Assembly (NCBI GenBank): GCA_965228875.1
Contig: OZ245843.1
Location: forward strand, 3,578,616-3,642,615
Direction: 5' to 3'
Origin: Thalassobaculaceae bacterium
GTDB lineage: Bacteria; Pseudomonadota; Alphaproteobacteria; Thalassobaculales; Thalassobaculaceae
Length of the DNA stretch: 64,000 nt
Position 1 is the stretch's first letter. Every line of letters starts with the position of its first letter. The position numbers were made by a program, and so were the translations under genes. Below are positions 1-64,000 of this stretch, piece after piece. Below the pieces are notes generated by a model. That model ran no database searches. It saw nothing but the letters and a program-made list of their open reading frames with translations, and was not told where the DNA came from.

Positions 1-671
1 TTCATGATGAACTGCTCGGCGGTCTCGGCCGCCTTCGGCGACTTCGGGTCGACCACGCGCGTGGTGATCGGCTTGAACTTGCCCAGGATGTATTTCTTGA
101 TCTCCTGGAACTCGGCCTCGGAGATCTCGAAATAGGCGTCCGGTGCCGCGATCCCGTCGGTCTCGAGCCGATCGCGCAGCAGGAACGGGTCGAGCGACGG
201 CAACTCCTCGATCAGCTCGATCAGGCGACGGTCCAGGGCGACCGACCGGCCTTCCTCGTTGATGTTGAAGCCGGTGAGTTCGTACAACGCCTCGGCCCGG
301 CCGCGGGCCACGCTGAGATCAAGGCTGTTGCCGCCGCCGGCGATCGCGTCGATGTCGAACGGAATGTACAGGAAGGTCGCGATATCGCCCTTCTCCACCC
401 GGGCGGTCATATCGAAGGTGATGGTTTTCACTTCGCCGTTCTCGAGAATCTCGGCGGTGCTGCTGAGACCCGCGCCGGTATGCAGAGGCTGGGCGGCGTC
501 CTTCGGCCGTTTGATGAAGATGCAGTCGTTCAGGCCGCGATGGGAGAACAGAAACCTGTCGGCCGCTCCACCGGACGCCGCTTCAAGCTTGTGGGTGATC
601 TCCGCGACGTTGAAGATCCGGCTGGCGCCGGAGGCCAGCGTTTCGCGCAGCGCATGCTGTTCTGCGGCCAT
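1..671 (-). CDS. Conserved hypothetical protein (partial, runs off window start)
   Basis: Manually translated from ATG at 671: MAAEQHALRETLASGASRIFNV...LIEELPSLDPFLLRDRLE...; open to position 1; high-GC codon pattern; not in the ORF track because it is truncated. Confidence 0.75.
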   Translation of the reverse strand, partial: MAAEQHALRETLASGASRIFNVAEITHKLEAASGGAADRFLFSHRGLNDCIFIKRPKDAAQPLHTGAGLSSTAEILENGEVKTITFDMTARVEKGDIATFLYIPFDIDAIAGGGNSLDLSVARGRAEALYELTGFNINEEGRSVALDRRLIELIEELPSLDPFLLRDRLETDGIAAPDAYFEISEAEFQEIKKYILGKFKPITTRVVDPKSPKAAETAEQFIM

Positions 672-895
672 GGTTCGGGGTCGCGACCCTATCTTGACGT
701 CTCTGATGCGACGGGGAACCGACAATATTACCGTGGCCCGCCGGACGCAATTGACCGGCGGTTGTACGCGACGGAAGCCAGCGGACGGCCCCTCTCCAGA
801 CCCGAAGTTTGGCGGTGCCGCTCGCGTCCGGATCGGTTACACCTGTTGCCTCGGCCGTCCGGTCTTCTGGTCATGCACGACAGTGGGGAGTCGAA

Positions 896-1726
896 TTGTC
901 CAGCCACCGCCTCGCCGCATTCGCCCTGTGGCTCGCGTTTCTCGTCGTCGCCAGCCCGGCATCCGCCGAGCCGCCGGCCACCTTCGCGGGCCGGCCGAGC
1001 CTGACCTTCGTCTTCGAGACGCGGGCCAATCCGCCGCGCTACCTGGGCGAGGGGACGGCGATCAACTGGGATCGCCCGGGCCTGACCCTGGAACTCCTGA
1101 AACGCCTTGGCGAGCGGCTGCGGGTCAACCTGGAATTCCGACGCTACCCGTGGAAGCGCGGGCTCTACCTGGTGGAGACCGGCGAGGTCGACGGCATTTT
1201 CCACGCCAGCTACAAGATGGAGCGTGAGAAGATCGGCGTCTATCCGAAGACTCCCGACGGGATGGTCGATCCCGCCAGGGCCGTGTTCGTTCAATCCTAT
1301 GCGCTTCACGTTCTCAAGGGCTCCGAGGTCACCTGGGACGGCAAGGCGATCGGCGGGCTCGGCAACGCGGCGGTCGGCGCCACGGCCGGTTATTCCGTCA
1401 TCGCCGACCTGGAGAAGCTCGGGGTTCGGGTCGAGACCGGGCGGGTTCAGGAAATCAACCTGAACAAGCTGGTCGCCGGGCGCATCGCCGCCTATGCCGA
1501 GCTTGAGAACATGGCCGCGGCGGCGATCGCGGCGAACCCCGCCGCCTATTCCGATGTCGTGAGGCTGGAACCGCCGCTGATCTCCAAACCCTACTACCTG
1601 CTGCTGTCCCACGCCTTCGCCGACCGCGACCCCGCCCTGGCAAGCGCGGTCTTCGACACCATCGCCGAGATCAACGCCGACCCGGCGTTCCAGCGGATCG
1701 TCGCCCGCTACGCCGCGGGATCCTGA
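896..1726 (+). CDS. Periplasmic substrate-binding protein (family 3-like)
   Basis: Signal peptide ending ...ASPASA; PWKRGL...GEVDG and NLNKLVAGRI motifs; TTG start after GGGGAG (start uncertain). Confidence 0.8.
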   Translation: MSSHRLAAFALWLAFLVVASPASAEPPATFAGRPSLTFVFETRANPPRYLGEGTAINWDRPGLTLELLKRLGERLRVNLEFRRYPWKRGLYLVETGEVDGIFHASYKMEREKIGVYPKTPDGMVDPARAVFVQSYALHVLKGSEVTWDGKAIGGLGNAAVGATAGYSVIADLEKLGVRVETGRVQEINLNKLVAGRIAAYAELENMAAAAIAANPAAYSDVVRLEPPLISKPYYLLLSHAFADRDPALASAVFDTIAEINADPAFQRIVARYAAGS

Positions 1727-1734
1727 CCGGAATC

Positions 1735-3393
1735 ATGGTGACAGGGGACCAGAAGACGACCGCGGCCGGCCCGGCAGAGGGAACTTCGAGCCGGTCGGCG
1801 GTGACCGGGCGGCTGTTCCGGGTGGCGTTCCTGTTCTACCTGCTTGCCGCGGTCATCATAACCAGCGCCCTGATCGCGGAGACCTATCTGTCGGCGCGGT
1901 CCGACCTCGATCGCGAGCTGTCGATCTATCAGCGCACGCTGGAACGCACGCTCGCCAACCCGCTGTGGTCGCTCGATCTGGAGGAAGTGGAAAAGATCTC
2001 CGCCGGCATGGTCGAACTGCCGGAAATCGTGGGCGTTCGCGTGGCCGACCACAACCGGGCACGCGAACTGGCGCGCGCCGGGGCCGTGCCGGAGCCCCGC
2101 GATGCGCCCGACGCCGATGACGACGATGACGGCGATCTCGTCTCCGACCTGATCGGCGGCGAGATCGCCATTTCCTTCCCGGTCTATCACGACCATGCGG
2201 TCGGACGGGACAGGGTCGGGTACGCAACGATCTACTCCAGCCACCTGGTCGTCCTGGAGCGGGTCCGCTGGCGGGTCGTTCTGCTGCTGGCGACGGCGGC
2301 GCTGAAGACCCTGATCCTGTGGTTCATCTTCGACCGGGTCGGGCGGTCGATCCTGGTCCGGCCGATCACGACGCTCACCGAGGCGACACGGCGGACCGGG
2401 TTCGACCGGCTGGAGCCGGTGACCTTCGATGCGAAGACCGCCGCGGCGGCGGACGGAACCGAGATCGAGCTCCTGCGAAACGCCTTCAACGACATGATCG
2501 CCCATCTGCGCGAGAGTCGCGATGCGCTCTCGGCCCTGAATGCCGACCTGGAGGCGAGGGTCGCCGACCGCACCCGCGCGCTCGAGGCCCGGTCCTCCGA
2601 GGCGGCCGCGGCCACGGCGCGGGTCGAGCAGTCCCGCAGACAGGTGGCGGCCGCGCTCGAGGAAGCCGAGCGCGCGGCGCGGGCCAAGTCCGAGTTCCTG
2701 GCCCTGGTCAGCCACGAACTGCGCACGCCCTTGAACTCGGTTCTCGGGTTCTCGGAGCTGATCCAGCGGCAGGCGCAGCTCGGCCGCGATGCGATCGACC
2801 CGGGCCAGTTGGACAGCTACGCGGACGCGATCCACGACAGCGGGACCCAGCTCCTCACCCTCATCAACGACATCCTCGACCTGTCGCGCATCGAGGCTGG
2901 TCGGATGGAGGTGACGCCTGAGTGGATCGACACCGCCGCCACCACCCGGGCCATCGTCGAGGTGATGCGCGATCCGGCGACGCGGCAACGCCTCTCCCTC
3001 GAAAGCCGGCTCGCGGCGGACACGCCGATGCTGAAAGTCGACCCGCGACGCTATCGGCAGATGCTGATGAACCTGCTGTCGAATGCCCTGAAGTACACCG
3101 AGGCCGGCGGCGAGATCCGGGTCGATGCCGAGGACCGTGGTGATGGATGGCTGGAGATCGTCGTGTCGGACACGGGGGTCGGGATGCCCGCTTCCGACGT
3201 CGCCCGGGCCCTGGAGCCGTTCGGCCGAACCGGCGACCCCACCACGCGGCGCTTCGCCGGCGCCGGCATCGGGCTGCCGCTCGTCGCGCGGATGATGCAG
3301 CTTCACGGCGGTCGGCTGGTGATCGAGAGCTCGGTCGGCGAGGGAACCCGGGCGATCCTCCGGTTCCCACCGGCCTGCACTCGACGGTCCTGA
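1735..3393 (+). CDS. Membrane sensor histidine kinase (HAMP, HisKA, HATPase_c)
   Basis: Two TM segments; H-box VSHELRTPLN, N-box NLLSNALKY, DTGVG, GAGIGL. Confidence 0.93.
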   Translation: MVTGDQKTTAAGPAEGTSSRSAVTGRLFRVAFLFYLLAAVIITSALIAETYLSARSDLDRELSIYQRTLERTLANPLWSLDLEEVEKISAGMVELPEIVGVRVADHNRARELARAGAVPEPRDAPDADDDDDGDLVSDLIGGEIAISFPVYHDHAVGRDRVGYATIYSSHLVVLERVRWRVVLLLATAALKTLILWFIFDRVGRSILVRPITTLTEATRRTGFDRLEPVTFDAKTAAAADGTEIELLRNAFNDMIAHLRESRDALSALNADLEARVADRTRALEARSSEAAAATARVEQSRRQVAAALEEAERAARAKSEFLALVSHELRTPLNSVLGFSELIQRQAQLGRDAIDPGQLDSYADAIHDSGTQLLTLINDILDLSRIEAGRMEVTPEWIDTAATTRAIVEVMRDPATRQRLSLESRLAADTPMLKVDPRRYRQMLMNLLSNALKYTEAGGEIRVDAEDRGDGWLEIVVSDTGVGMPASDVARALEPFGRTGDPTTRRFAGAGIGLPLVARMMQLHGGRLVIESSVGEGTRAILRFPPACTRRS

Positions 3394-3461
3394 CTGTCTT
3401 TTCTCTATATTCCAGTTACTTCATCATATATCTTAAGCGGTGACATAAACTGGATTCACCG

Positions 3462-5546
3462 ATGGCTCGAGCCACTTCAAACAAGTCGTCCGCGCCCCGT
3501 CCGACAAAGGCGAAGAGTGCCGGGAAACCCGCCGGCACCGGGACTACGCGCAAGGCCGGCGCCCCGCCCTCCAAGCAATCGGCTTCCAGGAAGACGGCTC
3601 CCAAGCAATCGGCCCCCAAGCAATCGGCGGCGAAAGCGCCGGCCGGAGCGAAGCCCCGGCGGCGCTCCAACGCCGGCGGCCGAAGATCCGGAAGCCGCAC
3701 TCCGGCGGGTCGGCGGCGGCTGCTGGGCCGGCTGCTTCGGCCAGTCCTGAAATGGGGATTCCTCGCGTCGTTCTGGGGCGCCATCGCCTTGGCCGGGGTA
3801 CTCGCCTGGCATGCCTATCAGCTCCCCGACATCACCGACCTTGAGCGCTACACCCGACCGGGGTCGGTCCGGATGACCGCCGAGAGCGGGGCGATGTTCG
3901 CGTCCTATGGACCGCTGCACGGCGAGCCGGTGTCCGTCGCGCAGATGTCGCCGCACCTGCCCGCCGCCGTCATCGCCATCGAGGACCGGCGGTTCCGAAG
4001 CCATTTCGGCATCGATCCGATCGGCCTCGCCCGCGCCATGTGGGTGAACCTGCGCGCCGGCCGCGTGGTTCAGGGCGGCAGCACCCTGACCCAGCAGCTG
4101 GCCAAGAACGTGTTCCTGACCCACGACCGCAGCCTGTCGCGGAAGATCCAGGAACTGCTGCTCGCCGTCTGGCTCGAGCAGACCTTCAGCAAGGACGAGA
4201 TCCTGTCGATCTATCTGAACCGGGTCTATTTCGGCGCCGGCGCCTACGGGGTCGACGCGGCAGCGCGGAAATATTTCGCCCGGACCGCGCGCGACCTGTC
4301 GCTCGGTGAGGCGGCGCTGCTCGCCGGCATGCTGAAGGGACCGTCGCGCTACAGCCCGGCCGCCGACGCCGACCGAGCGCTGCGGCGCACGGCCACCGTT
4401 CTCCTCGCCATGGCCGAGACCGGTCATATCGACCGCGACACCGCCCGCCGGGTGGCCGCCGCCCCCTACCGCCTGCGCGGCCCGGTGGGGCGCGGTGCCG
4501 GCCATCGGTACTATACCGACTGGGTGTACGATCAGGTCCCGAGCTTCGTCGGTACCCGGTCGGACGATCTCGCCGTCTCGACCACGTTGGATCTGCGCCT
4601 GCAGACCCTGGCCGAGCAAGCGGTCGCCCGCGGGCTCGCCAAGGGCCGGGCCGAGGGCGCCGGTCAGGCGGCGCTGGTGGCCCTCGACCCACGGTCCGGC
4701 GCGGTCCGGGCCATGGTCGGCGGGGCCAGTTTCCGCACCAGCCAGTTCAACCGGGCGGTCCAGGCCCGGCGCCAGCCCGGTTCGCTCTTCAAGCCGGTGG
4801 TCTTCCTCGCCGCCCTGGAACAGGGGTGGTCGCCCGACGACCGGATCGACGACGCGCCGGTCGCGATCGACGGCTGGTCGCCGGGCAATTTCGACGGTCG
4901 CCATCTCGGCGCGCTCACCCTCACCGACGCGCTCGCCCAGAGCCGCAACGCCGCCACGATCCGCCTGCAGGAGCGGGTCGGTCGCGGCCGGGTGCGCGAC
5001 GTCGCCAGGCGTCTGGGCGTCGGCGCCTCCCTGACCCCGGGACCGAGCCTGGGCCTGGGCGTGGACGAGATGAGCCCGCTCGACCTGGCCGGGCTCTACG
5101 CCAGCTTCGCCAACGGCGGCCGGCCGGTCACGCCCCACGGGATAGAAGCCATCCGGTCCGCGGGCCAGTCGGTCCTGTACCGCCGTGCCGGGTCCGGCCT
5201 GCCGGCGCAGGTCTCGGCGCGGGCCGCCGGCCAGCTCACGGCGATGCTGGCCGAGACCGTCACCCGCGGCACCGGGCACCGCGCCGCCCTGGACCGCCCC
5301 GTCGCCGGCAAGACAGGGACCAGCCAGAACCACCGCGACGCCTGGTTCGCCGGCTACACGGCGGATCTCGTCGCCGTGGTCTGGATCGGAAACGACGACG
5401 GAACGGCGATGGACCGGGTGGCCGGCGGCGGTCTGCCGGCGGAGGTCTTTCGCGATTTCATGACGGCGGCACATGAGGGCCTGCCCCGCCGGGCGCTGAT
5501 CGGAACGACGTCGAGAAGCCTGGCTGCCCGTCCGACACCCGACTGA
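3462..5546 (+). CDS. Class A penicillin-binding protein (PBP1A family transglycosylase/transpeptidase)
   Basis: EDRRF, QGGSTLTQQLAKN, RKIQE, QPGSLFKP (SxxK), SRN, GKTGT; basic low-complexity N-terminus with PKQSA repeats. Confidence 0.93.
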   Translation: MARATSNKSSAPRPTKAKSAGKPAGTGTTRKAGAPPSKQSASRKTAPKQSAPKQSAAKAPAGAKPRRRSNAGGRRSGSRTPAGRRRLLGRLLRPVLKWGFLASFWGAIALAGVLAWHAYQLPDITDLERYTRPGSVRMTAESGAMFASYGPLHGEPVSVAQMSPHLPAAVIAIEDRRFRSHFGIDPIGLARAMWVNLRAGRVVQGGSTLTQQLAKNVFLTHDRSLSRKIQELLLAVWLEQTFSKDEILSIYLNRVYFGAGAYGVDAAARKYFARTARDLSLGEAALLAGMLKGPSRYSPAADADRALRRTATVLLAMAETGHIDRDTARRVAAAPYRLRGPVGRGAGHRYYTDWVYDQVPSFVGTRSDDLAVSTTLDLRLQTLAEQAVARGLAKGRAEGAGQAALVALDPRSGAVRAMVGGASFRTSQFNRAVQARRQPGSLFKPVVFLAALEQGWSPDDRIDDAPVAIDGWSPGNFDGRHLGALTLTDALAQSRNAATIRLQERVGRGRVRDVARRLGVGASLTPGPSLGLGVDEMSPLDLAGLYASFANGGRPVTPHGIEAIRSAGQSVLYRRAGSGLPAQVSARAAGQLTAMLAETVTRGTGHRAALDRPVAGKTGTSQNHRDAWFAGYTADLVAVVWIGNDDGTAMDRVAGGGLPAEVFRDFMTAAHEGLPRRALIGTTSRSLAARPTPD

Positions 5547-5624
5547 GCGGACCTTCCCCGGGCGAACGGACGCGCGGAAAACGGCCCGGCGCTCAGCCTT
5601 CAAGACACCCGCGGCAACGGCGGA

Positions 5625-5855
5625 TCAGGCAGCGCGCACCGCGGCGGGGAGCGGGTCGGCCGGCATGCCGGGGAGCGGACCGGTGACGTGCGTCGGCGCG
5701 CGCTCGGCCAGCATCTCGCGGATCAGATCCTTGCACTTTCCGCATTGCGGGACGGCACCACAGGCTCTGTAGACCTGACCGACGGTCTCGGCGCCGTCGT
5801 CGATGGCCTCGGTCACGGTGCGGGTGTTGAGCGCGTTGCAGACGCAGACATACAT
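5625..5855 (-). CDS. bfd: Bacterioferritin-associated [2Fe-2S] ferredoxin
   Basis: MYVCVCN...CGKC motif, 76 aa. Confidence 0.88.
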   Translation of the reverse strand: MYVCVCNALNTRTVTEAIDDGAETVGQVYRACGAVPQCGKCKDLIREMLAERAPTHVTGPLPGMPADPLPAAVRAA

Positions 5856-5891
5856 CGGCGAGTCCTCAATTTTGAGGTAAGCTCGCGCTCC

Positions 5892-5908
5892 TGCGACTGA
5901 TTGTCAAT
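5892..5908. promoter_or_regulatory. Putative Fur/Mur-family iron box upstream of bfd
   Basis: TGCGACTGATTGTCAAT; 13/17 identical to the site upstream of bfr. Confidence 0.5.
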
Positions 5909-5938
5909 AGCGAGAACGCCGGGGGTGCGCCGGCGCCG

Positions 5939-6616
5939 TCACGGATCGCCGGGAACCCCGTAGCTCGGGGCCCGGGACGGGTCCAGCGCGCGGGTCACGT
6001 AGCTGTCCATCTCCGGCTTCCAGCGCTCCCAGAGCGCGGTTAGCGCACCGATCGGATCGTCAGCGTCGTCGACCCGCAGGTCCGCCACCGGCCACGGTAC
6101 ATCCGCCGCCTGGATCAGCAGTCCGGCCGAGCGGACCGGGCCGGCCTCGCCGCCGGCCGCCTGCCCGGCCCGCAGCGCACGCACCAGCCTCTTGCCGAAC
6201 GACCGGGCGGCCCGCGCCTCGAACGCATCGACCATGGCGGCAACGACCGCCTCGTCCGCCAGCAGGTTGCCGGCGGCGACGCAGTTCCCGCCTTCCGCGG
6301 TGGCGTAGGTGCCCAGGGTCTCCGGTCCGCTGAACGCCGCCGTGCCGCCCGCGCCATCGATGACCGCGACCTGGCGGTAAGCGATATGCGGCGTGGTCTC
6401 GATGATCCGATCCAGAACGCTGCGCGCCGGAAGACCGGTCTCCAGCAGCCCCAGCGCGCGTGGTCCGATGCGCGGGTCGGTGATGTTCTGGGTCGCGACC
6501 GCGCCGACGCGCGCGCGGGCGAACGCGCAGCGCGCGGCCACCGCCACGGAGGAGGAACTGACGACGATGCCGAAGGCGCCGGTCTCCGCGCAGCGGGCGA
6601 TCAGGGAGAAGGTCAC
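5939..6616 (-). CDS. DUF1028 family protein (Ntn-hydrolase-like)
   Basis: GTG start then TFSLIARCAETGAFG..., GAVATQ, AAGNLL, GGE..PVRSA, DLRVD; the ORF-track start (7513) is over-extended. Confidence 0.88.
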   Translation of the reverse strand: MTFSLIARCAETGAFGIVVSSSSVAVAARCAFARARVGAVATQNITDPRIGPRALGLLETGLPARSVLDRIIETTPHIAYRQVAVIDGAGGTAAFSGPETLGTYATAEGGNCVAAGNLLADEAVVAAMVDAFEARAARSFGKRLVRALRAGQAAGGEAGPVRSAGLLIQAADVPWPVADLRVDDADDPIGALTALWERWKPEMDSYVTRALDPSRAPSYGVPGDP

Positions 6617-6703
6617 GGCGGCACTCCGTCGGGTCGCGACACGGGAAGACCGACACGCTATACCGGCCCCGGCACAGGGACAATCCAGCGGGAGGCGGAG
6701 CAG

Positions 6704-7675
6704 ATGCGGATCGGGGTGATCGGAGCGGGAGCGGTCGGCGGGTTCATGGCCGGACATCTGGCGCGGGCCGGAACCGAGGTCGCGGTGCTGGCGCGTGGAC
6801 CGCATCTGGCCGCCATCCGGGAGCGCGGGCTTACCGTCGAGACCCGGGGCGAGCGCTGGACCTCGCGAATTGCAGCCAGCGACCAGGCCGCGGAGCTTGG
6901 CGCCGTCGATGTGATCGTGGTCACCGCCAAGGGCCCGGCCCTGCCGGCGATCGCCCAGGCGATCCGACCGATGCTCGGCGCCGAGACCCCGGTCGTCTGC
7001 GCGATGAACGGCATTCCCTGGTGGTACGAGTACCGGCGTCCCGGCGGGACCGACGCGCCGATCGAGCGGCTGGACCCCGGCGGCGCGGTCTGGTCCACCA
7101 TCGGCCCGGCCCGCGCCATCGGCTGCATGATCGACTGCCCCGCGGCCGTGGTCGAACCCGGCCATGTCCGTCATGTGGCGCCGCGTCCGGGTATCTTCAC
7201 CCTGGGGGAACCGGACGGGTCCGACAGCGAGCGCGTGCGCGCTCTCGCCGGGGTGCTCGAAGCGGCCGGGATGGGGGCGCCGGTGACGACGGAGATCCGC
7301 CACGCGATCTGGGCCAAGCTGCTGATCAACGCCTCGCGCTCGCCGCTCGGCGTGCTCACCGGCTCGACCGAGCGCGGGCTGGCGGAGAACCCCGAGACCC
7401 TCGCCGTGACCCTGTCGATCATGCGCGAGGCGCAGGCGGTGGCCCGCTCCCACGGCATCGAGGTCACGGTGGACGAAGCCGGTCAGAGCGACCCGACGCA
7501 GCGCTCGCTCCATCGCCCATCCATGCTGCAGGACTGGGATCTCGGCCGGCCGATGGAGATCGACGGCATCGTGCGTGTCATACAGGATTTCGGCCGCGTC
7601 GCCGGGATCGCGACGCCGACCCTGGACACGGTAGCCGCCCTTCTCGGCGAAAAGGCAAGGGTGGCGGGCATTTAG
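6704..7675 (+). CDS. Ketopantoate reductase (PanE/ApbA) family oxidoreductase
   Basis: MRIGVIGAGAVGG Rossmann motif, NGIPWW, IWAKL, PSMLQD...E; GGAGG RBS. Confidence 0.88.
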   Translation: MRIGVIGAGAVGGFMAGHLARAGTEVAVLARGPHLAAIRERGLTVETRGERWTSRIAASDQAAELGAVDVIVVTAKGPALPAIAQAIRPMLGAETPVVCAMNGIPWWYEYRRPGGTDAPIERLDPGGAVWSTIGPARAIGCMIDCPAAVVEPGHVRHVAPRPGIFTLGEPDGSDSERVRALAGVLEAAGMGAPVTTEIRHAIWAKLLINASRSPLGVLTGSTERGLAENPETLAVTLSIMREAQAVARSHGIEVTVDEAGQSDPTQRSLHRPSMLQDWDLGRPMEIDGIVRVIQDFGRVAGIATPTLDTVAALLGEKARVAGI

Positions 7676-7746
7676 AGCGCTTCAACCCACTCCCCGAATG
7701 AATTTCGGGGAGCGGTGGAGGGATTGGAGAGAAAGAAAGAGCGCCC

Positions 7747-7962
7747 TCACCGCTTCTGCCGTGCCGCAACGGCGGCAACCGCCCCCAGCCCCAGCCCGGT
7801 GCCCATGGCACTGCCGATCGGGATGGCGTAGGCCAGCGTGCCGGTGAGCGTTCCCACCATCACGCCGGCGACCGTGCCCAGCACAGTTCCGGCGATCAGG
7901 CAGACGAACACCACCGGCTGGCCGAGCGGCAGGTGGTCCCGTTCAGAACGTGGTCGGGCCAT
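7747..7962 (-). CDS. Small hydrophobic membrane protein, hypothetical
   Basis: 71 aa, two Gly-rich hydrophobic segments; overlaps the end of the upstream aminotransferase. Confidence 0.5.
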   Translation of the reverse strand: MARPRSERDHLPLGQPVVFVCLIAGTVLGTVAGVMVGTLTGTLAYAIPIGSAMGTGLGLGAVAAVAARQKR

Positions 7963-9181
7963 TCGCTTTCTTGTAGGCGGTGACGTGGTCGACGGCCGCG
8001 GTGACGCCGCCGGGGGTGTACGGCACGTCGAGGAAGGCCAGAGTCGATTCCACCGCCGCGATCGCCGCGTAGAGCATCGGCGCGTTCATGTCGCCCATGT
8101 GCCCGATGCGGAACGCCTTGCCGTTGAGCGCGCCCAGGCCGCCGCCCAGGCCGACCATCATCTCGTCGCGACAGACCTCGCGGATTCGGTTGGCGTCGAT
8201 GCCGTCGGCCACGCGGATCGCGGTCACCCCGACCGAGCGGTGCTCCGCGACAAGGGCGTTGAGTTCCAGCGCGCCGGCGCCGGCCCACACCTCGACCGCC
8301 TTGTGGGTCGCCTGGGCCAGCACCCGATGACGCTCGAAACAGCGCTCCAGCCCCTCCTCGAACAGGGTGCGCAGCCCTTCGCGCAGGCCAAAGATCTGAA
8401 GCTGCGGGGAGGTGCCGCAGAAGGTCCGGTAGCCCGGCCCCGACATCCGCGGCGTCCAGTCCCAGTAGCGACGCGGATTGGCGTTCGCCTTGTGAACCGC
8501 GACGGCCTTCTCGTTGGCGGCGACGAAGCCGAGACCCGGCGCCATCATCAGCCCCTTCTGCGAGGCGGCGATGGCGACGTCGACCCCCCAGGCGTCCATC
8601 TGGAAGTCGACGGTTCCAAGCGAGGCGATGGTGTCGACCATCAGCAGCGCGCCGTGACCGGCCTCGTCCATCTCCCGACGTACCGCCGGCACGTCGCTGG
8701 TGATCGAGGTTCCGGTATCGGTGTGCACCAGAAGCACCGCCTTGATCCGGCCTTCCCTGTCCTCGGCCAGCGCCTGGCCGACCGCCTTCGGGTCGAGCGC
8801 CTCGCGCCAGCTCCCCGGAACGGTCTGGATCACGATGCCGAGCGCCTCGGCCATATCGGTCCAGCTGCCGGAGAAGTGACCGGTCTCCGGCACCAGCGCG
8901 ACGTCGCCGGGCTTCAGCGTGTTCACCAGGGCGGCTTCCCAGGCCCCGTGACCGTTGGAGATGTAGGTGAAGATCTCGCCCTCGGTCCTGAAGACCTTGC
9001 GCAGCGCCTCGAAGGATTCGACGGCGGCCTCGACGAACTCCGGATCGTTCAGATCGATGGTGTCGCGGTGCATGGCGTTCAGCACGCGCTGGGGCACGTT
9101 GGTCGGGCCGGGCGTGTTCAGGAACTTGCGGCCGCGCTTGAGGGCGGTGTTGGGTCGGGCGGACACGGAATCGGGGGCCAT
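7943..9181 (-). CDS. Class V PLP aminotransferase (serine-glyoxylate/alanine-glyoxylate type)
   Basis: TPGPTNVP, VHTDTGT, VDTIASLG, ASQKGLM (PLP Lys), FRIGHMG. Confidence 0.9.
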   Translation of the reverse strand: MAPDSVSARPNTALKRGRKFLNTPGPTNVPQRVLNAMHRDTIDLNDPEFVEAAVESFEALRKVFRTEGEIFTYISNGHGAWEAALVNTLKPGDVALVPETGHFSGSWTDMAEALGIVIQTVPGSWREALDPKAVGQALAEDREGRIKAVLLVHTDTGTSITSDVPAVRREMDEAGHGALLMVDTIASLGTVDFQMDAWGVDVAIAASQKGLMMAPGLGFVAANEKAVAVHKANANPRRYWDWTPRMSGPGYRTFCGTSPQLQIFGLREGLRTLFEEGLERCFERHRVLAQATHKAVEVWAGAGALELNALVAEHRSVGVTAIRVADGIDANRIREVCRDEMMVGLGGGLGALNGKAFRIGHMGDMNAPMLYAAIAAVESTLAFLDVPYTPGGVTAAVDHVTAYKKANGPTTF

Positions 9182-9290
9182 TGGCGGGGGGATCCTCCTG
9201 GCAGCAGGGCGGTATGTTATTTTTTTGGTTGACACGCGAGAGCACTCAACGCTTCGGACCATAATCCAAACTCGAGGCGCGCTCACGACA

Positions 9291-10424
9291 TTATTGGGCC
9301 GTCCCTGCCGGAATCTGCTGGGTGATGCAGTGAATGTTTCCGCCACCGAGCAGGATCTCGCGAGCCGGAAGGCCGACCACTTCCCGCCCCGGCAAGGCGT
9401 CGGCGATGATCCGGCAGGCCGCCTCATCGGTCCGCGGGTCGAGCAGCGGCACCAGCACCCGCCCCTCGACCAGGTAGAAGTTGGCATAGGATCCGGCGAG
9501 CCGGTCGCCGGCCGCCCGCGGCTTGCCGCCCGGCGCCGGCACCACCCCCGCGGCCTCCTCCCCGGTCATATGGAGCGGGCCCGGCATCGGCAGCTTCACC
9601 ACCTCGAACGGCGCGCCGTCCCCGTCGCGCGCCGAATCCAGCGCCGCCAGCGCCTCGACCGAGCGGGCATGCTGCGGGTCGTCCGGGTCATCGCACCACG
9701 TCAGCATGACAAGGCCCGGGGCCGGCACATGCAGCAGGTTGTCGACATGGCCGGTGGTCTCGTCCTCGAACACGCCGCGCGGCAGCCAGACCACCCGCTC
9801 GGCGCCGGTATAGGCCCGCAGCGACGCCTCGCAGGCGTCGCGGCCGAGACCGGCATTGCGACCGGGGCTGAGTACGCACTCCTCGGTGACGAACAGGGTG
9901 CCGCGCCCGTCGCTGTGCAGGCCGCCCCCCTCCTGGATCAGCGGCGCCCGGTAGCGCGGCATCCCCTCCGCCGCCGCCACCCGGGCCGCGACCGCGTCGT
10001 CGGCCCGCCAGTCGGGATACAGCCCGTGTACCGCACCGCCCCACGCATTGAAGGTCCAGTCCACCGCCCGCCGCCGCCCGGCTTCGTCGACCACGACCGT
10101 CGGTCCGACGTCGCGCATCCAGGCGTCGTCGCTCTCCAGTTCGACCAGCCGCACCGTCGACGGCAGGCAGGCGCGGGCCCGCGCGATCCGACGCGGCGAG
10201 ACGCCGACGGTCAGCGGCTCGGCGGCGACGATCGCCTCGGCGACCGCGGCGAAGGCCCCTTCCGCCGGGCGGGCGTCGTCGCGCCAGGTATCGCCGCGCT
10301 CCGGCCACAGCATCCAGGTTCCGGCATGGGGTTCGAACTCGCCGGGCATGCGGAACCCGTCCGCCGCCGGGGTACCCGGCAGCGGGTCTAGTATCGGCTC
10401 TACCAGCAACTCTACTGGCCCCAT
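9291..10424 (-). CDS. aguA: Agmatine deiminase
   Basis: RMPGEFEPH, DAWMRDVGP, FNAWGG, EGGG, DETTGHVDN, GGGNIHCITQQ; start approximate. Confidence 0.92.
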   Translation of the reverse strand: MGPVELLVEPILDPLPGTPAADGFRMPGEFEPHAGTWMLWPERGDTWRDDARPAEGAFAAVAEAIVAAEPLTVGVSPRRIARARACLPSTVRLVELESDDAWMRDVGPTVVVDEAGRRRAVDWTFNAWGGAVHGLYPDWRADDAVAARVAAAEGMPRYRAPLIQEGGGLHSDGRGTLFVTEECVLSPGRNAGLGRDACEASLRAYTGAERVVWLPRGVFEDETTGHVDNLLHVPAPGLVMLTWCDDPDDPQHARSVEALAALDSARDGDGAPFEVVKLPMPGPLHMTGEEAAGVVPAPGGKPRAAGDRLAGSYANFYLVEGRVLVPLLDPRTDEAACRIIADALPGREVVGLPAREILLGGGNIHCITQQIPAGTAQ

Positions 10425-10909
10425 GACACGCGCTCCGCGAACCGCCGCATCAGCAGCGTGTTCACCCGGTTCTGCAGACGCTTGGCCGGCACCGGCTTGG
10501 TCAGAAGGATGTCGGCGCCGAGCCGCTGGGCCTCCCTGACCGTGAAGTCGTTGACCGACCCGGCCAGCAGGACCACCGGAATGTCTTCGGGGAGGGTCGT
10601 CGAATCCTCGCGGATCCGCTGCAGCAGTTCGAACCCGTCGGTCCCGTCCGGTCCCTCGAGCTGGGCGTCGAGGATCATCAGGTCGGGCGTGATCTCCTCG
10701 GCCGCGTAGAGCGCGGCGGCGGCGTTGTGGGCATCCAGCGGCATGGGAAACCCGAGTTCCACGAGGGCACGGACCAGCAGGGCACGGTTGTCGTCGTCCG
10801 GTTCGACCACCAGGACCAGCAGGCCATCGTAGTCGAATCGTGCCAGAACACCCTCCATGACCCGCGTCAGCTTGCGCGATTGCGACTGTCCTGTCGGCAT
10901 TTGGCCCAT
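10412..10909 (-). CDS. Single-domain response regulator (CheY-like)
   Basis: LVLVVE, PDLMILD (phosphoacceptor Asp), LTKP. Confidence 0.85.
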   Translation of the reverse strand: MGQMPTGQSQSRKLTRVMEGVLARFDYDGLLVLVVEPDDDNRALLVRALVELGFPMPLDAHNAAAALYAAEEITPDLMILDAQLEGPDGTDGFELLQRIREDSTTLPEDIPVVLLAGSVNDFTVREAQRLGADILLTKPVPAKRLQNRVNTLLMRRFAERVSWGQ

Positions 10910-11051
10910 GGCCCCCTGGGTACTGGTCTGCTAGCGTCCGAGCCGTTCTGCCGAGTCTAGCCGAGTCGCGCGCCGACGCGAAGCCGGTGCAACGACGGGC
11001 CACGACAGCGCCACCACGGCCCCACCACGGCGCGAATCCGGAGTTTCCAGC

Positions 11052-11678
11052 ATGGACACAGCCACCCCGACCGCTCTCGAGACCGAGTCCGACCTGCGCG
11101 AGATCTACGGCTCGCCCAGTCCGACCGCCGCCAAGAAGCAGCTCACCCACCTGGACAGGCATGCCAGGCGTTTCATCGAACTGTCGCCGTTCCTGGTGAT
11201 CTCGACTCAAGGGGCCGACGGGCTTGGCGACGTATCGCCGAAGGGCGACGCGCCGGGCTTCGTCGCCGTGCTCGACGACACCACGCTGCTGATTCCCGAC
11301 CGGCCGGGCAACAACCGGATCGACACCCTGAGCAACCTCACCGAGAACCCGGGCGTCGGGCTGCTGTTTATGATCCCGGGAGTGAACGAGACCCTGCGGA
11401 TCAACGGCCGGGCGCGGGTGATCGCCGACACGGGGATGCTGACGCGGTTCGAGGTCCGCAACCGGCTTCCGAAGACCGGCATCCTGGTCGAGGTCGACGA
11501 GATGTACCTGCACTGCGCCAAGGCGCTGGTCCGCTCCAAACTCTGGGAGGATGACTACAGGGTCGAGCGCAAGGTGCTCCCCTCCCTCGGACAGATGATC
11601 GCTGACCAGGTCGAGGGTATCGACGTCGCCGAGGCGGAAAAGCGCATCGAGGACTCCGAGAAGAACAACCTCTACTGA
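11052..11678 (+). CDS. Pyridoxamine 5'-phosphate oxidase-like FMN-binding protein
   Basis: DVSPKGD, IPDRPGNNR, ETLRING, HCAKA. Confidence 0.88.
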   Translation: MDTATPTALETESDLREIYGSPSPTAAKKQLTHLDRHARRFIELSPFLVISTQGADGLGDVSPKGDAPGFVAVLDDTTLLIPDRPGNNRIDTLSNLTENPGVGLLFMIPGVNETLRINGRARVIADTGMLTRFEVRNRLPKTGILVEVDEMYLHCAKALVRSKLWEDDYRVERKVLPSLGQMIADQVEGIDVAEAEKRIEDSEKNNLY

Positions 11679-11720
11679 CCGGGCTCTACCGACCAAGCTC
11701 CACCGACCGGGGCTCCTACC
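11670..11720. repeat. Degenerate ~14-bp tandem repeat between convergent genes
   Basis: ctctactgaccggg / ctctaccgaccaag / ctccaccgaccggg / gctcctacc, starting across the stop codon. Confidence 0.6.
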
Positions 11721-12015
11721 GTCGCCGGGTGCGGCGGTGCCGGCTGGTGAAGGTCGGCGGCTTGCCCGCCACCCAGGCCAGGAACCGGGCGATCTCCGGA
11801 TGGGCCCGCAGCTTCTCCGGGGTGTCGTAGTCGCGGGCGAGGCTGCGTTCGTCGAGAACGCTGTGGACCTTGCGGTGACAGACCGTATGCATCGCCTCGG
11901 CCGCCCGGCCGCCCTCGCTCTTCGGGACCCAGTGGTGCCGGTCGACGCTCGGTCCGGCCACCATCGGCCGGCCGCAGAGCGGGCAGGGGCCGAGGTCGTC
12001 GTCCACGCCGCTCAA
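11716..12015 (-). CDS. Small HNH-family zinc-binding endonuclease-like protein
   Basis: CPLCGR...[10 protein letters not shown]...VCHRKVH; TTG start overlapping the upstream stop. Confidence 0.78.
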
Positions 12016-12785
12016 TACCCGAGCCCGGCCTCCGGCCGCTCGTCGGTGAAGGTCACGTTGACCCGGGCGGCGCCGGGGGCGGTGTTGGCGAATTCCGAGG
12101 TGAAGGCCGTCTTCTCGTCCGGCAGAAGCTGGTACGACTCGGTGGTGAACAGCCAACTCGCCAGCGTCTGGCCACCCTCGTCCAGAACCGTAGCCCGCAG
12201 GGACGGCAGGCTCACCATGCCGTCGCCGGGATTGCGGATCTCGCCGTGCACCACCAGCACCTCGACCGTGCCTTCCTGACGGCGATCGACGTAGACGTTC
12301 TGCAGCACCAGATCCTCGCCCGGCACCGGAACCGGCATGCCGATCGTCTCGTACAGCAGGGCGCTGGCCGGCCAGGCGTGGACCAGGGAGGTGCGGCCCG
12401 CGAGCAGCCCGGCTGGGATCGCCACGGCGAGGGCGAGCAGGACATAGAGGACGACCGGCCGGCGCTTCCTGTCGGCATCGGCCCCGGTCATCGGGCGGAA
12501 TCGGGAGACATCGCCGAGCGGGGGCGGATCCATCGCCTCGCCGGCCTCCATCCTGTCCTCGCCGAGCCCCTCCTCCAGCGGCGCGTCCAGATCCGCGTCC
12601 TGCTCCGGCGCGAACTCCTCCTCCGTCTCGGGCCGCTTCGGTTTCGGCTTGGCCTTCGGCTTCGGCATCTGATGCCATTTGTGCTCGCAGTTGCTGCACT
12701 TGAGCTTGCGCCCCTTGGTGCCGAGCGCCTTGTCGGGCACCTTGAACTTCTGCGCACATTCCGGGCAGGTGACGAGCATTCGCAT
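12012..12785 (-). CDS. MJ0042-type zinc-ribbon + TM + DUF3426 protein (ZitP-like architecture)
   Basis: N-terminal CPEC...CSNCEHKW, acidic linker, one TM, C-terminal GEIRN domain. Confidence 0.82.
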
Positions 12786-12971
12786 CCTCGCGGTCGATCC
12801 GCGCCAACGTACATTGCCCGGGCGCCAGGCGACAAGAAGCAGCACCGGCGACGCATCCCATCCGACGCCCCGGGTGGCACCGGCGCGGCCGCGCCGCATT
12901 TTTGCCGCTGTGGGGCCGCCGGGCGGGTGCTACCGTCCCGCCAATCGTCTCGAACGGGAGGAAAAAGGGAC

Positions 12972-13727
12972 ATGACTGAAGTGAAATCCGCCATCGTCAC
13001 GGGTGCCGGCTCCGGGATCGGCAAGGCGAGCGCCATCGCCCTTCTGAAGGACGGCTGGAGCGTCGCGCTGGCCGGCCGCCGCCAGGATGCGCTGGAGGGT
13101 ACGAAGGCCGATGCCGGCGCCGACGGCGACCGGGCGCTGGTCGTGCCGACCGACGTGACCGATCCGGCAGCGGTGAAGACGCTGTTCGACAGGACGGTCG
13201 AGGCGTTCGGACGTGTCGACTTCATCTTCAACAACGCTGGCATGAACGCGCCCGGCATTCCGCTCGAGGACCTGTCCGACGATCAGTGGCGCGCCGTGGT
13301 CGACGTCAACCTGACCGGTTGCTTCTGGGTCATCCGCGAGGCGTTTCGTGTGATGAAGGCGCAGGAGCCGATGGGCGGGCGCATCGTCAACAACGGTTCG
13401 ATCTCGGCCCATGCGCCGCGCCCCGACAGCATTCCCTACACCGCGACCAAGCATGCGATCTCCGGCCTGACCAAGACCGCGTCGCTGGACGGCCGCCAGT
13501 ACGACATCGCCGTCGGCCAGATCGACGTCGGCAATGCGGTCACCGAGCTCGCGGCGCGGATGAAGACCGGCGTGAAGCAGGCCAACGGCGAGATCAAGCC
13601 GGAGGCGATGATGGACGTGAGCAATGTCGCCAACGCCATCGTCTACATGGCCAGCCTGCCGCCGGAGGCCAACATCCAGACCCTGACGGTGATGGCCACC
13701 AAGATGCCGTTCGTCGGCCGCGGCTAG
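12972..13727 (+). CDS. Short-chain dehydrogenase/reductase
   Basis: [17 protein letters not shown] catalytic motif. Confidence 0.92.
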
Positions 13728-13929
13728 GACACGCACACTCCCTGCTCCGTCACCCCGGTCAGATACCGGAGGTGACGGAGCGACGGCTTCCGGCATGAAC
13801 GGCGCAGGCTTGACCGGCGGGGGCGATTCGCGCGCCCGTCCGCGGTCGCCCGGGGGCCGCAACGCAAGCGATCCGCCGGAGAACCGCCACATCATGACCC
13901 GGTCCGTGGAGAGTGCTACCCAAGAGGCC

Positions 13930-15819
13930 ATGGCCCTCGCCCTTCCGGATCCCGACGATACCGCTTCCCCCGGCCCCGCTGCCGGCCCCGTCTCCGGCCG
14001 CTGCCCGGAGACGGCGCTGCATGACATCTTCGGCTTCGCCGAGTTCCGCCCCGGCCAGCGGGCGGTCATCGACAGCATTCTCGCCGGCAAGGACACGGTC
14101 GCAGTCATGCCGACAGGCGCCGGAAAGTCGCTCTGCTTTCAGCTCCCGGCGGTGATGGACGGCGGCCTGACCGTCGTCGTCTCGCCGCTGATCGCGCTGA
14201 TGGAGGACCAGGTCCGTTCGCTGCGCCTGCAGGGCGTGTGCGCCGCCGCCATGCACTCCGGCCAGCCGCCGGGCGCCAACGCCGACACCTGGCGCCTCGC
14301 GCGCTCCGGCGAGCTGCGCCTGCTCTACATCGCGCCGGAGCGGCTCGCCCTGGACGGCATTCTCGACGACCTGTCCGACATCGGCGTCACCCGTCTGGTG
14401 GTCGACGAAGCCCATTGCATCAGCCAGTGGGGCCACGCCTTCCGGCCGGACTACCTGACGCTCGCCCGCGTGCGCGAGAGGCTCGGGGTTCCGACCGCCG
14501 CCTTCACCGCCACCGCCGACGCCGCCACCCGCCGCGACATCGTCGACCGGCTGTGCGGCAGCCAGGGGGAGAGCGGCGAGGCCGAGGTCTTCGTCTTCGG
14601 ATTCGACCGGCCGAACCTGGACCTTCGGATCGCCGAGAAGCGCAGCCCGGCCAAGCAGCTCCTCGCCTTCCTGGAGGAGCGCCGGGGCGAGAGCGGCATC
14701 GTCTACTGCCTGTCGCGCCGCGCGGTCGAGGAGACGGCGGCCAGCCTGAACCGCCACGGCATCGCCGCGGTGCCCTACCACGCCGGGCTCGACCCGGAGG
14801 TGCGGTCGGCCAATCAGGACCGGTTCGTGACCGAGGACGGGCTGGTCGTCTGCGCCACGATCGCCTTCGGCATGGGCATCGACAAGCCGGATGTCCGCTT
14901 CGTCTTCCACACCGACGTACCCGGCTCGGTCGAGGCCTACTACCAGGAGATCGGCCGCGCCGGCCGCGACGGGCTGCCGGCGACGGTGCAGATGCTGTAC
15001 GGCCTCGCCGACATCGCCCAGCGCCGCCGCTTCATCGACGAAAGCGGGGCGAGCGAAGATCAGCGACGGATCGAACATCGGCGTCTGAACACCCTGCTCG
15101 GCATCTGCGAGACCGCCGGCTGCCGCCGCCAGGCCCTGCTCGCCGCCCTCGGAGAGTCGCTGGCCGAGCCGTGCGGCAACTGCGACACCTGCCGCGAGCC
15201 GCCGGAGACCCTGGACGGGCTGATCCCGGCGCAGAAGGTGCTCTCGGCCATCCTGCGCACCGGCCAGCGGTTCGGCGCCGGCCACGTCGTCGATGTCCTG
15301 CTCGGCGGCAAGACCGAGGCTGTGCAGCGCCACGGCCACGACGCGCTGCCGACATTCGGCGTCGGCACCGAGTTCGACCGTAACGGCTGGCGCTCGGTGA
15401 TCCGCCAGCTCGTCGCCTCCGGGATCGTCGCCATCGACACCGCCGGTTATGGCGGCCTCACCGTGGGCGAGGCCGGGCGGGCGGTGCTGAAAGGCGAGGT
15501 GGCGGTGACCCTGCGCCGCGACACCGGCAGGCCGGCCAAGGCCGGACGCGGCCGCGAGACCGTGGCGGCCAGCGTCTCGCCGGAGAATGCGGATCTGCTG
15601 CGGGCGCTGAAGGAGGAGCGGCGCACCATCGCCCGTGAGCTGTCCCTGCCGGCCTACACGGTGCTGCACGACCGCTCGCTGATCGAGCTGGCCGAGCGCC
15701 GACCGGCCTCGCTCGACGCGTTCGCCGGCATCCACGGCGTCGGTCAGGCCAAGCTGGAGAAGTTCGGCGAGAGATTCCTCGCCGTGATCCGGAACGCCCC
15801 CGTAGACTCGGGGGCATGA
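13930..15819 (+). CDS. recQ: ATP-dependent DNA helicase RecQ
   Basis: MPTGAGKS, DEAHCISQWGH, FGMGIDKPDVR, QEIGRAGRDG, RQC Cys cluster, HRDC; alternative start 13894. Confidence 0.95.
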   Translation: MALALPDPDDTASPGPAAGPVSGRCPETALHDIFGFAEFRPGQRAVIDSILAGKDTVAVMPTGAGKSLCFQLPAVMDGGLTVVVSPLIALMEDQVRSLRLQGVCAAAMHSGQPPGANADTWRLARSGELRLLYIAPERLALDGILDDLSDIGVTRLVVDEAHCISQWGHAFRPDYLTLARVRERLGVPTAAFTATADAATRRDIVDRLCGSQGESGEAEVFVFGFDRPNLDLRIAEKRSPAKQLLAFLEERRGESGIVYCLSRRAVEETAASLNRHGIAAVPYHAGLDPEVRSANQDRFVTEDGLVVCATIAFGMGIDKPDVRFVFHTDVPGSVEAYYQEIGRAGRDGLPATVQMLYGLADIAQRRRFIDESGASEDQRRIEHRRLNTLLGICETAGCRRQALLAALGESLAEPCGNCDTCREPPETLDGLIPAQKVLSAILRTGQRFGAGHVVDVLLGGKTEAVQRHGHDALPTFGVGTEFDRNGWRSVIRQLVASGIVAIDTAGYGGLTVGEAGRAVLKGEVAVTLRRDTGRPAKAGRGRETVAASVSPENADLLRALKEERRTIARELSLPAYTVLHDRSLIELAERRPASLDAFAGIHGVGQAKLEKFGERFLAVIRNAPVDSGA

Positions 15820-17531
15820 CACCCGCCCGCAGACAGGCCCCCTTCGCTTCCCCCGATATCGAGCTGCGCCGGGATCCGGACGGAACCATCCACCTGCGTT
15901 CTCGCGTCGACGCCGCACCGCATCCCGACACCCTCATCGACCATCTCGACCGTTGGGCCGTCGAGACGCCGGACCGCAGTCTGGTCGCCGAACGGTCGGG
16001 AGACGGTTGGCGCGCGGTCGGTTTCGCCGAGGCGGCGGAGAAGAGTCGAGGCATCGCCGCCGCCCTGCTCGACCGCCGCGTGCCGTCGGTCATGGTGCTG
16101 TCGGAGAACTCGGTCGACCAGGCGCTGCTGATGCTCGGAGCGTTCCGGGCCGGGGTGCCGTTCTGCCCGGTCTCGTCCGCCTACGCGCTGCTGTCGCGGG
16201 ATTTCGACAAGCTGCGGCGGATCGTTGGAACCGTGCGCCCCGGTCTGGTCCTGGCGGAGGGGCTCGAACGCTTCGAACGGGCGCGGGCGGCGGTCGATTT
16301 CGGCGGAGCCGAATTCGTCGCCAACATAAACAACCTCGCCGTCACCAGGCACGCCACGCTGCCGCGGGTCGACACCGACGCGACGGCCAAGATCCTGTTC
16401 ACCTCCGGCTCGACCGGGGTGCCGAAGGGGGTGATCAACACCCACCGGATGCTGGCGTCTAATCAGGCCGCCCTCGGTCAGGTCTGGACCTGCCTGCGGG
16501 ACCGTCCGCCGGTCATGCTCGACTGGCTGCCCTGGAGCCACACCTTCGGCGGCAACCAGAACCTCGGCCTCGCGATCAGCTACGGCGGGACCCTCCTAAT
16601 CGACGACGGCCGACCGACACCGGACCGGATCGCCCGCACGGTGGAGAATCTGGGCCACGTCGCGCCGACCCTGCACTTCAACGTGCCGCGCGGCCTCGAC
16701 ATGCTACTGCCCTACCTGGAAGCGGATCCGGCGCTGCGGGACCGGTTCTTCGCCGAGCTCGAGTTCGTATTCTACGCCGGCGCCACCCTGCCGCAGTCGC
16801 TATGGCAACGGGTGGAGGCGCTTGGCCTGGCGGCAACCGGCGAACTGCCGATCCTCACCACCTGCTACGGTACGACGGAGACGGCGCCGATGGCGCTCGC
16901 CGCCCATCTGCCGCTGGAGCGCGCCGGCGTGGTCGGGGTACCGGTCCCGGGGGTCGAGGCCAAGCTGGTGCCGACCGGCGACAAGCTGCAGATCGCGCTC
17001 CGCGGTCCGAACATCACGCCAGGCTACGCCGGGCGCGAGGATCTGACCGTCGATGCCTTCGATGCCGACGGCTACTTCGTCAGCGGCGACGCGGTCCGCC
17101 TGGCCGATCCGGACGACCCCAATGCCGGCATCGTGTTCGACGGGCGCATCGCCGAGGACTTCAAGCTGTCGACCGGCACCTGGGTCAGCGTCGGCGCCCT
17201 GCGGGTGGCGGTGATCGCCGCCTGCGGCAAGGCGGTGAGCGATGTCGTCATCGCCGGCCTTGACCGCGACGCGATCGGCCTGCTGATCTTCGCCAATGCC
17301 GGCGCGACGGCGGAAGCCATCCGTGACGGCCTCGCCCGCCACAATGCCGCCAATCCCGGCTCCAGCACGCGCATCGCCCGCGCCCTGATCCTGGACACGC
17401 CGCCGGATGTGGATTCCGGCGAGATCACCGACAAGGGATATCTCAACCAGCGCCGCATCCTGGAGCGCCGGGCGGACCGGGTGGCGCAACTCTTCGCGGA
17501 GCCGGCGGGGCCGGGCGTGATCGTGCCCTGA
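15816..17531 (+). CDS. Feruloyl-CoA synthetase-like AMP-binding acyl-CoA ligase
   Basis: FTSGSTGVPKG, DWLPWSHTFGG, YGTTET, GEITDKGYLNQ. Confidence 0.85.
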   Translation: MTPARRQAPFASPDIELRRDPDGTIHLRSRVDAAPHPDTLIDHLDRWAVETPDRSLVAERSGDGWRAVGFAEAAEKSRGIAAALLDRRVPSVMVLSENSVDQALLMLGAFRAGVPFCPVSSAYALLSRDFDKLRRIVGTVRPGLVLAEGLERFERARAAVDFGGAEFVANINNLAVTRHATLPRVDTDATAKILFTSGSTGVPKGVINTHRMLASNQAALGQVWTCLRDRPPVMLDWLPWSHTFGGNQNLGLAISYGGTLLIDDGRPTPDRIARTVENLGHVAPTLHFNVPRGLDMLLPYLEADPALRDRFFAELEFVFYAGATLPQSLWQRVEALGLAATGELPILTTCYGTTETAPMALAAHLPLERAGVVGVPVPGVEAKLVPTGDKLQIALRGPNITPGYAGREDLTVDAFDADGYFVSGDAVRLADPDDPNAGIVFDGRIAEDFKLSTGTWVSVGALRVAVIAACGKAVSDVVIAGLDRDAIGLLIFANAGATAEAIRDGLARHNAANPGSSTRIARALILDTPPDVDSGEITDKGYLNQRRILERRADRVAQLFAEPAGPGVIVP

Positions 17532-17537
17532 CCCGCG

Positions 17538-18722
17538 TCAGAGTTCGTGGACCATGGGGGACTGGTCGTAGAAGTCGGGATTCGAGCCGACATAGCTCTT
17601 GAACGACCCGGACGAGTCGTGCCCGATCATCGCCACGGAGTGGGTCTCGACGGGATCCCCGGCACCGGCCCGGCCGTAGACCGGAACGTCGCGCTTGCCC
17701 GGGTGAAGCCCCATGGAGTCGGCCGTCGCGCGCCACGCGTCATGGATCTCGCGGACCTTATCCGGTCCCAGCAGGGCGACATGCTGGTCGCTGACGTCCA
17801 GGTAGTTGCCAACAACCTCGTTCGGCAGACCGTCGCTCAGCACGTAGTTCTGCGGCGCCTGGAAGGCCGGGCGGAACACGTCGGCCTCGAAATCCGCCTT
17901 GTACCGTCCTCTGCGCCAATCGGTGATGCGCCCCGACCCGTCCCCGGCAACATCGTAGAGACCGTCGAAGATCTCGCCGAACCGGTCCGCCGCGCCGCCC
18001 TGGCCGATCGATCGCAACATGGTCTGGTAGTTGTTCTTCGCGGCGACCCGGTTCTCGTCCGGCATTCCCGGCCGCGACAGGATCATGTGACCGAACATGT
18101 AGAGATCGGACGCCGGCACCAGATGGCGCAGATGCAGTTCGCCGCGCCTGAACCTCTCCTCGCCGGCGCCGACGAATTTGACCGCGTTGACAACATGCTC
18201 CGGCGTGATCGCCACGCCCTCGTACTCAGCCTGGGTTCCCGCCAGGACCGCCACGAGCGTCTCGTCCGAGATGTTCGGCCGGCGATAATGCGCCTTCTTG
18301 GTCCGCGCGTAGCTCTCGGCGCTCGCCGCCCGTTGGATGACGGGCGAGACCGGCGCAGAGCCGGCAGCGGGGCGGGCGGGGTGCGGCGTTCTGGCCAGTC
18401 CGGCGACCGGCCGTCCGGCGGCACGCTGTTCGTGCGCCAGCGGCGCCCGACCGGCGGAGGGGTCCATCGGCCCGGGCTTCGCTTGCGCCGCCGCACCCGG
18501 TCGCACCGCTCGGGCCTCGTGCGGCAACAGTGGGCGCGACGACCCGACCGGCATGGATGCCCACATGGGCTGGTACGCCGCGCCGCGCTCGCCGGCCTGC
18601 CGCCGCTCGTGGGGCAGCAGCGGGCGCGTCGCGTCCACCGGCCCGGCGGTTCTCGGCTGCGCCGCCTGCACCCCGCCGACCTGGCGGAGTTCGTGCGGCA
18701 ACAACGCCCGTCGCGGCGTCAC
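17538..18722 (-). CDS. Hypothetical protein: four N-terminal LLPHE repeats, PVIQR motif, then a ~265-aa unknown (possibly toxin) domain
   Basis: GTG start overlapping the upstream TGA (GTGA); repeats RALLPHELR, RPLLPHERR, RPLLPHEAR, RAPLAHEQR; globular-looking C-terminal region. Confidence 0.75.
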   Translation of the reverse strand: MTPRRALLPHELRQVGGVQAAQPRTAGPVDATRPLLPHERRQAGERGAAYQPMWASMPVGSSRPLLPHEARAVRPGAAAQAKPGPMDPSAGRAPLAHEQRAAGRPVAGLARTPHPARPAAGSAPVSPVIQRAASAESYARTKKAHYRRPNISDETLVAVLAGTQAEYEGVAITPEHVVNAVKFVGAGEERFRRGELHLRHLVPASDLYMFGHMILSRPGMPDENRVAAKNNYQTMLRSIGQGGAADRFGEIFDGLYDVAGDGSGRITDWRRGRYKADFEADVFRPAFQAPQNYVLSDGLPNEVVGNYLDVSDQHVALLGPDKVREIHDAWRATADSMGLHPGKRDVPVYGRAGAGDPVETHSVAMIGHDSSGSFKSYVGSNPDFYDQSPMVHEL

Positions 18723-19623
18723 CCGACCGGTCCCCGCCCCCGGACCACGCGGTGCATGTCGCCCGGCGACACGACGCCGGCGCGCGGCCCGACCTCGATC
18801 CCGGCGGAGCGCATGACGTCGCGGGCAAACACGCCGCAATCGGCGCCGGTCAGGCTGAACATCGGCGGTCGGCTTCGATATTCCGCGATCTTCGCCATCG
18901 CACTGTGCGCCTGGACCGCGTCGACCTCGAAGCTGCGGGTACGGACGCCGGGCTTGGCGAAGGCGCCGGCGTCGCTGTGGACCTGGCCGGGCACGCCCCG
19001 GCGCAGCACGCCGACGTCGCGGCGCAGATCGATCCGCTCTCGGCCCGCCGGCGAGAAGCCGACGGTATGCGCCTGGCCGCCCGGCCCCTGGATCGACACG
19101 AAACTGTGCCCCGCCGCCTCCTGCGGCAGGCCGGGCGCGGTGTGCATGTAGGTGCCGACGGTGATGGTGTATCCGCCTACCGCGGGCTGCACCGCAACGG
19201 CCCGGCCGGCGGGCTGGGCCGCGGAAGCAGGAATGGCGGGTTGCACCGCCGGCGCGCGGGTGGCGGGGACCGCCGAGCCGCCGATCGGGGCGGCCGGCCG
19301 ATCGCGACCGTGCGCCCGGACCTCATGAGCCAGCAGCGGCCGGCCCGGCGGCGTGCTGCGCCCCGCCGGCATCCGGTCTCAGCCGGTGTGAGGCGGCACG
19401 CCCGGCGCCGGCACGCCGGTGGTCATGCGCTGCTCGTGCGGCAGCATGCCGCGACCGCCGTTCGGTGCTTCCGGCGCGATGCCGAAGGGCTGAACCGCCA
19501 GGGGCCGGAAACCGCGCGCTGCTCGTGCGGCAGCATCGCCCGAGGCGCCTGAGCGCCAGCGCCGGCCGCCTGGGGCTGGGCCGCGCCACCGAGCTGTCGC
19601 ATCTCGTGAGGCAGCAGAGCCCT
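18423..19623 (-). repeat. Eight copies of a coding R-x-[LMP]-L-[PA]-H-E-x-R motif spread over three ORFs
   Basis: Motifs at 19623-19597, 19542-19516, 19453-19427, 19342-19316, 18710-18684, 18626-18600, 18536-18510, 18449-18423. Confidence 0.85.
18719..19372 (-). CDS. LLAHE-leader protein with a C-terminal permuted papain-like (His...Cys) domain
   Basis: RPLLAHEVR and AVQP motifs, then GHSFV...TVGFSP...FSLTGADCGVFARDVMRSAGI. Confidence 0.72.
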   Translation of the reverse strand: MPAGRSTPPGRPLLAHEVRAHGRDRPAAPIGGSAVPATRAPAVQPAIPASAAQPAGRAVAVQPAVGGYTITVGTYMHTAPGLPQEAAGHSFVSIQGPGGQAHTVGFSPAGRERIDLRRDVGVLRRGVPGQVHSDAGAFAKPGVRTRSFEVDAVQAHSAMAKIAEYRSRPPMFSLTGADCGVFARDVMRSAGIEVGPRAGVVSPGDMHRVVRGRGPVG

Positions 19624-19638
19624 GGGAAAGTTGCTCAT
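19379..19638 (-). pseudogene. Repeat-only LLPHE peptide gene with an apparent single-base frameshift (pseudogene, recoding or sequencing error)
   Basis: GGAGG RBS + ATG at 19638; two motifs in one frame, and a third motif (RGMLPHEQR) plus AVQP in another frame ending at TGA 19379; motif 2-to-3 spacing is 89 nt. Confidence 0.6.
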
Positions 19639-19725
19639 CGCACCCTCCGATGAACATGTTGCGCTCCCCCATAGATAGCGCGAAACGCCGGCGGCGCCAA
19701 TCTTCCCTATTGCGGCGCGGGCCCT

Positions 19726-20724
19726 CTATCGCGGCGCGGGTCCGCAGAACCGGGACAGGGTCGCCGGCCCGGCCTCCTCGCCCGAGGGCAGGGGCGCCGA
19801 GGGATCGCGGGTCCAGGCGGCGATGTCGGCCGTCACCATGCCGCCGCCGAGATCGCGGAACAGCATGTGGTAGCCGTCAGCATAGAGCGCCACGCGCCGA
19901 CGCCCGGCCGGGACCCGGTCGAGCATGGCGCAGGTGGGGCGCCGCGGCACCAGTTCGTCGCGGCGCCCGTACAGCACCAGGACCGGGCGCGACAGCTCCG
20001 GCGCCACCCGCTGCGCGGCGTCCATCAGCGCGACGAGGCCGTGCACCGTGTCGACCCTCGGCCGCTTGATGAACAGCGGGTCGCGGGCGAGCGCACGCAG
20101 CATCTCCAGATTGTCGCTCGGCCGGATCCGCAGGCCGCGCGGCTCCAGCGGCAGCCATGGCACGCTGTGGGCCAGGATGTCGAGGCCGAGGGACTGGACC
20201 AGCGGCATCCAGTCCCGGCCCCACACCGCCGGGGCCGAGAGCACCGCGCCGGCAGCCTCGGTGTCGGTCTCGGCCAGGGCCAGCATGGCCACCGCCCCGC
20301 CCATGCTTTCGCCGAGCAGGTAGACCGGTACGCCGGGCGTGTCGGCGCGGACCAGCCGGACCAGCGCCTCGGCGTCGCGGGCCATCCGCGCATGGCCGTG
20401 CCAGTCTCCCGCGCCCGGCGCCTCGCCGAACCCACGCTGATCGGGGGCGAAGACCGTCGTTCCCGCCGCCGCCAGATCCGGGCCGAGCTCCGCGAAGGCA
20501 TTGGAATAGTCACCGAAACCGTGCAGAGCGACCACGGCGGCCAAGGGCCTGCCCGTCGCCCGCCAGATCCGCAGCGGCAGACGGACCCCGTCATCCATCC
20601 GCGCGAACGGCCGCAGCTCCAGGCCGGGCGCACCGGGGTCGTCGCCGGGCGGGGCGATCTGTGGCGCGCAGGCGGCCAGCAGGGCGAGAGCGAAAAGGGC
20701 GAGGAAGCGGCGCGCCGCCGTCAT
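19726..20724 (-). CDS. Lipoprotein alpha/beta hydrolase (lysophospholipase/monoglyceride lipase family)
   Basis: Lipobox LLAAC, LHGFGDY, DQRGFG, GESMGG nucleophile, GYHML. Confidence 0.9.
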   Translation of the reverse strand: MTAARRFLALFALALLAACAPQIAPPGDDPGAPGLELRPFARMDDGVRLPLRIWRATGRPLAAVVALHGFGDYSNAFAELGPDLAAAGTTVFAPDQRGFGEAPGAGDWHGHARMARDAEALVRLVRADTPGVPVYLLGESMGGAVAMLALAETDTEAAGAVLSAPAVWGRDWMPLVQSLGLDILAHSVPWLPLEPRGLRIRPSDNLEMLRALARDPLFIKRPRVDTVHGLVALMDAAQRVAPELSRPVLVLYGRRDELVPRRPTCAMLDRVPAGRRRVALYADGYHMLFRDLGGGMVTADIAAWTRDPSAPLPSGEEAGPATLSRFCGPAPR

Positions 20725-20821
20725 GGACACATCCAGCGTGAGCGAATCCTTGCGGGGACAGCGGTCGTGCGTATCATCCGTCGGTGATGCGAACAAGCGC
20801 GACAGCGCGGAGGACCGGGCC

Positions 20822-21016
20822 ATGACAACGGCGAACACCGATGCGTTCGAGACGATCGAAGTGACGGGACACCGGGTCGCGTGCGACGGCGGCGGCGGCC
20901 CGCTCGGCCACCCCAGGGTCTTCCTCGAGATCCCCGAGGACGAGCACAAGGTGGTGTGTCCCTACTGCTCGCGGACCTACGTGATGGTCGACGCCGCGGA
21001 CGAGCACGCCGCCTGA
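20822..21016 (+). CDS. zf-CHCC zinc-finger protein
   Basis: VACDGGGGPLGHPRVFL...CPYC. Confidence 0.88.
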   Translation: MTTANTDAFETIEVTGHRVACDGGGGPLGHPRVFLEIPEDEHKVVCPYCSRTYVMVDAADEHAA

Positions 21017-21081
21017 CCGGTCGTCCCGGGGCCGTCTCGGCCCTTCCTGATGCTGGCCGGATCCTGGCCGGATCCTGGCGC

Positions 21082-21573
21082 CTAATCCAGTACCCTGGGC
21101 CAGTTGGCGTCGCCGGCTCTGACATTGCCGGGGATATCCTCCGCCCAGGTCTTCTGGACGCTGGCGTTGTAGTTCAGATACAGCTTGCCGTCGTGGATAC
21201 GCCAGTGCTTCGGGTCGCCCTTGGCCGTGTAGCCCTGGGACACCGCCCAGGCGCAGTATCCGCCGTATTGCGGCGCGTACCGCTCGGGAGCGGCGGCGAA
21301 GGCGTCGCGGTTCCCGGCCGACGCGAAGCGCCACGTGGCGCCGTTGTACTCCACCTCGAACTCGGCGCTCCCCTCCACCGGCCGGCCGTCGGTGAAGTAG
21401 GATACCGGATCGTATCCGTTCACCGCCAGGCTCGACAGGAATCCGGTGTAGACCGGGTCCTCGGCGGCGTGGGCGGTGCGTGACACCGGAACCGCCATCA
21501 GCGTGGCGACGATGACAACGGCGACGACGGCGACGATACGGGGAAGTCTGCTCAACGCGGGGAAACCAGCCAT
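21082..21573 (-). CDS. Secreted YHS-domain protein
   Basis: Signal peptide; GYDPVSYF, PQYGGYCAWAV, GKLYLN. Confidence 0.88.
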   Translation of the reverse strand: MAGFPALSRLPRIVAVVAVVIVATLMAVPVSRTAHAAEDPVYTGFLSSLAVNGYDPVSYFTDGRPVEGSAEFEVEYNGATWRFASAGNRDAFAAAPERYAPQYGGYCAWAVSQGYTAKGDPKHWRIHDGKLYLNYNASVQKTWAEDIPGNVRAGDANWPRVLD

Positions 21574-21735
21574 GACCCTGTCCCGGATTATTGGTTAACG
21601 GTTTGCTTGGGATCTCATATGAGCCAGCGCCGCCAGCGAGTCACCATCCGCGAAGACCACGCTTTTTCAAGCCTGCGTGAACCGGAACCGTAAGAAGCGC
21701 TTCATTTTCGCCCCTGGCTCATCCATCGTCGGGTC

Positions 21736-22413
21736 ATGAAACCGTTTTTACTCGCATTGGTGATGCTCGCTCTCCTCGTTCCATCCGGCGCCGCGCGAGC
21801 CGGCGGGCTGCAGCTGGACCCGGGCTCCGACGCGCTGCCGCTGATCCGGCATATCGGTATCGAGGACAGTGGGATCGAGCGCGACCCGGTGCTGCGGCAC
21901 GTGCTCGAACGGTTTCTCGGCGACGCCCGGGACAACCTCCTGGTGCCGAACGGCCGCACGGTCGAGACGGTGCTGGCCGCCTTGGCCAGGCCGGCGCCGG
22001 TACCGCCGCAGTTCATCGCCAACAGATCGATGATGGCGTTCTGGGGATGCAGGGCCCCGGACTGCGGGCTGAAAGCGGCCGTCGTCCTTGATCTTCGCGA
22101 GAACGCCGCGTGCGTGATCCTGCATCGTACCGACCTCGACCCGGCGGAAGTAGTCGCCCCCGCCGCCGCGGATGCCCGACCCGCGACGGCGACCTTCCAC
22201 GCCCAGATGCTCGTCAGCGGCGACGGCCGGAACCGCCGTTGGGTGCTCGACGAATGCCGCCGTGAACTGGTGTACGCGAGCCAGCGGGCTCGGCCTCAGG
22301 GCTACTGGCTGGAACGGGGCGACGTGGTGCTGCGGTCTGGACCAACCTTCCGTGCCGACCCGGGTCCTCCGAAACCTCTCGACCTCTGGGACGGCAGCGA
22401 CCTCAACCAGTAG
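21736..22413 (+). CDS. Secreted hypothetical protein, Ivy-like lysozyme inhibitor candidate (paralogue 1)
   Basis: Signal peptide; WGCRAPDCG loop; shares GxWxERGD...FRxDP...WDG with the next gene. Confidence 0.65.
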   Translation: MKPFLLALVMLALLVPSGAARAGGLQLDPGSDALPLIRHIGIEDSGIERDPVLRHVLERFLGDARDNLLVPNGRTVETVLAALARPAPVPPQFIANRSMMAFWGCRAPDCGLKAAVVLDLRENAACVILHRTDLDPAEVVAPAAADARPATATFHAQMLVSGDGRNRRWVLDECRRELVYASQRARPQGYWLERGDVVLRSGPTFRADPGPPKPLDLWDGSDLNQ

Positions 22414-22432
22414 ACACAGGAGATCGCAGACG

Positions 22433-23104
22433 ATGCCCCTTCGCGCCGCCTTTCTGATCGTCGCGCTTCTGCTGCCGCTTCACACGGCACCGGCAAGAGG
22501 CGACGCACCGTTCCCGGTCGGCCTGCTCGACGCCCTCGCGGGGCGCTCGTCGAATGACGCGGCGTGGGACCCGGCGTTCGAGTACACGCTCAAGCGCTTC
22601 TTCCCGCCCGACGTGCTGTCCGACTATCTCGTCACGCCCGCGCCGGTGTCCTTCGTCCTTAAGGAGGTCATCGCCCTCCCCAGCCGGATCCCCGTCCAGC
22701 TCGCGGCCCGGCAGCGGTTTCTTGTCCTCCACGGCTGCCGCCCGCATGCGTGCATCGACCTGAGGGGGATGATCGTGATCGATCTGGCAACCGGATCGAT
22801 CTGCACCGCTCTGTATCAGTTCGAGACGGATCCGTACCGTTGGGACGGTAACGAGGCGCGGGCCGCCGACAAGCCGACCAGCACGGTCGGCGCGGAGATC
22901 TTCGTTCCGGCCCTGTCGGAGTCGACGCGGGCATTGATCGAGACCTGCGCCGCCAGATTCGCGCTTACGACCCAGCGGCTCGTGCCGAACGGATTCTGGA
23001 TAGAACGAGGGGACATCCGCGCGCGGGTCGCGCCGGACTTCCGGAGCGACCCGGAAATGGCCGGCAGGTTCCGTGTCTGGGACGGGCGCTCCCAGCCGTA
23101 TTGA
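22433..23104 (+). CDS. Secreted hypothetical protein, Ivy-like lysozyme inhibitor candidate (paralogue 2)
   Basis: AGGAG RBS; signal peptide; HGCRPHAC loop resembling Ivy CKPHDC. Confidence 0.68.
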   Translation: MPLRAAFLIVALLLPLHTAPARGDAPFPVGLLDALAGRSSNDAAWDPAFEYTLKRFFPPDVLSDYLVTPAPVSFVLKEVIALPSRIPVQLAARQRFLVLHGCRPHACIDLRGMIVIDLATGSICTALYQFETDPYRWDGNEARAADKPTSTVGAEIFVPALSESTRALIETCAARFALTTQRLVPNGFWIERGDIRARVAPDFRSDPEMAGRFRVWDGRSQPY

Positions 23105-23110
23105 CGGCCG

Positions 23111-23689
23111 TCACCTGATAGCCTTCTCGAGATGGTCGGCTTCGATCCGGCGTCGCCGTCCGTCGGCGTCGCCGAAGTTCCTGAGTTCCCGGACCGCCGC
23201 CTCCCAGTTGCGTCGTGTCATGTGGTCCCAGAACCTCGGGGTGCGGGCGGCAAGGTTCGGCCCGTACTGCCAGGCAACGGATGCGAGGACCGTCTGAGCC
23301 GGCTCCGGCAGGTCCTCGAAGCGGTTCGGGCCCGTCCGCAGATCGGTATCGTAGTTCCGCCTCAAGGGCCCCACGATCTCGATGCGGCCCAAAGCGTTGA
23401 GACGGTCCGCCTCCTGCCGGTCGATCGTCAATTTCTTATTCTCGTTCGCCTTCTCATAACCCGCGAGCAGCTGCGCCGCAGCGACGCCTTTCCTGCCGAG
23501 GAATGGACGCAGCAGGTCGAGGGTTTCCGGCCGAAGGCCTGCCCTCCGAAGGTCGCTCTCGCTCCAATGCCCCAGGTCGATTCCCATGGCAATCGTCACC
23601 CCGGCATTCGGCCTGCCGGGAATGACATAGGCGTCGAGCCGCATCTCCTCCCGCTTCTCGATGAAACCCCAGTCGATCCGATCGGCCAT
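23111..23689 (-). CDS. Pesticin C-terminal-like muramidase (lysozyme fold)
   Basis: IDWGFIEKREE...AYV...GVTIAMGIDLG, AQTVLASVAWQYG, ELRNFGD...RRRIEAD; AAGGAG RBS; no signal peptide. Confidence 0.8.
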   Translation of the reverse strand: MADRIDWGFIEKREEMRLDAYVIPGRPNAGVTIAMGIDLGHWSESDLRRAGLRPETLDLLRPFLGRKGVAAAQLLAGYEKANENKKLTIDRQEADRLNALGRIEIVGPLRRNYDTDLRTGPNRFEDLPEPAQTVLASVAWQYGPNLAARTPRFWDHMTRRNWEAAVRELRNFGDADGRRRRIEADHLEKAIR

Positions 23690-23781
23690 GGCGCGCTCCT
23701 TGGTTCGGGCGCAGCCTGAACGGTCGTCATTTGATTGTCAATTTCCTATTGTAAATTCCTATTTCAATCCCGCGCCCCTGC

Positions 23782-25050
23782 CTATCCGTACGGCCGCACC
23801 ATCAGCCGCTGCGGGCCACGGAAGCTGATCGTCCGCACCCAGTCCTCGTCGAAACCCTCGCCGAGGCGCATGTCCGGAAAGCGCCGTGTCAGGGTCTCGA
23901 GCACGATCTTCAACTGCAGCCGGGCGAGCTGGGCGCCGATGCAGGTGTGAATGCCGACCCCAAACGAGAGGTGGTTGCGGGCGTTGCGCCTCTCCAGGTC
24001 GATGACGTCCGGATCGGCGAATACGGCCTCGTCGCGGTTGGCCGAGGCGAGGGCCAGCAGCAGGTCGCCGCCCTCGGGTATCGTGACCCCGGCGATCTCC
24101 ACCTCCCGCTTCGCCACCCGGCGCCAGTTCACGACGCTGGTGGCGAAGCGCAGCCCCTCCTCCACCGCGTTCAGCACCAGGGCCGGCTCGGCGCAGAGCC
24201 TCTCCCAGGCGTCGCGCTGGCGCAGAAGGGCACGCACGATGTTGGTCGAGGCGTTCGTGGTGGTCTCGTGACCGGCCAGCAGGATCCCGAACACCAGGCA
24301 ATAGACCTCGTTCAGGGTCAGCACCGCGTCGTCACCGTTGCGGATCCGCAACAATGCACTCGGGTAGTCGTCCCGCGGATCGCTGACCCGGGCGTCGACC
24401 AGCGCCTTGCAGTAGTTCCAATAGTCCAGCATCTCCCCGGCGGCGTCGATCTGCTCGCCGTCGGACAGCCGTCCCCAGGTCAACAGCAGCCGGTTGTCGG
24501 CCCAGCGCTTGATGTTCGCCGTGTCGACATCGGGAATACCCATCAGCAGAAAGATCACCCGCGCCGGAAGCTCGTAGGTCATGACCCGGACCAGATCCGT
24601 CTCCGCCTGCCCCTCCAGCCGATCGGCGTACTCCTCGACCAGCGCCCGCACCGCGTCCTGGTAGGACATGAAGCGGCGGGAGTTGAGGAACTGCTTGGCG
24701 ACGTCGCGGATCCGGCCGTGCACCGGCGGATCCGAATTGACCTGCACCGGCTGAACGGTGAACCCGCCGCCGCGCAACAGATCGACCGCCTCCGGCGGCA
24801 GTGCCTTCACCGGTGTCAGCGCGTTGGCGGCCGAGAAACGATCCGGATCACGCAGGATCGCGCGGACGTCGTCGTAGCGGGTCACCACCCAGTAGCCGAT
24901 CTCCGGGGCGTAGAACACCGGCTCCTGCGCCCGCGCGCGGCGGTACAGCGCGTCCATGCCCTCCTGCTCGAAGGCGCGGAATGCGGCTCCGATCGTGGAA
25001 ACCGGCGGTGGCGGGGCGACGGTCCGCGCCTCGGCGACGATCTTGGTCAT
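23782..25050 (-). CDS. Cytochrome P450
   Basis: DPPVH, AGHETT I-helix, EEGLR (ExxR), FGVGIHTCIG heme motif. Confidence 0.95.
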   Translation of the reverse strand: MTKIVAEARTVAPPPPVSTIGAAFRAFEQEGMDALYRRARAQEPVFYAPEIGYWVVTRYDDVRAILRDPDRFSAANALTPVKALPPEAVDLLRGGGFTVQPVQVNSDPPVHGRIRDVAKQFLNSRRFMSYQDAVRALVEEYADRLEGQAETDLVRVMTYELPARVIFLLMGIPDVDTANIKRWADNRLLLTWGRLSDGEQIDAAGEMLDYWNYCKALVDARVSDPRDDYPSALLRIRNGDDAVLTLNEVYCLVFGILLAGHETTTNASTNIVRALLRQRDAWERLCAEPALVLNAVEEGLRFATSVVNWRRVAKREVEIAGVTIPEGGDLLLALASANRDEAVFADPDVIDLERRNARNHLSFGVGIHTCIGAQLARLQLKIVLETLTRRFPDMRLGEGFDEDWVRTISFRGPQRLMVRPYG

Positions 25051-25060
25051 GGCGTTCCTC

Positions 25061-25140
25061 CCGATCCGCCGGTGGGTCGATCCACCGGTTGGCCGATCCA
25101 CCGGTTGGCCGTTCCACCGGTTGGCCGATCCACCGACTGG
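25061..25140. repeat. Five tandem 16-bp repeats (consensus ccgatccaccggttgg)
   Basis: Units at 25061, 25077, 25093, 25109, 25125; no spacers. Confidence 0.9.
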
Positions 25141-25144
25141 CAGA

Positions 25145-25194
25145 ATTGTTGTTTTGACAACAATGCTGCGTCTGCCTTGTTGTTTCGTCAACGA
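25145..25194. promoter_or_regulatory. Two putative MarR operator sites in the divergent P450/MarR promoter
   Basis: Palindrome ATTGTTG-N6-CAACAAT (25145-25164) and related TTGTTGTTTCGTCAACGA (25177-25194). Confidence 0.6.
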
Positions 25195-25262
25195 CAAACC
25201 GCTATCCACGCCGGGACGGCCGGGCGGCGTCCGGCCGGATACGCGGTGTGAAGAGGCGAAGA

Positions 25263-25739
25263 ATGTCCGACCGGCCGACGGGGCCCGGCCCCACCCTCGA
25301 CCTCGGCGAGGCGCCGACCGTCCTGCTGATCTTCGCCGCCAACCGTTTCACCCGGATCTGGTCGCGCTATCTGCAGCGCCACTACGGACTGGCGGCCATC
25401 GAGTGGCGGATGATGGTGATGCTCACAGCCGAGCCCAACATCCCGGTCACCCGCGCCAGTACGGTGATCGACATCGACAAGGCCTCCGTCAGCCGGGCGC
25501 TGGCCCGCCTGGAGGCCAAGGGCATGGCCGAGGCCGACGTGCCGCAGGCGTATCGCCGGCGCCGGCTGTGGCGGCTCACCGCCGACGGTGCGGCGCTGCA
25601 CGACGAGATCCTGGCCATCGCGCTGCGCCGCCAGGCGCGCATCCTGGACGGGCTGGACGACGACGTCGTCCGGCAGTTGAGCGGATCGCTGCGGACCGTG
25701 CTGGACAATCTCGCCGACCTCGAGGTCGAGGATCCCTGA
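25263..25739 (+). CDS. MarR-family transcriptional regulator
   Basis: GLAAIEWRMM, IDKASVSRALARLE wHTH, LTADG. Confidence 0.88.
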   Translation: MSDRPTGPGPTLDLGEAPTVLLIFAANRFTRIWSRYLQRHYGLAAIEWRMMVMLTAEPNIPVTRASTVIDIDKASVSRALARLEAKGMAEADVPQAYRRRRLWRLTADGAALHDEILAIALRRQARILDGLDDDVVRQLSGSLRTVLDNLADLEVEDP

Positions 25740-25856
25740 ACACCGCCACCGCCCGACCCAGGGACGCCGCGACACGGCGGCGGGGCCGGGACCTGTGGCC
25801 TGCCACCCCGCCCTCGGCTAAAGTCGCCGACAGCTCCACCAGCCGCGGAAAGCCCC

Positions 25857-28673
25857 ATGGCCGAGACCGATCCCGACATCCCGCCGCCGGCCGAGCCCGG
25901 TCAGAGCCACCTCTTCCTGGTCGACGGCTCGGGCTACATCTTCCGCGCCTATCACGCCCTGCCGCCGATGACCCGGCCGGACGGCACCCCGGTCAACGCC
26001 GTCTTCGGCTTCTCCAACATGCTGGTCCGGCTGATCGACGATCTGGAAGCCGACCACATGGCGGTGATCTTCGACGCCGCCCGCGTCAGCTTCCGCAACG
26101 AGATCTACCCCGACTACAAGGCCCAGCGCCCCGACGCGCCGGAGGATCTGGTCCCGCAGTTCCCGCTGATCCGCGAGGCCACGCGCGCCTTCAACGCCCC
26201 CTGCATCGAGATGGACGGCTTCGAGGCCGACGACATCATCGCGACCTATGCCCGCCAGGCGAGGGAAAAAGGCTGGCGCGTCACCGTCGTCTCCTCCGAC
26301 AAGGACCTGATGCAGCTGGTTCGCGACGGCGTCGACATGTTCGATCCGATGAAGAACGTCGCGATCGGGCCGGAGCAGGTGGTCGACAAGTTCGGCGTCG
26401 GTCCGGACAAGGTCGTGGACGTCCAGGCCCTGGCCGGCGACAGCGTCGACAACGTGCCCGGCGTGCCCGGCATCGGCATCAAGACGGCCGCCCAGCTGAT
26501 CGGCGAGTTCGGCGACCTCGAAACCCTGCTGGCGGGCGCGGAGACGATCAAACAGCCGAAACGGCGTCAGAACCTGATCGAGCACGCCGAGCTGGCCCGG
26601 ATCTCCAAACAGCTCGTCACCCTGAAGGACGACGTCGACGTCCCGGAAACCCTGGCCGAGCTGGCGGTCAAGGCGATCGACCACGACAAGCTGCTGGCTT
26701 TCCTGCGCGAGCAGAACTTCAAGCGCCTGATCGCCCGCTTCGAGAGCGAGGCCGGTCAGGCCAAGGGCGACAACCCGGCCGAGACGGCGGTGGCCGCGCC
26801 CACCGGCGAGGCCGCCGGCTACGAACTGGTGACGACCATGGAGGCCCTGGCCGGTTGGATCGCCGCCGCCGAAGCCCAGGGCGTGGTGGCGTTCGACACC
26901 GAAACGACCTCGCTGAACGCCATGCGGGCCGAACTGGTCGGCGTATCCCTGGCGCTGTCGCCCGGCCGCGCCTGCTACGTTCCGCTGCGCCATGTCGGCG
27001 CCCAGGCCCAGGGCGAGCTGCTCGGTGCTCCCGGAGCCGACGCGCCCGAACAGGTGCCGTTCGACGACGCCATGGCCGCCCTGAAACGGCTGTTCGAGAG
27101 CCCGGCCGTCCTGAAGGTCGCCCACAACGCCAAGTACGACTGCCTCGTTCTCAGCCGGCCGACCAATGGCGGCATCGCCGTCGCACCGCTCGACGACACC
27201 ATGTGCGCCTCCTACGTGCTGGAGGGCGGGCTGCACGGCCATGGGCTCGACGAGCTGTCGCTGCTCCATTTCGAGCACCGCAACATCAAGTTCGAGGAGG
27301 TCTGCGGCAAGGGCAAGAACCAGATCTCCTTCGCCGAGGTCGGACTGGAGAAGGCGCGCGACTACGCCGCCGAGGACGCCGACATGACCTGGCGCCTGCA
27401 CCAGGTTCTGCGTCCGCGGCTGGTCGACGAGCATATGGCCACGGTCTACGAGACCCTGGAGCGGCCGCTGATTCCGGTCCTGGTCGACATGGAACGCAAC
27501 GGCATCAAGGTGGATCCGCGCATCCTCAACGACATGTCGGCGGATTTCGCCAAGCGCATGGCCGAGCGGGAGGGCGAGATCCACGCGCTCGCCGGCGAGA
27601 CGTTCAACGTCGCCTCGCCCAAACAGCTCGGCGAGATCCTGTTCGACAAGATGGGGCTGTCCGGCGGCAAGAAGGGCAAGACCGGGGCCTACGGCACCGG
27701 CGCCGACGTGCTGGAGGGGCTGGCGGCCCAGGGGGTTGAGTTGGCCGAGAAGGTGCTGGACTACCGCCAGATCTCGAAGCTGAAATCGACCTACACCGAC
27801 TCCCTCGTCGACGACATCAATCCGGAAACGAAACGGGTTCACACCTCGTATTCCATGACCGGGGCGGCCACCGGGCGGCTGTCGTCGAACGACCCGAACC
27901 TGCAGAACATCCCGATCCGAACCGAGGAGGGGCGCAAGATCCGCACCGCCTTCGTCGCCGAGCCCGGCAATCTGCTGCTCTCGGTCGACTACTCCCAGAT
28001 CGAGCTGCGGCTGGTCGCCGACATCGCCGGGCTGGAGACCATGCGCGCCGCCTTCCGCGACGGTATCGACATCCACGCCCAGACCGCGTCGGAGGTCTTC
28101 GGCGTGCCGCTGGCGGAGATGACGCCGGAGATCCGGCGCAAGGCCAAGGCGATCAATTTCGGTATCATCTACGGAATCTCGGGCTTCGGCCTGGCGCGCC
28201 AGCTCGGCACCCCCCAGGGCGAGGCGCAGAACTACATCAACGCCTATTTCGAACGCTTCCCCGGCATCCGCGACTACATGGACGAGATGAAGAAGCGGGC
28301 CCACGAGACCGGGTTCGTCGAGACCCGGTTCGGGCGCAAGGTCCACATCAAGGCGGTGCGCGAGAAGAACCCGGCGATGCGGAATTTCGGCGAGCGCGCG
28401 GCGATCAACGCGCCGATCCAGGGAACCGCCGCCGACATCATCAAACGCGCCATGGTCCGCCTGCCGGCGGCGCTGCAGCGCGCCAACTCCAAGGCCCGCA
28501 TGCTGCTGCAGGTCCATGACGAGCTGCTGTTCGAAGTGCCCGAAGCGGAGGTGGAGGCGACCGCGGCGCTGGTCCGCGAGGTGATGGAAGGGGCGGCCGC
28601 CCCGGTCCTGAACCTGTCCGTGCCGCTCGTCGCCGACGCCGGCTGGGGCGAGAGCTGGGCGACGGCTCACTGA
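25857..28673 (+). CDS. polA: DNA polymerase I
   Basis: 5'-3' exo (LVDGSGYIFRAYHA, EADD), 3'-5' exo (FDTET), polymerase DYSQIELR, KAINFGIIYG, QVHDEL. Confidence 0.98.
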   Translation: MAETDPDIPPPAEPGQSHLFLVDGSGYIFRAYHALPPMTRPDGTPVNAVFGFSNMLVRLIDDLEADHMAVIFDAARVSFRNEIYPDYKAQRPDAPEDLVPQFPLIREATRAFNAPCIEMDGFEADDIIATYARQAREKGWRVTVVSSDKDLMQLVRDGVDMFDPMKNVAIGPEQVVDKFGVGPDKVVDVQALAGDSVDNVPGVPGIGIKTAAQLIGEFGDLETLLAGAETIKQPKRRQNLIEHAELARISKQLVTLKDDVDVPETLAELAVKAIDHDKLLAFLREQNFKRLIARFESEAGQAKGDNPAETAVAAPTGEAAGYELVTTMEALAGWIAAAEAQGVVAFDTETTSLNAMRAELVGVSLALSPGRACYVPLRHVGAQAQGELLGAPGADAPEQVPFDDAMAALKRLFESPAVLKVAHNAKYDCLVLSRPTNGGIAVAPLDDTMCASYVLEGGLHGHGLDELSLLHFEHRNIKFEEVCGKGKNQISFAEVGLEKARDYAAEDADMTWRLHQVLRPRLVDEHMATVYETLERPLIPVLVDMERNGIKVDPRILNDMSADFAKRMAEREGEIHALAGETFNVASPKQLGEILFDKMGLSGGKKGKTGAYGTGADVLEGLAAQGVELAEKVLDYRQISKLKSTYTDSLVDDINPETKRVHTSYSMTGAATGRLSSNDPNLQNIPIRTEEGRKIRTAFVAEPGNLLLSVDYSQIELRLVADIAGLETMRAAFRDGIDIHAQTASEVFGVPLAEMTPEIRRKAKAINFGIIYGISGFGLARQLGTPQGEAQNYINAYFERFPGIRDYMDEMKKRAHETGFVETRFGRKVHIKAVREKNPAMRNFGERAAINAPIQGTAADIIKRAMVRLPAALQRANSKARMLLQVHDELLFEVPEAEVEATAALVREVMEGAAAPVLNLSVPLVADAGWGESWATAH

Positions 28674-28699
28674 AGAGACGGCACACTGAGGACGCGACG

Positions 28700-29626
28700 A
28701 TGACGCTCGACACCGTTCCGGCCGATCCGGCCTTCTTCGGCGCCCGAACCGACCTGCCGCTCGAGGATGCCCGCGTGGTCCTGTTCGGCGCGCCCCACGG
28801 CACGCCGTATCCCGGCTTCAGCAACGCGGCGCTGGCCGGCACCGCCGACACCCTGCGCCGGGCGCTGACACACGATGCCGGCTGGACCCACCACTGGGAC
28901 TTCGATCTCGGCCGGCCGTTCGACGAAGAGGGCAGCCTGCGGTTTCTCGACGCCGGTAACCTGAAGACCTCTCCGCTGGACGGCACGGGCAACCGCGACA
29001 AGATCCGCGACGCGACCGCGGCAGTCGTCGGCGCCGGGGCGGTGCCTGTGATGATCGGCGGCGACGACTCCGTCCCCATTCCCTTCATCGAGGCGCTGGC
29101 CCCGCTCGGTCCGCTGACCATCGTTCAGATGGACGCCCATATCGACTGGCGCGACGACCGCCGTGGCGAGCGCTACGGTTTCTCCAGCACCATGCGCCGC
29201 GCCTCGGAGCTGGCGCATGTGGAGCGGATCGTCCAGGTCGGCATCCGCGGCCTCGGCTCCGCCACCCGCGAGGAGGTGCGGATCGCCGAGTCCTGGGGTG
29301 CGAAGATCGTCACCGCCCGCGAGATCCACCGCGCCGGCGTCGAGGCTGCCCTGGCCCATGTTCCCGAGGGGGCGAACTGTCTGGTCACCCTGGACTGCGA
29401 CGCCCTGGATCCGTCGATCATGAAGGCGGTGGTGGCGCCGACTCCCGGCGGACTGACCTACACGCAGGTTATCGACCTTATCGCCGGGGTCGCGGACAAG
29501 GCCGCGCTCCGTGCCTTCGACATGATCGAGTTCATTCCGGAACGGGATCCGGACGGGCTGTCGGCGCTGACGGCGGCGCGGATCCTGGTGAACGCGGTCG
29601 ACGCGATCGCCGGGCGGGCGCGTTGA
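28700..29626 (+). CDS. Arginase/agmatinase (ureohydrolase) family protein
   Basis: GGDDS, DAHIDWRD, DCDALDP, TPGG. Confidence 0.88.
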   Translation: MTLDTVPADPAFFGARTDLPLEDARVVLFGAPHGTPYPGFSNAALAGTADTLRRALTHDAGWTHHWDFDLGRPFDEEGSLRFLDAGNLKTSPLDGTGNRDKIRDATAAVVGAGAVPVMIGGDDSVPIPFIEALAPLGPLTIVQMDAHIDWRDDRRGERYGFSSTMRRASELAHVERIVQVGIRGLGSATREEVRIAESWGAKIVTAREIHRAGVEAALAHVPEGANCLVTLDCDALDPSIMKAVVAPTPGGLTYTQVIDLIAGVADKAALRAFDMIEFIPERDPDGLSALTAARILVNAVDAIAGRAR

Positions 29627-29638
29627 CCATTCTTTAAC
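29623..29638 (+). promoter_or_regulatory. Putative CtrA box
   Basis: TTGA-CCATTCT-TTAAC, one mismatch to TTAA-N7-TTAAC, ~63 bp upstream of the Hpt gene. Confidence 0.45.
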
Positions 29639-29700
29639 GGAGTACGGCCACATTCCGCCGGTTGAACGGCCGGAACGGGACGGCAGGAGGGAGCGGGACC

Positions 29701-30468
29701 ATGGCGCTATTCGACGATATCGTCGCGAATCTGACCCAGGAGTTCCTGGGCGATTCCACCGACCGGCTCGCCCGGATGCAGCTGTCGCTCACCAACCTGG
29801 CCGGGTCCGGAAAGCCCGACCGCGAGCCGATCCTGGCGCTGTCGCGCGAGGTTCACAGCGTGAAGGGCGCCGCCGCCAATTTCGGCTTTCGTGCTCTCGC
29901 CACCGTCGCCCATCGCTTCGAGGATCATCTGGCGGCCACGCTGGACGCCACCCCGCTGCCGGTCGAGGACTATCAGCGCTTCGTCGACGTGCTCTCCGAC
30001 CTGGTCGATCTCGGACGCGATCCGGACGGCCAGCAGGCCGCCAAGATCCAAAGCCGGCTGCCGATCCTGGCGGCGTTCGACCCGACCAGCGTCACCGCCC
30101 GTCCCGGTCGCGCCCTGGTGGTGATCCGGGCGCGGACCATGGGTCACATGCTCTCCCGCGAGCTGGCCAATTGCGGGTTCATGTCGCAGACCGCGCTCGA
30201 TCCGTTCGACGCCATCCGCCTCGCGGCGACGGAGCAGCCCGACGTGGTGCTGACCTCGGCGGTGATGGATGGCATCTCCGGCGTCGAGCTGATCACGGCG
30301 CTCAAGGCGATCAAGTCGACGGCCGGCCTCCCGTGCGCCGTCGTCACGTCCTTCGATCGCGACCATCCGGAGCTCGCCGGGCTGCCGAAGTCGGCCGGCG
30401 TGGTCCGGCTCGGCAAGACCCTGTCGGACGATCTGGGCATGGTGCTCACCGGCGTGGCGCCGCGCTGA
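29701..30468 (+). CDS. Hpt domain + receiver-like domain protein
   Basis: VHSVKGAAANFG Hpt motif; C-terminal REC-like PDVVLTS...GISG. Confidence 0.82.
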   Translation: MALFDDIVANLTQEFLGDSTDRLARMQLSLTNLAGSGKPDREPILALSREVHSVKGAAANFGFRALATVAHRFEDHLAATLDATPLPVEDYQRFVDVLSDLVDLGRDPDGQQAAKIQSRLPILAAFDPTSVTARPGRALVVIRARTMGHMLSRELANCGFMSQTALDPFDAIRLAATEQPDVVLTSAVMDGISGVELITALKAIKSTAGLPCAVVTSFDRDHPELAGLPKSAGVVRLGKTLSDDLGMVLTGVAPR

Positions 30469-30523
30469 GGCGACAGCGCTTGGCGCTTTTCTTCGCCGGC
30501 GAACCGTGCTCAAACCCGCCGCC

Positions 30524-31834
30524 ATGACCTCCGGACCGACTCCCGACGCGAAAATCTCCGCCGCCCGCAGCGTCGCCTTCGACCTGCTGCGGGCCGTCCT
30601 CGCCAAGAAGACGCCGCTAGACGAGGCGCTCGCCGCCCATGACGGGCTGGCGAAGCTCCCGGAGCGCGACCGGGGCTTCGCGCGGACCCTGGTGGCCACC
30701 ACCCTGCGCCGGCTCGGCCAGATCGACCGGCTGATCGACGGTTGCCTGTCCAGCCCGTTGCCGCAGAAGGCGTCGGCCGTCCGCGACATCCTGAGGATCG
30801 CGGCCACAGAACTGCTGGTTCTGAGGGTGGCGCCGCATGCCGCCGTGGACAGCGCGGTCACCCTGGTGCGCTCCCGTGACCACGAGAAATTCGCCAGTCT
30901 CACCAACGCCGTGCTCCGCCGGCTCGACCGCGAGGCGCGCGACACCATCGCGGCGATGCCGGCGCTCGACGCCCTGCCGGACTGGCTGGCGTCGAGTTGG
31001 CGCGGCACCTATGGCGATGAGGTCGCGGAGGCGATGGCCGCCGCTGTCCAGCGGGAGCCGATCCTCGACATCACGGTCAAGCGTGACGCCGCGCTCTGGG
31101 CCGACCGGCTGCAGGCGCAGAGGCTGCCGACCGGGACGCTGCGCCGACCGATCGAGGGCCGGATCGAGGCGCTGCCCGGCTTCGACGACGGCGCCTGGTG
31201 GGTCCAGGACACGGCGGCGGCGCTGCCGGCGCGACTGCTCGGCGATGTCGATGGCCGGTCCGTGATCGATCTGTGCGCCGCGCCCGGCGGCAAGACCGCC
31301 CAGCTCGCCGGGGCCGGCGCTTCGGTGATGGCCGTCGATCGGGCGCCCAGGCGGGTCGCGCGGATGGAGCGCAACCTGGCGCGTCTGCGGCTGGCCGCCG
31401 CCTGCATCACCGCCGACGCGACGCGCTGGCGTCCGTCGATCGCCGCCGATGCGGTCCTGCTCGACGCACCCTGTTCGGCGACCGGCACCGTGCGGCGACA
31501 CCCGGACATTCCCTGGCTCAAGGGCGCCGGCGACATCGTCAAGCTGGCGGCGCTTCAGGACCGGCTGCTGGACGCGGCGGTCGCCATGGTGAAGCCGGGC
31601 GGGACCGTGGTGTTCTGCACCTGTTCCCTGGAGATGGCGGAGGGGCCGGCGCGGATCGCCGCCCTGCTCGCCCGGAACGCCGACGTCGCGCGCGTGCCGA
31701 TCCGACCGGAAGAGGTCGGCGGCCTGGCCGACCTGATCAGCCCGGCCGGCGACCTGCGGACCCGGCCGGACCAGCTCGCCGAACTCGGCGGCCTGGACGG
31801 CTTCTACGCCTGCCGTCTGGTCCGCCACCGCTGA
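30524..31834 (+). CDS. RsmB/NOP-family RNA m5C methyltransferase with NusB-like domain
   Basis: WWVQD, DLCAAPGGKT, DAPCSATG..RRHPD, FCTCSL, DGFY. Confidence 0.9.
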   Translation: MTSGPTPDAKISAARSVAFDLLRAVLAKKTPLDEALAAHDGLAKLPERDRGFARTLVATTLRRLGQIDRLIDGCLSSPLPQKASAVRDILRIAATELLVLRVAPHAAVDSAVTLVRSRDHEKFASLTNAVLRRLDREARDTIAAMPALDALPDWLASSWRGTYGDEVAEAMAAAVQREPILDITVKRDAALWADRLQAQRLPTGTLRRPIEGRIEALPGFDDGAWWVQDTAAALPARLLGDVDGRSVIDLCAAPGGKTAQLAGAGASVMAVDRAPRRVARMERNLARLRLAAACITADATRWRPSIAADAVLLDAPCSATGTVRRHPDIPWLKGAGDIVKLAALQDRLLDAAVAMVKPGGTVVFCTCSLEMAEGPARIAALLARNADVARVPIRPEEVGGLADLISPAGDLRTRPDQLAELGGLDGFYACRLVRHR

Positions 31835-31886
31835 TCCGGCACCGCTGGTCTGGCACCGCTGATCTGGCACCGCTGATCTGGCACCG
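31817..31886. repeat. Five tandem 14-bp repeats (ctgatctggcaccg) spanning the methyltransferase stop codon
   Basis: Units at 31817 (degenerate), 31831, 31845, 31859, 31873. Confidence 0.88.
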
Positions 31887-32066
31887 ATGACCGGCGGCCA
31901 GGCACCGCGACCCTCGGCCCGGACACCACCGGCCTTGGTACTTTCGTCCAACCTCCCCTACCATAGCTCGTCGGGCCGTTTGCACGGGCCGGATCGCGGA
32001 CGGCGGCGCGGCAGCCGTTCCGCGCACAACGCCAACGACCGCGACAATAATCGGGAGGAATTCGAG

Positions 32067-33011
32067 ATGAGGAGCCTCACACTCGCTATCGTGCTCTGCA
32101 TGGGCGTCGCCGCGCCGGCGGTCGCCCAGGACTGGACCAAGTCGCCCTGGGGTCCGGACGACGAGATCGGCGCCGCCAACCGGATCACCGAAGCCAGCGT
32201 GAAGGCCGCGGCAGGACTGGTGACGACGGGCAAGACCTACAATCTCGGCATCGTCGTCGACAAGGAGACCCCGGCCTTCTCGCCCCGTTCCATGAGCGTG
32301 ACGATCCTGCAGCCGAACCAGATCCAGACGTCGGGCCTGGGCAACAACAAGATGACGTACAACGACGACATCTTCATGGGCTGGCTCGGAATCGGCCCGC
32401 AGATCGACGGGCTCGGCCATATCGGCATCGACCATGTCTACTACAACGGTCTGAAGGGCACGGAGTTCGCCAAGGCCGACGGCCTGCAGAAGCTCGGCGT
32501 CGAGAAGCTGCCGCCGATCGTCGCCCGCGGCGTGCTCCTCGACATGGCTGCGCATTTCGGCCAGGAGATCGTCAAGGAGGGCACGCCCTACACCAAGGAG
32601 GACATCGTCGCCGTCGCCGAAAAGCAGGGCGTCGAGATCCGCGAAGGCGACGTCGTGCTGTTCCATTCCGGCTGGCTCAACCTGCTGGACGGACCGAACC
32701 CCGACCATGCCCGCTACGTCTCCGTCGAGCCCGGCCTCGGCATCTCCGGCGCGGAGTATCTCGCCGAGATCGGCGTCGTCGCGGTCGGTGCCGATACCTG
32801 GGGTCTCGAGGCCCTGCCGTTCGAGAAGGGCGCCGACGGCGTGTTCCTGGTGCACCAGATCCTGATCCCGCAGAACGGGATCTACATCCTGGAGAACATG
32901 GACACCCGCGAACTCGCCAAGGACAAGGCCTACGAGTTCATGTTCGTGCTCGGGGTCACCCGCATGCGCGGCGCGGTGCAGATGATGATCAATCCGACGG
33001 CCATCCGCTGA
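32067..33011 (+). CDS. Secreted cyclase-family (kynurenine formamidase-like) protein
   Basis: Signal peptide; WGPDDEIGAAN, QIDGLGH, RGVLLD, VHQ...GIYILEN; GGAGG RBS. Confidence 0.88.
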   Translation: MRSLTLAIVLCMGVAAPAVAQDWTKSPWGPDDEIGAANRITEASVKAAAGLVTTGKTYNLGIVVDKETPAFSPRSMSVTILQPNQIQTSGLGNNKMTYNDDIFMGWLGIGPQIDGLGHIGIDHVYYNGLKGTEFAKADGLQKLGVEKLPPIVARGVLLDMAAHFGQEIVKEGTPYTKEDIVAVAEKQGVEIREGDVVLFHSGWLNLLDGPNPDHARYVSVEPGLGISGAEYLAEIGVVAVGADTWGLEALPFEKGADGVFLVHQILIPQNGIYILENMDTRELAKDKAYEFMFVLGVTRMRGAVQMMINPTAIR

Positions 33012-33027
33012 CGGTCGCCACGACGCA

Positions 33028-33056
33028 GCCCCGGTACCCATCGCCGGTACCGGGGC
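33028..33056. terminator. Stem-loop downstream of the cyclase gene
   Basis: gccccggtacc-N7-ggtaccggggc; weak U-tract. Confidence 0.45.
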
Positions 33057-33170
33057 ATGTGAATGTTTGCCAGGAAGGCGGGGCCAGGAAAGCGGGGCCG
33101 GTGGCATGGGTTCGTCGGCACCGGCTCAGTGGCGCTTGAAGCCGTCGGCGCAACCTGCTACCGACCCGCC

Positions 33171-33836
33171 ATGGCCAAGACACCCCTGATCGCTCCCTCG
33201 ATTCTCGCCGCCGACTTCGCCAAGCTGGGCGAGGAGATCCGGGCGGTCGATGCCGCCGGCGCCGACTGGATCCATGTCGACGTGATGGACGGGCATTTCG
33301 TGCCGAACATCTCGCTCGGGCCGGCGATCGTGAAGGCGATCCGCCCCCACACCGCGAAGACCTTCGACGTCCATCTGATGATCGCTCCGGTGGACGCCTT
33401 CGTGTCGGCGTTCGTCGAGGCCGGGGCCGACATCGTGACCGTCCACCCCGAGGCCGGGCCTCACATCCACCGCACGCTGCAGCTCATCCGATCGCTGGGC
33501 GCCAAGGCCGGGGTGGCGCTGAACCCGGGAACGCCGGTGGAAGCGCTGGACAACCTGATGGACATGGTCGACCTGATCCTGGTGATGACCGTGAACCCCG
33601 GTTTCGGCGGCCAGGCCTTCATTCCCTCCCAGCTTGACAAGATCGCCGCCGCCCGCGCCCGGATCGAGGCCAGCGGGCGTGACATCCGCCTGGAGGTCGA
33701 CGGCGGCGTGACCGCCGAGACGTCCGGCCGCATCGTCGCGGCGGGGGCCGACGTTCTCGTGGCCGGGACCGCCACCTTCAAGGGCGGCCCCGCGGCCTAC
33801 GCCGACAATATCGCCGCGATCAGGGCTGCCAACTGA
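33171..33836 (+). CDS. rpe: Ribulose-phosphate 3-epimerase
   Basis: IAPSILAADF, HVDVMDGHFVPN, DVHLM, VNPGFGGQ, EVDGG. Confidence 0.97.
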   Translation: MAKTPLIAPSILAADFAKLGEEIRAVDAAGADWIHVDVMDGHFVPNISLGPAIVKAIRPHTAKTFDVHLMIAPVDAFVSAFVEAGADIVTVHPEAGPHIHRTLQLIRSLGAKAGVALNPGTPVEALDNLMDMVDLILVMTVNPGFGGQAFIPSQLDKIAAARARIEASGRDIRLEVDGGVTAETSGRIVAAGADVLVAGTATFKGGPAAYADNIAAIRAAN

Positions 33837-33846
33837 CAGGAGAGCG

Positions 33847-35505
33847 GTGGTGACTCGGCGGCGGGAGCGACGCGGACTGTCGGATCGCCTGCGCGACGCC
33901 TATTTCGCCTCGCCTTTGCATGCCTGGCGGCTGTCGGGACCCGTGCCGGACGACCTGGCGGTGGCGGTGGCCGACGCCTGGACTGGAGACCCCGACCTCG
34001 GCCGCGAGCTTCTGGAGGGCACCCTCACCGTCGCCGGGACGGCCATCCCGGTCGGCGCCGACCCCTGGCGCCAGGGCGGATATTCCGACGCGGCACTGGA
34101 CGCCCTGCACCGCTTCGACTGGCTGCGCGACCTGCGCGACCTCGGCGGCGATGCCGCCCGCCGGCGCGCCCGCGACCTGGTCGGCGCCTGGATCGCCCGG
34201 CACGACACCTGGGACCGCACGGCCTGGCGCGCCGACCTGATGGCCGCCCGGATCGCCGCCTGGGTCACCACCTTCGGGTTCTTCGCCGACTCAGCCGAAG
34301 ACGACTATCGCCGCGCGGTGCTGGAGAGTCTGGCCCGCCAGCACCGCCACCTGCAGCGCGCGGTGGAGAGCGGGCCCGACGGCGTGACCCGGCTGGAAAC
34401 CCTGCGCGGCGCCCTGATCGCGGCGGTCGCGCTGGGTGCCGACGGCGACGACATACAGGCCCTGGTCGATAGGCTGGACACCGCCATCCGCGCCCAGGTG
34501 CTGAGCGATGGCGGGCACCGCTCGCGCTCGCCGGCGAAGCAGGCCGCCGCCCTCGCCGCTCTGGTCGACGCCCGCGCCGCCCTGCGCGCCGCCGGCCGGG
34601 AATCGACCGCGGCGCTCGACGACATCATCCAGCGGATGACCGGCGTGCTGCGCATGCTGCGCCACGGCGATGGCGGTCTCGCCCTGTTCAACGGCGCCAC
34701 CGAAGGCCAGGTCTGGCGCCTCGATACCCTGATCGCGCGGACCGAGACCAAGACCCGGGCGGTCACCTCGGCGGCGGAGGTCGGGTTCGAGCGGCTCGTC
34801 GCCGGGCGCGCCGTCGCCCTGCTGGATGCCGGGACGCCATCCGCCTGGGAGCAGACGGCCCATGCCGGCACCCTCAGCCTGGAGTTCTCGATCGGCAAGG
34901 AGCGTCTGATCGTGAACTGCGGCGCCGCCCCGGCCGATCCGCGCTGGCAGGGGGTGCTGCGCGCGTCCGCCGCCCATTCCGGCCTGGTCATCGACGACAC
35001 CAACGCGACGGAACTGCGCCCCGACGGCAGCCTCGGACGACGCCCCGACTCGATCCGTCTCGAGCGGTGGGAGGCCGACGGATCGGTCTGGGTCGAAGCT
35101 GAGCACGACGGCTACCGCGACAGCCACTCCATCCTGCACCGCCGCCGACTGTTCCTGGCGGCCGGCGGCGACGACCTGCGCGGCGAGGACGTGGTGAGCT
35201 ACACCGGCGGCCCCGGCGCCCGTCCCGGCGAGGCGGCGATCCGCTTCCACCTGCATCCCCGCGTCTCCGCCTCGCTGGTCCAGAACGGCGGCTCGGCGCT
35301 GCTGCGCATGCCGTCCGGCGCCGGCTGGCGGCTGCGTGCGACCGGCGGCCAGCTGGCCATGAACGAGAGCGTGTACTTCGGTGAGGGCGGACGCATGCAG
35401 CGCACCCGCCAGATCGTCATCGCCGTGCCGCTCGGCGAGGTACGCGACCTGGGCTCGATCTCGGTCAAATGGGCCCTGCGACGCGAGGACCGTCGTCCCG
35501 GCTGA
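33847..35505 (+). CDS. Heparinase II/III-like family protein
   Basis: LHRFDWLRDL, DGGHRSRSP, HGDGGLALFNG, HAGTLSLEFS, HDGY, RFHLHP. Confidence 0.88.
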   Translation: MVTRRRERRGLSDRLRDAYFASPLHAWRLSGPVPDDLAVAVADAWTGDPDLGRELLEGTLTVAGTAIPVGADPWRQGGYSDAALDALHRFDWLRDLRDLGGDAARRRARDLVGAWIARHDTWDRTAWRADLMAARIAAWVTTFGFFADSAEDDYRRAVLESLARQHRHLQRAVESGPDGVTRLETLRGALIAAVALGADGDDIQALVDRLDTAIRAQVLSDGGHRSRSPAKQAAALAALVDARAALRAAGRESTAALDDIIQRMTGVLRMLRHGDGGLALFNGATEGQVWRLDTLIARTETKTRAVTSAAEVGFERLVAGRAVALLDAGTPSAWEQTAHAGTLSLEFSIGKERLIVNCGAAPADPRWQGVLRASAAHSGLVIDDTNATELRPDGSLGRRPDSIRLERWEADGSVWVEAEHDGYRDSHSILHRRRLFLAAGGDDLRGEDVVSYTGGPGARPGEAAIRFHLHPRVSASLVQNGGSALLRMPSGAGWRLRATGGQLAMNESVYFGEGGRMQRTRQIVIAVPLGEVRDLGSISVKWALRREDRRPG

Positions 35506-35570
35506 CCACCGGGTGAACTTCCCGGACAGCGCCCTATCTCCGGCCCGTCCGGCTGTGTATAAGCCACGCG

Positions 35571-36581
35571 ATGCTGTCGATTCTGCTCACCGCCGCCGTC
35601 GCCTTCGCGCTGTCCTGCCTCGCGACCCGGGCGCTGCTCGGCCTGCTGCGGCGCGCCGCGGTGCTCGACCATCCCAACGACCGCTCCAGCCACGAGGTTC
35701 CGACCCCGCGGGGCGGCGGGATCGCCGTGATCGTGACGGTCGCCGTGTGCGCCCTCGGCTGGACCGTCGTTGAAGGGCGGGAGTCCGACAGTCTGGGCAT
35801 CGCCCTAGGGCTGACCATGGCTCTCAGCGCCCTCTCCTTCGCCGACGACCTTCGCAACCTATCCGCGACGATCCGGCTGACCGGCCATGCGGTGGCGGTG
35901 GCGGGCGGCCTCTGGGCGCTGGGTGGCACCGGCGCCTTCGCGGCCTACCTGCCGCAGCCGGTTGATCTCGCCCTCACCGCCCTCGCCTGGCTCTGGTTCG
36001 TCAACCTCTACAACTTCATGGACGGGATCGACGGCATCGCCGGATCGCAGACCGTGGCCGTCGCCGTCGGGATCGTCGGCCTGGTCGTGCTCGGCCTGGC
36101 GCCGGGGGACCTGATCGGCCCCGGCGCGGCCCTCGCCGGGGCGGCGCTGGGCTTCCTGATATGGAACTGGCACCCGGCGCGGATCTTCCTCGGCGACGCC
36201 GGCAGCGTGCCGCTCGGATTCCTGATCGGCTACCTGCTGATCGACACGGCCGCCCAGGGGGGCGCCAGCCTGGCCGCCGCCCTGATCCTGCCGCTTGTCT
36301 TCGTGGTCGACGCCTCCCTCACCCTTCTCCGCCGCCTCGCCCGCGGCAAGCGGCCGACCGAGGCGCACCGCGAGCACGCCTACCAGCGCGCGACCCAGGG
36401 CGGATGGAGCCACGCCCGGGTCTGCTGCGCCGTCCTGGCCACCAATGCGGCGCTCGCCGCGCTGGCCTGGTTTCTGGCGCCGGCGCAGCCCTGGGCCGCC
36501 CTCGCCCTGGGCCTGATCGTGACCGGTCTGTGCTACCGCCTGCTGCTTCGGGTCGGCGCCCACGCCGGGTCACCGGCATGA
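35571..36581 (+). CDS. MraY/WecA-like polyprenyl-phosphate sugar-phosphate transferase
   Basis: DHPNDRSSH..PTPRGGG, NFMDGIDG, FLGDAGS, HREHAYQR; polytopic membrane protein. Confidence 0.9.
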   Translation: MLSILLTAAVAFALSCLATRALLGLLRRAAVLDHPNDRSSHEVPTPRGGGIAVIVTVAVCALGWTVVEGRESDSLGIALGLTMALSALSFADDLRNLSATIRLTGHAVAVAGGLWALGGTGAFAAYLPQPVDLALTALAWLWFVNLYNFMDGIDGIAGSQTVAVAVGIVGLVVLGLAPGDLIGPGAALAGAALGFLIWNWHPARIFLGDAGSVPLGFLIGYLLIDTAAQGGASLAAALILPLVFVVDASLTLLRRLARGKRPTEAHREHAYQRATQGGWSHARVCCAVLATNAALAALAWFLAPAQPWAALALGLIVTGLCYRLLLRVGAHAGSPA

Positions 36582-37546
36582 GGACCCTCGTCACCGGAGC
36601 GAGCGGCTATGTCGGCCGGGCCGTGCTCCGCGAGCTGGAGATGCGCGGTCACCGGGTGACGCCCGCCGTGCGCGACCCCCGGCGCCTGCCGCCGCACTGG
36701 CGCGACCGGGCGGCGACGGTTGCCGATATCGGCCCAGAGACCGACTGGTCCGCCGCCTTGACCGGGGTCGAGGCCGTCATCCATCTCGCCACGCCGACCG
36801 TGCCGGGCCGGGATCCGGAGGGCGAGCTTCGGCGGGTCGTCGTCGACGGCACCCGCCGGCTGGCCGGGGCCGCGGCCCGCGCCGGCATCCGCCGCATCGT
36901 CTTCGTGAGTTCGGTCAAGGCGGTGGGCGAGCGCACGCCGGTCGGCGGCGTCGACGAGACCGTGACCGCGACGCCCGCCGACGCCTATGGCCGGGCCAAG
37001 CTCGCCGCGGAGCAGGCGGTGGCCGCGTGCGGACGGGAGACCGGGATCGAGGCGGTGGTTCTGCGGCCGACGCCGGTCTACGGGCCGGGCAGCGGCGGCA
37101 ACCTGCGCCGCATCATCGCCTTCCTGCGCAACGCACCGCCGGTCCTGCCGCTCGGGATCCACGGCAACCGACGCTCGTTTCTGCACCGAAACAGCCTCGC
37201 TGCGGCGATTTCCGCAAGCCTGGAGCATCCCGATGCGTCGGGCCGGACGTTCTTCGTGGCCGACGGCGAGCCGCTGTCGACGGCCGAGCTGACCCGGCGG
37301 ATTCTCGAGGCCCTGGGTCGACGGGCGATCCTGGTTCCGGTCCCCGCCGCGCTGGTCGCCCTGCTCGGTGCCTCGGGCCGGCGGCTCGCGGAATCCTGCG
37401 CCTTTGACACCTCGGCCCTGCGCGCGACTCTCGGCTGGACGCCGGTGACCGATCCGCGGACGGGCCTCGCGGAAGCAGTCCGCTCGCCGACCGACCCTCT
37501 GGCCGCCGATCCGGCGGCGGTGGGCGCCGGGGACCCGCGGCCGTGA
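36578..37546 (+). CDS. NAD-dependent epimerase/dehydratase
   Basis: TGASGYVG, SSVKAVG, YGRAK, VYGPG; ATGA overlap with the upstream gene. Confidence 0.9.
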   Translation: MRTLVTGASGYVGRAVLRELEMRGHRVTPAVRDPRRLPPHWRDRAATVADIGPETDWSAALTGVEAVIHLATPTVPGRDPEGELRRVVVDGTRRLAGAAARAGIRRIVFVSSVKAVGERTPVGGVDETVTATPADAYGRAKLAAEQAVAACGRETGIEAVVLRPTPVYGPGSGGNLRRIIAFLRNAPPVLPLGIHGNRRSFLHRNSLAAAISASLEHPDASGRTFFVADGEPLSTAELTRRILEALGRRAILVPVPAALVALLGASGRRLAESCAFDTSALRATLGWTPVTDPRTGLAEAVRSPTDPLAADPAAVGAGDPRP

Positions 37547-37586
37547 TAGACTCCCCCCATTCCGCCACCCCAACCAGCGATCCCGC

Positions 37587-39491
37587 ATGAACGCCCGCGC
37601 CCTCCGTCGCTCCGCGCTGATTCTGGCCCACGACACGGCGCTGGCCGCCCTGTCCTTTCCGTTGGCCCTGTACCTGCGGCTCGGCGATCAGTTCGCTAGC
37701 TGGCCGGATCGGGCGGTCGAGCTGGGAACGGCGCTGTTCACGGCGACGGCGCTGGCGGTGTTCCTGGCGATGCGGCTCGACACCGCGGTTTGGCGCTACA
37801 CGTCGGTCGGCGACCTCGCCCGGATCGTGCGCGCCGTGGCGATCATCATCGCCGGCTTCCTTGCGGTACAGTTCATCGTCACCCGATTGGACGACCTGCC
37901 GCGCTCGTTCCTCGTGATCGAGGCGGTGCTGCTGTCGCTGATGCTGTGTGCGCCGCGGGTCGGATATCGCCTGTTGAAGGATGGAACGATCGCCGCCCTG
38001 TTCGAGCGCAACGCCCAGGACCGGGTGCCGGTGCTGCTGGTCGGCGCCGGCGACGGAGCCGATCTGTTCATCCGCGAGACCGCGCCCGGCCACGAGGTGC
38101 CGTACCGGGTCGTCGGCATCGTCGACGACCGCGATTCCCGCACCGGCCGGCGGATCCGCGGCATTCCGGTGTTCGGTGGTCTTCAGAGCCTGGAAGCCGT
38201 GATCGCCCGGCTGACCGGCCAGGGTATGCGGCCGCAGCGGATCGTCATCACCCGGCGCCAGATCGACGGCGCGACGATCCGCCAGTTGCTGGACACCGCC
38301 GACGCGCTGGGCATTCCGGTCAGCCGGATGCCGGCGCTCAGCGCCCTGGAGGCCGCCGGCGACGCGCCGGTCCAGCTCCGGGCGATCAATGTCGAGGATG
38401 TCCTCGGCCGGCCGCAGGCGACGCTGGACCGGCCGGCCATGCGCCGGCTCATCGAAGGCCGCCGCGTCCTTGTGACCGGCGCCGGCGGCACCATCGGCTC
38501 GGAGCTGGTCCGCCAGATCGCCGACCTGGGCCCGGCCCGGATCACCCTTGTGGATCAGTCCGAATACGCCCTCTACCGCATCGACCTGGAACTGGCCGAA
38601 CGGGCGCCGGACCTGCCACGCGCCGCCCTGATCGGCAATGTCCGGGACCGCGCCAGGGTCGAAGAGGTGCTCACGGACGCCCGGCCGGAGATCGTCTTCC
38701 ATGCCGCCGCCCTCAAGCACGTGCCGCTGATGGAGGCCAATGTTTGCGATGCGGTCCTGACCAACGCCATCGGCACCCGGATCGTCGCCGACTGCGCGCG
38801 GGCGGCCGGGGTCGCCACCGTGGTGCTGATTTCGACCGACAAGGCGGTCAACCCGACCAACGTGATGGGCGCCACCAAGCGTCTGGCCGAAGCCTACTGC
38901 CAGGCGCTCGACCTCGACGGCGGGACCCGGTTCGTGACCACCCGGTTCGGCAACGTCCTCGGCTCCACCGGCTCGGTCGTTCCGCTGTTCCAGCGCCAGC
39001 TCGAGCGCGGCGGACCGCTGACGGTGACCCATCCGGACATCACCCGCTATTTCATGACCGTGCGCGAGGCGGTCGAACTGGTGCTTCAGGCCGCCGCGCT
39101 GGAATCCGGAACCCCGCGGGAGCGCGGCGGCATCATCGTGCTCGACATGGGCGAACCGGTGAGGATCGTCGACCTCGCCGACCGGATGATCCGCCTGGCC
39201 GGCCTGGAGCCGGGCAAGGACATCGCCATCACCTTCACCGGTCTGCGGCCGGGCGAGAAGCTTCACGAGGAGCTGTTTCACGGCGCCGAGACGCTGGAGG
39301 ACACGGCGATCCCCGCGATCCATCGCGCCCATCCCCGCACCGCCGACCGGGCGCTGATCGAACGCGGTCTCGACGAGCTCGAGGCGGTGGCGCGGGCACG
39401 GCGGGCGCCGGCGACGATCGAGATCCTGGGCCGGATGGTCCCGGAGTACGAAGGCGGCACCGCGGCCGCCACCCGCGCCGGCGAAGCCTGA
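37587..39491 (+). CDS. Membrane-bound UDP-sugar 4,6-dehydratase (CapD/PglF/WbpM family)
   Basis: N-terminal TMs; TGAGGTIGSEL, HAAALKHVP, STDKAVNPTNVMGATK, RFGNVLGS, GLRPGEKL. Confidence 0.93.
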   Translation: MNARALRRSALILAHDTALAALSFPLALYLRLGDQFASWPDRAVELGTALFTATALAVFLAMRLDTAVWRYTSVGDLARIVRAVAIIIAGFLAVQFIVTRLDDLPRSFLVIEAVLLSLMLCAPRVGYRLLKDGTIAALFERNAQDRVPVLLVGAGDGADLFIRETAPGHEVPYRVVGIVDDRDSRTGRRIRGIPVFGGLQSLEAVIARLTGQGMRPQRIVITRRQIDGATIRQLLDTADALGIPVSRMPALSALEAAGDAPVQLRAINVEDVLGRPQATLDRPAMRRLIEGRRVLVTGAGGTIGSELVRQIADLGPARITLVDQSEYALYRIDLELAERAPDLPRAALIGNVRDRARVEEVLTDARPEIVFHAAALKHVPLMEANVCDAVLTNAIGTRIVADCARAAGVATVVLISTDKAVNPTNVMGATKRLAEAYCQALDLDGGTRFVTTRFGNVLGSTGSVVPLFQRQLERGGPLTVTHPDITRYFMTVREAVELVLQAAALESGTPRERGGIIVLDMGEPVRIVDLADRMIRLAGLEPGKDIAITFTGLRPGEKLHEELFHGAETLEDTAIPAIHRAHPRTADRALIERGLDELEAVARARRAPATIEILGRMVPEYEGGTAAATRAGEA

Positions 39492-39524
39492 CGCGCGGTC
39501 GCCTTCCCGGCCGCGCCGACGGCT

Positions 39525-40853
39525 CTACGCGCCGGCGTCCAGCACGAAGTGCAGGCGGTCGAAGCCGCTCCGCCAGTCGGCGACCTCGGGCGCCAGCGCC
39601 GCCGGATCGTTGCTCCTGAGCGCGCGGGCGATCAGACTCGCCATCCGTTTCGTATCGTCAACGGTCACGCCCCACCGCACCAGCTCCGGCGTGCCGAGGC
39701 GCAGCCCGTTCATGTCGCCCACCAAATCGGCGACCGGCAGGCCGATGCCACAGGCCAGGAACCCGGCGCGGCGCAGGGTCTTCGACGCCGCCTGCCCACC
39801 GCCGAACGCCGCCGCCTCGACCGCGAACTGGTGCGAGTGGGTGAAGCCCCGCCCCTCGGCGAATACCGGCAGGCCTTCGGCCGCGAGCGCTTCGGCCAGC
39901 GCCCGGGAGACGGCCACCATCTCGCTTGCGTAGTCGCGCCCGCATGCCCGCCAGTCGAGCATCGTCACGGCCAGGGCCGCCGACTTGGCCGCGTCGAAAT
40001 TCGCCGTCATGCCGGGAAAGGCAATGGCGTCCAACCGCTCGGCGATCGCGTCGTCGTTGGTGACGATCAGCCCGCCGGCCGGCCCTCCGAGGCTCTTGTA
40101 GGTGCTCATGGTCATCATGTGGGCACCGTCGGCGAGCGGATCGCGCCAGGCTTTTCCGGCGATGATCCCGCACTGGTGGGCGGCGTCGAACAGCAGCGCC
40201 GCCCCGACCTCGTCGGCGATCTCCCGCACCGGGCCGACCGGATGCTCGAACAGGTTCAGGCTCCCGCCGAGGGTGATCAGCGCCGGCCGCTCCTTGCGCG
40301 CCAGCTCCCGCAGCGCGTCCACATCCACCGTGTAACCGTCCGCCGCCACCGGAGCCGGGACGGTCCGCAGGCCGTAGAGACCTGCGCAGCCCGCGTCGTG
40401 GTGGGTGACGTGGCCGCCGATCGTCGCCGGCGGCGCGATGATGGTGTCGCCCGGCCGGCAGGTCGCCATGAAGCCGAACAGGTTCGCGAGCGCCCCGGAG
40501 GGCACGCGGATCTCGGCGAAGCGGGCGTCGAACACCTCGGCGCACAGCGCCGCGGCGATGACCTCGATCTCCTCGATCGCCTCCAGTCCCATCTCGTACT
40601 TGTCGCCGGGATAGCCGAGCGAGGGCCGCGAGCCGATGCCGGACGCGAGCAGCGCCTCGGCCCGCGGGTTCATGACGTTGGTCGCCGGGTTGAGGTTGAA
40701 GCAGTCGCGCTCGTGGATTTCCCGGTTGCGCGCCGCCAGGTCCTCGATCCGTCCGGCGATCCGGGCCGCGTCCTCGCCGGCGGTGCGCGCGGCCAGGGAT
40801 TGGACTAGATCCTCGGAACCTGCGGGCACCCAGGGGCGACGGGCCAGAGTCAT
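39525..40853 (-). CDS. SHMT-like PLP aldolase (alpha-methylserine aldolase-like)
   Basis: NLNPATN, GYPGDKY, GGHVTHH, FDAAH, STYKSLGGPAGG, GLRLGT; diverges from canonical GlyA TTHKTLRGPRGG. Confidence 0.8.
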   Translation of the reverse strand: MTLARRPWVPAGSEDLVQSLAARTAGEDAARIAGRIEDLAARNREIHERDCFNLNPATNVMNPRAEALLASGIGSRPSLGYPGDKYEMGLEAIEEIEVIAAALCAEVFDARFAEIRVPSGALANLFGFMATCRPGDTIIAPPATIGGHVTHHDAGCAGLYGLRTVPAPVAADGYTVDVDALRELARKERPALITLGGSLNLFEHPVGPVREIADEVGAALLFDAAHQCGIIAGKAWRDPLADGAHMMTMSTYKSLGGPAGGLIVTNDDAIAERLDAIAFPGMTANFDAAKSAALAVTMLDWRACGRDYASEMVAVSRALAEALAAEGLPVFAEGRGFTHSHQFAVEAAAFGGGQAASKTLRRAGFLACGIGLPVADLVGDMNGLRLGTPELVRWGVTVDDTKRMASLIARALRSNDPAALAPEVADWRSGFDRLHFVLDAGA

Positions 40854-41374
40854 GACGTTCCTCCTCTTGCCGACCGGCGGGTGCGCCCGCCCTCCCGGAC
40901 TCCGCGGACAAGCAGCGCCGCCACGCACCAGTGCAGCAGCCAGGCCAGCCCCGCTCCGACCCCGCCCCAGCGCGGATCGATGGCGAGGCCCGGCCGCCAC
41001 GCGTCATAGGCGTTGGCCATGATCTGGCCGTCGGCGTGGGTCAACGCCGTCACCGGACGGCTCCACGGCCCCGCCGCCGACAACGCCGCCTGCGCTTCGG
41101 CAAGCTGTGCCAGGCGGCCAACCATGGCGGCGATCCGCCGGCCGGACCCCTGGATCACCGGGTCCGCGTTGGCCCGGTGGCGTTGCAGGTAGGCCTCGAG
41201 GGTCAGGCCGTTCGCCGCCGCCTCCGCCCGGTGCGCCGCCACCTGGCGGTCCAGTTCGTCGATGGCGCCGCCGAGCCGCTGCGCATACGCATCGACGAAG
41301 GAGGGGATCTGCGATCCGGCGGTAAGGCCGAGGACCACCACCACGAGCAGTCCCAGGTCGCGCAGGAACCGCAT
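40850..41374 (-). CDS. DUF2937 family membrane protein
   Basis: SQIPSFVDAYAQRLGGAIDEL; N- and C-terminal TMs. Confidence 0.8.
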   Translation of the reverse strand: MRFLRDLGLLVVVVLGLTAGSQIPSFVDAYAQRLGGAIDELDRQVAAHRAEAAANGLTLEAYLQRHRANADPVIQGSGRRIAAMVGRLAQLAEAQAALSAAGPWSRPVTALTHADGQIMANAYDAWRPGLAIDPRWGGVGAGLAWLLHWCVAALLVRGVREGGRTRRSARGGTS

Positions 41375-41375
41375 G

Positions 41376-42236
41376 TCAGGCGAATCCCCGGAACGGATCG
41401 TCCGCGCGTCGGCGGATCCAGTTGCCGGGGTGCCACACCGCCGCGCCGTCGACCACATGCAGCGTGTAGGCCATGCGCGAGCGGTCGGAGCGGTTGGCGG
41501 CGCTGCCATGGGGCAGCAGGCCGTGCAGAACGACCAGGGTGCCCTTGCGCGCCGGCAGGGCGACGAAACGATCGGTCTCGAACGGCGTCTCGTCGAGGGT
41601 GGTCATGGTCAGCGCGCCGTCGCGCTCCAGGAAACGCTGGCGCAGCGGCCCCTGGTGACCGCCCGGGATCGCCAGCAGACAGCCGTTGGTCTCGTCCGCA
41701 TCCTCCAGGGCCAGCCAGAACCCCAGAACCGACGGCGGGTCGGTGACGAGGAAGGTGGCATCCTGGTGCGGCACAACCTCGCCGCCGATGCCGGGCGGTT
41801 TCCAGATGACCATGGACTGGGCGAGGCGCGGCGCCTCGACCGACAGCAGCGCGGCGACCCGAGCCAGGATCGGCGCGTGCGAGACCCGGCGGAACACCGG
41901 GTCCTGGTCGTGCATCGCGTGGCCGATCTTGTTCACCGCACGGTGCCTGTCGACGTACAGCGCCCCGTCGGCGTCGACCGCCCCATCCTCCAGGAAGACT
42001 CGGACCTTGTCGCCGGACTCACGGAAATAGGCGTCGGCCGCGTGCTTCGGCGCGGTGGTCGAGAACACCGCCCGGCCCTGCTCCGGATCCCACGCCTCCA
42101 CGATGGCATGGGCCCGTGCGATCAGGGCGTCGCAGTCGTCGGGGTGGATCGCGTCCTCGACGATCAGCAGACCGTCCCGATCGAAGGCCAGACGCATGGC
42201 GCCGCTATCGCTTTCCGGAGAGAAGCGCGGGATCAC
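41376..42236 (-). CDS. Phytanoyl-CoA dioxygenase (PhyH) family Fe(II)/2OG oxygenase
   Basis: [21 protein letters not shown]...SR; start GTG 42236 (coupled to deoB) or ATG 42197. Confidence 0.88.
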
Positions 42237-43486
42237 GGCCCACCTCGCAGGAGGTCGCGGCCATGGCGGCCAGGAGACAGGCCGAGATGCGCCGCCAGCG
42301 TGGCGCCGACATCGGCGAAAGCGCACGATCCGAGATCCCGCGGCCCCAGATCCCGCGGCCCCATGTCCCGAGGTCCCGATCCGGGGGCGAAGAACAGCGC
42401 AGGCACCTGCTCGCGGGTATGGTCGCTGCCCCGCCAGGTCGGGTCGCAGCCGTGATCCGCCGTCAGTACCGCCAGATCGCCCGGCCGAAGGGCTTCGAGA
42501 AAGGCCGGCAACGCGCGGTCGAACGCCTCGAGGGCGGCGGCATAGCCGGCCACGTCGCGGCGGTGGCCGTACAGGGTGTCGAAATCGACGAAGTTGGCGA
42601 CCGCGAGCACATTGTCGTCCGCCCGGGCGACGACCCGCATCAGCGCGTCGAAGACCCCATCATTGCCGGCCGCCTTGATCTCCTCGCCGGTGCCCGCATG
42701 GGCGAAGATGTCGCCGATCTTGCCGATCGACACCACCGACCCGCCGGCCTGCGTCTGGCGCTGCAGAAGCGTCGGCGCCGGCGGCGGAACCGCCAGATCC
42801 CTGCGGTTGGCAGTGCGGGCGAAGTCGTCCGGTCCCGCGCCGACGAAGGGGCGGGCGATCACCCGTCCCACCGTGTCGGGCACCAGGGCGCGCGCCTCCC
42901 GGCAGACCGCGTAGAGCCGCCCCAGCCCGAAGCTCTCCTCGTGGGCGGCGATCTGCACCACGCTGTCCGCCGAGGTGTAGAGGATCGGCATGCCGCTCCT
43001 CATGTGTTCGACACCCAGGTCGGCGATGATGGTCGTTCCGCTGGCGTGACAATTCCCGAGAATGCCCGGCAGGCCGCAGCGCTCGGTCAGCTCCGCGGTG
43101 AAATCGGCGGGGAAGGTGGGGGTCGTGTCGGGAAAGTAGGTCCAGTCGAACTCGACCGGGACCCCGGCCAGTTCCCAGTGGCCGCTCGGCGTGTCCTTGC
43201 CCCGGCTGCTCTCCGCCGCATGGGCCCAGGCGCCGGATCTTGCGGATCCCGCCTCGAGCCCGACCGGCTCGGTCCCGGCGGCGGCGCGGTGGGCCGCCCC
43301 GAGGCCATGGGCGAGGAGGTTTGGGAGTTGCAACCGCCCGCTGCGGCCGTGGCCCTCACCATTCCCGGCGGCGCAGGCCTCGGCGATATGGCCGAGGGTA
43401 TCCGACCCGGTGTCGCCGAACCGATCGGCATCCGGCGCGCCGCCGATCCCAACGGAGTCGAGCACGATGAGAAAGGCGCGGGTCAT
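42233..43486 (-). CDS. deoB: Phosphopentomutase
   Basis: [50 protein letters not shown]. Confidence 0.95.
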
Positions 43487-44805
43487 GCCGCCGCTCCGCC
43501 GCGCCGCTCGATCACCACCGGTCCCGGCGCCGCCGTCCCATTCGCCAGGGTGAACGCCTCCTCGACCGCCGCCGCCGCCCGCTCCGCCGCCGACTCGTCG
43601 GGCGCATGGACGATGGCAAGCGGATCGTCGGGGCCCACCGTCGCGCCGATCCCGGCGACCGCGCTCAACCCGACCGACGGGTCGATCCGGTCGGTCGCCA
43701 GACGCCGACCGCCGCCGAGCTCGATCACCGCGAGGCCGAGGCAACGGGCATCCACCCGAACCACGATCCCGGACCGGGACGGCCGTACCGGCAGCGAAAC
43801 GACGGCACTGGGCAGATGCGCGTCCGGCCGTTCCAGCAGGTCGGTCGGCCCGCCGAGGGCGGCGACCATGCGGGCGAACACCTCCGCCGCGCGCCCGTCC
43901 TCCAGCGCGCGCCGCGCCTTGGCCCGCCCCGCCTCGCCGCCATCCGCGAGTCCGCCCTGCGCCATCATTTCGCCGGCCAGCGCCAGGGTCACGTCCAGGG
44001 TTCGGGTCTCCCGCTCTTCACCGGTCAGAAAGGCGATCGCGTCGGCGACTTCCAGCGCGTTGCCGGCGGTGCGGCCGAGAACCTGGTTCATGTCGGTGAC
44101 CAGCGCCACCGTGGGCAGCCCGGCCCGGCGCGCGGTCTCGGCCAGGGAGTCGGCGAGATCCCGCGCCTTGTCCAGGTCGTCCATGAAGGCGCCGGAGCCG
44201 CACTTGACGTCCATCACCAGGCCGTCCAGCCCGGCGGCCAGCTTCTTCGACAGGATCGAGGCGGTGATCAGCGGGGCCGATTCCACCGTCGCGGTGACAT
44301 CGCGGATGGCATAGAGCCGGCGATCGGCCGGCGCGAGGTCGTCGGTCTGGCCGATGATGGCGCAACCGGTCTCGCGCACCACCCGCTCGAACTCCTCCAG
44401 CGACGGGCCGGTCCGGTAACCGGGGATCGAGTCCAGTTTATCGAGCGTGCCGCCGGTATGGCCGAGACCGCGCCCCGAGATCATCGGCACGTACGCGCCA
44501 CAGGCGGCGACCATCGGAGCCACCATCAGGCTGATCTTGTCGCCGACCCCGCCGGTCGAGTGCTTGTCCACGACCGGGCCGTCGAGCCGATCCCAGCGGA
44601 GCACCGTCCCGCTGTCGGCCATGGCCCGGGTCAGGCCCGCCCGCTCGTCCGCGTTCATGCCGCGGAAGAACACCGCCATGGCGAAGGCCGCGGCCTGCCC
44701 CTCGCCGACCGATCCGGCGGTCAGGCCGGCGATGAAGGTCGAAAGCGCCTCGGCCGACAGGCTCTGGCCGTCACGCTTGGCGCGAATGATCTCCTGGGGC
44801 AGCAC
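43483..44805 (-). CDS. deoA: Thymidine phosphorylase
   Basis: [46 protein letters not shown]. Confidence 0.95.
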
Positions 44806-44825
44806 GGCGCCTCACCGGGTCGTCC

Positions 44826-46412
44826 TCAATGGCGGAAGTGTCGCATGCCGGTGAGGACCATGGCGAGATCGCGCTCGTCGGCGGCGGCGATGATCTCCTC
44901 GTCGCGGATCGATCCGCCCGGCTGGATGATCGCCGTGGCGCCGGCATCGGCCACGGTCACCAGGCCGTCCGGGAACGGGAAGAAGGCATCGGAAGCGGCG
45001 ACGGAACCGACGGTGCGCGGCTCCGCCCAGCCGGCCGCCTTGGCCGCGTCCTTGGCCTTGGCGGCGGCGATCCGCGCGGCATCCACCCGGCTCATCTGTC
45101 CCGCGCCGATACCGGCGGTGGAGCCGTCCTTGACGTAGACGATGGTGTTCGACTTCACGTGCTTGGCGATGCGGAAGGCGAGCAGCAGGTCGCGCATCTC
45201 GGCGTCGGTCGGGGCCCGCCTGGTGACGACCTTCAGGTCGGACTCGGCGATCCGTCCCGCATCGCGCGACTGCACCAGCAATCCGCCGGCCAGGTTCTTG
45301 ACCGCGAGGCCCGGCGACTTCGGGTCGGGCATGCCGCCGGTCTTCAGCACCCGCAGGTTCTTCTTCGCCGCGAACACCGCGACCGCGTCATCGTCGAAAT
45401 CCGGCGCGATCACCACTTCGGTGAAGATCTCGGCGATCTTCGCCGCCGTCGCGCCGTCCATGGTGCGGTTGGCGGCGACGATGCCGCCGAACGCGCTCAG
45501 CGGGTCGCAGGCCAGCGCCGCTTCCCAGGCCTTGCTCAGCTCTCCGGCGATGGCGACGCCGCAGGGATTGGCGTGCTTGATGATCGCGATCCCCGGCTCG
45601 TCCAGCTCTGCCGCCAATTCGAAGGCCGCGTCGGTATCGTTCAGGTTGTTGTAGCTGAGTTCCTTGCCCTGGATCTGCTCGGCCGTGGCGACGCCGTAGC
45701 GGCTTTCCGTCGTGCGGTAGAATGCCGCCGCCTGGTGCGGGTTCTCGCCGTAGCGCAGCACCTGCGGGGTGGAACCGGCCAGGGTGAAGCGGCGCGGGAA
45801 GGTCTCGCCCACCTCGCCGGCAAGCCAGCCGGAGATCGCGGCGTCGTAGGCCGCGGTCCGTCCGTACGCGGTCGCCGCCAGCCGCCGGCGCAGAGCCATC
45901 GAGGTGGCACCCTTGTTGGCCTTCATCTCCTCCAACACCGGACCGTAATCCTCGACGTCGACGATCACGGTGACGAAGTCGTGGTTCTTCGAGGCCGCGC
46001 GGATCATCGCCGGGCCGCCGATATCGATGTTCTCCACGCTCTCGTCATATCCGGCGTTCCGGGCCCGGGTCGCCTCGAACGGGTAGAGGTTCACCACCAG
46101 CAGGTCGATCGGCGCGATGCCGTGCTCGTTCATGGCGGCGACGTGATGGTCCAGGTCGCGCCGCGCCAGCAGGCCGCCATGGATCACCGGGTGCAGGGTC
46201 TTGACCCGTCCGTCCATCACCTCCGGAAAGCCCGTGCGCTCGGCCACCTCGACCACCGGGATACCGGCCTCGGCGATCGCCTTGGCGGTCCCGCCGGTCG
46301 ACAGGATCTCGACTCCCATCTCCGACAGCGCGCGGGCGAAGTCGACCAGCCCGGTCTTGTCGGAAACGGAGATCAGGGCGCGGGCAACGGGAACCAGATC
46401 GGGGGCGGCCAT
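44826..46412 (-). CDS. purH: Bifunctional AICAR transformylase/IMP cyclohydrolase
   Basis: [47 protein letters not shown]. Confidence 0.98.
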
Positions 46413-46473
46413 GGCGGGCGACCTCGTGAAGCTGTTCAGGGATGCCGGCTTATCCCCGCTTGCGCCGCGTGGG

Positions 46474-47442
46474 TCAACCGCTGTGAGGCCCACCGGCCGG
46501 CCGGTCCGGCGGCGCGCGGTCGACCGGTGTCGATGGCGGACTCGCCGGCAGCCGGCCTTCGCGCTTCAGGCGCGACTCACGGATGCCGATATAGGTGGCG
46601 CTGGCGAAGATCATCGCACCCCCGACCCAGGTCCAGGCGTCGGGAACCTCGTCGAACAGCACGAAGCCGATCGCCGCCGCCCAGAGCAGCTTCGAGAAAT
46701 CGACCGGCAGGACGGCCGAGGCGTCGGCGATCTTGAACGACTGGTTCATCGCGGTCTGCGCCACGGTCCCGACCACGCCGATTCCGGCCAGCCAGGCGAG
46801 CGCGGTGAGCGAGGGCCAGGTCCAGAACGGCAGCGCGGCGACCAGACAGATCGGCGCCAGGAAGATCGAGGCGTAGGCGGTGATCGTCACGCTGGACTCG
46901 GTGCGGGTCAGAACCTTGATGATCATCAGGGCGACCGACCAGACGATCGAGGAGCCGAGGACCAGCAGCGGGCCGAGCCCGATCTCGATCACGCCGGGTC
47001 GCAGGATCACCATCGCGCCGGCGAAGCCGATGATGATCGCCGTCCAGCGCCGCAGCCGAACGACCTCGCCAAGCACCAGCGCCGCCAGCACCGTGGCGAA
47101 GAGCGGTGCGGTGAAGCCGAGGGCGGCGACCATCGCCAGCGGCGTGAACGACAGGCCGAGGAAGAACATCAGCATCGCCGCGGCGTTGATGACCCCACGC
47201 AGGGCGAACAGCTTCAGCTTACTGGTGTACAGCGGCGCCCAGCCCTGCTGCACGAACACCGGCGCCAGGGCGACGAAGCCGAAGACCACGCGGAAGAACG
47301 CGATCTCGAAGGGATGGAGTTCGGTACTCACATGCCGGATCGCGGCGTGCATGATGCTGAACGCGGCGGCGGCGACCGCCATCATCAGGATGCCGGCGAG
47401 GGAGCCGGAAATCAGCGGCGCGGAGGGGGATTTGTCTGTCAC
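46474..47442 (-). CDS. DMT/EamA family transporter
   Basis: About 10 TM segments; EIAFFR, LGE.V, FDEVPD motifs. Confidence 0.88.
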
Positions 47443-47474
47443 CGGGCCAACCTACAGGCGGGCCGGAGCTCTGC

Positions 47475-48167
47475 CTACAGCGCATCCAGGAAGTCTGTGA
47501 TGCTCTGAGCCAATCGATCCGGCTGCTCCAGCGGGACCATGTGTCCGCACCGTTCGAAGATCTCGAAACGCGCATCGGGGATGCCGGAGGCCAACGCCTC
47601 CAGTTCGCGGAGCGGGCGCAGCGCGTCGTCGCGGCCGGCGACGACCAGGGTCGGCGCCGCGATCCCGGGCAGCTCCGCGTGACCGTCGACCCGGGTGGCC
47701 CGGAGCTGACGCGCCATGACCGCGCCGCCCAGGTCGGCGCCCATGGCCCACAGCCTCTCGACCAGGGCGTCGCGGTCCGGATGTTCCGGATGGATGCCCC
47801 GGGCCAGCGCCCGGCGCGACATGCCCTTGAAGCCGCTCTCGGCGAGCTGGGTCAGGATCGCCTCCTTGCGGGCGTGCTCCTCCGGCGAGGTCGCCCGGGC
47901 CGACGTCGCCACCAGGATCAGCGCCTCGACCCGGTCCGGCGCCGTCAGCGCGATCTCGCGGGCGACGAATCCGCCCATGGAGAAGCCGAGCAGCACGAAG
48001 CGATCCGGCGCGCCGGCCAGCACCCGTTCGGCCATGCCGGCGATCGACGGATCGCTATAGACGTCGCCGTGCGACAGCCGACCGATAGCGGCAAGACGCT
48101 GGTCGAGGTCGGCGAACAGATCTGGTCCGCACATGAAGCCGGGCAGGCACAGGATATTGCGGATCAT
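47475..48167 (-). CDS. Alpha/beta-fold hydrolase
   Basis: LPGFMC, GFSMGG, GRDD, CGHMVPLE. Confidence 0.88.
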   Translation of the reverse strand: MIRNILCLPGFMCGPDLFADLDQRLAAIGRLSHGDVYSDPSIAGMAERVLAGAPDRFVLLGFSMGGFVAREIALTAPDRVEALILVATSARATSPEEHARKEAILTQLAESGFKGMSRRALARGIHPEHPDRDALVERLWAMGADLGGAVMARQLRATRVDGHAELPGIAAPTLVVAGRDDALRPLRELEALASGIPDARFEIFERCGHMVPLEQPDRLAQSITDFLDAL

Positions 48168-48174
48168 TCTCAAT
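48158..48174. promoter_or_regulatory. Putative Fur/Mur-family iron box upstream of bfr
   Basis: TGCGGATCATTCTCAAT in an AT-rich patch; matches the bfd site at 13/17. Confidence 0.5.
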
Positions 48175-48259
48175 TACTTGAAATCATTGATGTTTTCCTT
48201 GCCGTTTTGAACCGTTCTTGTATCTTGTCCGACAAGCGATCCGAGCGATGGAGGGCGCC

Positions 48260-48751
48260 ATGAAGGGCGACAAGACTGTCATCGAACACCTGAACCGCAT
48301 CCTCAAGAACGAGCTGACGGCGATCAACCAGTACTTCCTGCACTCGCGCATTCTCGGCGACTGGGGCGTGTCGAAGCTGTCGAAGAAGGCGTACGAGGAA
48401 TCCATCGAGGAGATGGAACACGCCGACAAGCTGATCCAGCGCATCCTCTTTCTCGAGGGGCTGCCCAACCTGCAGGAGCTGAACAGGCTGCGGATCGGCG
48501 AGAACGTGAAGGAGATCATCGAGTGCGACCTGGCGGTCGAGCTCGACGCCGTGCCCGACCTGCGCGAGGCGGTCGCCTATGCCGACTCGATCCGCGACTA
48601 CGTCAGCCGCGACCTGTTCGTCGAGATCCTCAACGACGAGGAGGAGCATGTCGACTACCTCGAGACGCAGCTCGACCTGATCGGCCGCATCGGCCTGGAG
48701 CACTACACCCACCTGCAGAGCGAAGCCAACGCGATGACCGAAGGCAGCTGA
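48260..48751 (+). CDS. bfr: Bacterioferritin
   Basis: MKGDK...[24 protein letters not shown] ferroxidase residues. Confidence 0.97.
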
Positions 48752-48782
48752 GCCCCACCGTCTCCGCCGCATCCGAACACAA

Positions 48783-48808
48783 GAAGGGCCGCCACAGGGC
48801 GGCCCTTC
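48783..48808. terminator. Stem-loop between convergent bfr and gyrB
   Basis: gaagggccgcc-acag-ggcggcccttc; short U-rich tail on the minus strand. Confidence 0.7.
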
Positions 48809-48830
48809 CGCGTCCGACGCTCCGGCGCCG

Positions 48831-52490
<3,660 letters not shown>

Positions 52491-52494
<4 letters not shown>

Positions 52495-53612
52495 ACCCGC
52501 ATCGGCATCAGGACGTAGAGCGCGCCGTCGTCGGCCTCGTCGGTGACGATGGTGGGCGAGGCGGCGTCGGCCATCTGGAAGACGGCCTTGCCGCTGTCGT
52601 CGACCTGATCGGCGATGTCCAGCAGGTAGCGGGAGTTGAAGCCGATCTCCATCGACGAGGCGCCGTACTCGACGTCCATCTCTTCCGTCGCCTGGGCGTT
52701 GTCCGGGCTGTTCGCCGACAGGGTCAGGCTGCCGTTTCCGAGCGCGAGCTTCACCGAGCGCGACTTCTCGGTCGAGATCGTCGCGACCCGGTCGACCGCC
52801 TTCTTGAAGGCGCCGCAGTCGACCCGCATCACCTTGTCGTTGCCGGCCGGGATCACCCGCTCGTAATCGGGGAAGGTGCCGTCGATCAGCTTGGTGGTCA
52901 GCACCGTGTCGGCGAAGGCGAAACGCAGCTTGTTCTCGCTCAGGCCGATCTGCACGTCGCCGTCGGTCTCGTCGATCAGCTTGCGGATCTCGTTCACCGC
53001 CTTGCGCGGCACGATCACCGACGGCATGCCCGCCGCCCCTTCCGGCAGCGGCATCTGCACCCGGGCGAGCCGGTGACCGTCGGTGGCGACCGCCCGCAGA
53101 ACCGCCATCCCGTTGGCCTGGGTCTCGTGCAGGTAGATGCCGTTGAGGTAGTACCGCGTCTCCTCGGTGGAGATGGCGAAGCGGGTGCGGTCGATGAGCG
53201 TCTTAGCGTCGGCGGCCGACAGCACGAAGTTGGTCGTCAGCTCGTCGCCGGACAGCGCCGGAAATTCCTCCACCGGCAGGGTCGGCAGCGAGAAGTTGGA
53301 TCGCCCCGCCCGGATCGCCATGCGCCCGCTGTCGCCGGCGACGTTGAGGCCGACCTCGGCGCCGTCGGGCAGCTTGCGGGCGATCTCGTAGAGCGTCAGC
53401 GCCGGCACCGTCGCCGATCCCGCCTGCTCGACCGAGCAGACCACGCTTTCCACCACGTCCATGTCCATGTCGGTCGCGGTCATGGACACCATGCCGTCCG
53501 CGGCCTTCAGGAGCACGTTCGCCAGGATCGGGATCGTGTTGCGGCGCTCGACGACGCTCTGAACATGGGCCAGCGGCTTCAGAAGGGCCGCCCGGTCAAT
53601 GGTGATCTTCAT
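52491..53612 (-). CDS. dnaN: DNA polymerase III beta clamp
   Basis: VERRNTIPIL, ETRYYLNG, ATDGHRL, FPDYERVIP, VLMPMRV. Confidence 0.98.
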
Positions 53613-53805
53613 GGGCTCGCTCGAACTGGAATGGCGCCTGTCGGACCGGCGTATCGCGGAAGCCGGCACCGCTCAGACCGACGGCATCCGACCGCCCGCG
53701 ACCCGGCGAATCGAAAGTCCGATTTTATAGCACGAAACGCTTGTGCACAGGGAGTTTTTCGCCGTCCGGCGCGGCGGGATCCGCCGGCGCCGGACGGTAG
53801 GCCGA

Positions 53806-55248
53806 TCACCCCTCCAGCATGCGCCGGAGCAGGTCCACGTCGGCGTCGAAATGCCGGTCCGTGGCCCGCAGTTCGTCGATCTTCTTCACGGCGTGCATGA
53901 CCGTCGTGTGGTCGCGCCCGCCGAACTTGCGGCCGATCTCCGGCAGCGACCGGTGGGTCAGCTGCTTGGACAGGTACATGGCAATCTGCCGCGGACGGGC
54001 GATGGCGCGCGCCCGGCGGGCCGAATACATGTCCGAGACCCGGATGTTGTAGTGCGACGCGACCTGCCGCTGGATCTCCTCGATCGTCACCCGGCGGTCG
54101 TTGGCCTTGAGAATATCGGCCAGAACCTCCTGCACCATCTCCAGCGTGATCGAGCGGCCGACCAGGGTGGAATGGGCCACCACCCGGTTCAGCGCGCCCT
54201 CCAGCTCGCGCACGTTGGAGCTGATCTTGTGCGACAGGAACTCCATGACCTTCGGCGGGATCTCGGCCTCCACCCGCTCGACCTTCGACTGCAGGATGCC
54301 CAGGCGAAGCTCGTAGTCGGTCGGATGGATATCGGCCACCAGCCCCCAGCCCAGGCGCGAGCGCAGCCGCTCCTCCATGCCGTCGAGGTTGGTCGGACTC
54401 TTGTCGGCGGAGATCACCACCTGGCGGTTGTTGTCCACCAGGGCGTTGAAGGTGTGGAAGAACTCCTCCTGGGTGCTGTCCTTGCCGCTGATGAACTGGA
54501 CGTCGTCGATCATCAGGACGTCGACCGAGCGGAACAGCTCCTTGAACGCGACGGTATCGCGATACCGCAGCGCCCGGATGAACTGGTACATGAACTTCTC
54601 GGCCGAGAGATACAGCACCCGGCGCTGCGGGTGGTTGCGCCGGATCTCCCAGGCGATCGCATGCATCAGGTGGGTCTTGCCGAGCCCGACCCCGCCGTAG
54701 AGGAACAGCGGATTGAACGACACGGTGTCGCTCTCCGCCAGCCGCCGCGCGGCGGCGAAGGCCAGTTCATTGGGCTTGCCGACCACGAAGTTCTCGAAGG
54801 TGAAGCGGGCGTCCAGCGGCGCCGACACCGAATCCAGGTCGCTCGCCTGCTCCCCGCCGACCGTCACCTCCGGCGCCGACATCGTCCTCGCACCGGCGGT
54901 GCCGGGACCAGCCGGGCGGTCTGCATGATCCGTCTGAAGCGACGCCTCCTGGCGCCCGGTGGCCTGATACTGCGCCTCCTGGCGCCCGGTGGCGATCACC
55001 TCCACCGCGCTGACGGCCGGGTCCTCGCCCTGCCACAGACCGCGCAGTCGGTCACCGTACTGGGTGACGACGCGGTCGCGCTCGAACTTCGACGGTATGG
55101 CCAGATAGACGGTCTGTCCGTCGCGGCGCGCCAGCGTCAGCGACCTGAGCCACCCGCGATACGCGGTCTCGCCGCATTCGGAGCGCAGACGCGTCTTGAC
55201 CCGCGCCCACTGCGCCGCCAGCACATCCCCATTTCCCGGCTCAGCCAT
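53806..55248 (-). CDS. dnaA: Chromosomal replication initiator DnaA
   Basis: FENFVVG, GGVGLGKTHL, IDDVQF, EEFFHTFN, GGRDHTTV. Confidence 0.98.
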   Translation of the reverse strand: MAEPGNGDVLAAQWARVKTRLRSECGETAYRGWLRSLTLARRDGQTVYLAIPSKFERDRVVTQYGDRLRGLWQGEDPAVSAVEVIATGRQEAQYQATGRQEASLQTDHADRPAGPGTAGARTMSAPEVTVGGEQASDLDSVSAPLDARFTFENFVVGKPNELAFAAARRLAESDTVSFNPLFLYGGVGLGKTHLMHAIAWEIRRNHPQRRVLYLSAEKFMYQFIRALRYRDTVAFKELFRSVDVLMIDDVQFISGKDSTQEEFFHTFNALVDNNRQVVISADKSPTNLDGMEERLRSRLGWGLVADIHPTDYELRLGILQSKVERVEAEIPPKVMEFLSHKISSNVRELEGALNRVVAHSTLVGRSITLEMVQEVLADILKANDRRVTIEEIQRQVASHYNIRVSDMYSARRARAIARPRQIAMYLSKQLTHRSLPEIGRKFGGRDHTTVMHAVKKIDELRATDRHFDADVDLLRRMLEG

Positions 55249-55569
55249 GACGACCCTCCCTAGCAAGGTCGCCGGTCAGCCCCCGACCGATTTTCAACAT
55301 GCCTGCGCGACTGTTCCAAGTTGACGATACATCCCCCGATAGGCTCCCCCAGCCGATCCGTGTCACCGTCCTTCCCTCGCATTGTCTTTGAACCCCGGAA
55401 ACCGGCGGTTCGTTGTGCCCCGAGAAATCGCGGCGGCATCGCAGCCACCCCCGCATTCGTGGATCCATCCGATCGGACAAACCGGGGCAGCCGCCGCGGC
55501 ACTTGCCGCCTCGCCGCCCGGCCCAAGTTCCCGGAAAATAAAACCGCAGAACCGGACCGACTTTAGCCG

Positions 55570-55930
55570 GTAGATCGAATGGAAGCCCGCTGGTTTGATG
55601 ACGAATTACTTGACATTATTCTTTCCGGTGCTTCGTAACTCGTCGTCAGCGGTGAGATTGGTAAGGTACTCGTCACGCCGATTGGGCGCAACCGAGTCGA
55701 ACACTCTGTGACGATTTTTTTTCGGCCTGCCGTGCAGATCGATCACCACTTTCCTCTAGAGTCTTTTCGATTCAGAGGATTGCTCTCGTTTTCTCATTCC
55801 AAACTGAACGAATCGGGGCAAATAGTTAATCAGTCCGAATCGTGGCGGGGATTCAGGCCGATAGGCTGCGTAACAATTGCGTCACAGGGGCGATGCCCGG
55901 AAACCGGCGCCCATCCAAATATCACGAGCG
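55570..55930. promoter_or_regulatory. AT-richer dnaA upstream control region with clustered GANTC (CcrM) sites
   Basis: GANTC at 55694, 55759, 55769, 55810, 55837, 55850; hairpin 55596-55648. Confidence 0.55.
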
Positions 55931-56165
55931 GCATGCCGACGGCCCGGCCGGCATCTCGGGCGCCCGGTTGCCGACATCGCACGGACCCAACCCGGCGCGC
56001 GTTACGGGCCGGTCGGAGCGCGGTGGCGCTGTCTGGGGAAACCGTCTTCGGGCCGGAGGTCGCACGGGCGGGTCCGGGGCCTTGCCGCGGCGCCGGCGAC
56101 CGCCAACGGAGCGGCCCCGGTGGTCGCCATGCGGACGTCCGGGTCCACAAGGCGCTTCCGCACGC

Positions 56166-56192
56166 AAAAAAGCCGCCGGTGACCGGCGGCTT
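56166..56192 (-). terminator. Intrinsic terminator of rpsT
   Basis: aagccgccggt-g-accggcggctt hairpin followed by a U-tract on the minus strand. Confidence 0.8.
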
Positions 56193-56220
56193 CCCGTCGC
56201 TCAGGCCGGAGCCCGAAAGA

Positions 56221-56487
56221 TCAGGCGCCGAGCGCCTTGATCCGGCTGTTGAGCCGCGACAGCTTGCGGGCGACCGTGTTGCGATGGAGCACGCCCTTGA
56301 CGACGCCCCGCTGCATCTCCGGCTGGGCGGCCTTGAAGGCCTCCAGGGCGGCGGTCTTGTCGCCTGTGGCGATCGCCTTCTCGACGCGCTTCACGTGGGT
56401 CCGAATGCGCGAGATGCGCGCATGATTGACTTCGGTCCGCCGTGCATTGCGCCGGATACGCTTTTCGGCTGAAGGATGGTTGGCCAT
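56221..56487 (-). CDS. rpsT: 30S ribosomal protein S20
   Basis: [12 protein letters not shown]...[12 protein letters not shown]. Confidence 0.97.
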
Positions 56488-56611
56488 TCTCGTCTCTCAA
56501 GTACGGCAGGTCCGTGGAAGGCGAGGCTTATACCGCCGGTCCCGGACGACGTCAACAATCTCTGACATCGTCCGGATCGAGAAACCCGCGCGCCCGCCCG
56601 GTGCGCCGGAA

Positions 56612-57388
56612 TCAGCGGTTCTTGAACGCCGGCTGGCGCTTCTCGATGAAGGCCGCCATGCCTTCCTTCTGATCCTCGGTCGCGAACAGCGAATGGAACA
56701 GGCGGCGCTCGAACCGCACCCCCTCGTTCAGGGTCGTCTCGTAGCTGCGGTTGACCGCCTCCTTGGCCATCATCACCGACGGCAGGGACAGGCCCGCGAT
56801 CCGGTCGGCGACCTTCATCACCTCGTCGAGCAGGTCCGCCGCCGGCACGATCCGGCTGACCAGACCCGAGCGCTCGGCCTCCTGGGCGTCCATGTTGCGG
56901 CCGGTGAGGACCATGTCCATCGCCTTGGATTTGCCGACGAAGCGGGTCAGGCGCTGCGACCCGCCGGCACCGGGAATGACGCCGAGATTGATCTCGGGCT
57001 GCCCGAACTTCGCCGTGTCGGCGGCGATGATGAAGTCGCACATCATCGCAAGCTCACACCCACCGCCGAGCGCGTAGCCGGAAACCGCCGCGATCACGGG
57101 CTTGCGGACCTGCAGGATGGTTTCCCAGCCGGAGGTGATGAAGTCCTCGGAGTAGACGTCGGCAAAGCCCTTCGCCTGCATCTCCTTGATGTCGGCGCCG
57201 GCGGCGAACGCCTTCTCGCTGCCGGTCAGCACGATGCACCCGATCTCCGGATCGGCATCCGCCGCAAGCAGCGCCGCACCCAGTTCGGCCATCAGCGGCG
57301 AGGACAGCGCGTTCAGGGCCTTGGGACGGTTCAGGGTGATCAGCGAAACGCGCCCGCGCGTCTCGGTCAGAATGTTCTCGTAGGGCAT
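56612..57388 (-). CDS. Enoyl-CoA hydratase
   Basis: [38 protein letters not shown]. Confidence 0.94.
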
Positions 57389-57440
57389 CTCGGTTACTCC
57401 CGGGTCGCGCCGGCGCTCCGTGCGGAGCCGGCGGTTGCGA

Positions 57441-57830
57441 TCATCGCGGCACCAGTTCGAAGCGGACCACAAGTCCGCCCCGCTCGATCACCGCGTCGAG
57501 ATTCAATTCCTCGTCCGCACGCGCCCAGCGATCCGCCTCCAGCCTGTCCCAGCCGAGCTGGGGCAGCGTGGCGTCGTAGAACGCGCGGACATCCTCCATG
57601 GCAACCAGGCCTTCGGCGAAGGCGACGACGATCCGCCCGGCCAGCGCCTCGAAGGCCACGCTGGCCGCCGGCACGCTCTCCAGACCCGGCATGAGGGGCA
57701 GATCCTCGATGCCGTCGACGAACCCGTCGGCCGCCGCCGGCGCCCGCACGAAAAGCAGGCCTGCCAGCGCCAACGCGGCGAGCAGATGGATTCGGGCGCG
57801 TCGCGACGGCGGGTTCGACGGCGGGTTCAT
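57441..57830 (-). CDS. Secreted hypothetical protein
   Basis: Signal peptide; DLPLMPGL...GRIV...[11 protein letters not shown]. Confidence 0.72.
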
Positions 57831-57846
57831 GGCGCCGGCTTCTACC

Positions 57847-58677
57847 TCAGCGTTGACAGCGGGGACAATAGAAAGTGGACCGCCCTGCCTGGACCAGGCG
57901 CGCGACCGTGCCGGTGCAGTCCGGCGTCCGGCAGCTCTCCCCGGCGCGATCGTACACCCGGAAGGTGTGCTGGAAATAGCCGAGTTCACCGGAAACCTGC
58001 CGGTGGTCGCGCAGGCTCGATCCGCCGGCGGCGATCGCCTCGGTCAGAACCGTCTTGACCGCCGCGGCAAGCCGTTCGGCCCGCGCGCCGTGGACGTTCA
58101 GTGCCATGCGCCGAGGCGAGATCCCGGAGCGATGCAACGCCTCGCAGGCGTAGATGTTGCCGACACCGGCCACCACCTTCTGATCCAGGAGCGCGGCCTT
58201 GATCGGCGTGTGCTTGCCGGCAAGCGCCGACTCCAGGGCCGGGCCGGAAAACGCGTTGCCCAGCGGCTCCGGCCCGATGCCCTTGAGCAGCCGGTGGCGC
58301 TCCATCCCGTCGGTGGGCCATAGGTCCATCATGCCGAAGCGGCGGGCGTCGTTGAACCGCACCCAGGTCCCGTCATCGGTTCGGAAGACCACGTGATCGT
58401 GGGCCGCCAGCACCGGTTTCGCCCCGTCGGAGATCAGCATCCGCCCGGACATGCCGAGATGGATCATCCAGCTCATCCCGTCGTCGAGGTCGATCAGGAT
58501 GTACTTCGCGCGGCGCCGAAGGGCGACCACCCGTCGACCGGTAAGACGCGCCGCGAACCCGTCCGGCAGGGGCCAGCGCAGATCCGGGCGACGGGCCTCG
58601 ACCTCGGCCAGGGCGCGGCCGTCCATCCGGGCGGCGAGGCCGCGCATCACGGTTTCGACTTCGGGCAGCTCGGGCAT
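57847..58677 (-). CDS. mutM: Formamidopyrimidine-DNA glycosylase
   Basis: [25 protein letters not shown]-terminal zinc finger FYCPRCQ. Confidence 0.97.
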
Positions 58678-58816
58678 GACGGCGGACGGTATCCCGCCGC
58701 CGGCCGGCCGCCAAGCCGGAGATTCCCCCGCCCCGGTCCGCGCTCGTCGCGCTTGATTAACCGTCGGGAGCGGCCTAAGCCAAGCCGAAGGATCCGGCAG
58801 GCAGAAGGTGAACGCC

Positions 58817-59599
58817 ATGGCCAGCAAGCGCGAAGCCGCGACGCAGGGCGACCCGAAGATCCGCGACGGCGTGACCGATTTCGGTTTCGCCTCGGTGTCG
58901 GTCGAGGAGAAGGGCGCACGGGTGCGCGCCGTCTTCGACAGCGTCGCCTCCAACTACGATCTGATGAACGACCTGATGAGCCTCGGCGTCCATCGGGTCT
59001 GGAAGCGCGCCTTCATCGACTGGCTGACCCCGCGCGCGGGCCAGCATCTGCTGGACGTGGCCGGCGGCACCGGCGACATCGCCACGCTGTGGCGGCGCAG
59101 CGGCGGCGGCCCGGTCACCGTCTGCGACATCAATGCCGAGATGATCGGCGTCGGGCGCAACCGCCTGGCCGATGCCGGCGGCGATGCGGCCGTCGACTGG
59201 GTGGTGGGCAACGCCGAGGACCTGCCCCTGGCCGATGGCGCGGTCGACCGGGTGACCATCGCGTTCGGCCTGCGCAACGTCACCCGCATCGACCGGGCGC
59301 TGGCGGAGATGCGGCGGGTGCTGCGCCCCGGCGGACGGTTCCTGTGCCTCGAGTTCTCCCGCCCGACCCAGCCCTGGCTCGACCCGGTCTACGACGCCTA
59401 TTCGTTCAAGGTGCTGCCCTGGCTCGGCGACAGGGTCGCCCGGGACCGCGAATCCTACCAGTACCTGGCCGAGAGCATCCGACGCTTCCCCGACCAGCAG
59501 GATCTGGCGGAACGCATGCGGCGTGTCGGTTTCGAGCGCGTGACCTGGCGCAACCTGTCGGCCGGGATCGCCGCGATCCATTCGGGTTGGCGCCTCTAG
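58817..59599 (+). CDS. ubiE: Ubiquinone/menaquinone C-methyltransferase
   Basis: [43 protein letters not shown]. Confidence 0.96.
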
Positions 59600-59618
59600 G
59601 CATGGGCCGGCGGCGGCG

Positions 59619-61166
59619 ATGATCCGTGCCCTGCGCAACCTGATCCGGCTGTTCCGGATCCTGTGGGTCCTGGCCCGCCACGGGGTGTTCGAGCCCCTCG
59701 AGACGGTGGCCGAGGCGCCCACGGTGTCCGGCGCCGCCCGGCTGGCCCGGCGGCTGCGCAGCCCGGCGGTCTCGGGACGCTGGGGCGAACGGCTCGCCGC
59801 CGCCCTGGTGCGGCTCGGCCCCAGCTTCGTCAAGCTCGGCCAGTCGCTGGCGACCCGGGCCGACCTGATCGGCGATCAGGCCTCCGAGGACCTGACCCGG
59901 CTGCAGGACCGGCTCGCCCCGTTCGAGCGGACGGTCGCCCGTCAGACCCTGGAAACCGAACTCGGCGCGCCGGTCGACACGCTGTTCGCGCGGTTCGACG
60001 AGACGCCGATCGCCGCCGCGTCGATCGCCCAGGTGCACCGGGCCCGGACCACCGACGGCCGCGAGGTGGCGGTGAAGATCCTGCGACCGGGGATCGAGGA
60101 GGCGGTGGCGCGCGACCTCGACCTGTTCTCCTGGATCGCCGAGACCCTGCAGCGGCTGATGCCCTGGTCCCACCGGTTCAAGCCGGTCGACACCGTGCAG
60201 GTGTTCCGCGAGACCGTGGAGATCGAGATGGACCTGCGGCTTGAGGCCGCCGCCGCCGCCGAGCTGGCGGAGAACTTCGCCGGCGACGACGCCTTCGCCG
60301 TCGCCGAGGTCGACTGGGACCGCACCACCCGGCGGGTGTTCACCAGCCGGTGGATCGACGGTTTCCGCATCGACGACGCCGAGGCGCTCACCGCCGCCGG
60401 CCTCGACCCGACCGACCTGCTGGCCCGCTCGGCCGGGGTGTTCTTCAACCAGGTTTTCCGCGACGGCTTCTTCCATGCCGACATGCATCCCGGAAACATG
60501 CTGGTGACGCCGGACGGCACGCTGATCCCCGTCGATTTCGGCATCATGGGCCGGCTGGACCTGGAGACCCGGACCTACCTTGCCGACACTCTCACAGGGT
60601 TCCTGCTGAGCAACTGGCGGTCGGTCGCCGAGGTCCATTTCCGCATGGGGATGGTGCCGTCGCACAAGTCCGTCGACCTGTTCACCCAGGCCGTGCGCTC
60701 GGTCGGCGAGCCGCTGATGGACAAACCGCTCAACGAGGTCTCCGTCGCCAAGCTGCTGGGCCAGGTCCTGCGCATCGCCGAAACCTTCGAGATGGAGGCG
60801 CAGCCGCAACTCCTGCTTCTGCACAAGACCATGGTGGTCTCCGAGGGGGTGGGACGTCGGCTGAACCCGAACGTCAACATGTGGGAACTGGCGCGCCCGC
60901 TGATCGAGGCCTGGATGCGCGAGAACCGCGGGCCCGAGGCGCGGGCCGCCCGGGTCAGCAGCGATGTGCTGCGCGGCATCGAGCGGCTGCCGGCCCTGGT
61001 GCGCGCCGCCGACCGCCTGCTGGAGCACCTGGACGAAGGCGGCTTGAAGCTCCACCCGCAGACCGTGAGGATGATGGCCCGCGAGCAGTCCCGGGCGCGG
61101 CGCTCCTCCTGGCCGGTCTGGGCGGCGCTGGCGGCCGGTCTGGCGCTCGGCCTCCTGTTCGGATGA
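59619..61166 (+). CDS. ubiB: Ubiquinone biosynthesis kinase-like protein UbiB
   Basis: LGPSFVKLGQ, AAASIAQVH, VKILRPG, FFHADMHPGN, DFGIMG. Confidence 0.95.
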   Translation: MIRALRNLIRLFRILWVLARHGVFEPLETVAEAPTVSGAARLARRLRSPAVSGRWGERLAAALVRLGPSFVKLGQSLATRADLIGDQASEDLTRLQDRLAPFERTVARQTLETELGAPVDTLFARFDETPIAAASIAQVHRARTTDGREVAVKILRPGIEEAVARDLDLFSWIAETLQRLMPWSHRFKPVDTVQVFRETVEIEMDLRLEAAAAAELAENFAGDDAFAVAEVDWDRTTRRVFTSRWIDGFRIDDAEALTAAGLDPTDLLARSAGVFFNQVFRDGFFHADMHPGNMLVTPDGTLIPVDFGIMGRLDLETRTYLADTLTGFLLSNWRSVAEVHFRMGMVPSHKSVDLFTQAVRSVGEPLMDKPLNEVSVAKLLGQVLRIAETFEMEAQPQLLLLHKTMVVSEGVGRRLNPNVNMWELARPLIEAWMRENRGPEARAARVSSDVLRGIERLPALVRAADRLLEHLDEGGLKLHPQTVRMMAREQSRARRSSWPVWAALAAGLALGLLFG

Positions 61167-61173
61167 CCGCACG

Positions 61174-62091
61174 ATGGCGTTTCTCGATCACATTCGACAC
61201 TGCAATGCCCAAGGCCCGGCCCGTGGCCCGGCCAATGATCTAAGGGACTTCGTGCCGTTCCGCGTCGGCCAGGCCCGCGTCGGGCTGATACGCCGGGGCC
61301 TGTCGCTGGAGCTGCGCCGGTTCGCCGGTCTGTTCCACGTGTTCGAGGACCTGGTGCATCTCGACCCCCGGCTGACCACCTACGACGCCCGCAGCGAGGC
61401 GGTCGGCGGCGCCCTCGCCACCCTGGCGGAGGACGGCCTTCTGCCACCACCGCGCGGCGAGAGCTACCCGGTGATGGAACGGCTGGGCGGACCCGCGGTC
61501 CTGGAGATCGACCGGGCGGCGGCCACGGCCTTCGGCATCATCAACCGCGGCTTTCACCTGAACGGCATCGTCGGGTCCGGCGAGGACGCCCGAATGTGGG
61601 TGGCACGCCGGGCCTGGGACAAGACGACCTATCCCGGCTGCCTCGACAACATCGTCGCCGGCGGCCATCCGGTCGGCTACAGCCCGCAGGAGAACCTGAT
61701 CAAGGAGTGCGCCGAGGAGGCCGGGATCGGCGCGGACCTCGCCCGCCGGGCCATACCGACAGGCATGGTCTCCTACGTCATGGAAGTGGCGGGCGACGAC
61801 CCGGCCGGGATCGGCGGCGGCCTGCGCCGCCATGCCTTCTGGGTCTACGATCTCGACCTTCCGCAGACGTTCCGGCCGGTCGCCGTCGACGGCGAGGTGG
61901 CGGAGTTCATGCTGATGCCATGGCGCGAGGTCGCCGAGATCGTGGAACGTGGCGTCGTCGAGGGGCCGCAGGGCTTCAAGTACAACTGCAACCTGGTGGT
62001 GATCGACTGGCTGATCCGCACCGGCCGCATCGCCCCGGATCACCCGGACTACCTGGAGCTCTGCACCGGGCTGCATGCCGCGTTTCCGTGA
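61174..62091 (+). CDS. DUF4743/NUDIX hydrolase
   Basis: MWVARR, YPGCLDNIVAGG, KECAEEAG Nudix box, DGEV, FKYNC. Confidence 0.87.
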   Translation: MAFLDHIRHCNAQGPARGPANDLRDFVPFRVGQARVGLIRRGLSLELRRFAGLFHVFEDLVHLDPRLTTYDARSEAVGGALATLAEDGLLPPPRGESYPVMERLGGPAVLEIDRAAATAFGIINRGFHLNGIVGSGEDARMWVARRAWDKTTYPGCLDNIVAGGHPVGYSPQENLIKECAEEAGIGADLARRAIPTGMVSYVMEVAGDDPAGIGGGLRRHAFWVYDLDLPQTFRPVAVDGEVAEFMLMPWREVAEIVERGVVEGPQGFKYNCNLVVIDWLIRTGRIAPDHPDYLELCTGLHAAFP

Positions 62092-62123
62092 GCGACGGCC
62101 CATTCTCTGGAGAGTGTCGTCAG

Positions 62124-62915
62124 TTATGGCGCCGTCAGGTCGGGACGCCCGAGCAGGTCCGCCAGAGGCGCGATGGACACCGTCCCGGACGCGCGGTCGA
62201 GGCGCGCTGCGAGATGCCCGGCCGTCGCCTCGGCGAAGGCCCGCTCCGGCACCGCGTCGGCCGCGACGATCCGGAACTCCAGGGCCAGCCGGCGGACCTG
62301 CGCGCCCTCCAGACGCTGGGTCCGGTGCAGCACATGCTGATCGAAGACGAAGCAGGTACCGGGAGCGATCACCGGCGCGACACGCCGAGGCGTCGGCCCG
62401 GTCAGGTCCCCGATCCGCTCGGGGTCCAGCGATCGCCCACCGCTGGCGTCGCGCTCCAGACCCTCCCAGAACCTGCGGACCTCGGCGTCCGGAACCGGCG
62501 ACGCCGGCAGACAGAACTCCAGCCCAGGCGCGGTGCGTCCGACCTCCATGAACGGCACCCAGGCGGTCAGCAGGGGAACGTCGAAGCCATAGAAATTGGC
62601 GTCCAGATGCCAGGGGACATAGGTCCGGTTCACCTCCGGACGCTGTGAGCGAAATTTGCTCATCTCCAGCAGAAGAACGGGTTCACGACCGAACGCCTCG
62701 CGGTACAGCGCCGGCAGCGGACCGTTCCAGAAATACCGCAGGACCAGTCGCAGATAGTCACGCTCGCGCGGCGCGAACGGCGCCTCGTGGAACACCGCCA
62801 GCGAGCGGGGATCGGGCTGTCCCGCCGCCGTTCGCGCCGCGACGATGGCCGCGATCCCGCGATAGATCCGCAGGGTCGTCTCGGCGTCCAGCGATCGGCA
62901 TTCCTTGAGCAGCAC
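62124..62915 (-). CDS. Putative Fe(II)/2OG dioxygenase (PhyH-like)
   Basis: PWHLD (HxD), TAWVPF, FDQHVLHRT, R..LEFR; start uncertain. Confidence 0.7.
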   Translation of the reverse strand: MLLKECRSLDAETTLRIYRGIAAIVAARTAAGQPDPRSLAVFHEAPFAPRERDYLRLVLRYFWNGPLPALYREAFGREPVLLLEMSKFRSQRPEVNRTYVPWHLDANFYGFDVPLLTAWVPFMEVGRTAPGLEFCLPASPVPDAEVRRFWEGLERDASGGRSLDPERIGDLTGPTPRRVAPVIAPGTCFVFDQHVLHRTQRLEGAQVRRLALEFRIVAADAVPERAFAEATAGHLAARLDRASGTVSIAPLADLLGRPDLTAP

Positions 62916-62957
62916 GACGTTCCCCCGATGCCGCCGCCATGGACAGCTGGTCGAATG

Positions 62958-63818
62958 CTATCCCCGCGGCCGCCCGCCGGCCACCCGCGCCCGGACCTCC
63001 TCGGCACTGACCCCGCTCTCCTTCAGGGCCCGCAGCGTCAGCGACCGGTCACGCTTGGCGAAGCGCCGGCCGGTCTCGGGGTCGACCAAGAGCGGATGGT
63101 GGGCGTAGTCCGGCACCGGCAGGTCCAGCAGCGCCTGGAGCAGGCGGTGGACATGGGTCGCGTGGAACAGGTCCTCGCCGCGGGTCACCAGGGTCACGCC
63201 CTGCAGCGCGTCGTCCACCGTCACCGCCAGGTGATAGGAGGTGGCGATGTCCTTGCGCGCCAGAACCACGTCGCCGAACACCTCGGGCCGGGCCTCCTGA
63301 ATGCCGTGGTTCCGGTCGGACCAGGTCAGCGGACCGGCGATCCGCGCCGACTCGGCCATGCGAAGGCGCAGGGCGTAGGGCTCCCCCGCCGCCTCCCGAC
63401 GGTGCCGCTCCTCCTCCGGCATCAGGGCGTCGGTATCGGTCACCGCCGGTCCGTCCGGTCCCGTCATCGGCCGGTGATGCGGGGCGGAGAGCGCCTCGTC
63501 CAGTTCCCTTCGGGAATGGAAGCACTTGTACAGCAGCCCCATTCCCTCAAGCCGGTCGAGGGCGGCGCGGTGGTCGTCCAGGTGCTCGGACTGGCGCCGC
63601 ACCGGCGTCTCCCACTCCAGGCCGAGCCACGCCAGATCCTCCAGGATCGCCGCCTCGAACGCCGGCCGGCAACGGGTGATGTCGATATCCTCGATCCGCA
63701 GCAGGAACCGGTCCCCCCGCACGCGCTCGACGAACGACGTCGCGTGCAGCGCCGAATAGGCGTGGCCGAGATGCAGGAAGCCGGTCGGGCTCGGGGCGAA
63801 GCGGGTCGTGGTGGCCAT
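62958..63818 (-). CDS. gluQ: Glutamyl-Q tRNA(Asp) synthetase
   Basis: TRFAPSPTGFLHLGH, LRIEDID, YHLAVTVDD, RGEDL, AKRD; lacks the anticodon domain. Confidence 0.92.
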   Translation of the reverse strand: MATTTRFAPSPTGFLHLGHAYSALHATSFVERVRGDRFLLRIEDIDITRCRPAFEAAILEDLAWLGLEWETPVRRQSEHLDDHRAALDRLEGMGLLYKCFHSRRELDEALSAPHHRPMTGPDGPAVTDTDALMPEEERHRREAAGEPYALRLRMAESARIAGPLTWSDRNHGIQEARPEVFGDVVLARKDIATSYHLAVTVDDALQGVTLVTRGEDLFHATHVHRLLQALLDLPVPDYAHHPLLVDPETGRRFAKRDRSLTLRALKESGVSAEEVRARVAGGRPRG

Positions 63819-63875
63819 CCCCGCCGACTATAGCTAGGCTCGCGCCCGGTCAACGGATAGCGATGGAAGACGGCG

Positions 63876-64000
63876 ATGACGGAACTCGACGGCCCCCGGT
63901 TCGGCCCGGCCAAGGAAGGCGACGCCGAAGCGCTGGTGGTGATGCTGCACGGTCTCGGCGCCGACGGGAACGACCTGATCGGCATCGCCCCGGTCTGGGC
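63876..64000 (+). CDS. Phospholipase/carboxylesterase family protein (partial)
   Basis: MTELDGPR...LVVMLHGLGADGNDLIG; runs off the window end. Confidence 0.8.
   Translation, partial: MTELDGPRFGPAKEGDAEALVVMLHGLGADGNDLIGIAPVW

Follow-up and report, generated by a model that had tools for sequence, protein, structure and literature searches.

The 64,000-nucleotide stretch of the Thalassobaculaceae genome analyzed here (the window) contains three consecutive minus-strand ORFs, called ORF A, ORF B and ORF C below, that share the short motif R-x-[LMP]-L-[PA]-H-E-x-R, and the question raised by this locus is what such a repeated leader could be for. The first-pass annotation, made from the sequence alone, proposed a modular effector system in which the repeat serves as a loading, targeting or cleavage signal. 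The eight copies it reported were found again, between 18360 and 19623 on the minus strand, when the sequence was re-read: RALLPHEMR, RAMLPHEQR and RGMLPHEQR in ORF A (19597–19623, 19516–19542 and 19427–19453), a single RPLLAHEVR in ORF B (19316–19342), and RALLPHELR, RPLLPHERR, RPLLPHEAR and RAPLAHEQR in ORF C (18684–18710, 18600–18626, 18510–18536 and 18423–18449). Its counts of three, one and four copies per ORF hold for all eight copies, but the third copy of ORF A lies in another frame in this assembly. The spacing of 27–30 aa was reproduced (28, 30 and 29 aa in ORF C, 27 aa in ORF A), the Gln motifs said to follow most copies are present (AAQP, AYQP, AQAKP), and AVAVQPA in ORF B and SPVIQRA in ORF C are located where the low-complexity part stops. 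Inspection by eye of the three N-termini revealed no hydrophobic stretch, in agreement with the claim that a Sec signal is missing.

The repeat unit is about 29 aa long and consists of R-P-L-L-P-H-E-x-R, some ten variable residues and a hydrophobic-Q-P element, with one to six units per protein. A six-frame translation of the genome (4.96 Mb) yields 25 instances of the strict pattern, 24 of them within eight genes; by comparison, the reversed genome contains none and 0.79 would be expected from residue frequencies. A chance origin of the motif is excluded. R1, L4, H6, E7 and R9 are invariant in all 22 aligned units and each of the five is encoded by 2–6 synonymous codons, which indicates conservation at the protein level rather than recent duplication of DNA. 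The Q-P part is less conserved and is found in approximately 13 of the 22 units. Strain variants differ at 1 of 90 core positions compared with 24 of 560 other leader positions. A literature search with the letters of the motif returned unrelated words only.

Genome-wide, the 24 copies belong to eight genes at five loci. The first copy lies 2–10 residues past the start codon in all eight, and the C-terminal domains differ among all of them, so the earlier proposal that one type of leader fronts unrelated C-terminal domains extends from the window to the genome; the suggested check for C-termini that vary among the paralogues, as opposed to one constant domain, came out in favor of variation. 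The combination of a constant N-terminal region with variable C-termini among paralogues, by which polymorphic toxins are recognized, is thus present in eight genes. When the C-termini of the five leader genes outside the window were searched against Pfam and PDB sequences, one gave a weak match to Pribosyltran, and the PDB searches with the six-repeat paralogue and with a paralogue bearing HExxH yielded nothing below E 0.5. One of the five loci adjoins a type VI secretion system (T6SS) cluster, in convergent orientation and not co-transcribed with it, and the other four are situated among housekeeping genes.

The taxonomic range of the family is narrow. The motif was not found in any of the 40 related genomes searched, and a search of 1.84 billion representative proteins produced only six matches, all of them near-identical strain variants. 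A profile search of the 40 relatives gave three marginal matches, two of which are short alternative frames over longer ORFs and are not accepted as family members; the third lies in genome G034. As judged from these searches, the family appears to be species-specific. Such a narrow range may mean that the leader is a young, drifting sequence and not a tuned signal.

The window locus is an inserted cassette. Comparison of its flanks within the genus delimits 2.2 kb (17534..19741, minus strand) that carry ORF A, ORF B and ORF C between two conserved housekeeping ORFs, one of AMP-binding type (15816–17531) and the other at 19726–20949; the flanks are 11–263 nt apart in 7 of 10 same-genus genomes and 2208 nt apart here. 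The ORF A operon is a lineage-specific small insertion between conserved genes. The three ORFs are translationally coupled, with the ATG of ORF B 6 nt past the stop codon of ORF A and the start of ORF C overlapping the stop of ORF B. A Shine–Dalgarno-like GGAGGG, read from the sequence, occupies 19643..19648 (minus strand), with 4 nt between it and the start codon of ORF A. Further upstream, a 27-nt element, TTGGCGCCGCCGGCGTTTCGCGCTATC (19674..19700, minus strand), ends 35 nt ahead of that codon and probably represents a promoter or operator region. It is identical at 24 of 27 positions to a stretch upstream of the only gene in this genome with a DUF4157 domain (z = 7.8; the score was reached by none of 200 shuffles), and its 24-nt core, with up to two mismatches allowed, occurs at just two sites in the genome, those ahead of the ORF A operon and of the DUF4157 gene. 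A scan of positions 17300–19950 for sigma-70 and terminator consensus sequences found none of either, and a look-up of RNA runs listed none that contains the locus.

ORF A (19379..19638, minus strand) comprises three motif copies and no further domain, as the first-pass annotation had it, although it is divided between two frames in this assembly by a frame change near 19500. The ORF listed for the interval 19423–19638 (GC3 0.80) contains two copies, after which it continues out of frame. The contigs of all four public sequencing runs compared, from four studies, have one extra base at 19500, and the homologue P0004 is intact, with 85 aa and three copies; the frame break is therefore peculiar to this assembly. 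A Pfam search with ORF A gave two chance-level matches, below the cut-offs of the respective families.

ORF B (18719..19372, minus strand; 217 aa, GC3 0.89) is the member of the cassette for which a structural assignment could be made. Its leader occupies residues 1–66, where the motif is followed by AVQP, AAQP and AVAVQP. In the AlphaFold model residues 1–62 have a pLDDT of ~45–55 and no secondary structure and the fold begins at residue 67, in support of the boundary between leader and globular domain that had been placed at AVAVQPA. The domain itself (residues 67–212; 18737..19174, minus strand) is modelled with pLDDT 88–97 over blocks of residues 71–190 and with lower values at both ends. 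The top Foldseek match of the model is TseH, a T6SS effector of Vibrio cholerae (PDB 6v98; E = 0.012, prob 1.00). VIA-align likewise ranks 6v98_A highest (Z = 10.8, rmsd 3.8 over 126 aligned residues, 12% sequence identity), followed by DUF862/DeSI (8.3), Aichivirus 2A (8.0), YiiX (7.8), PLAAT4 (7.4) and CLN5 (7.3), and the ESM Atlas leads are TseH and IcsB_M. The model thus predicts a TseH-like permuted NlpC/P60 (papain-like) hydrolase fold, which would make ORF B a credible injected toxin. His89 and Cys179, the presumed catalytic residues, are invariant in 28 sequences of the domain. The resemblance to TseH concerns the ORF B domain only, in its papain-like NlpC/P60-superfamily fold and in the conserved His and Cys of its family; the sequence identity is low, and no Pfam family, TseH (PF25218) included, matches ORF B at E ≤ 1. 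Neither ORF B nor ORF C has an evident immunity-like gene as its neighbour, and there is no small ORF either between the two (4-nt overlap) or after ORF C (6 nt to a convergent gene). Immunity genes are described as often absent with DUF4157-type toxins in the part of PMC3482391 available to us.

The start of ORF C (17538..18722, minus strand; 394 aa) is most likely the GTG at 18722, which overlaps the ORF B stop codon (GTGA), and not the TTG at 18839; read from this GTG, the first motif begins at residue 5. A four-copy leader extends up to SPVIQRA; beyond it lies a domain of ~260 aa. Word-indexed searches with the leader and with the C-terminal domain found as sole relative the strain variant P0001, which is 96–98% identical, and searches of Pfam, NCBIfam and PDB sequences gave no usable match (no Pfam family at E ≤ 1, nothing below E 0.5 in the PDB). 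The single-sequence AlphaFold model has a pLDDT of 39. Two candidate assignments were discarded: an Endonuclea_NS_2 or NucA_NucB type nuclease, for which the best ESM Atlas value (0.78) is under the noise level, and a Tat signal at TPRRALL, which on inspection is not followed by a hydrophobic region (the other ORFs have no RR).

Relatives of the ORF B domain in other genomes bear on function, and the T6SS context described here is established for this domain only. The domain has 28 homologue clusters, 7 of which contain PF13699 (DUF4157). Among 37 genomic homologue loci, the start of the domain could be located in 36, and in 28 of these DUF4157 stands N-terminal to it in the same open frame. 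A motif of the type Q-[APR]-[KR] lies no more than 20 residues before the toxin domain in 33 of the 36 loci by the strict pattern, and the other three have GQ[AP]K, which bears out the statement in the first-pass annotation that a motif of this kind precedes the toxin domain in DUF4157-linked proteins. Twelve of the 37 loci were sampled for gene context; core T6SS genes (TssC, Hcp, TssE/F/G/K, ClpV-like, VgrG) are within ~6 kb in 11, and in the twelfth there is a DUF4280 PAAR-like gene. The TseH-like toxin family is seen inside T6SS clusters of several alphaproteobacterial, betaproteobacterial, myxobacterial and acidobacterial genomes.

In the genome studied here the DUF4157 domain is encoded by one stand-alone gene that is unlinked to the leader genes and is, like the cassette, a lineage-specific small insertion between conserved genes, absent from same-genus genomes. 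Its product is 36–48% identical to the N-terminal module of T6SS fusion proteins and has no toxin domain; it begins with ILQGVF and contains VIQPR, VIQPK and AAQPK. The accessible portions of the literature propose DUF4157 as a releasing peptidase (PMC3482391) or as a chaperone acting in cis or trans (PMC11297309), record it within T6SS gene clusters and among the proteins of an archaeal T6SS secretome (PMC6899460, PMC11566945), and treat it as a core domain associated with extracellular contractile injection systems (eCIS; PMC8213781). Among 10 other same-genus genomes, none has the repeat, none has DUF4157 and a T6SS, solely of the cluster-1 type, is present in one, so that the co-occurrence of the three amounts to one lineage and one evolutionary event.

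The connection between the repeat and DUF4157 suggested earlier is sustained by the fusion of the ORF B domain to DUF4157 elsewhere and by the upstream element common to the two insertions, but the link is indirect and the repeat itself is not a DUF4157 domain. It has no Pfam match to that family, and neither profile–profile comparison nor shuffle tests gave significance. The zinc-binding signature HExxHxxQ-E, attributed to DUF4157 in the available part of PMC3482391, does not occur in the units, which read H-E-x-R: the second His at +4 is missing from all eight window copies, and one of the 24 genome copies reads HELRH. Alignment of the repeat with DUF4157 fusions by hhalign covered four columns (LPHE/LGHE) at a probability of 0.85%. 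Smith–Waterman comparison with seven DUF4157 modules anchored on LLGHE in six, with z from −0.2 to 3.1 and the observed score reached by 6 to 280 of 500 shuffles, and BLASTP alignments stop short of the leader. The likeness of LLPHExR to the LL[AG]HELxH helix of DUF4157 therefore lacks statistical support, and homology between the two is unproven. A complex prediction for the DUF4157 domain with residues 1–62 of the ORF C leader, run without controls, scored 0.00, a value that carries no verdict either way.

The expectation that the secretion machine lies outside the window was correct, in that the genome has three T6SS clusters, all located elsewhere. The Tox-PAAR-like gene at the close of T6SS cluster 3 (Tox-PAAR-like/pentapeptide/DUF2169/VgrG) is separated by 8 nt from the end of one leader gene, in convergent orientation, whereas the window locus is not beside a T6SS. 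Of the systems put forward as candidates for co-occurrence with the repeat, T6SS and DUF4157 are both found in the genome and eCIS, by the markers searched, is not. The eCIS marker Pvc16_N has no match in this complete single-contig genome, and the only Phage_sheath_1 gene neighbours Mu transposase, terminase, capsid and Mu baseplate genes and hence belongs to a Mu-like prophage. With the markers searched, the genome shows no sign of eCIS.

We are inclined, a little past the point of even balance, to regard the eight genes as a species-specific polymorphic effector family whose leader is a T6SS export-and-processing tag, standing where DUF4157 stands in cis in related proteins of other genomes. 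Each protein would combine 1–6 disordered units of ~29 aa at the N-terminus with a different cargo domain at the C-terminus. The leader would serve as an export-and-processing tag for contractile-injection cargo, for which one of the three T6SS is the only machine possible in this genome, and would take the cis position of the DUF4157 (PVC-metallopeptidase) module while the stand-alone DUF4157 protein acts in trans. In this picture RPLLPHExR would be the docking element for a carrier (Hcp, VgrG, PAAR, an adaptor or the DUF4157 protein), cargo would be released at the Q-motif, and ORF A would be a co-exported or competing leader peptide. We infer the secretion of the leader proteins, the T6SS route, the processing and the receptor. 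The more specific version, in which the unit is a new contractile-injection cargo tag replacing the cis DUF4157 module, with a docking motif, a release site, DUF4157 in trans and ORF A co-loaded, we consider doubtful as a whole.

Several other explanations bear on the same observations. The leader could be mainly a cleavable pro-region, cut at the hydrophobic-Q-P sites by the trans DUF4157 metallopeptidase or by another protease into cargo and peptides of ~29 aa, with export dependent on something else. This is rather unlikely in our estimation and overlaps with the export-and-processing tag, from which it differs in the role of the RPLLPHExR part. The position of the Q-motif close to the toxin domain in 33 of 36 loci, with GQ[AP]K in the other three, speaks for cleavage, as do the proposal of DUF4157 as a releasing peptidase (PMC3482391, as far as available), the hydrophobic-Q sites within the stand-alone DUF4157 protein itself, and ORF A, which would be a pure array of units. 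Cleavage by DUF4157 proteins, however, is not reported in the passages of the literature consulted, and the five invariant residues all belong to RPLLPHExR, with lower conservation in the Q-P part, which argues that the former carries the key function. Loading into an extracellular contractile injection particle, the route favored by the known association of DUF4157 with eCIS (PMC8213781) and by the disordered N-terminal loading sequences of eCIS cargo (bioRxiv 10.64898/2026.05.27.728243, both sources in part), is highly improbable: the Pvc16_N search that found nothing here was positive in 8 of 26 other genomes with toxins of the ORF B type, 18 of these 26 also have no match, the only sheath gene here is of prophage origin, and the homologues of ORF B occur in T6SS context.

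Export by some other route (T1SS, T4SS, vesicles or lysis), with a receptor unrelated to T6SS, would agree with the location of four of the five loci away from secretion genes and with the lack of a visible Sec-type hydrophobic N-terminus; the T6SS context of ORF B homologues in 11 of 12 sampled loci makes it distinctly unlikely. We assign a still smaller place to a function inside the cell, in which the repeat is an array of short linear motifs (a docking, degradation or regulatory tag) or, for ORF A, a RiPP-like repeated precursor. A small repeats-only peptide, disordered leaders and confinement to one species would all suit such a role, but the ORF B fold is used by an injected T6SS toxin and has relatives in T6SS clusters, seven different enzyme-like C-termini behind one tag form the pattern of polymorphic effectors, and the other four loci neighbour housekeeping or T6SS genes.

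The toxins with an N-terminal DUF4157 or PVC-metallopeptidase module (PF13699, eCIS_core) offer the closest comparison. They have, according to the available part of PMC3482391, a constant N-terminal module, a low-complexity linker, variable toxin domains and several paralogues per genome; a hydrophobic-Q boundary motif is common to both groups, the toxin domain of ORF B itself is fused to DUF4157 elsewhere, and LL[PA]HE of the repeat resembles LL[AG]HE of the DUF4157 active-site helix. The repeat differs in having neither the second His (the one HELRH copy excepted) nor the Q and downstream Glu of HExxHxxQ-E. In place of a cis module, a 9-residue motif is repeated as many as six times within a disordered stretch, with DUF4157 encoded separately. 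DUF4157 folds into three strands and three helices; the ORF B leader is modelled without secondary structure at low confidence (pLDDT ~45–55), and the ORF C model is of too poor a quality for such a comparison. The cargo loading sequences of eCIS (PVC, AlgoCIS) are similarly N-terminal, disordered and system-specific, and in the accessible text of bioRxiv 10.64898/2026.05.27.728243 they are transferable and DUF4157 is dispensable for loading; that text does not describe them as precise repeats of one motif, and in the present case a T6SS would be the machine.

MIX, FIX and RIX are folded N-terminal marker domains of T6SS cargo effectors that are found across genera, and many of the effectors bearing them are encoded by orphan genes far from the T6SS cluster. 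The leader described here is comparable as a common N-terminal element on otherwise unrelated putative effectors and differs as a short tandem linear motif of one species whose dependence on T6SS is inferred. It suggests that folded marker domains are not the only possible tags of T6SS-type cargo and that lineage-specific linear motifs can serve as well. Hundreds of contractile-injection toxins bear DUF4157, and loading, release and chaperoning have been proposed as its roles in the portions consulted of PMC8213781, bioRxiv 10.64898/2026.05.27.728243, PMC11297309 and PMC3482391. What is usually a single protein is split here between a lone DUF4157 gene and eight cargo genes with an exactly definable iterated tag, an arrangement that amounts to a small, clean genetic system; the ORF A operon and the DUF4157 gene are recent insertions with an upstream element in common. 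If the more specific version above, with a new cargo tag in place of the cis DUF4157 module, is true, tag, peptidase or chaperone, and toxin are naturally separate here, and what DUF4157 does could be tested directly; if the proteins are not secreted, what remains is a repeat family specific to one species.

Leaders of a different kind are present in T6SS clusters of Azospirillum, Magnetospirillum and Stellaceae, where genes lacking DUF4157 encode PPPT[RK][FY]G...Q[PA][KR] leaders. The pattern PP[PA]T[RK][FY]G has no match in the six-frame translation of the genome studied here, and as far as the literature was searched these leaders constitute an apparently undescribed family. Their motif sequence is other than RPLLPHExR; the arrangement is alike, with a start-proximal motif, sometimes repeated, followed by a Q-motif and a toxin domain, in a gene that lies beside a DUF4157 gene.

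Three tightly packed reading frames occupy 17538–19638 on the minus strand of the window, and all three carry motif copies, in agreement with the repeat-bearing three-gene cluster noticed in the first-pass annotation. ORF A begins with an ATG at 19638, preceded at 4 nt by GGAGGG, and its product runs MSNFP-RALLPHEMR...AAQP...-RAMLPHEQR; after the second copy this assembly slips out of frame, and RGMLPHEQR, the third copy, is read in a different frame, as is the stop (19379–19381). In four public runs from four studies, labelled organism A, metagenome, seawater metagenome and coral metagenome, the contigs contain one extra base at 19500, and their other differences from the window between 17400 and 19800 are substitutions only. 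Because the extra base is found in 4/4 runs and an intact 85-aa homologue (P0004) has three motif copies, ORF A is a real repeats-only gene and the frame break is specific to this assembly. ORF B (18719–19372, minus strand, 217 aa) starts 6 nt past the ORF A stop and contains a single copy, RPLLAHEVR. The most probable start of ORF C (minus strand) is the GTG at 18722, overlapping the TGA of ORF B as GTGA; ORF C would then be 394 aa long, and it has four copies at spacings of 28, 30 and 29 residues. GC3 of ORFs A–C is 0.80–0.89, the same as in neighbouring genes. Elsewhere in the window, ORF sizes and order at 48831–55266 suggest a gyrB-recF-dnaN-dnaA chromosome-origin region, a call based solely on the lengths and N-termini of the ORFs.

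Translated in all six frames, the 4.96-Mb single-contig genome holds 25 copies of the strict pattern R-x-[LMPA]-L-[PA]-H-E-x-[RK], compared with 0 in the reversed genome and 0.79 expected from residue frequencies. All but one of these copies (24 of 25) fall in eight genes, spread over five loci: the window has 8 copies, L008 and L009 have 3 each, L010 has 2, and L011 has two adjacent genes with 6 and 2. The first copy lies 2–10 residues past the start codon in 8/8 leader genes, and 12/14 in-frame spacings are 27–31 residues. Across an alignment of 22 repeat units R1, L4, H6, E7 and R9 are invariant, and about 13/22 units have a Q-P pair ~10 residues after the motif. The invariant residues use 2–6 synonymous codons each (e.g., CAC 17 / CAT 7, GAG 16 / GAA 8), and conservation therefore acts on the peptide. 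Differences among strain variants (core 1/90, R to K; variable motif positions 4/72; other leader positions 24/560) are consistent with constraint on the motif core, the counts being not significant on their own. A profile of the repeat unit matches this genome 23 times and gives nothing credible in 40 relatives, of which 10 belong to the genus, 14 to the family and 16 to the class; two of three marginal matches in relatives were examined and rejected as alternative frames. Among 1.84 billion representative proteins, six match the profile at E ≤ 0.001, each nearly identical to one of this genome's genes or to ORF A, and a 189-aa relative of ORF B with 85% identity (P0008) carries RPLLPHEVR, then PIQPA. 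The restriction of matches to near-identical proteins and a close relative argues that the tag is confined to a single species and close relatives of it.

The idea of a modular effector tag proved right in kind, as one leader type heads eight genes with differing C-termini; the proposed search for variable C-termini behind the repeat indeed found differing domains. ORFs B and C match nothing in Pfam or NCBIfam. Residues 62–217 of ORF B have 28 homologue clusters (49–99% identity), and AlphaFold with the 28-cluster alignment gives a confident domain (pLDDT 88–97 over blocks of residues 71–190) with strands and helices spanning 68–212, preceded by a disordered leader. Foldseek ranks the T6SS effector TseH first (6v98, E 0.012, prob 1.00). 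An independent all-against-representatives structural search matched TseH (6v98_A, Z 10.8, rmsd 3.8, 126 residues aligned), DUF862/DeSI (Z 8.3), Aichivirus 2A (Z 8.0), YiiX (Z 7.8), PLAAT4 (Z 7.4), CLN5 (Z 7.3) and MARTX RID (Z 5.7). These folds are members of the permuted papain-like NlpC/P60 group, with His before Cys; His89 and Cys179 are invariant throughout the ORF B domain family. The structure modelling suggested earlier thus yielded a TseH-like fold for ORF B and no usable model for ORF C, whose domain (~260 residues) has no relative except a strain variant. The leader paralogues carry other C-termini, differing from ORFs B and C: a weak phosphoribosyltransferase match (26.9 bits vs. 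a cut-off of 26.3), an HExxH-containing region, and, in the L010 gene (L010:9449-10675:+, genome 4521699–4522874), three copies of [YL]R-x-[YFA]M-x-GTL-x-D-[LV]-[LF]-[ED] ~45–60 residues apart in a region otherwise charged and of low complexity. In one L011 gene (L011:10365-11468:-, genome 4937364–4938470) a run of 23 glycines links the leader to a Lys/Asn-rich C-terminal domain, the composition of which looks foreign to this ~70% GC genome. Two PAS_5 (PF07310) genes of ~200 aa (L011:8047-8655:- and L011:11613-12215:-) flank the L011 leader-gene pair.

The proposed connection to DUF4157 (PF13699) was also right in kind. PF13699 is present in 7/28 homologue clusters of the ORF B domain. Scanning one genome per species gave 37 homologue loci, from Azospirillum, Niveispirillum, Stellaceae, Magnetospirillum, Oxalobacteraceae, Thermoanaerobaculia and Polyangiaceae, and the toxin-domain start could be located in 36. 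By pattern, DUF4157 is N-terminal in the same open frame in 28/36 loci, C-terminal or just downstream in 4/36, and absent from the frame in 4/36, one of which adjoins a separate DUF4157 gene. The usual order is reversed in L052, L056 and L057 (Magnetospirillum) and in L043, with the TseH-like domain first and DUF4157 after, in the same frame or just downstream. A hydrophobic-Q-[APRTKNMS] motif lies within 20 residues before the toxin domain in 33/36 loci, and GQ[AP]K in the remaining 3, in line with the VQR-like motif mentioned in the first-pass annotation; it matches AVAVQPA of ORF B and SPVIQRA of ORF C.

Whether the repeat is itself a piece of DUF4157 has to be weighed separately. There is a visible likeness between G-RPLLAHE of ORF B and G-QSLLGHE of the DUF4157 fusions, which MAFFT aligns together, and one paralogue copy reads ALAHELRHQQR. 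Against this, hhalign of the repeat with the fusions aligned four columns at a probability of 0.85%, BLASTP alignments do not extend into the leader, and local alignments, although anchored on the DUF4157 helix in 6/7 cases, are equalled by 6 to 280 of 500 shuffles. The repeat also lacks HExxHxxQ-E, given as the defining DUF4157 signature in section 13 of PMC3482391. Because the likeness is not demonstrable and this signature is missing, we rejected assignment of the repeat to DUF4157; its derivation from DUF4157 is a possibility. When ORF B residues 62–103 (window 19064–19189) were compared with the DUF4157 cores of P0023 and P0029, a secondary BLASTP match paired the toxin domain's opening strand, AVGGYTITVGTYMHTAPGL, with the DUF4157 segment AIGALAFTLGSDIHFAPGL (12/31 identical, single-comparison E 0.002); this match may be chance or a recombination trace.

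The eCIS first considered as the machine was the wrong choice: this genome shows no sign of one, and the genomic context points to T6SS. Among 12 of the 37 loci sampled for neighbour Pfam annotation, 11 have core T6SS genes within ~6 kb, typically in the order TssC, Hcp, TssE, TssF, TssG, DUF4157-toxin gene, ClpV-like ATPase, VgrG, MORN_2 protein and DUF4280 PAAR-like protein; the twelfth has a DUF4280 gene only. The eCIS marker Pvc16_N occurs in only 8/26 genomes bearing ORF B-type toxin domains and has no match in this complete single-contig genome. The sole Phage_sheath_1 gene here belongs to a Mu-like prophage, as its neighbours are Mu transposase, Mu Gp27, terminase, capsid, tube, tape-measure and Mu baseplate genes (2230104–2262021; L025, L026). 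Passages in PMC6899460 place DUF4157 on T6SS cargo and specialised effectors, and PMC11566945 describes DUF4157 proteins secreted by an archaeal T6SS.

The machine was expected outside the window, and three T6SS clusters do lie elsewhere in the genome: cluster 1, canonical and with ClpV (~1.920–1.951 Mb), and clusters 2 (~4.430–4.447 Mb) and 3 (~4.523–4.547 Mb), each with a fused TssB-TssC sheath gene. The single VipA (TssB) + VipB (TssC) proteins of clusters 2 and 3 have 643 aa (4436230–4438161; L066:16231-18162:+) and 820 aa (4533826–4536288; L068:1627-4089:-), and next to its normal pair cluster 1 encodes an additional 593-aa VipA+VipB protein (L065:209-1990:+). At the end of cluster 3 lie genes for VgrG, DUF2169, a pentapeptide protein and a Tox-PAAR-like protein; the last of these genes stops 8 nt from the stop of the convergent L010 leader gene. 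The genome has exactly one DUF4157 gene. Its product is 36–48% identical to the N-terminal module of the T6SS fusion proteins, keeps the M-x-ILQG-x-F start, HExxH and the EAEAD helix, and ends without a toxin domain; parts that form a single protein in other genomes therefore appear here as separate, unlinked genes.

Neither the repeat nor DUF4157 occurs in the 10 other same-genus genomes (0/10 each); T6SS is found in 1/10, with matches resembling cluster 1 only, and clusters 2 and 3 have no match in the ten. The ORF A–B–C operon is a 2.2-kb insertion, its flanks lying 11–263 nt apart in 7/10 of these genomes, and the DUF4157 gene a 1.0-kb insertion with flanks 22–59 nt apart in 8/10. G002 and G010, placed in the same genus at ~1.5 Mb and 99% complete (vs. 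4.6–5.6 Mb for the others), have no match to the flanking housekeeping DNA of either insertion. Both insertions share a 27-nt stretch 20–40 nt before the start codons (24/27 identical, z 7.8), the 24-nt core of which occurs nowhere else in the genome with ≤ 2 mismatches. It resembles TTGGCG-N16-CTATCT, which is probably close to the alphaproteobacterial promoter consensus. These features suggest that the operon and the DUF4157 gene share either their origin or their control. As a single lineage is involved, the pattern counts as one event and is no proof of function.

The best-supported reading is that the three ORFs and their paralogues form a family of polymorphic cargo for a contractile injection system, which in this genome would be T6SS. 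The disordered, iterated N-terminal tag would serve cargo loading, the hydrophobic-Q sites would serve release, presumably by cleavage, and the stand-alone DUF4157 protein would act in trans; secretion of the leader proteins, its route and receptor are likewise inferred. This tag-loading and trans-DUF4157 reading fits accounts from other systems: in one eCIS a disordered, system-specific N-terminal region is described as needed for loading and DUF4157 as dispensable (bioRxiv 10.64898/2026.05.27.728243), and DUF4157 has been proposed as a releasing peptidase (PMC3482391, section 13) or as a cis/trans chaperone (PMC11297309). The leader family is narrow in range, yet offers an unusually clean natural dissection of DUF4157 cargo architecture. 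Genes adjoining DUF4157 genes in T6SS clusters of other lineages (L032:10550-11764 in Azospirillum sp. RU38E, L029:11026-11802 and L057:14588-15253) begin with a PPPT[RK][FY]G or PPP-rich motif, sometimes repeated, in every case followed by [VI]Q[NPA][KR] and then a differing domain, and the PPPT[RK][FY]G-type starts look like a parallel leader type.
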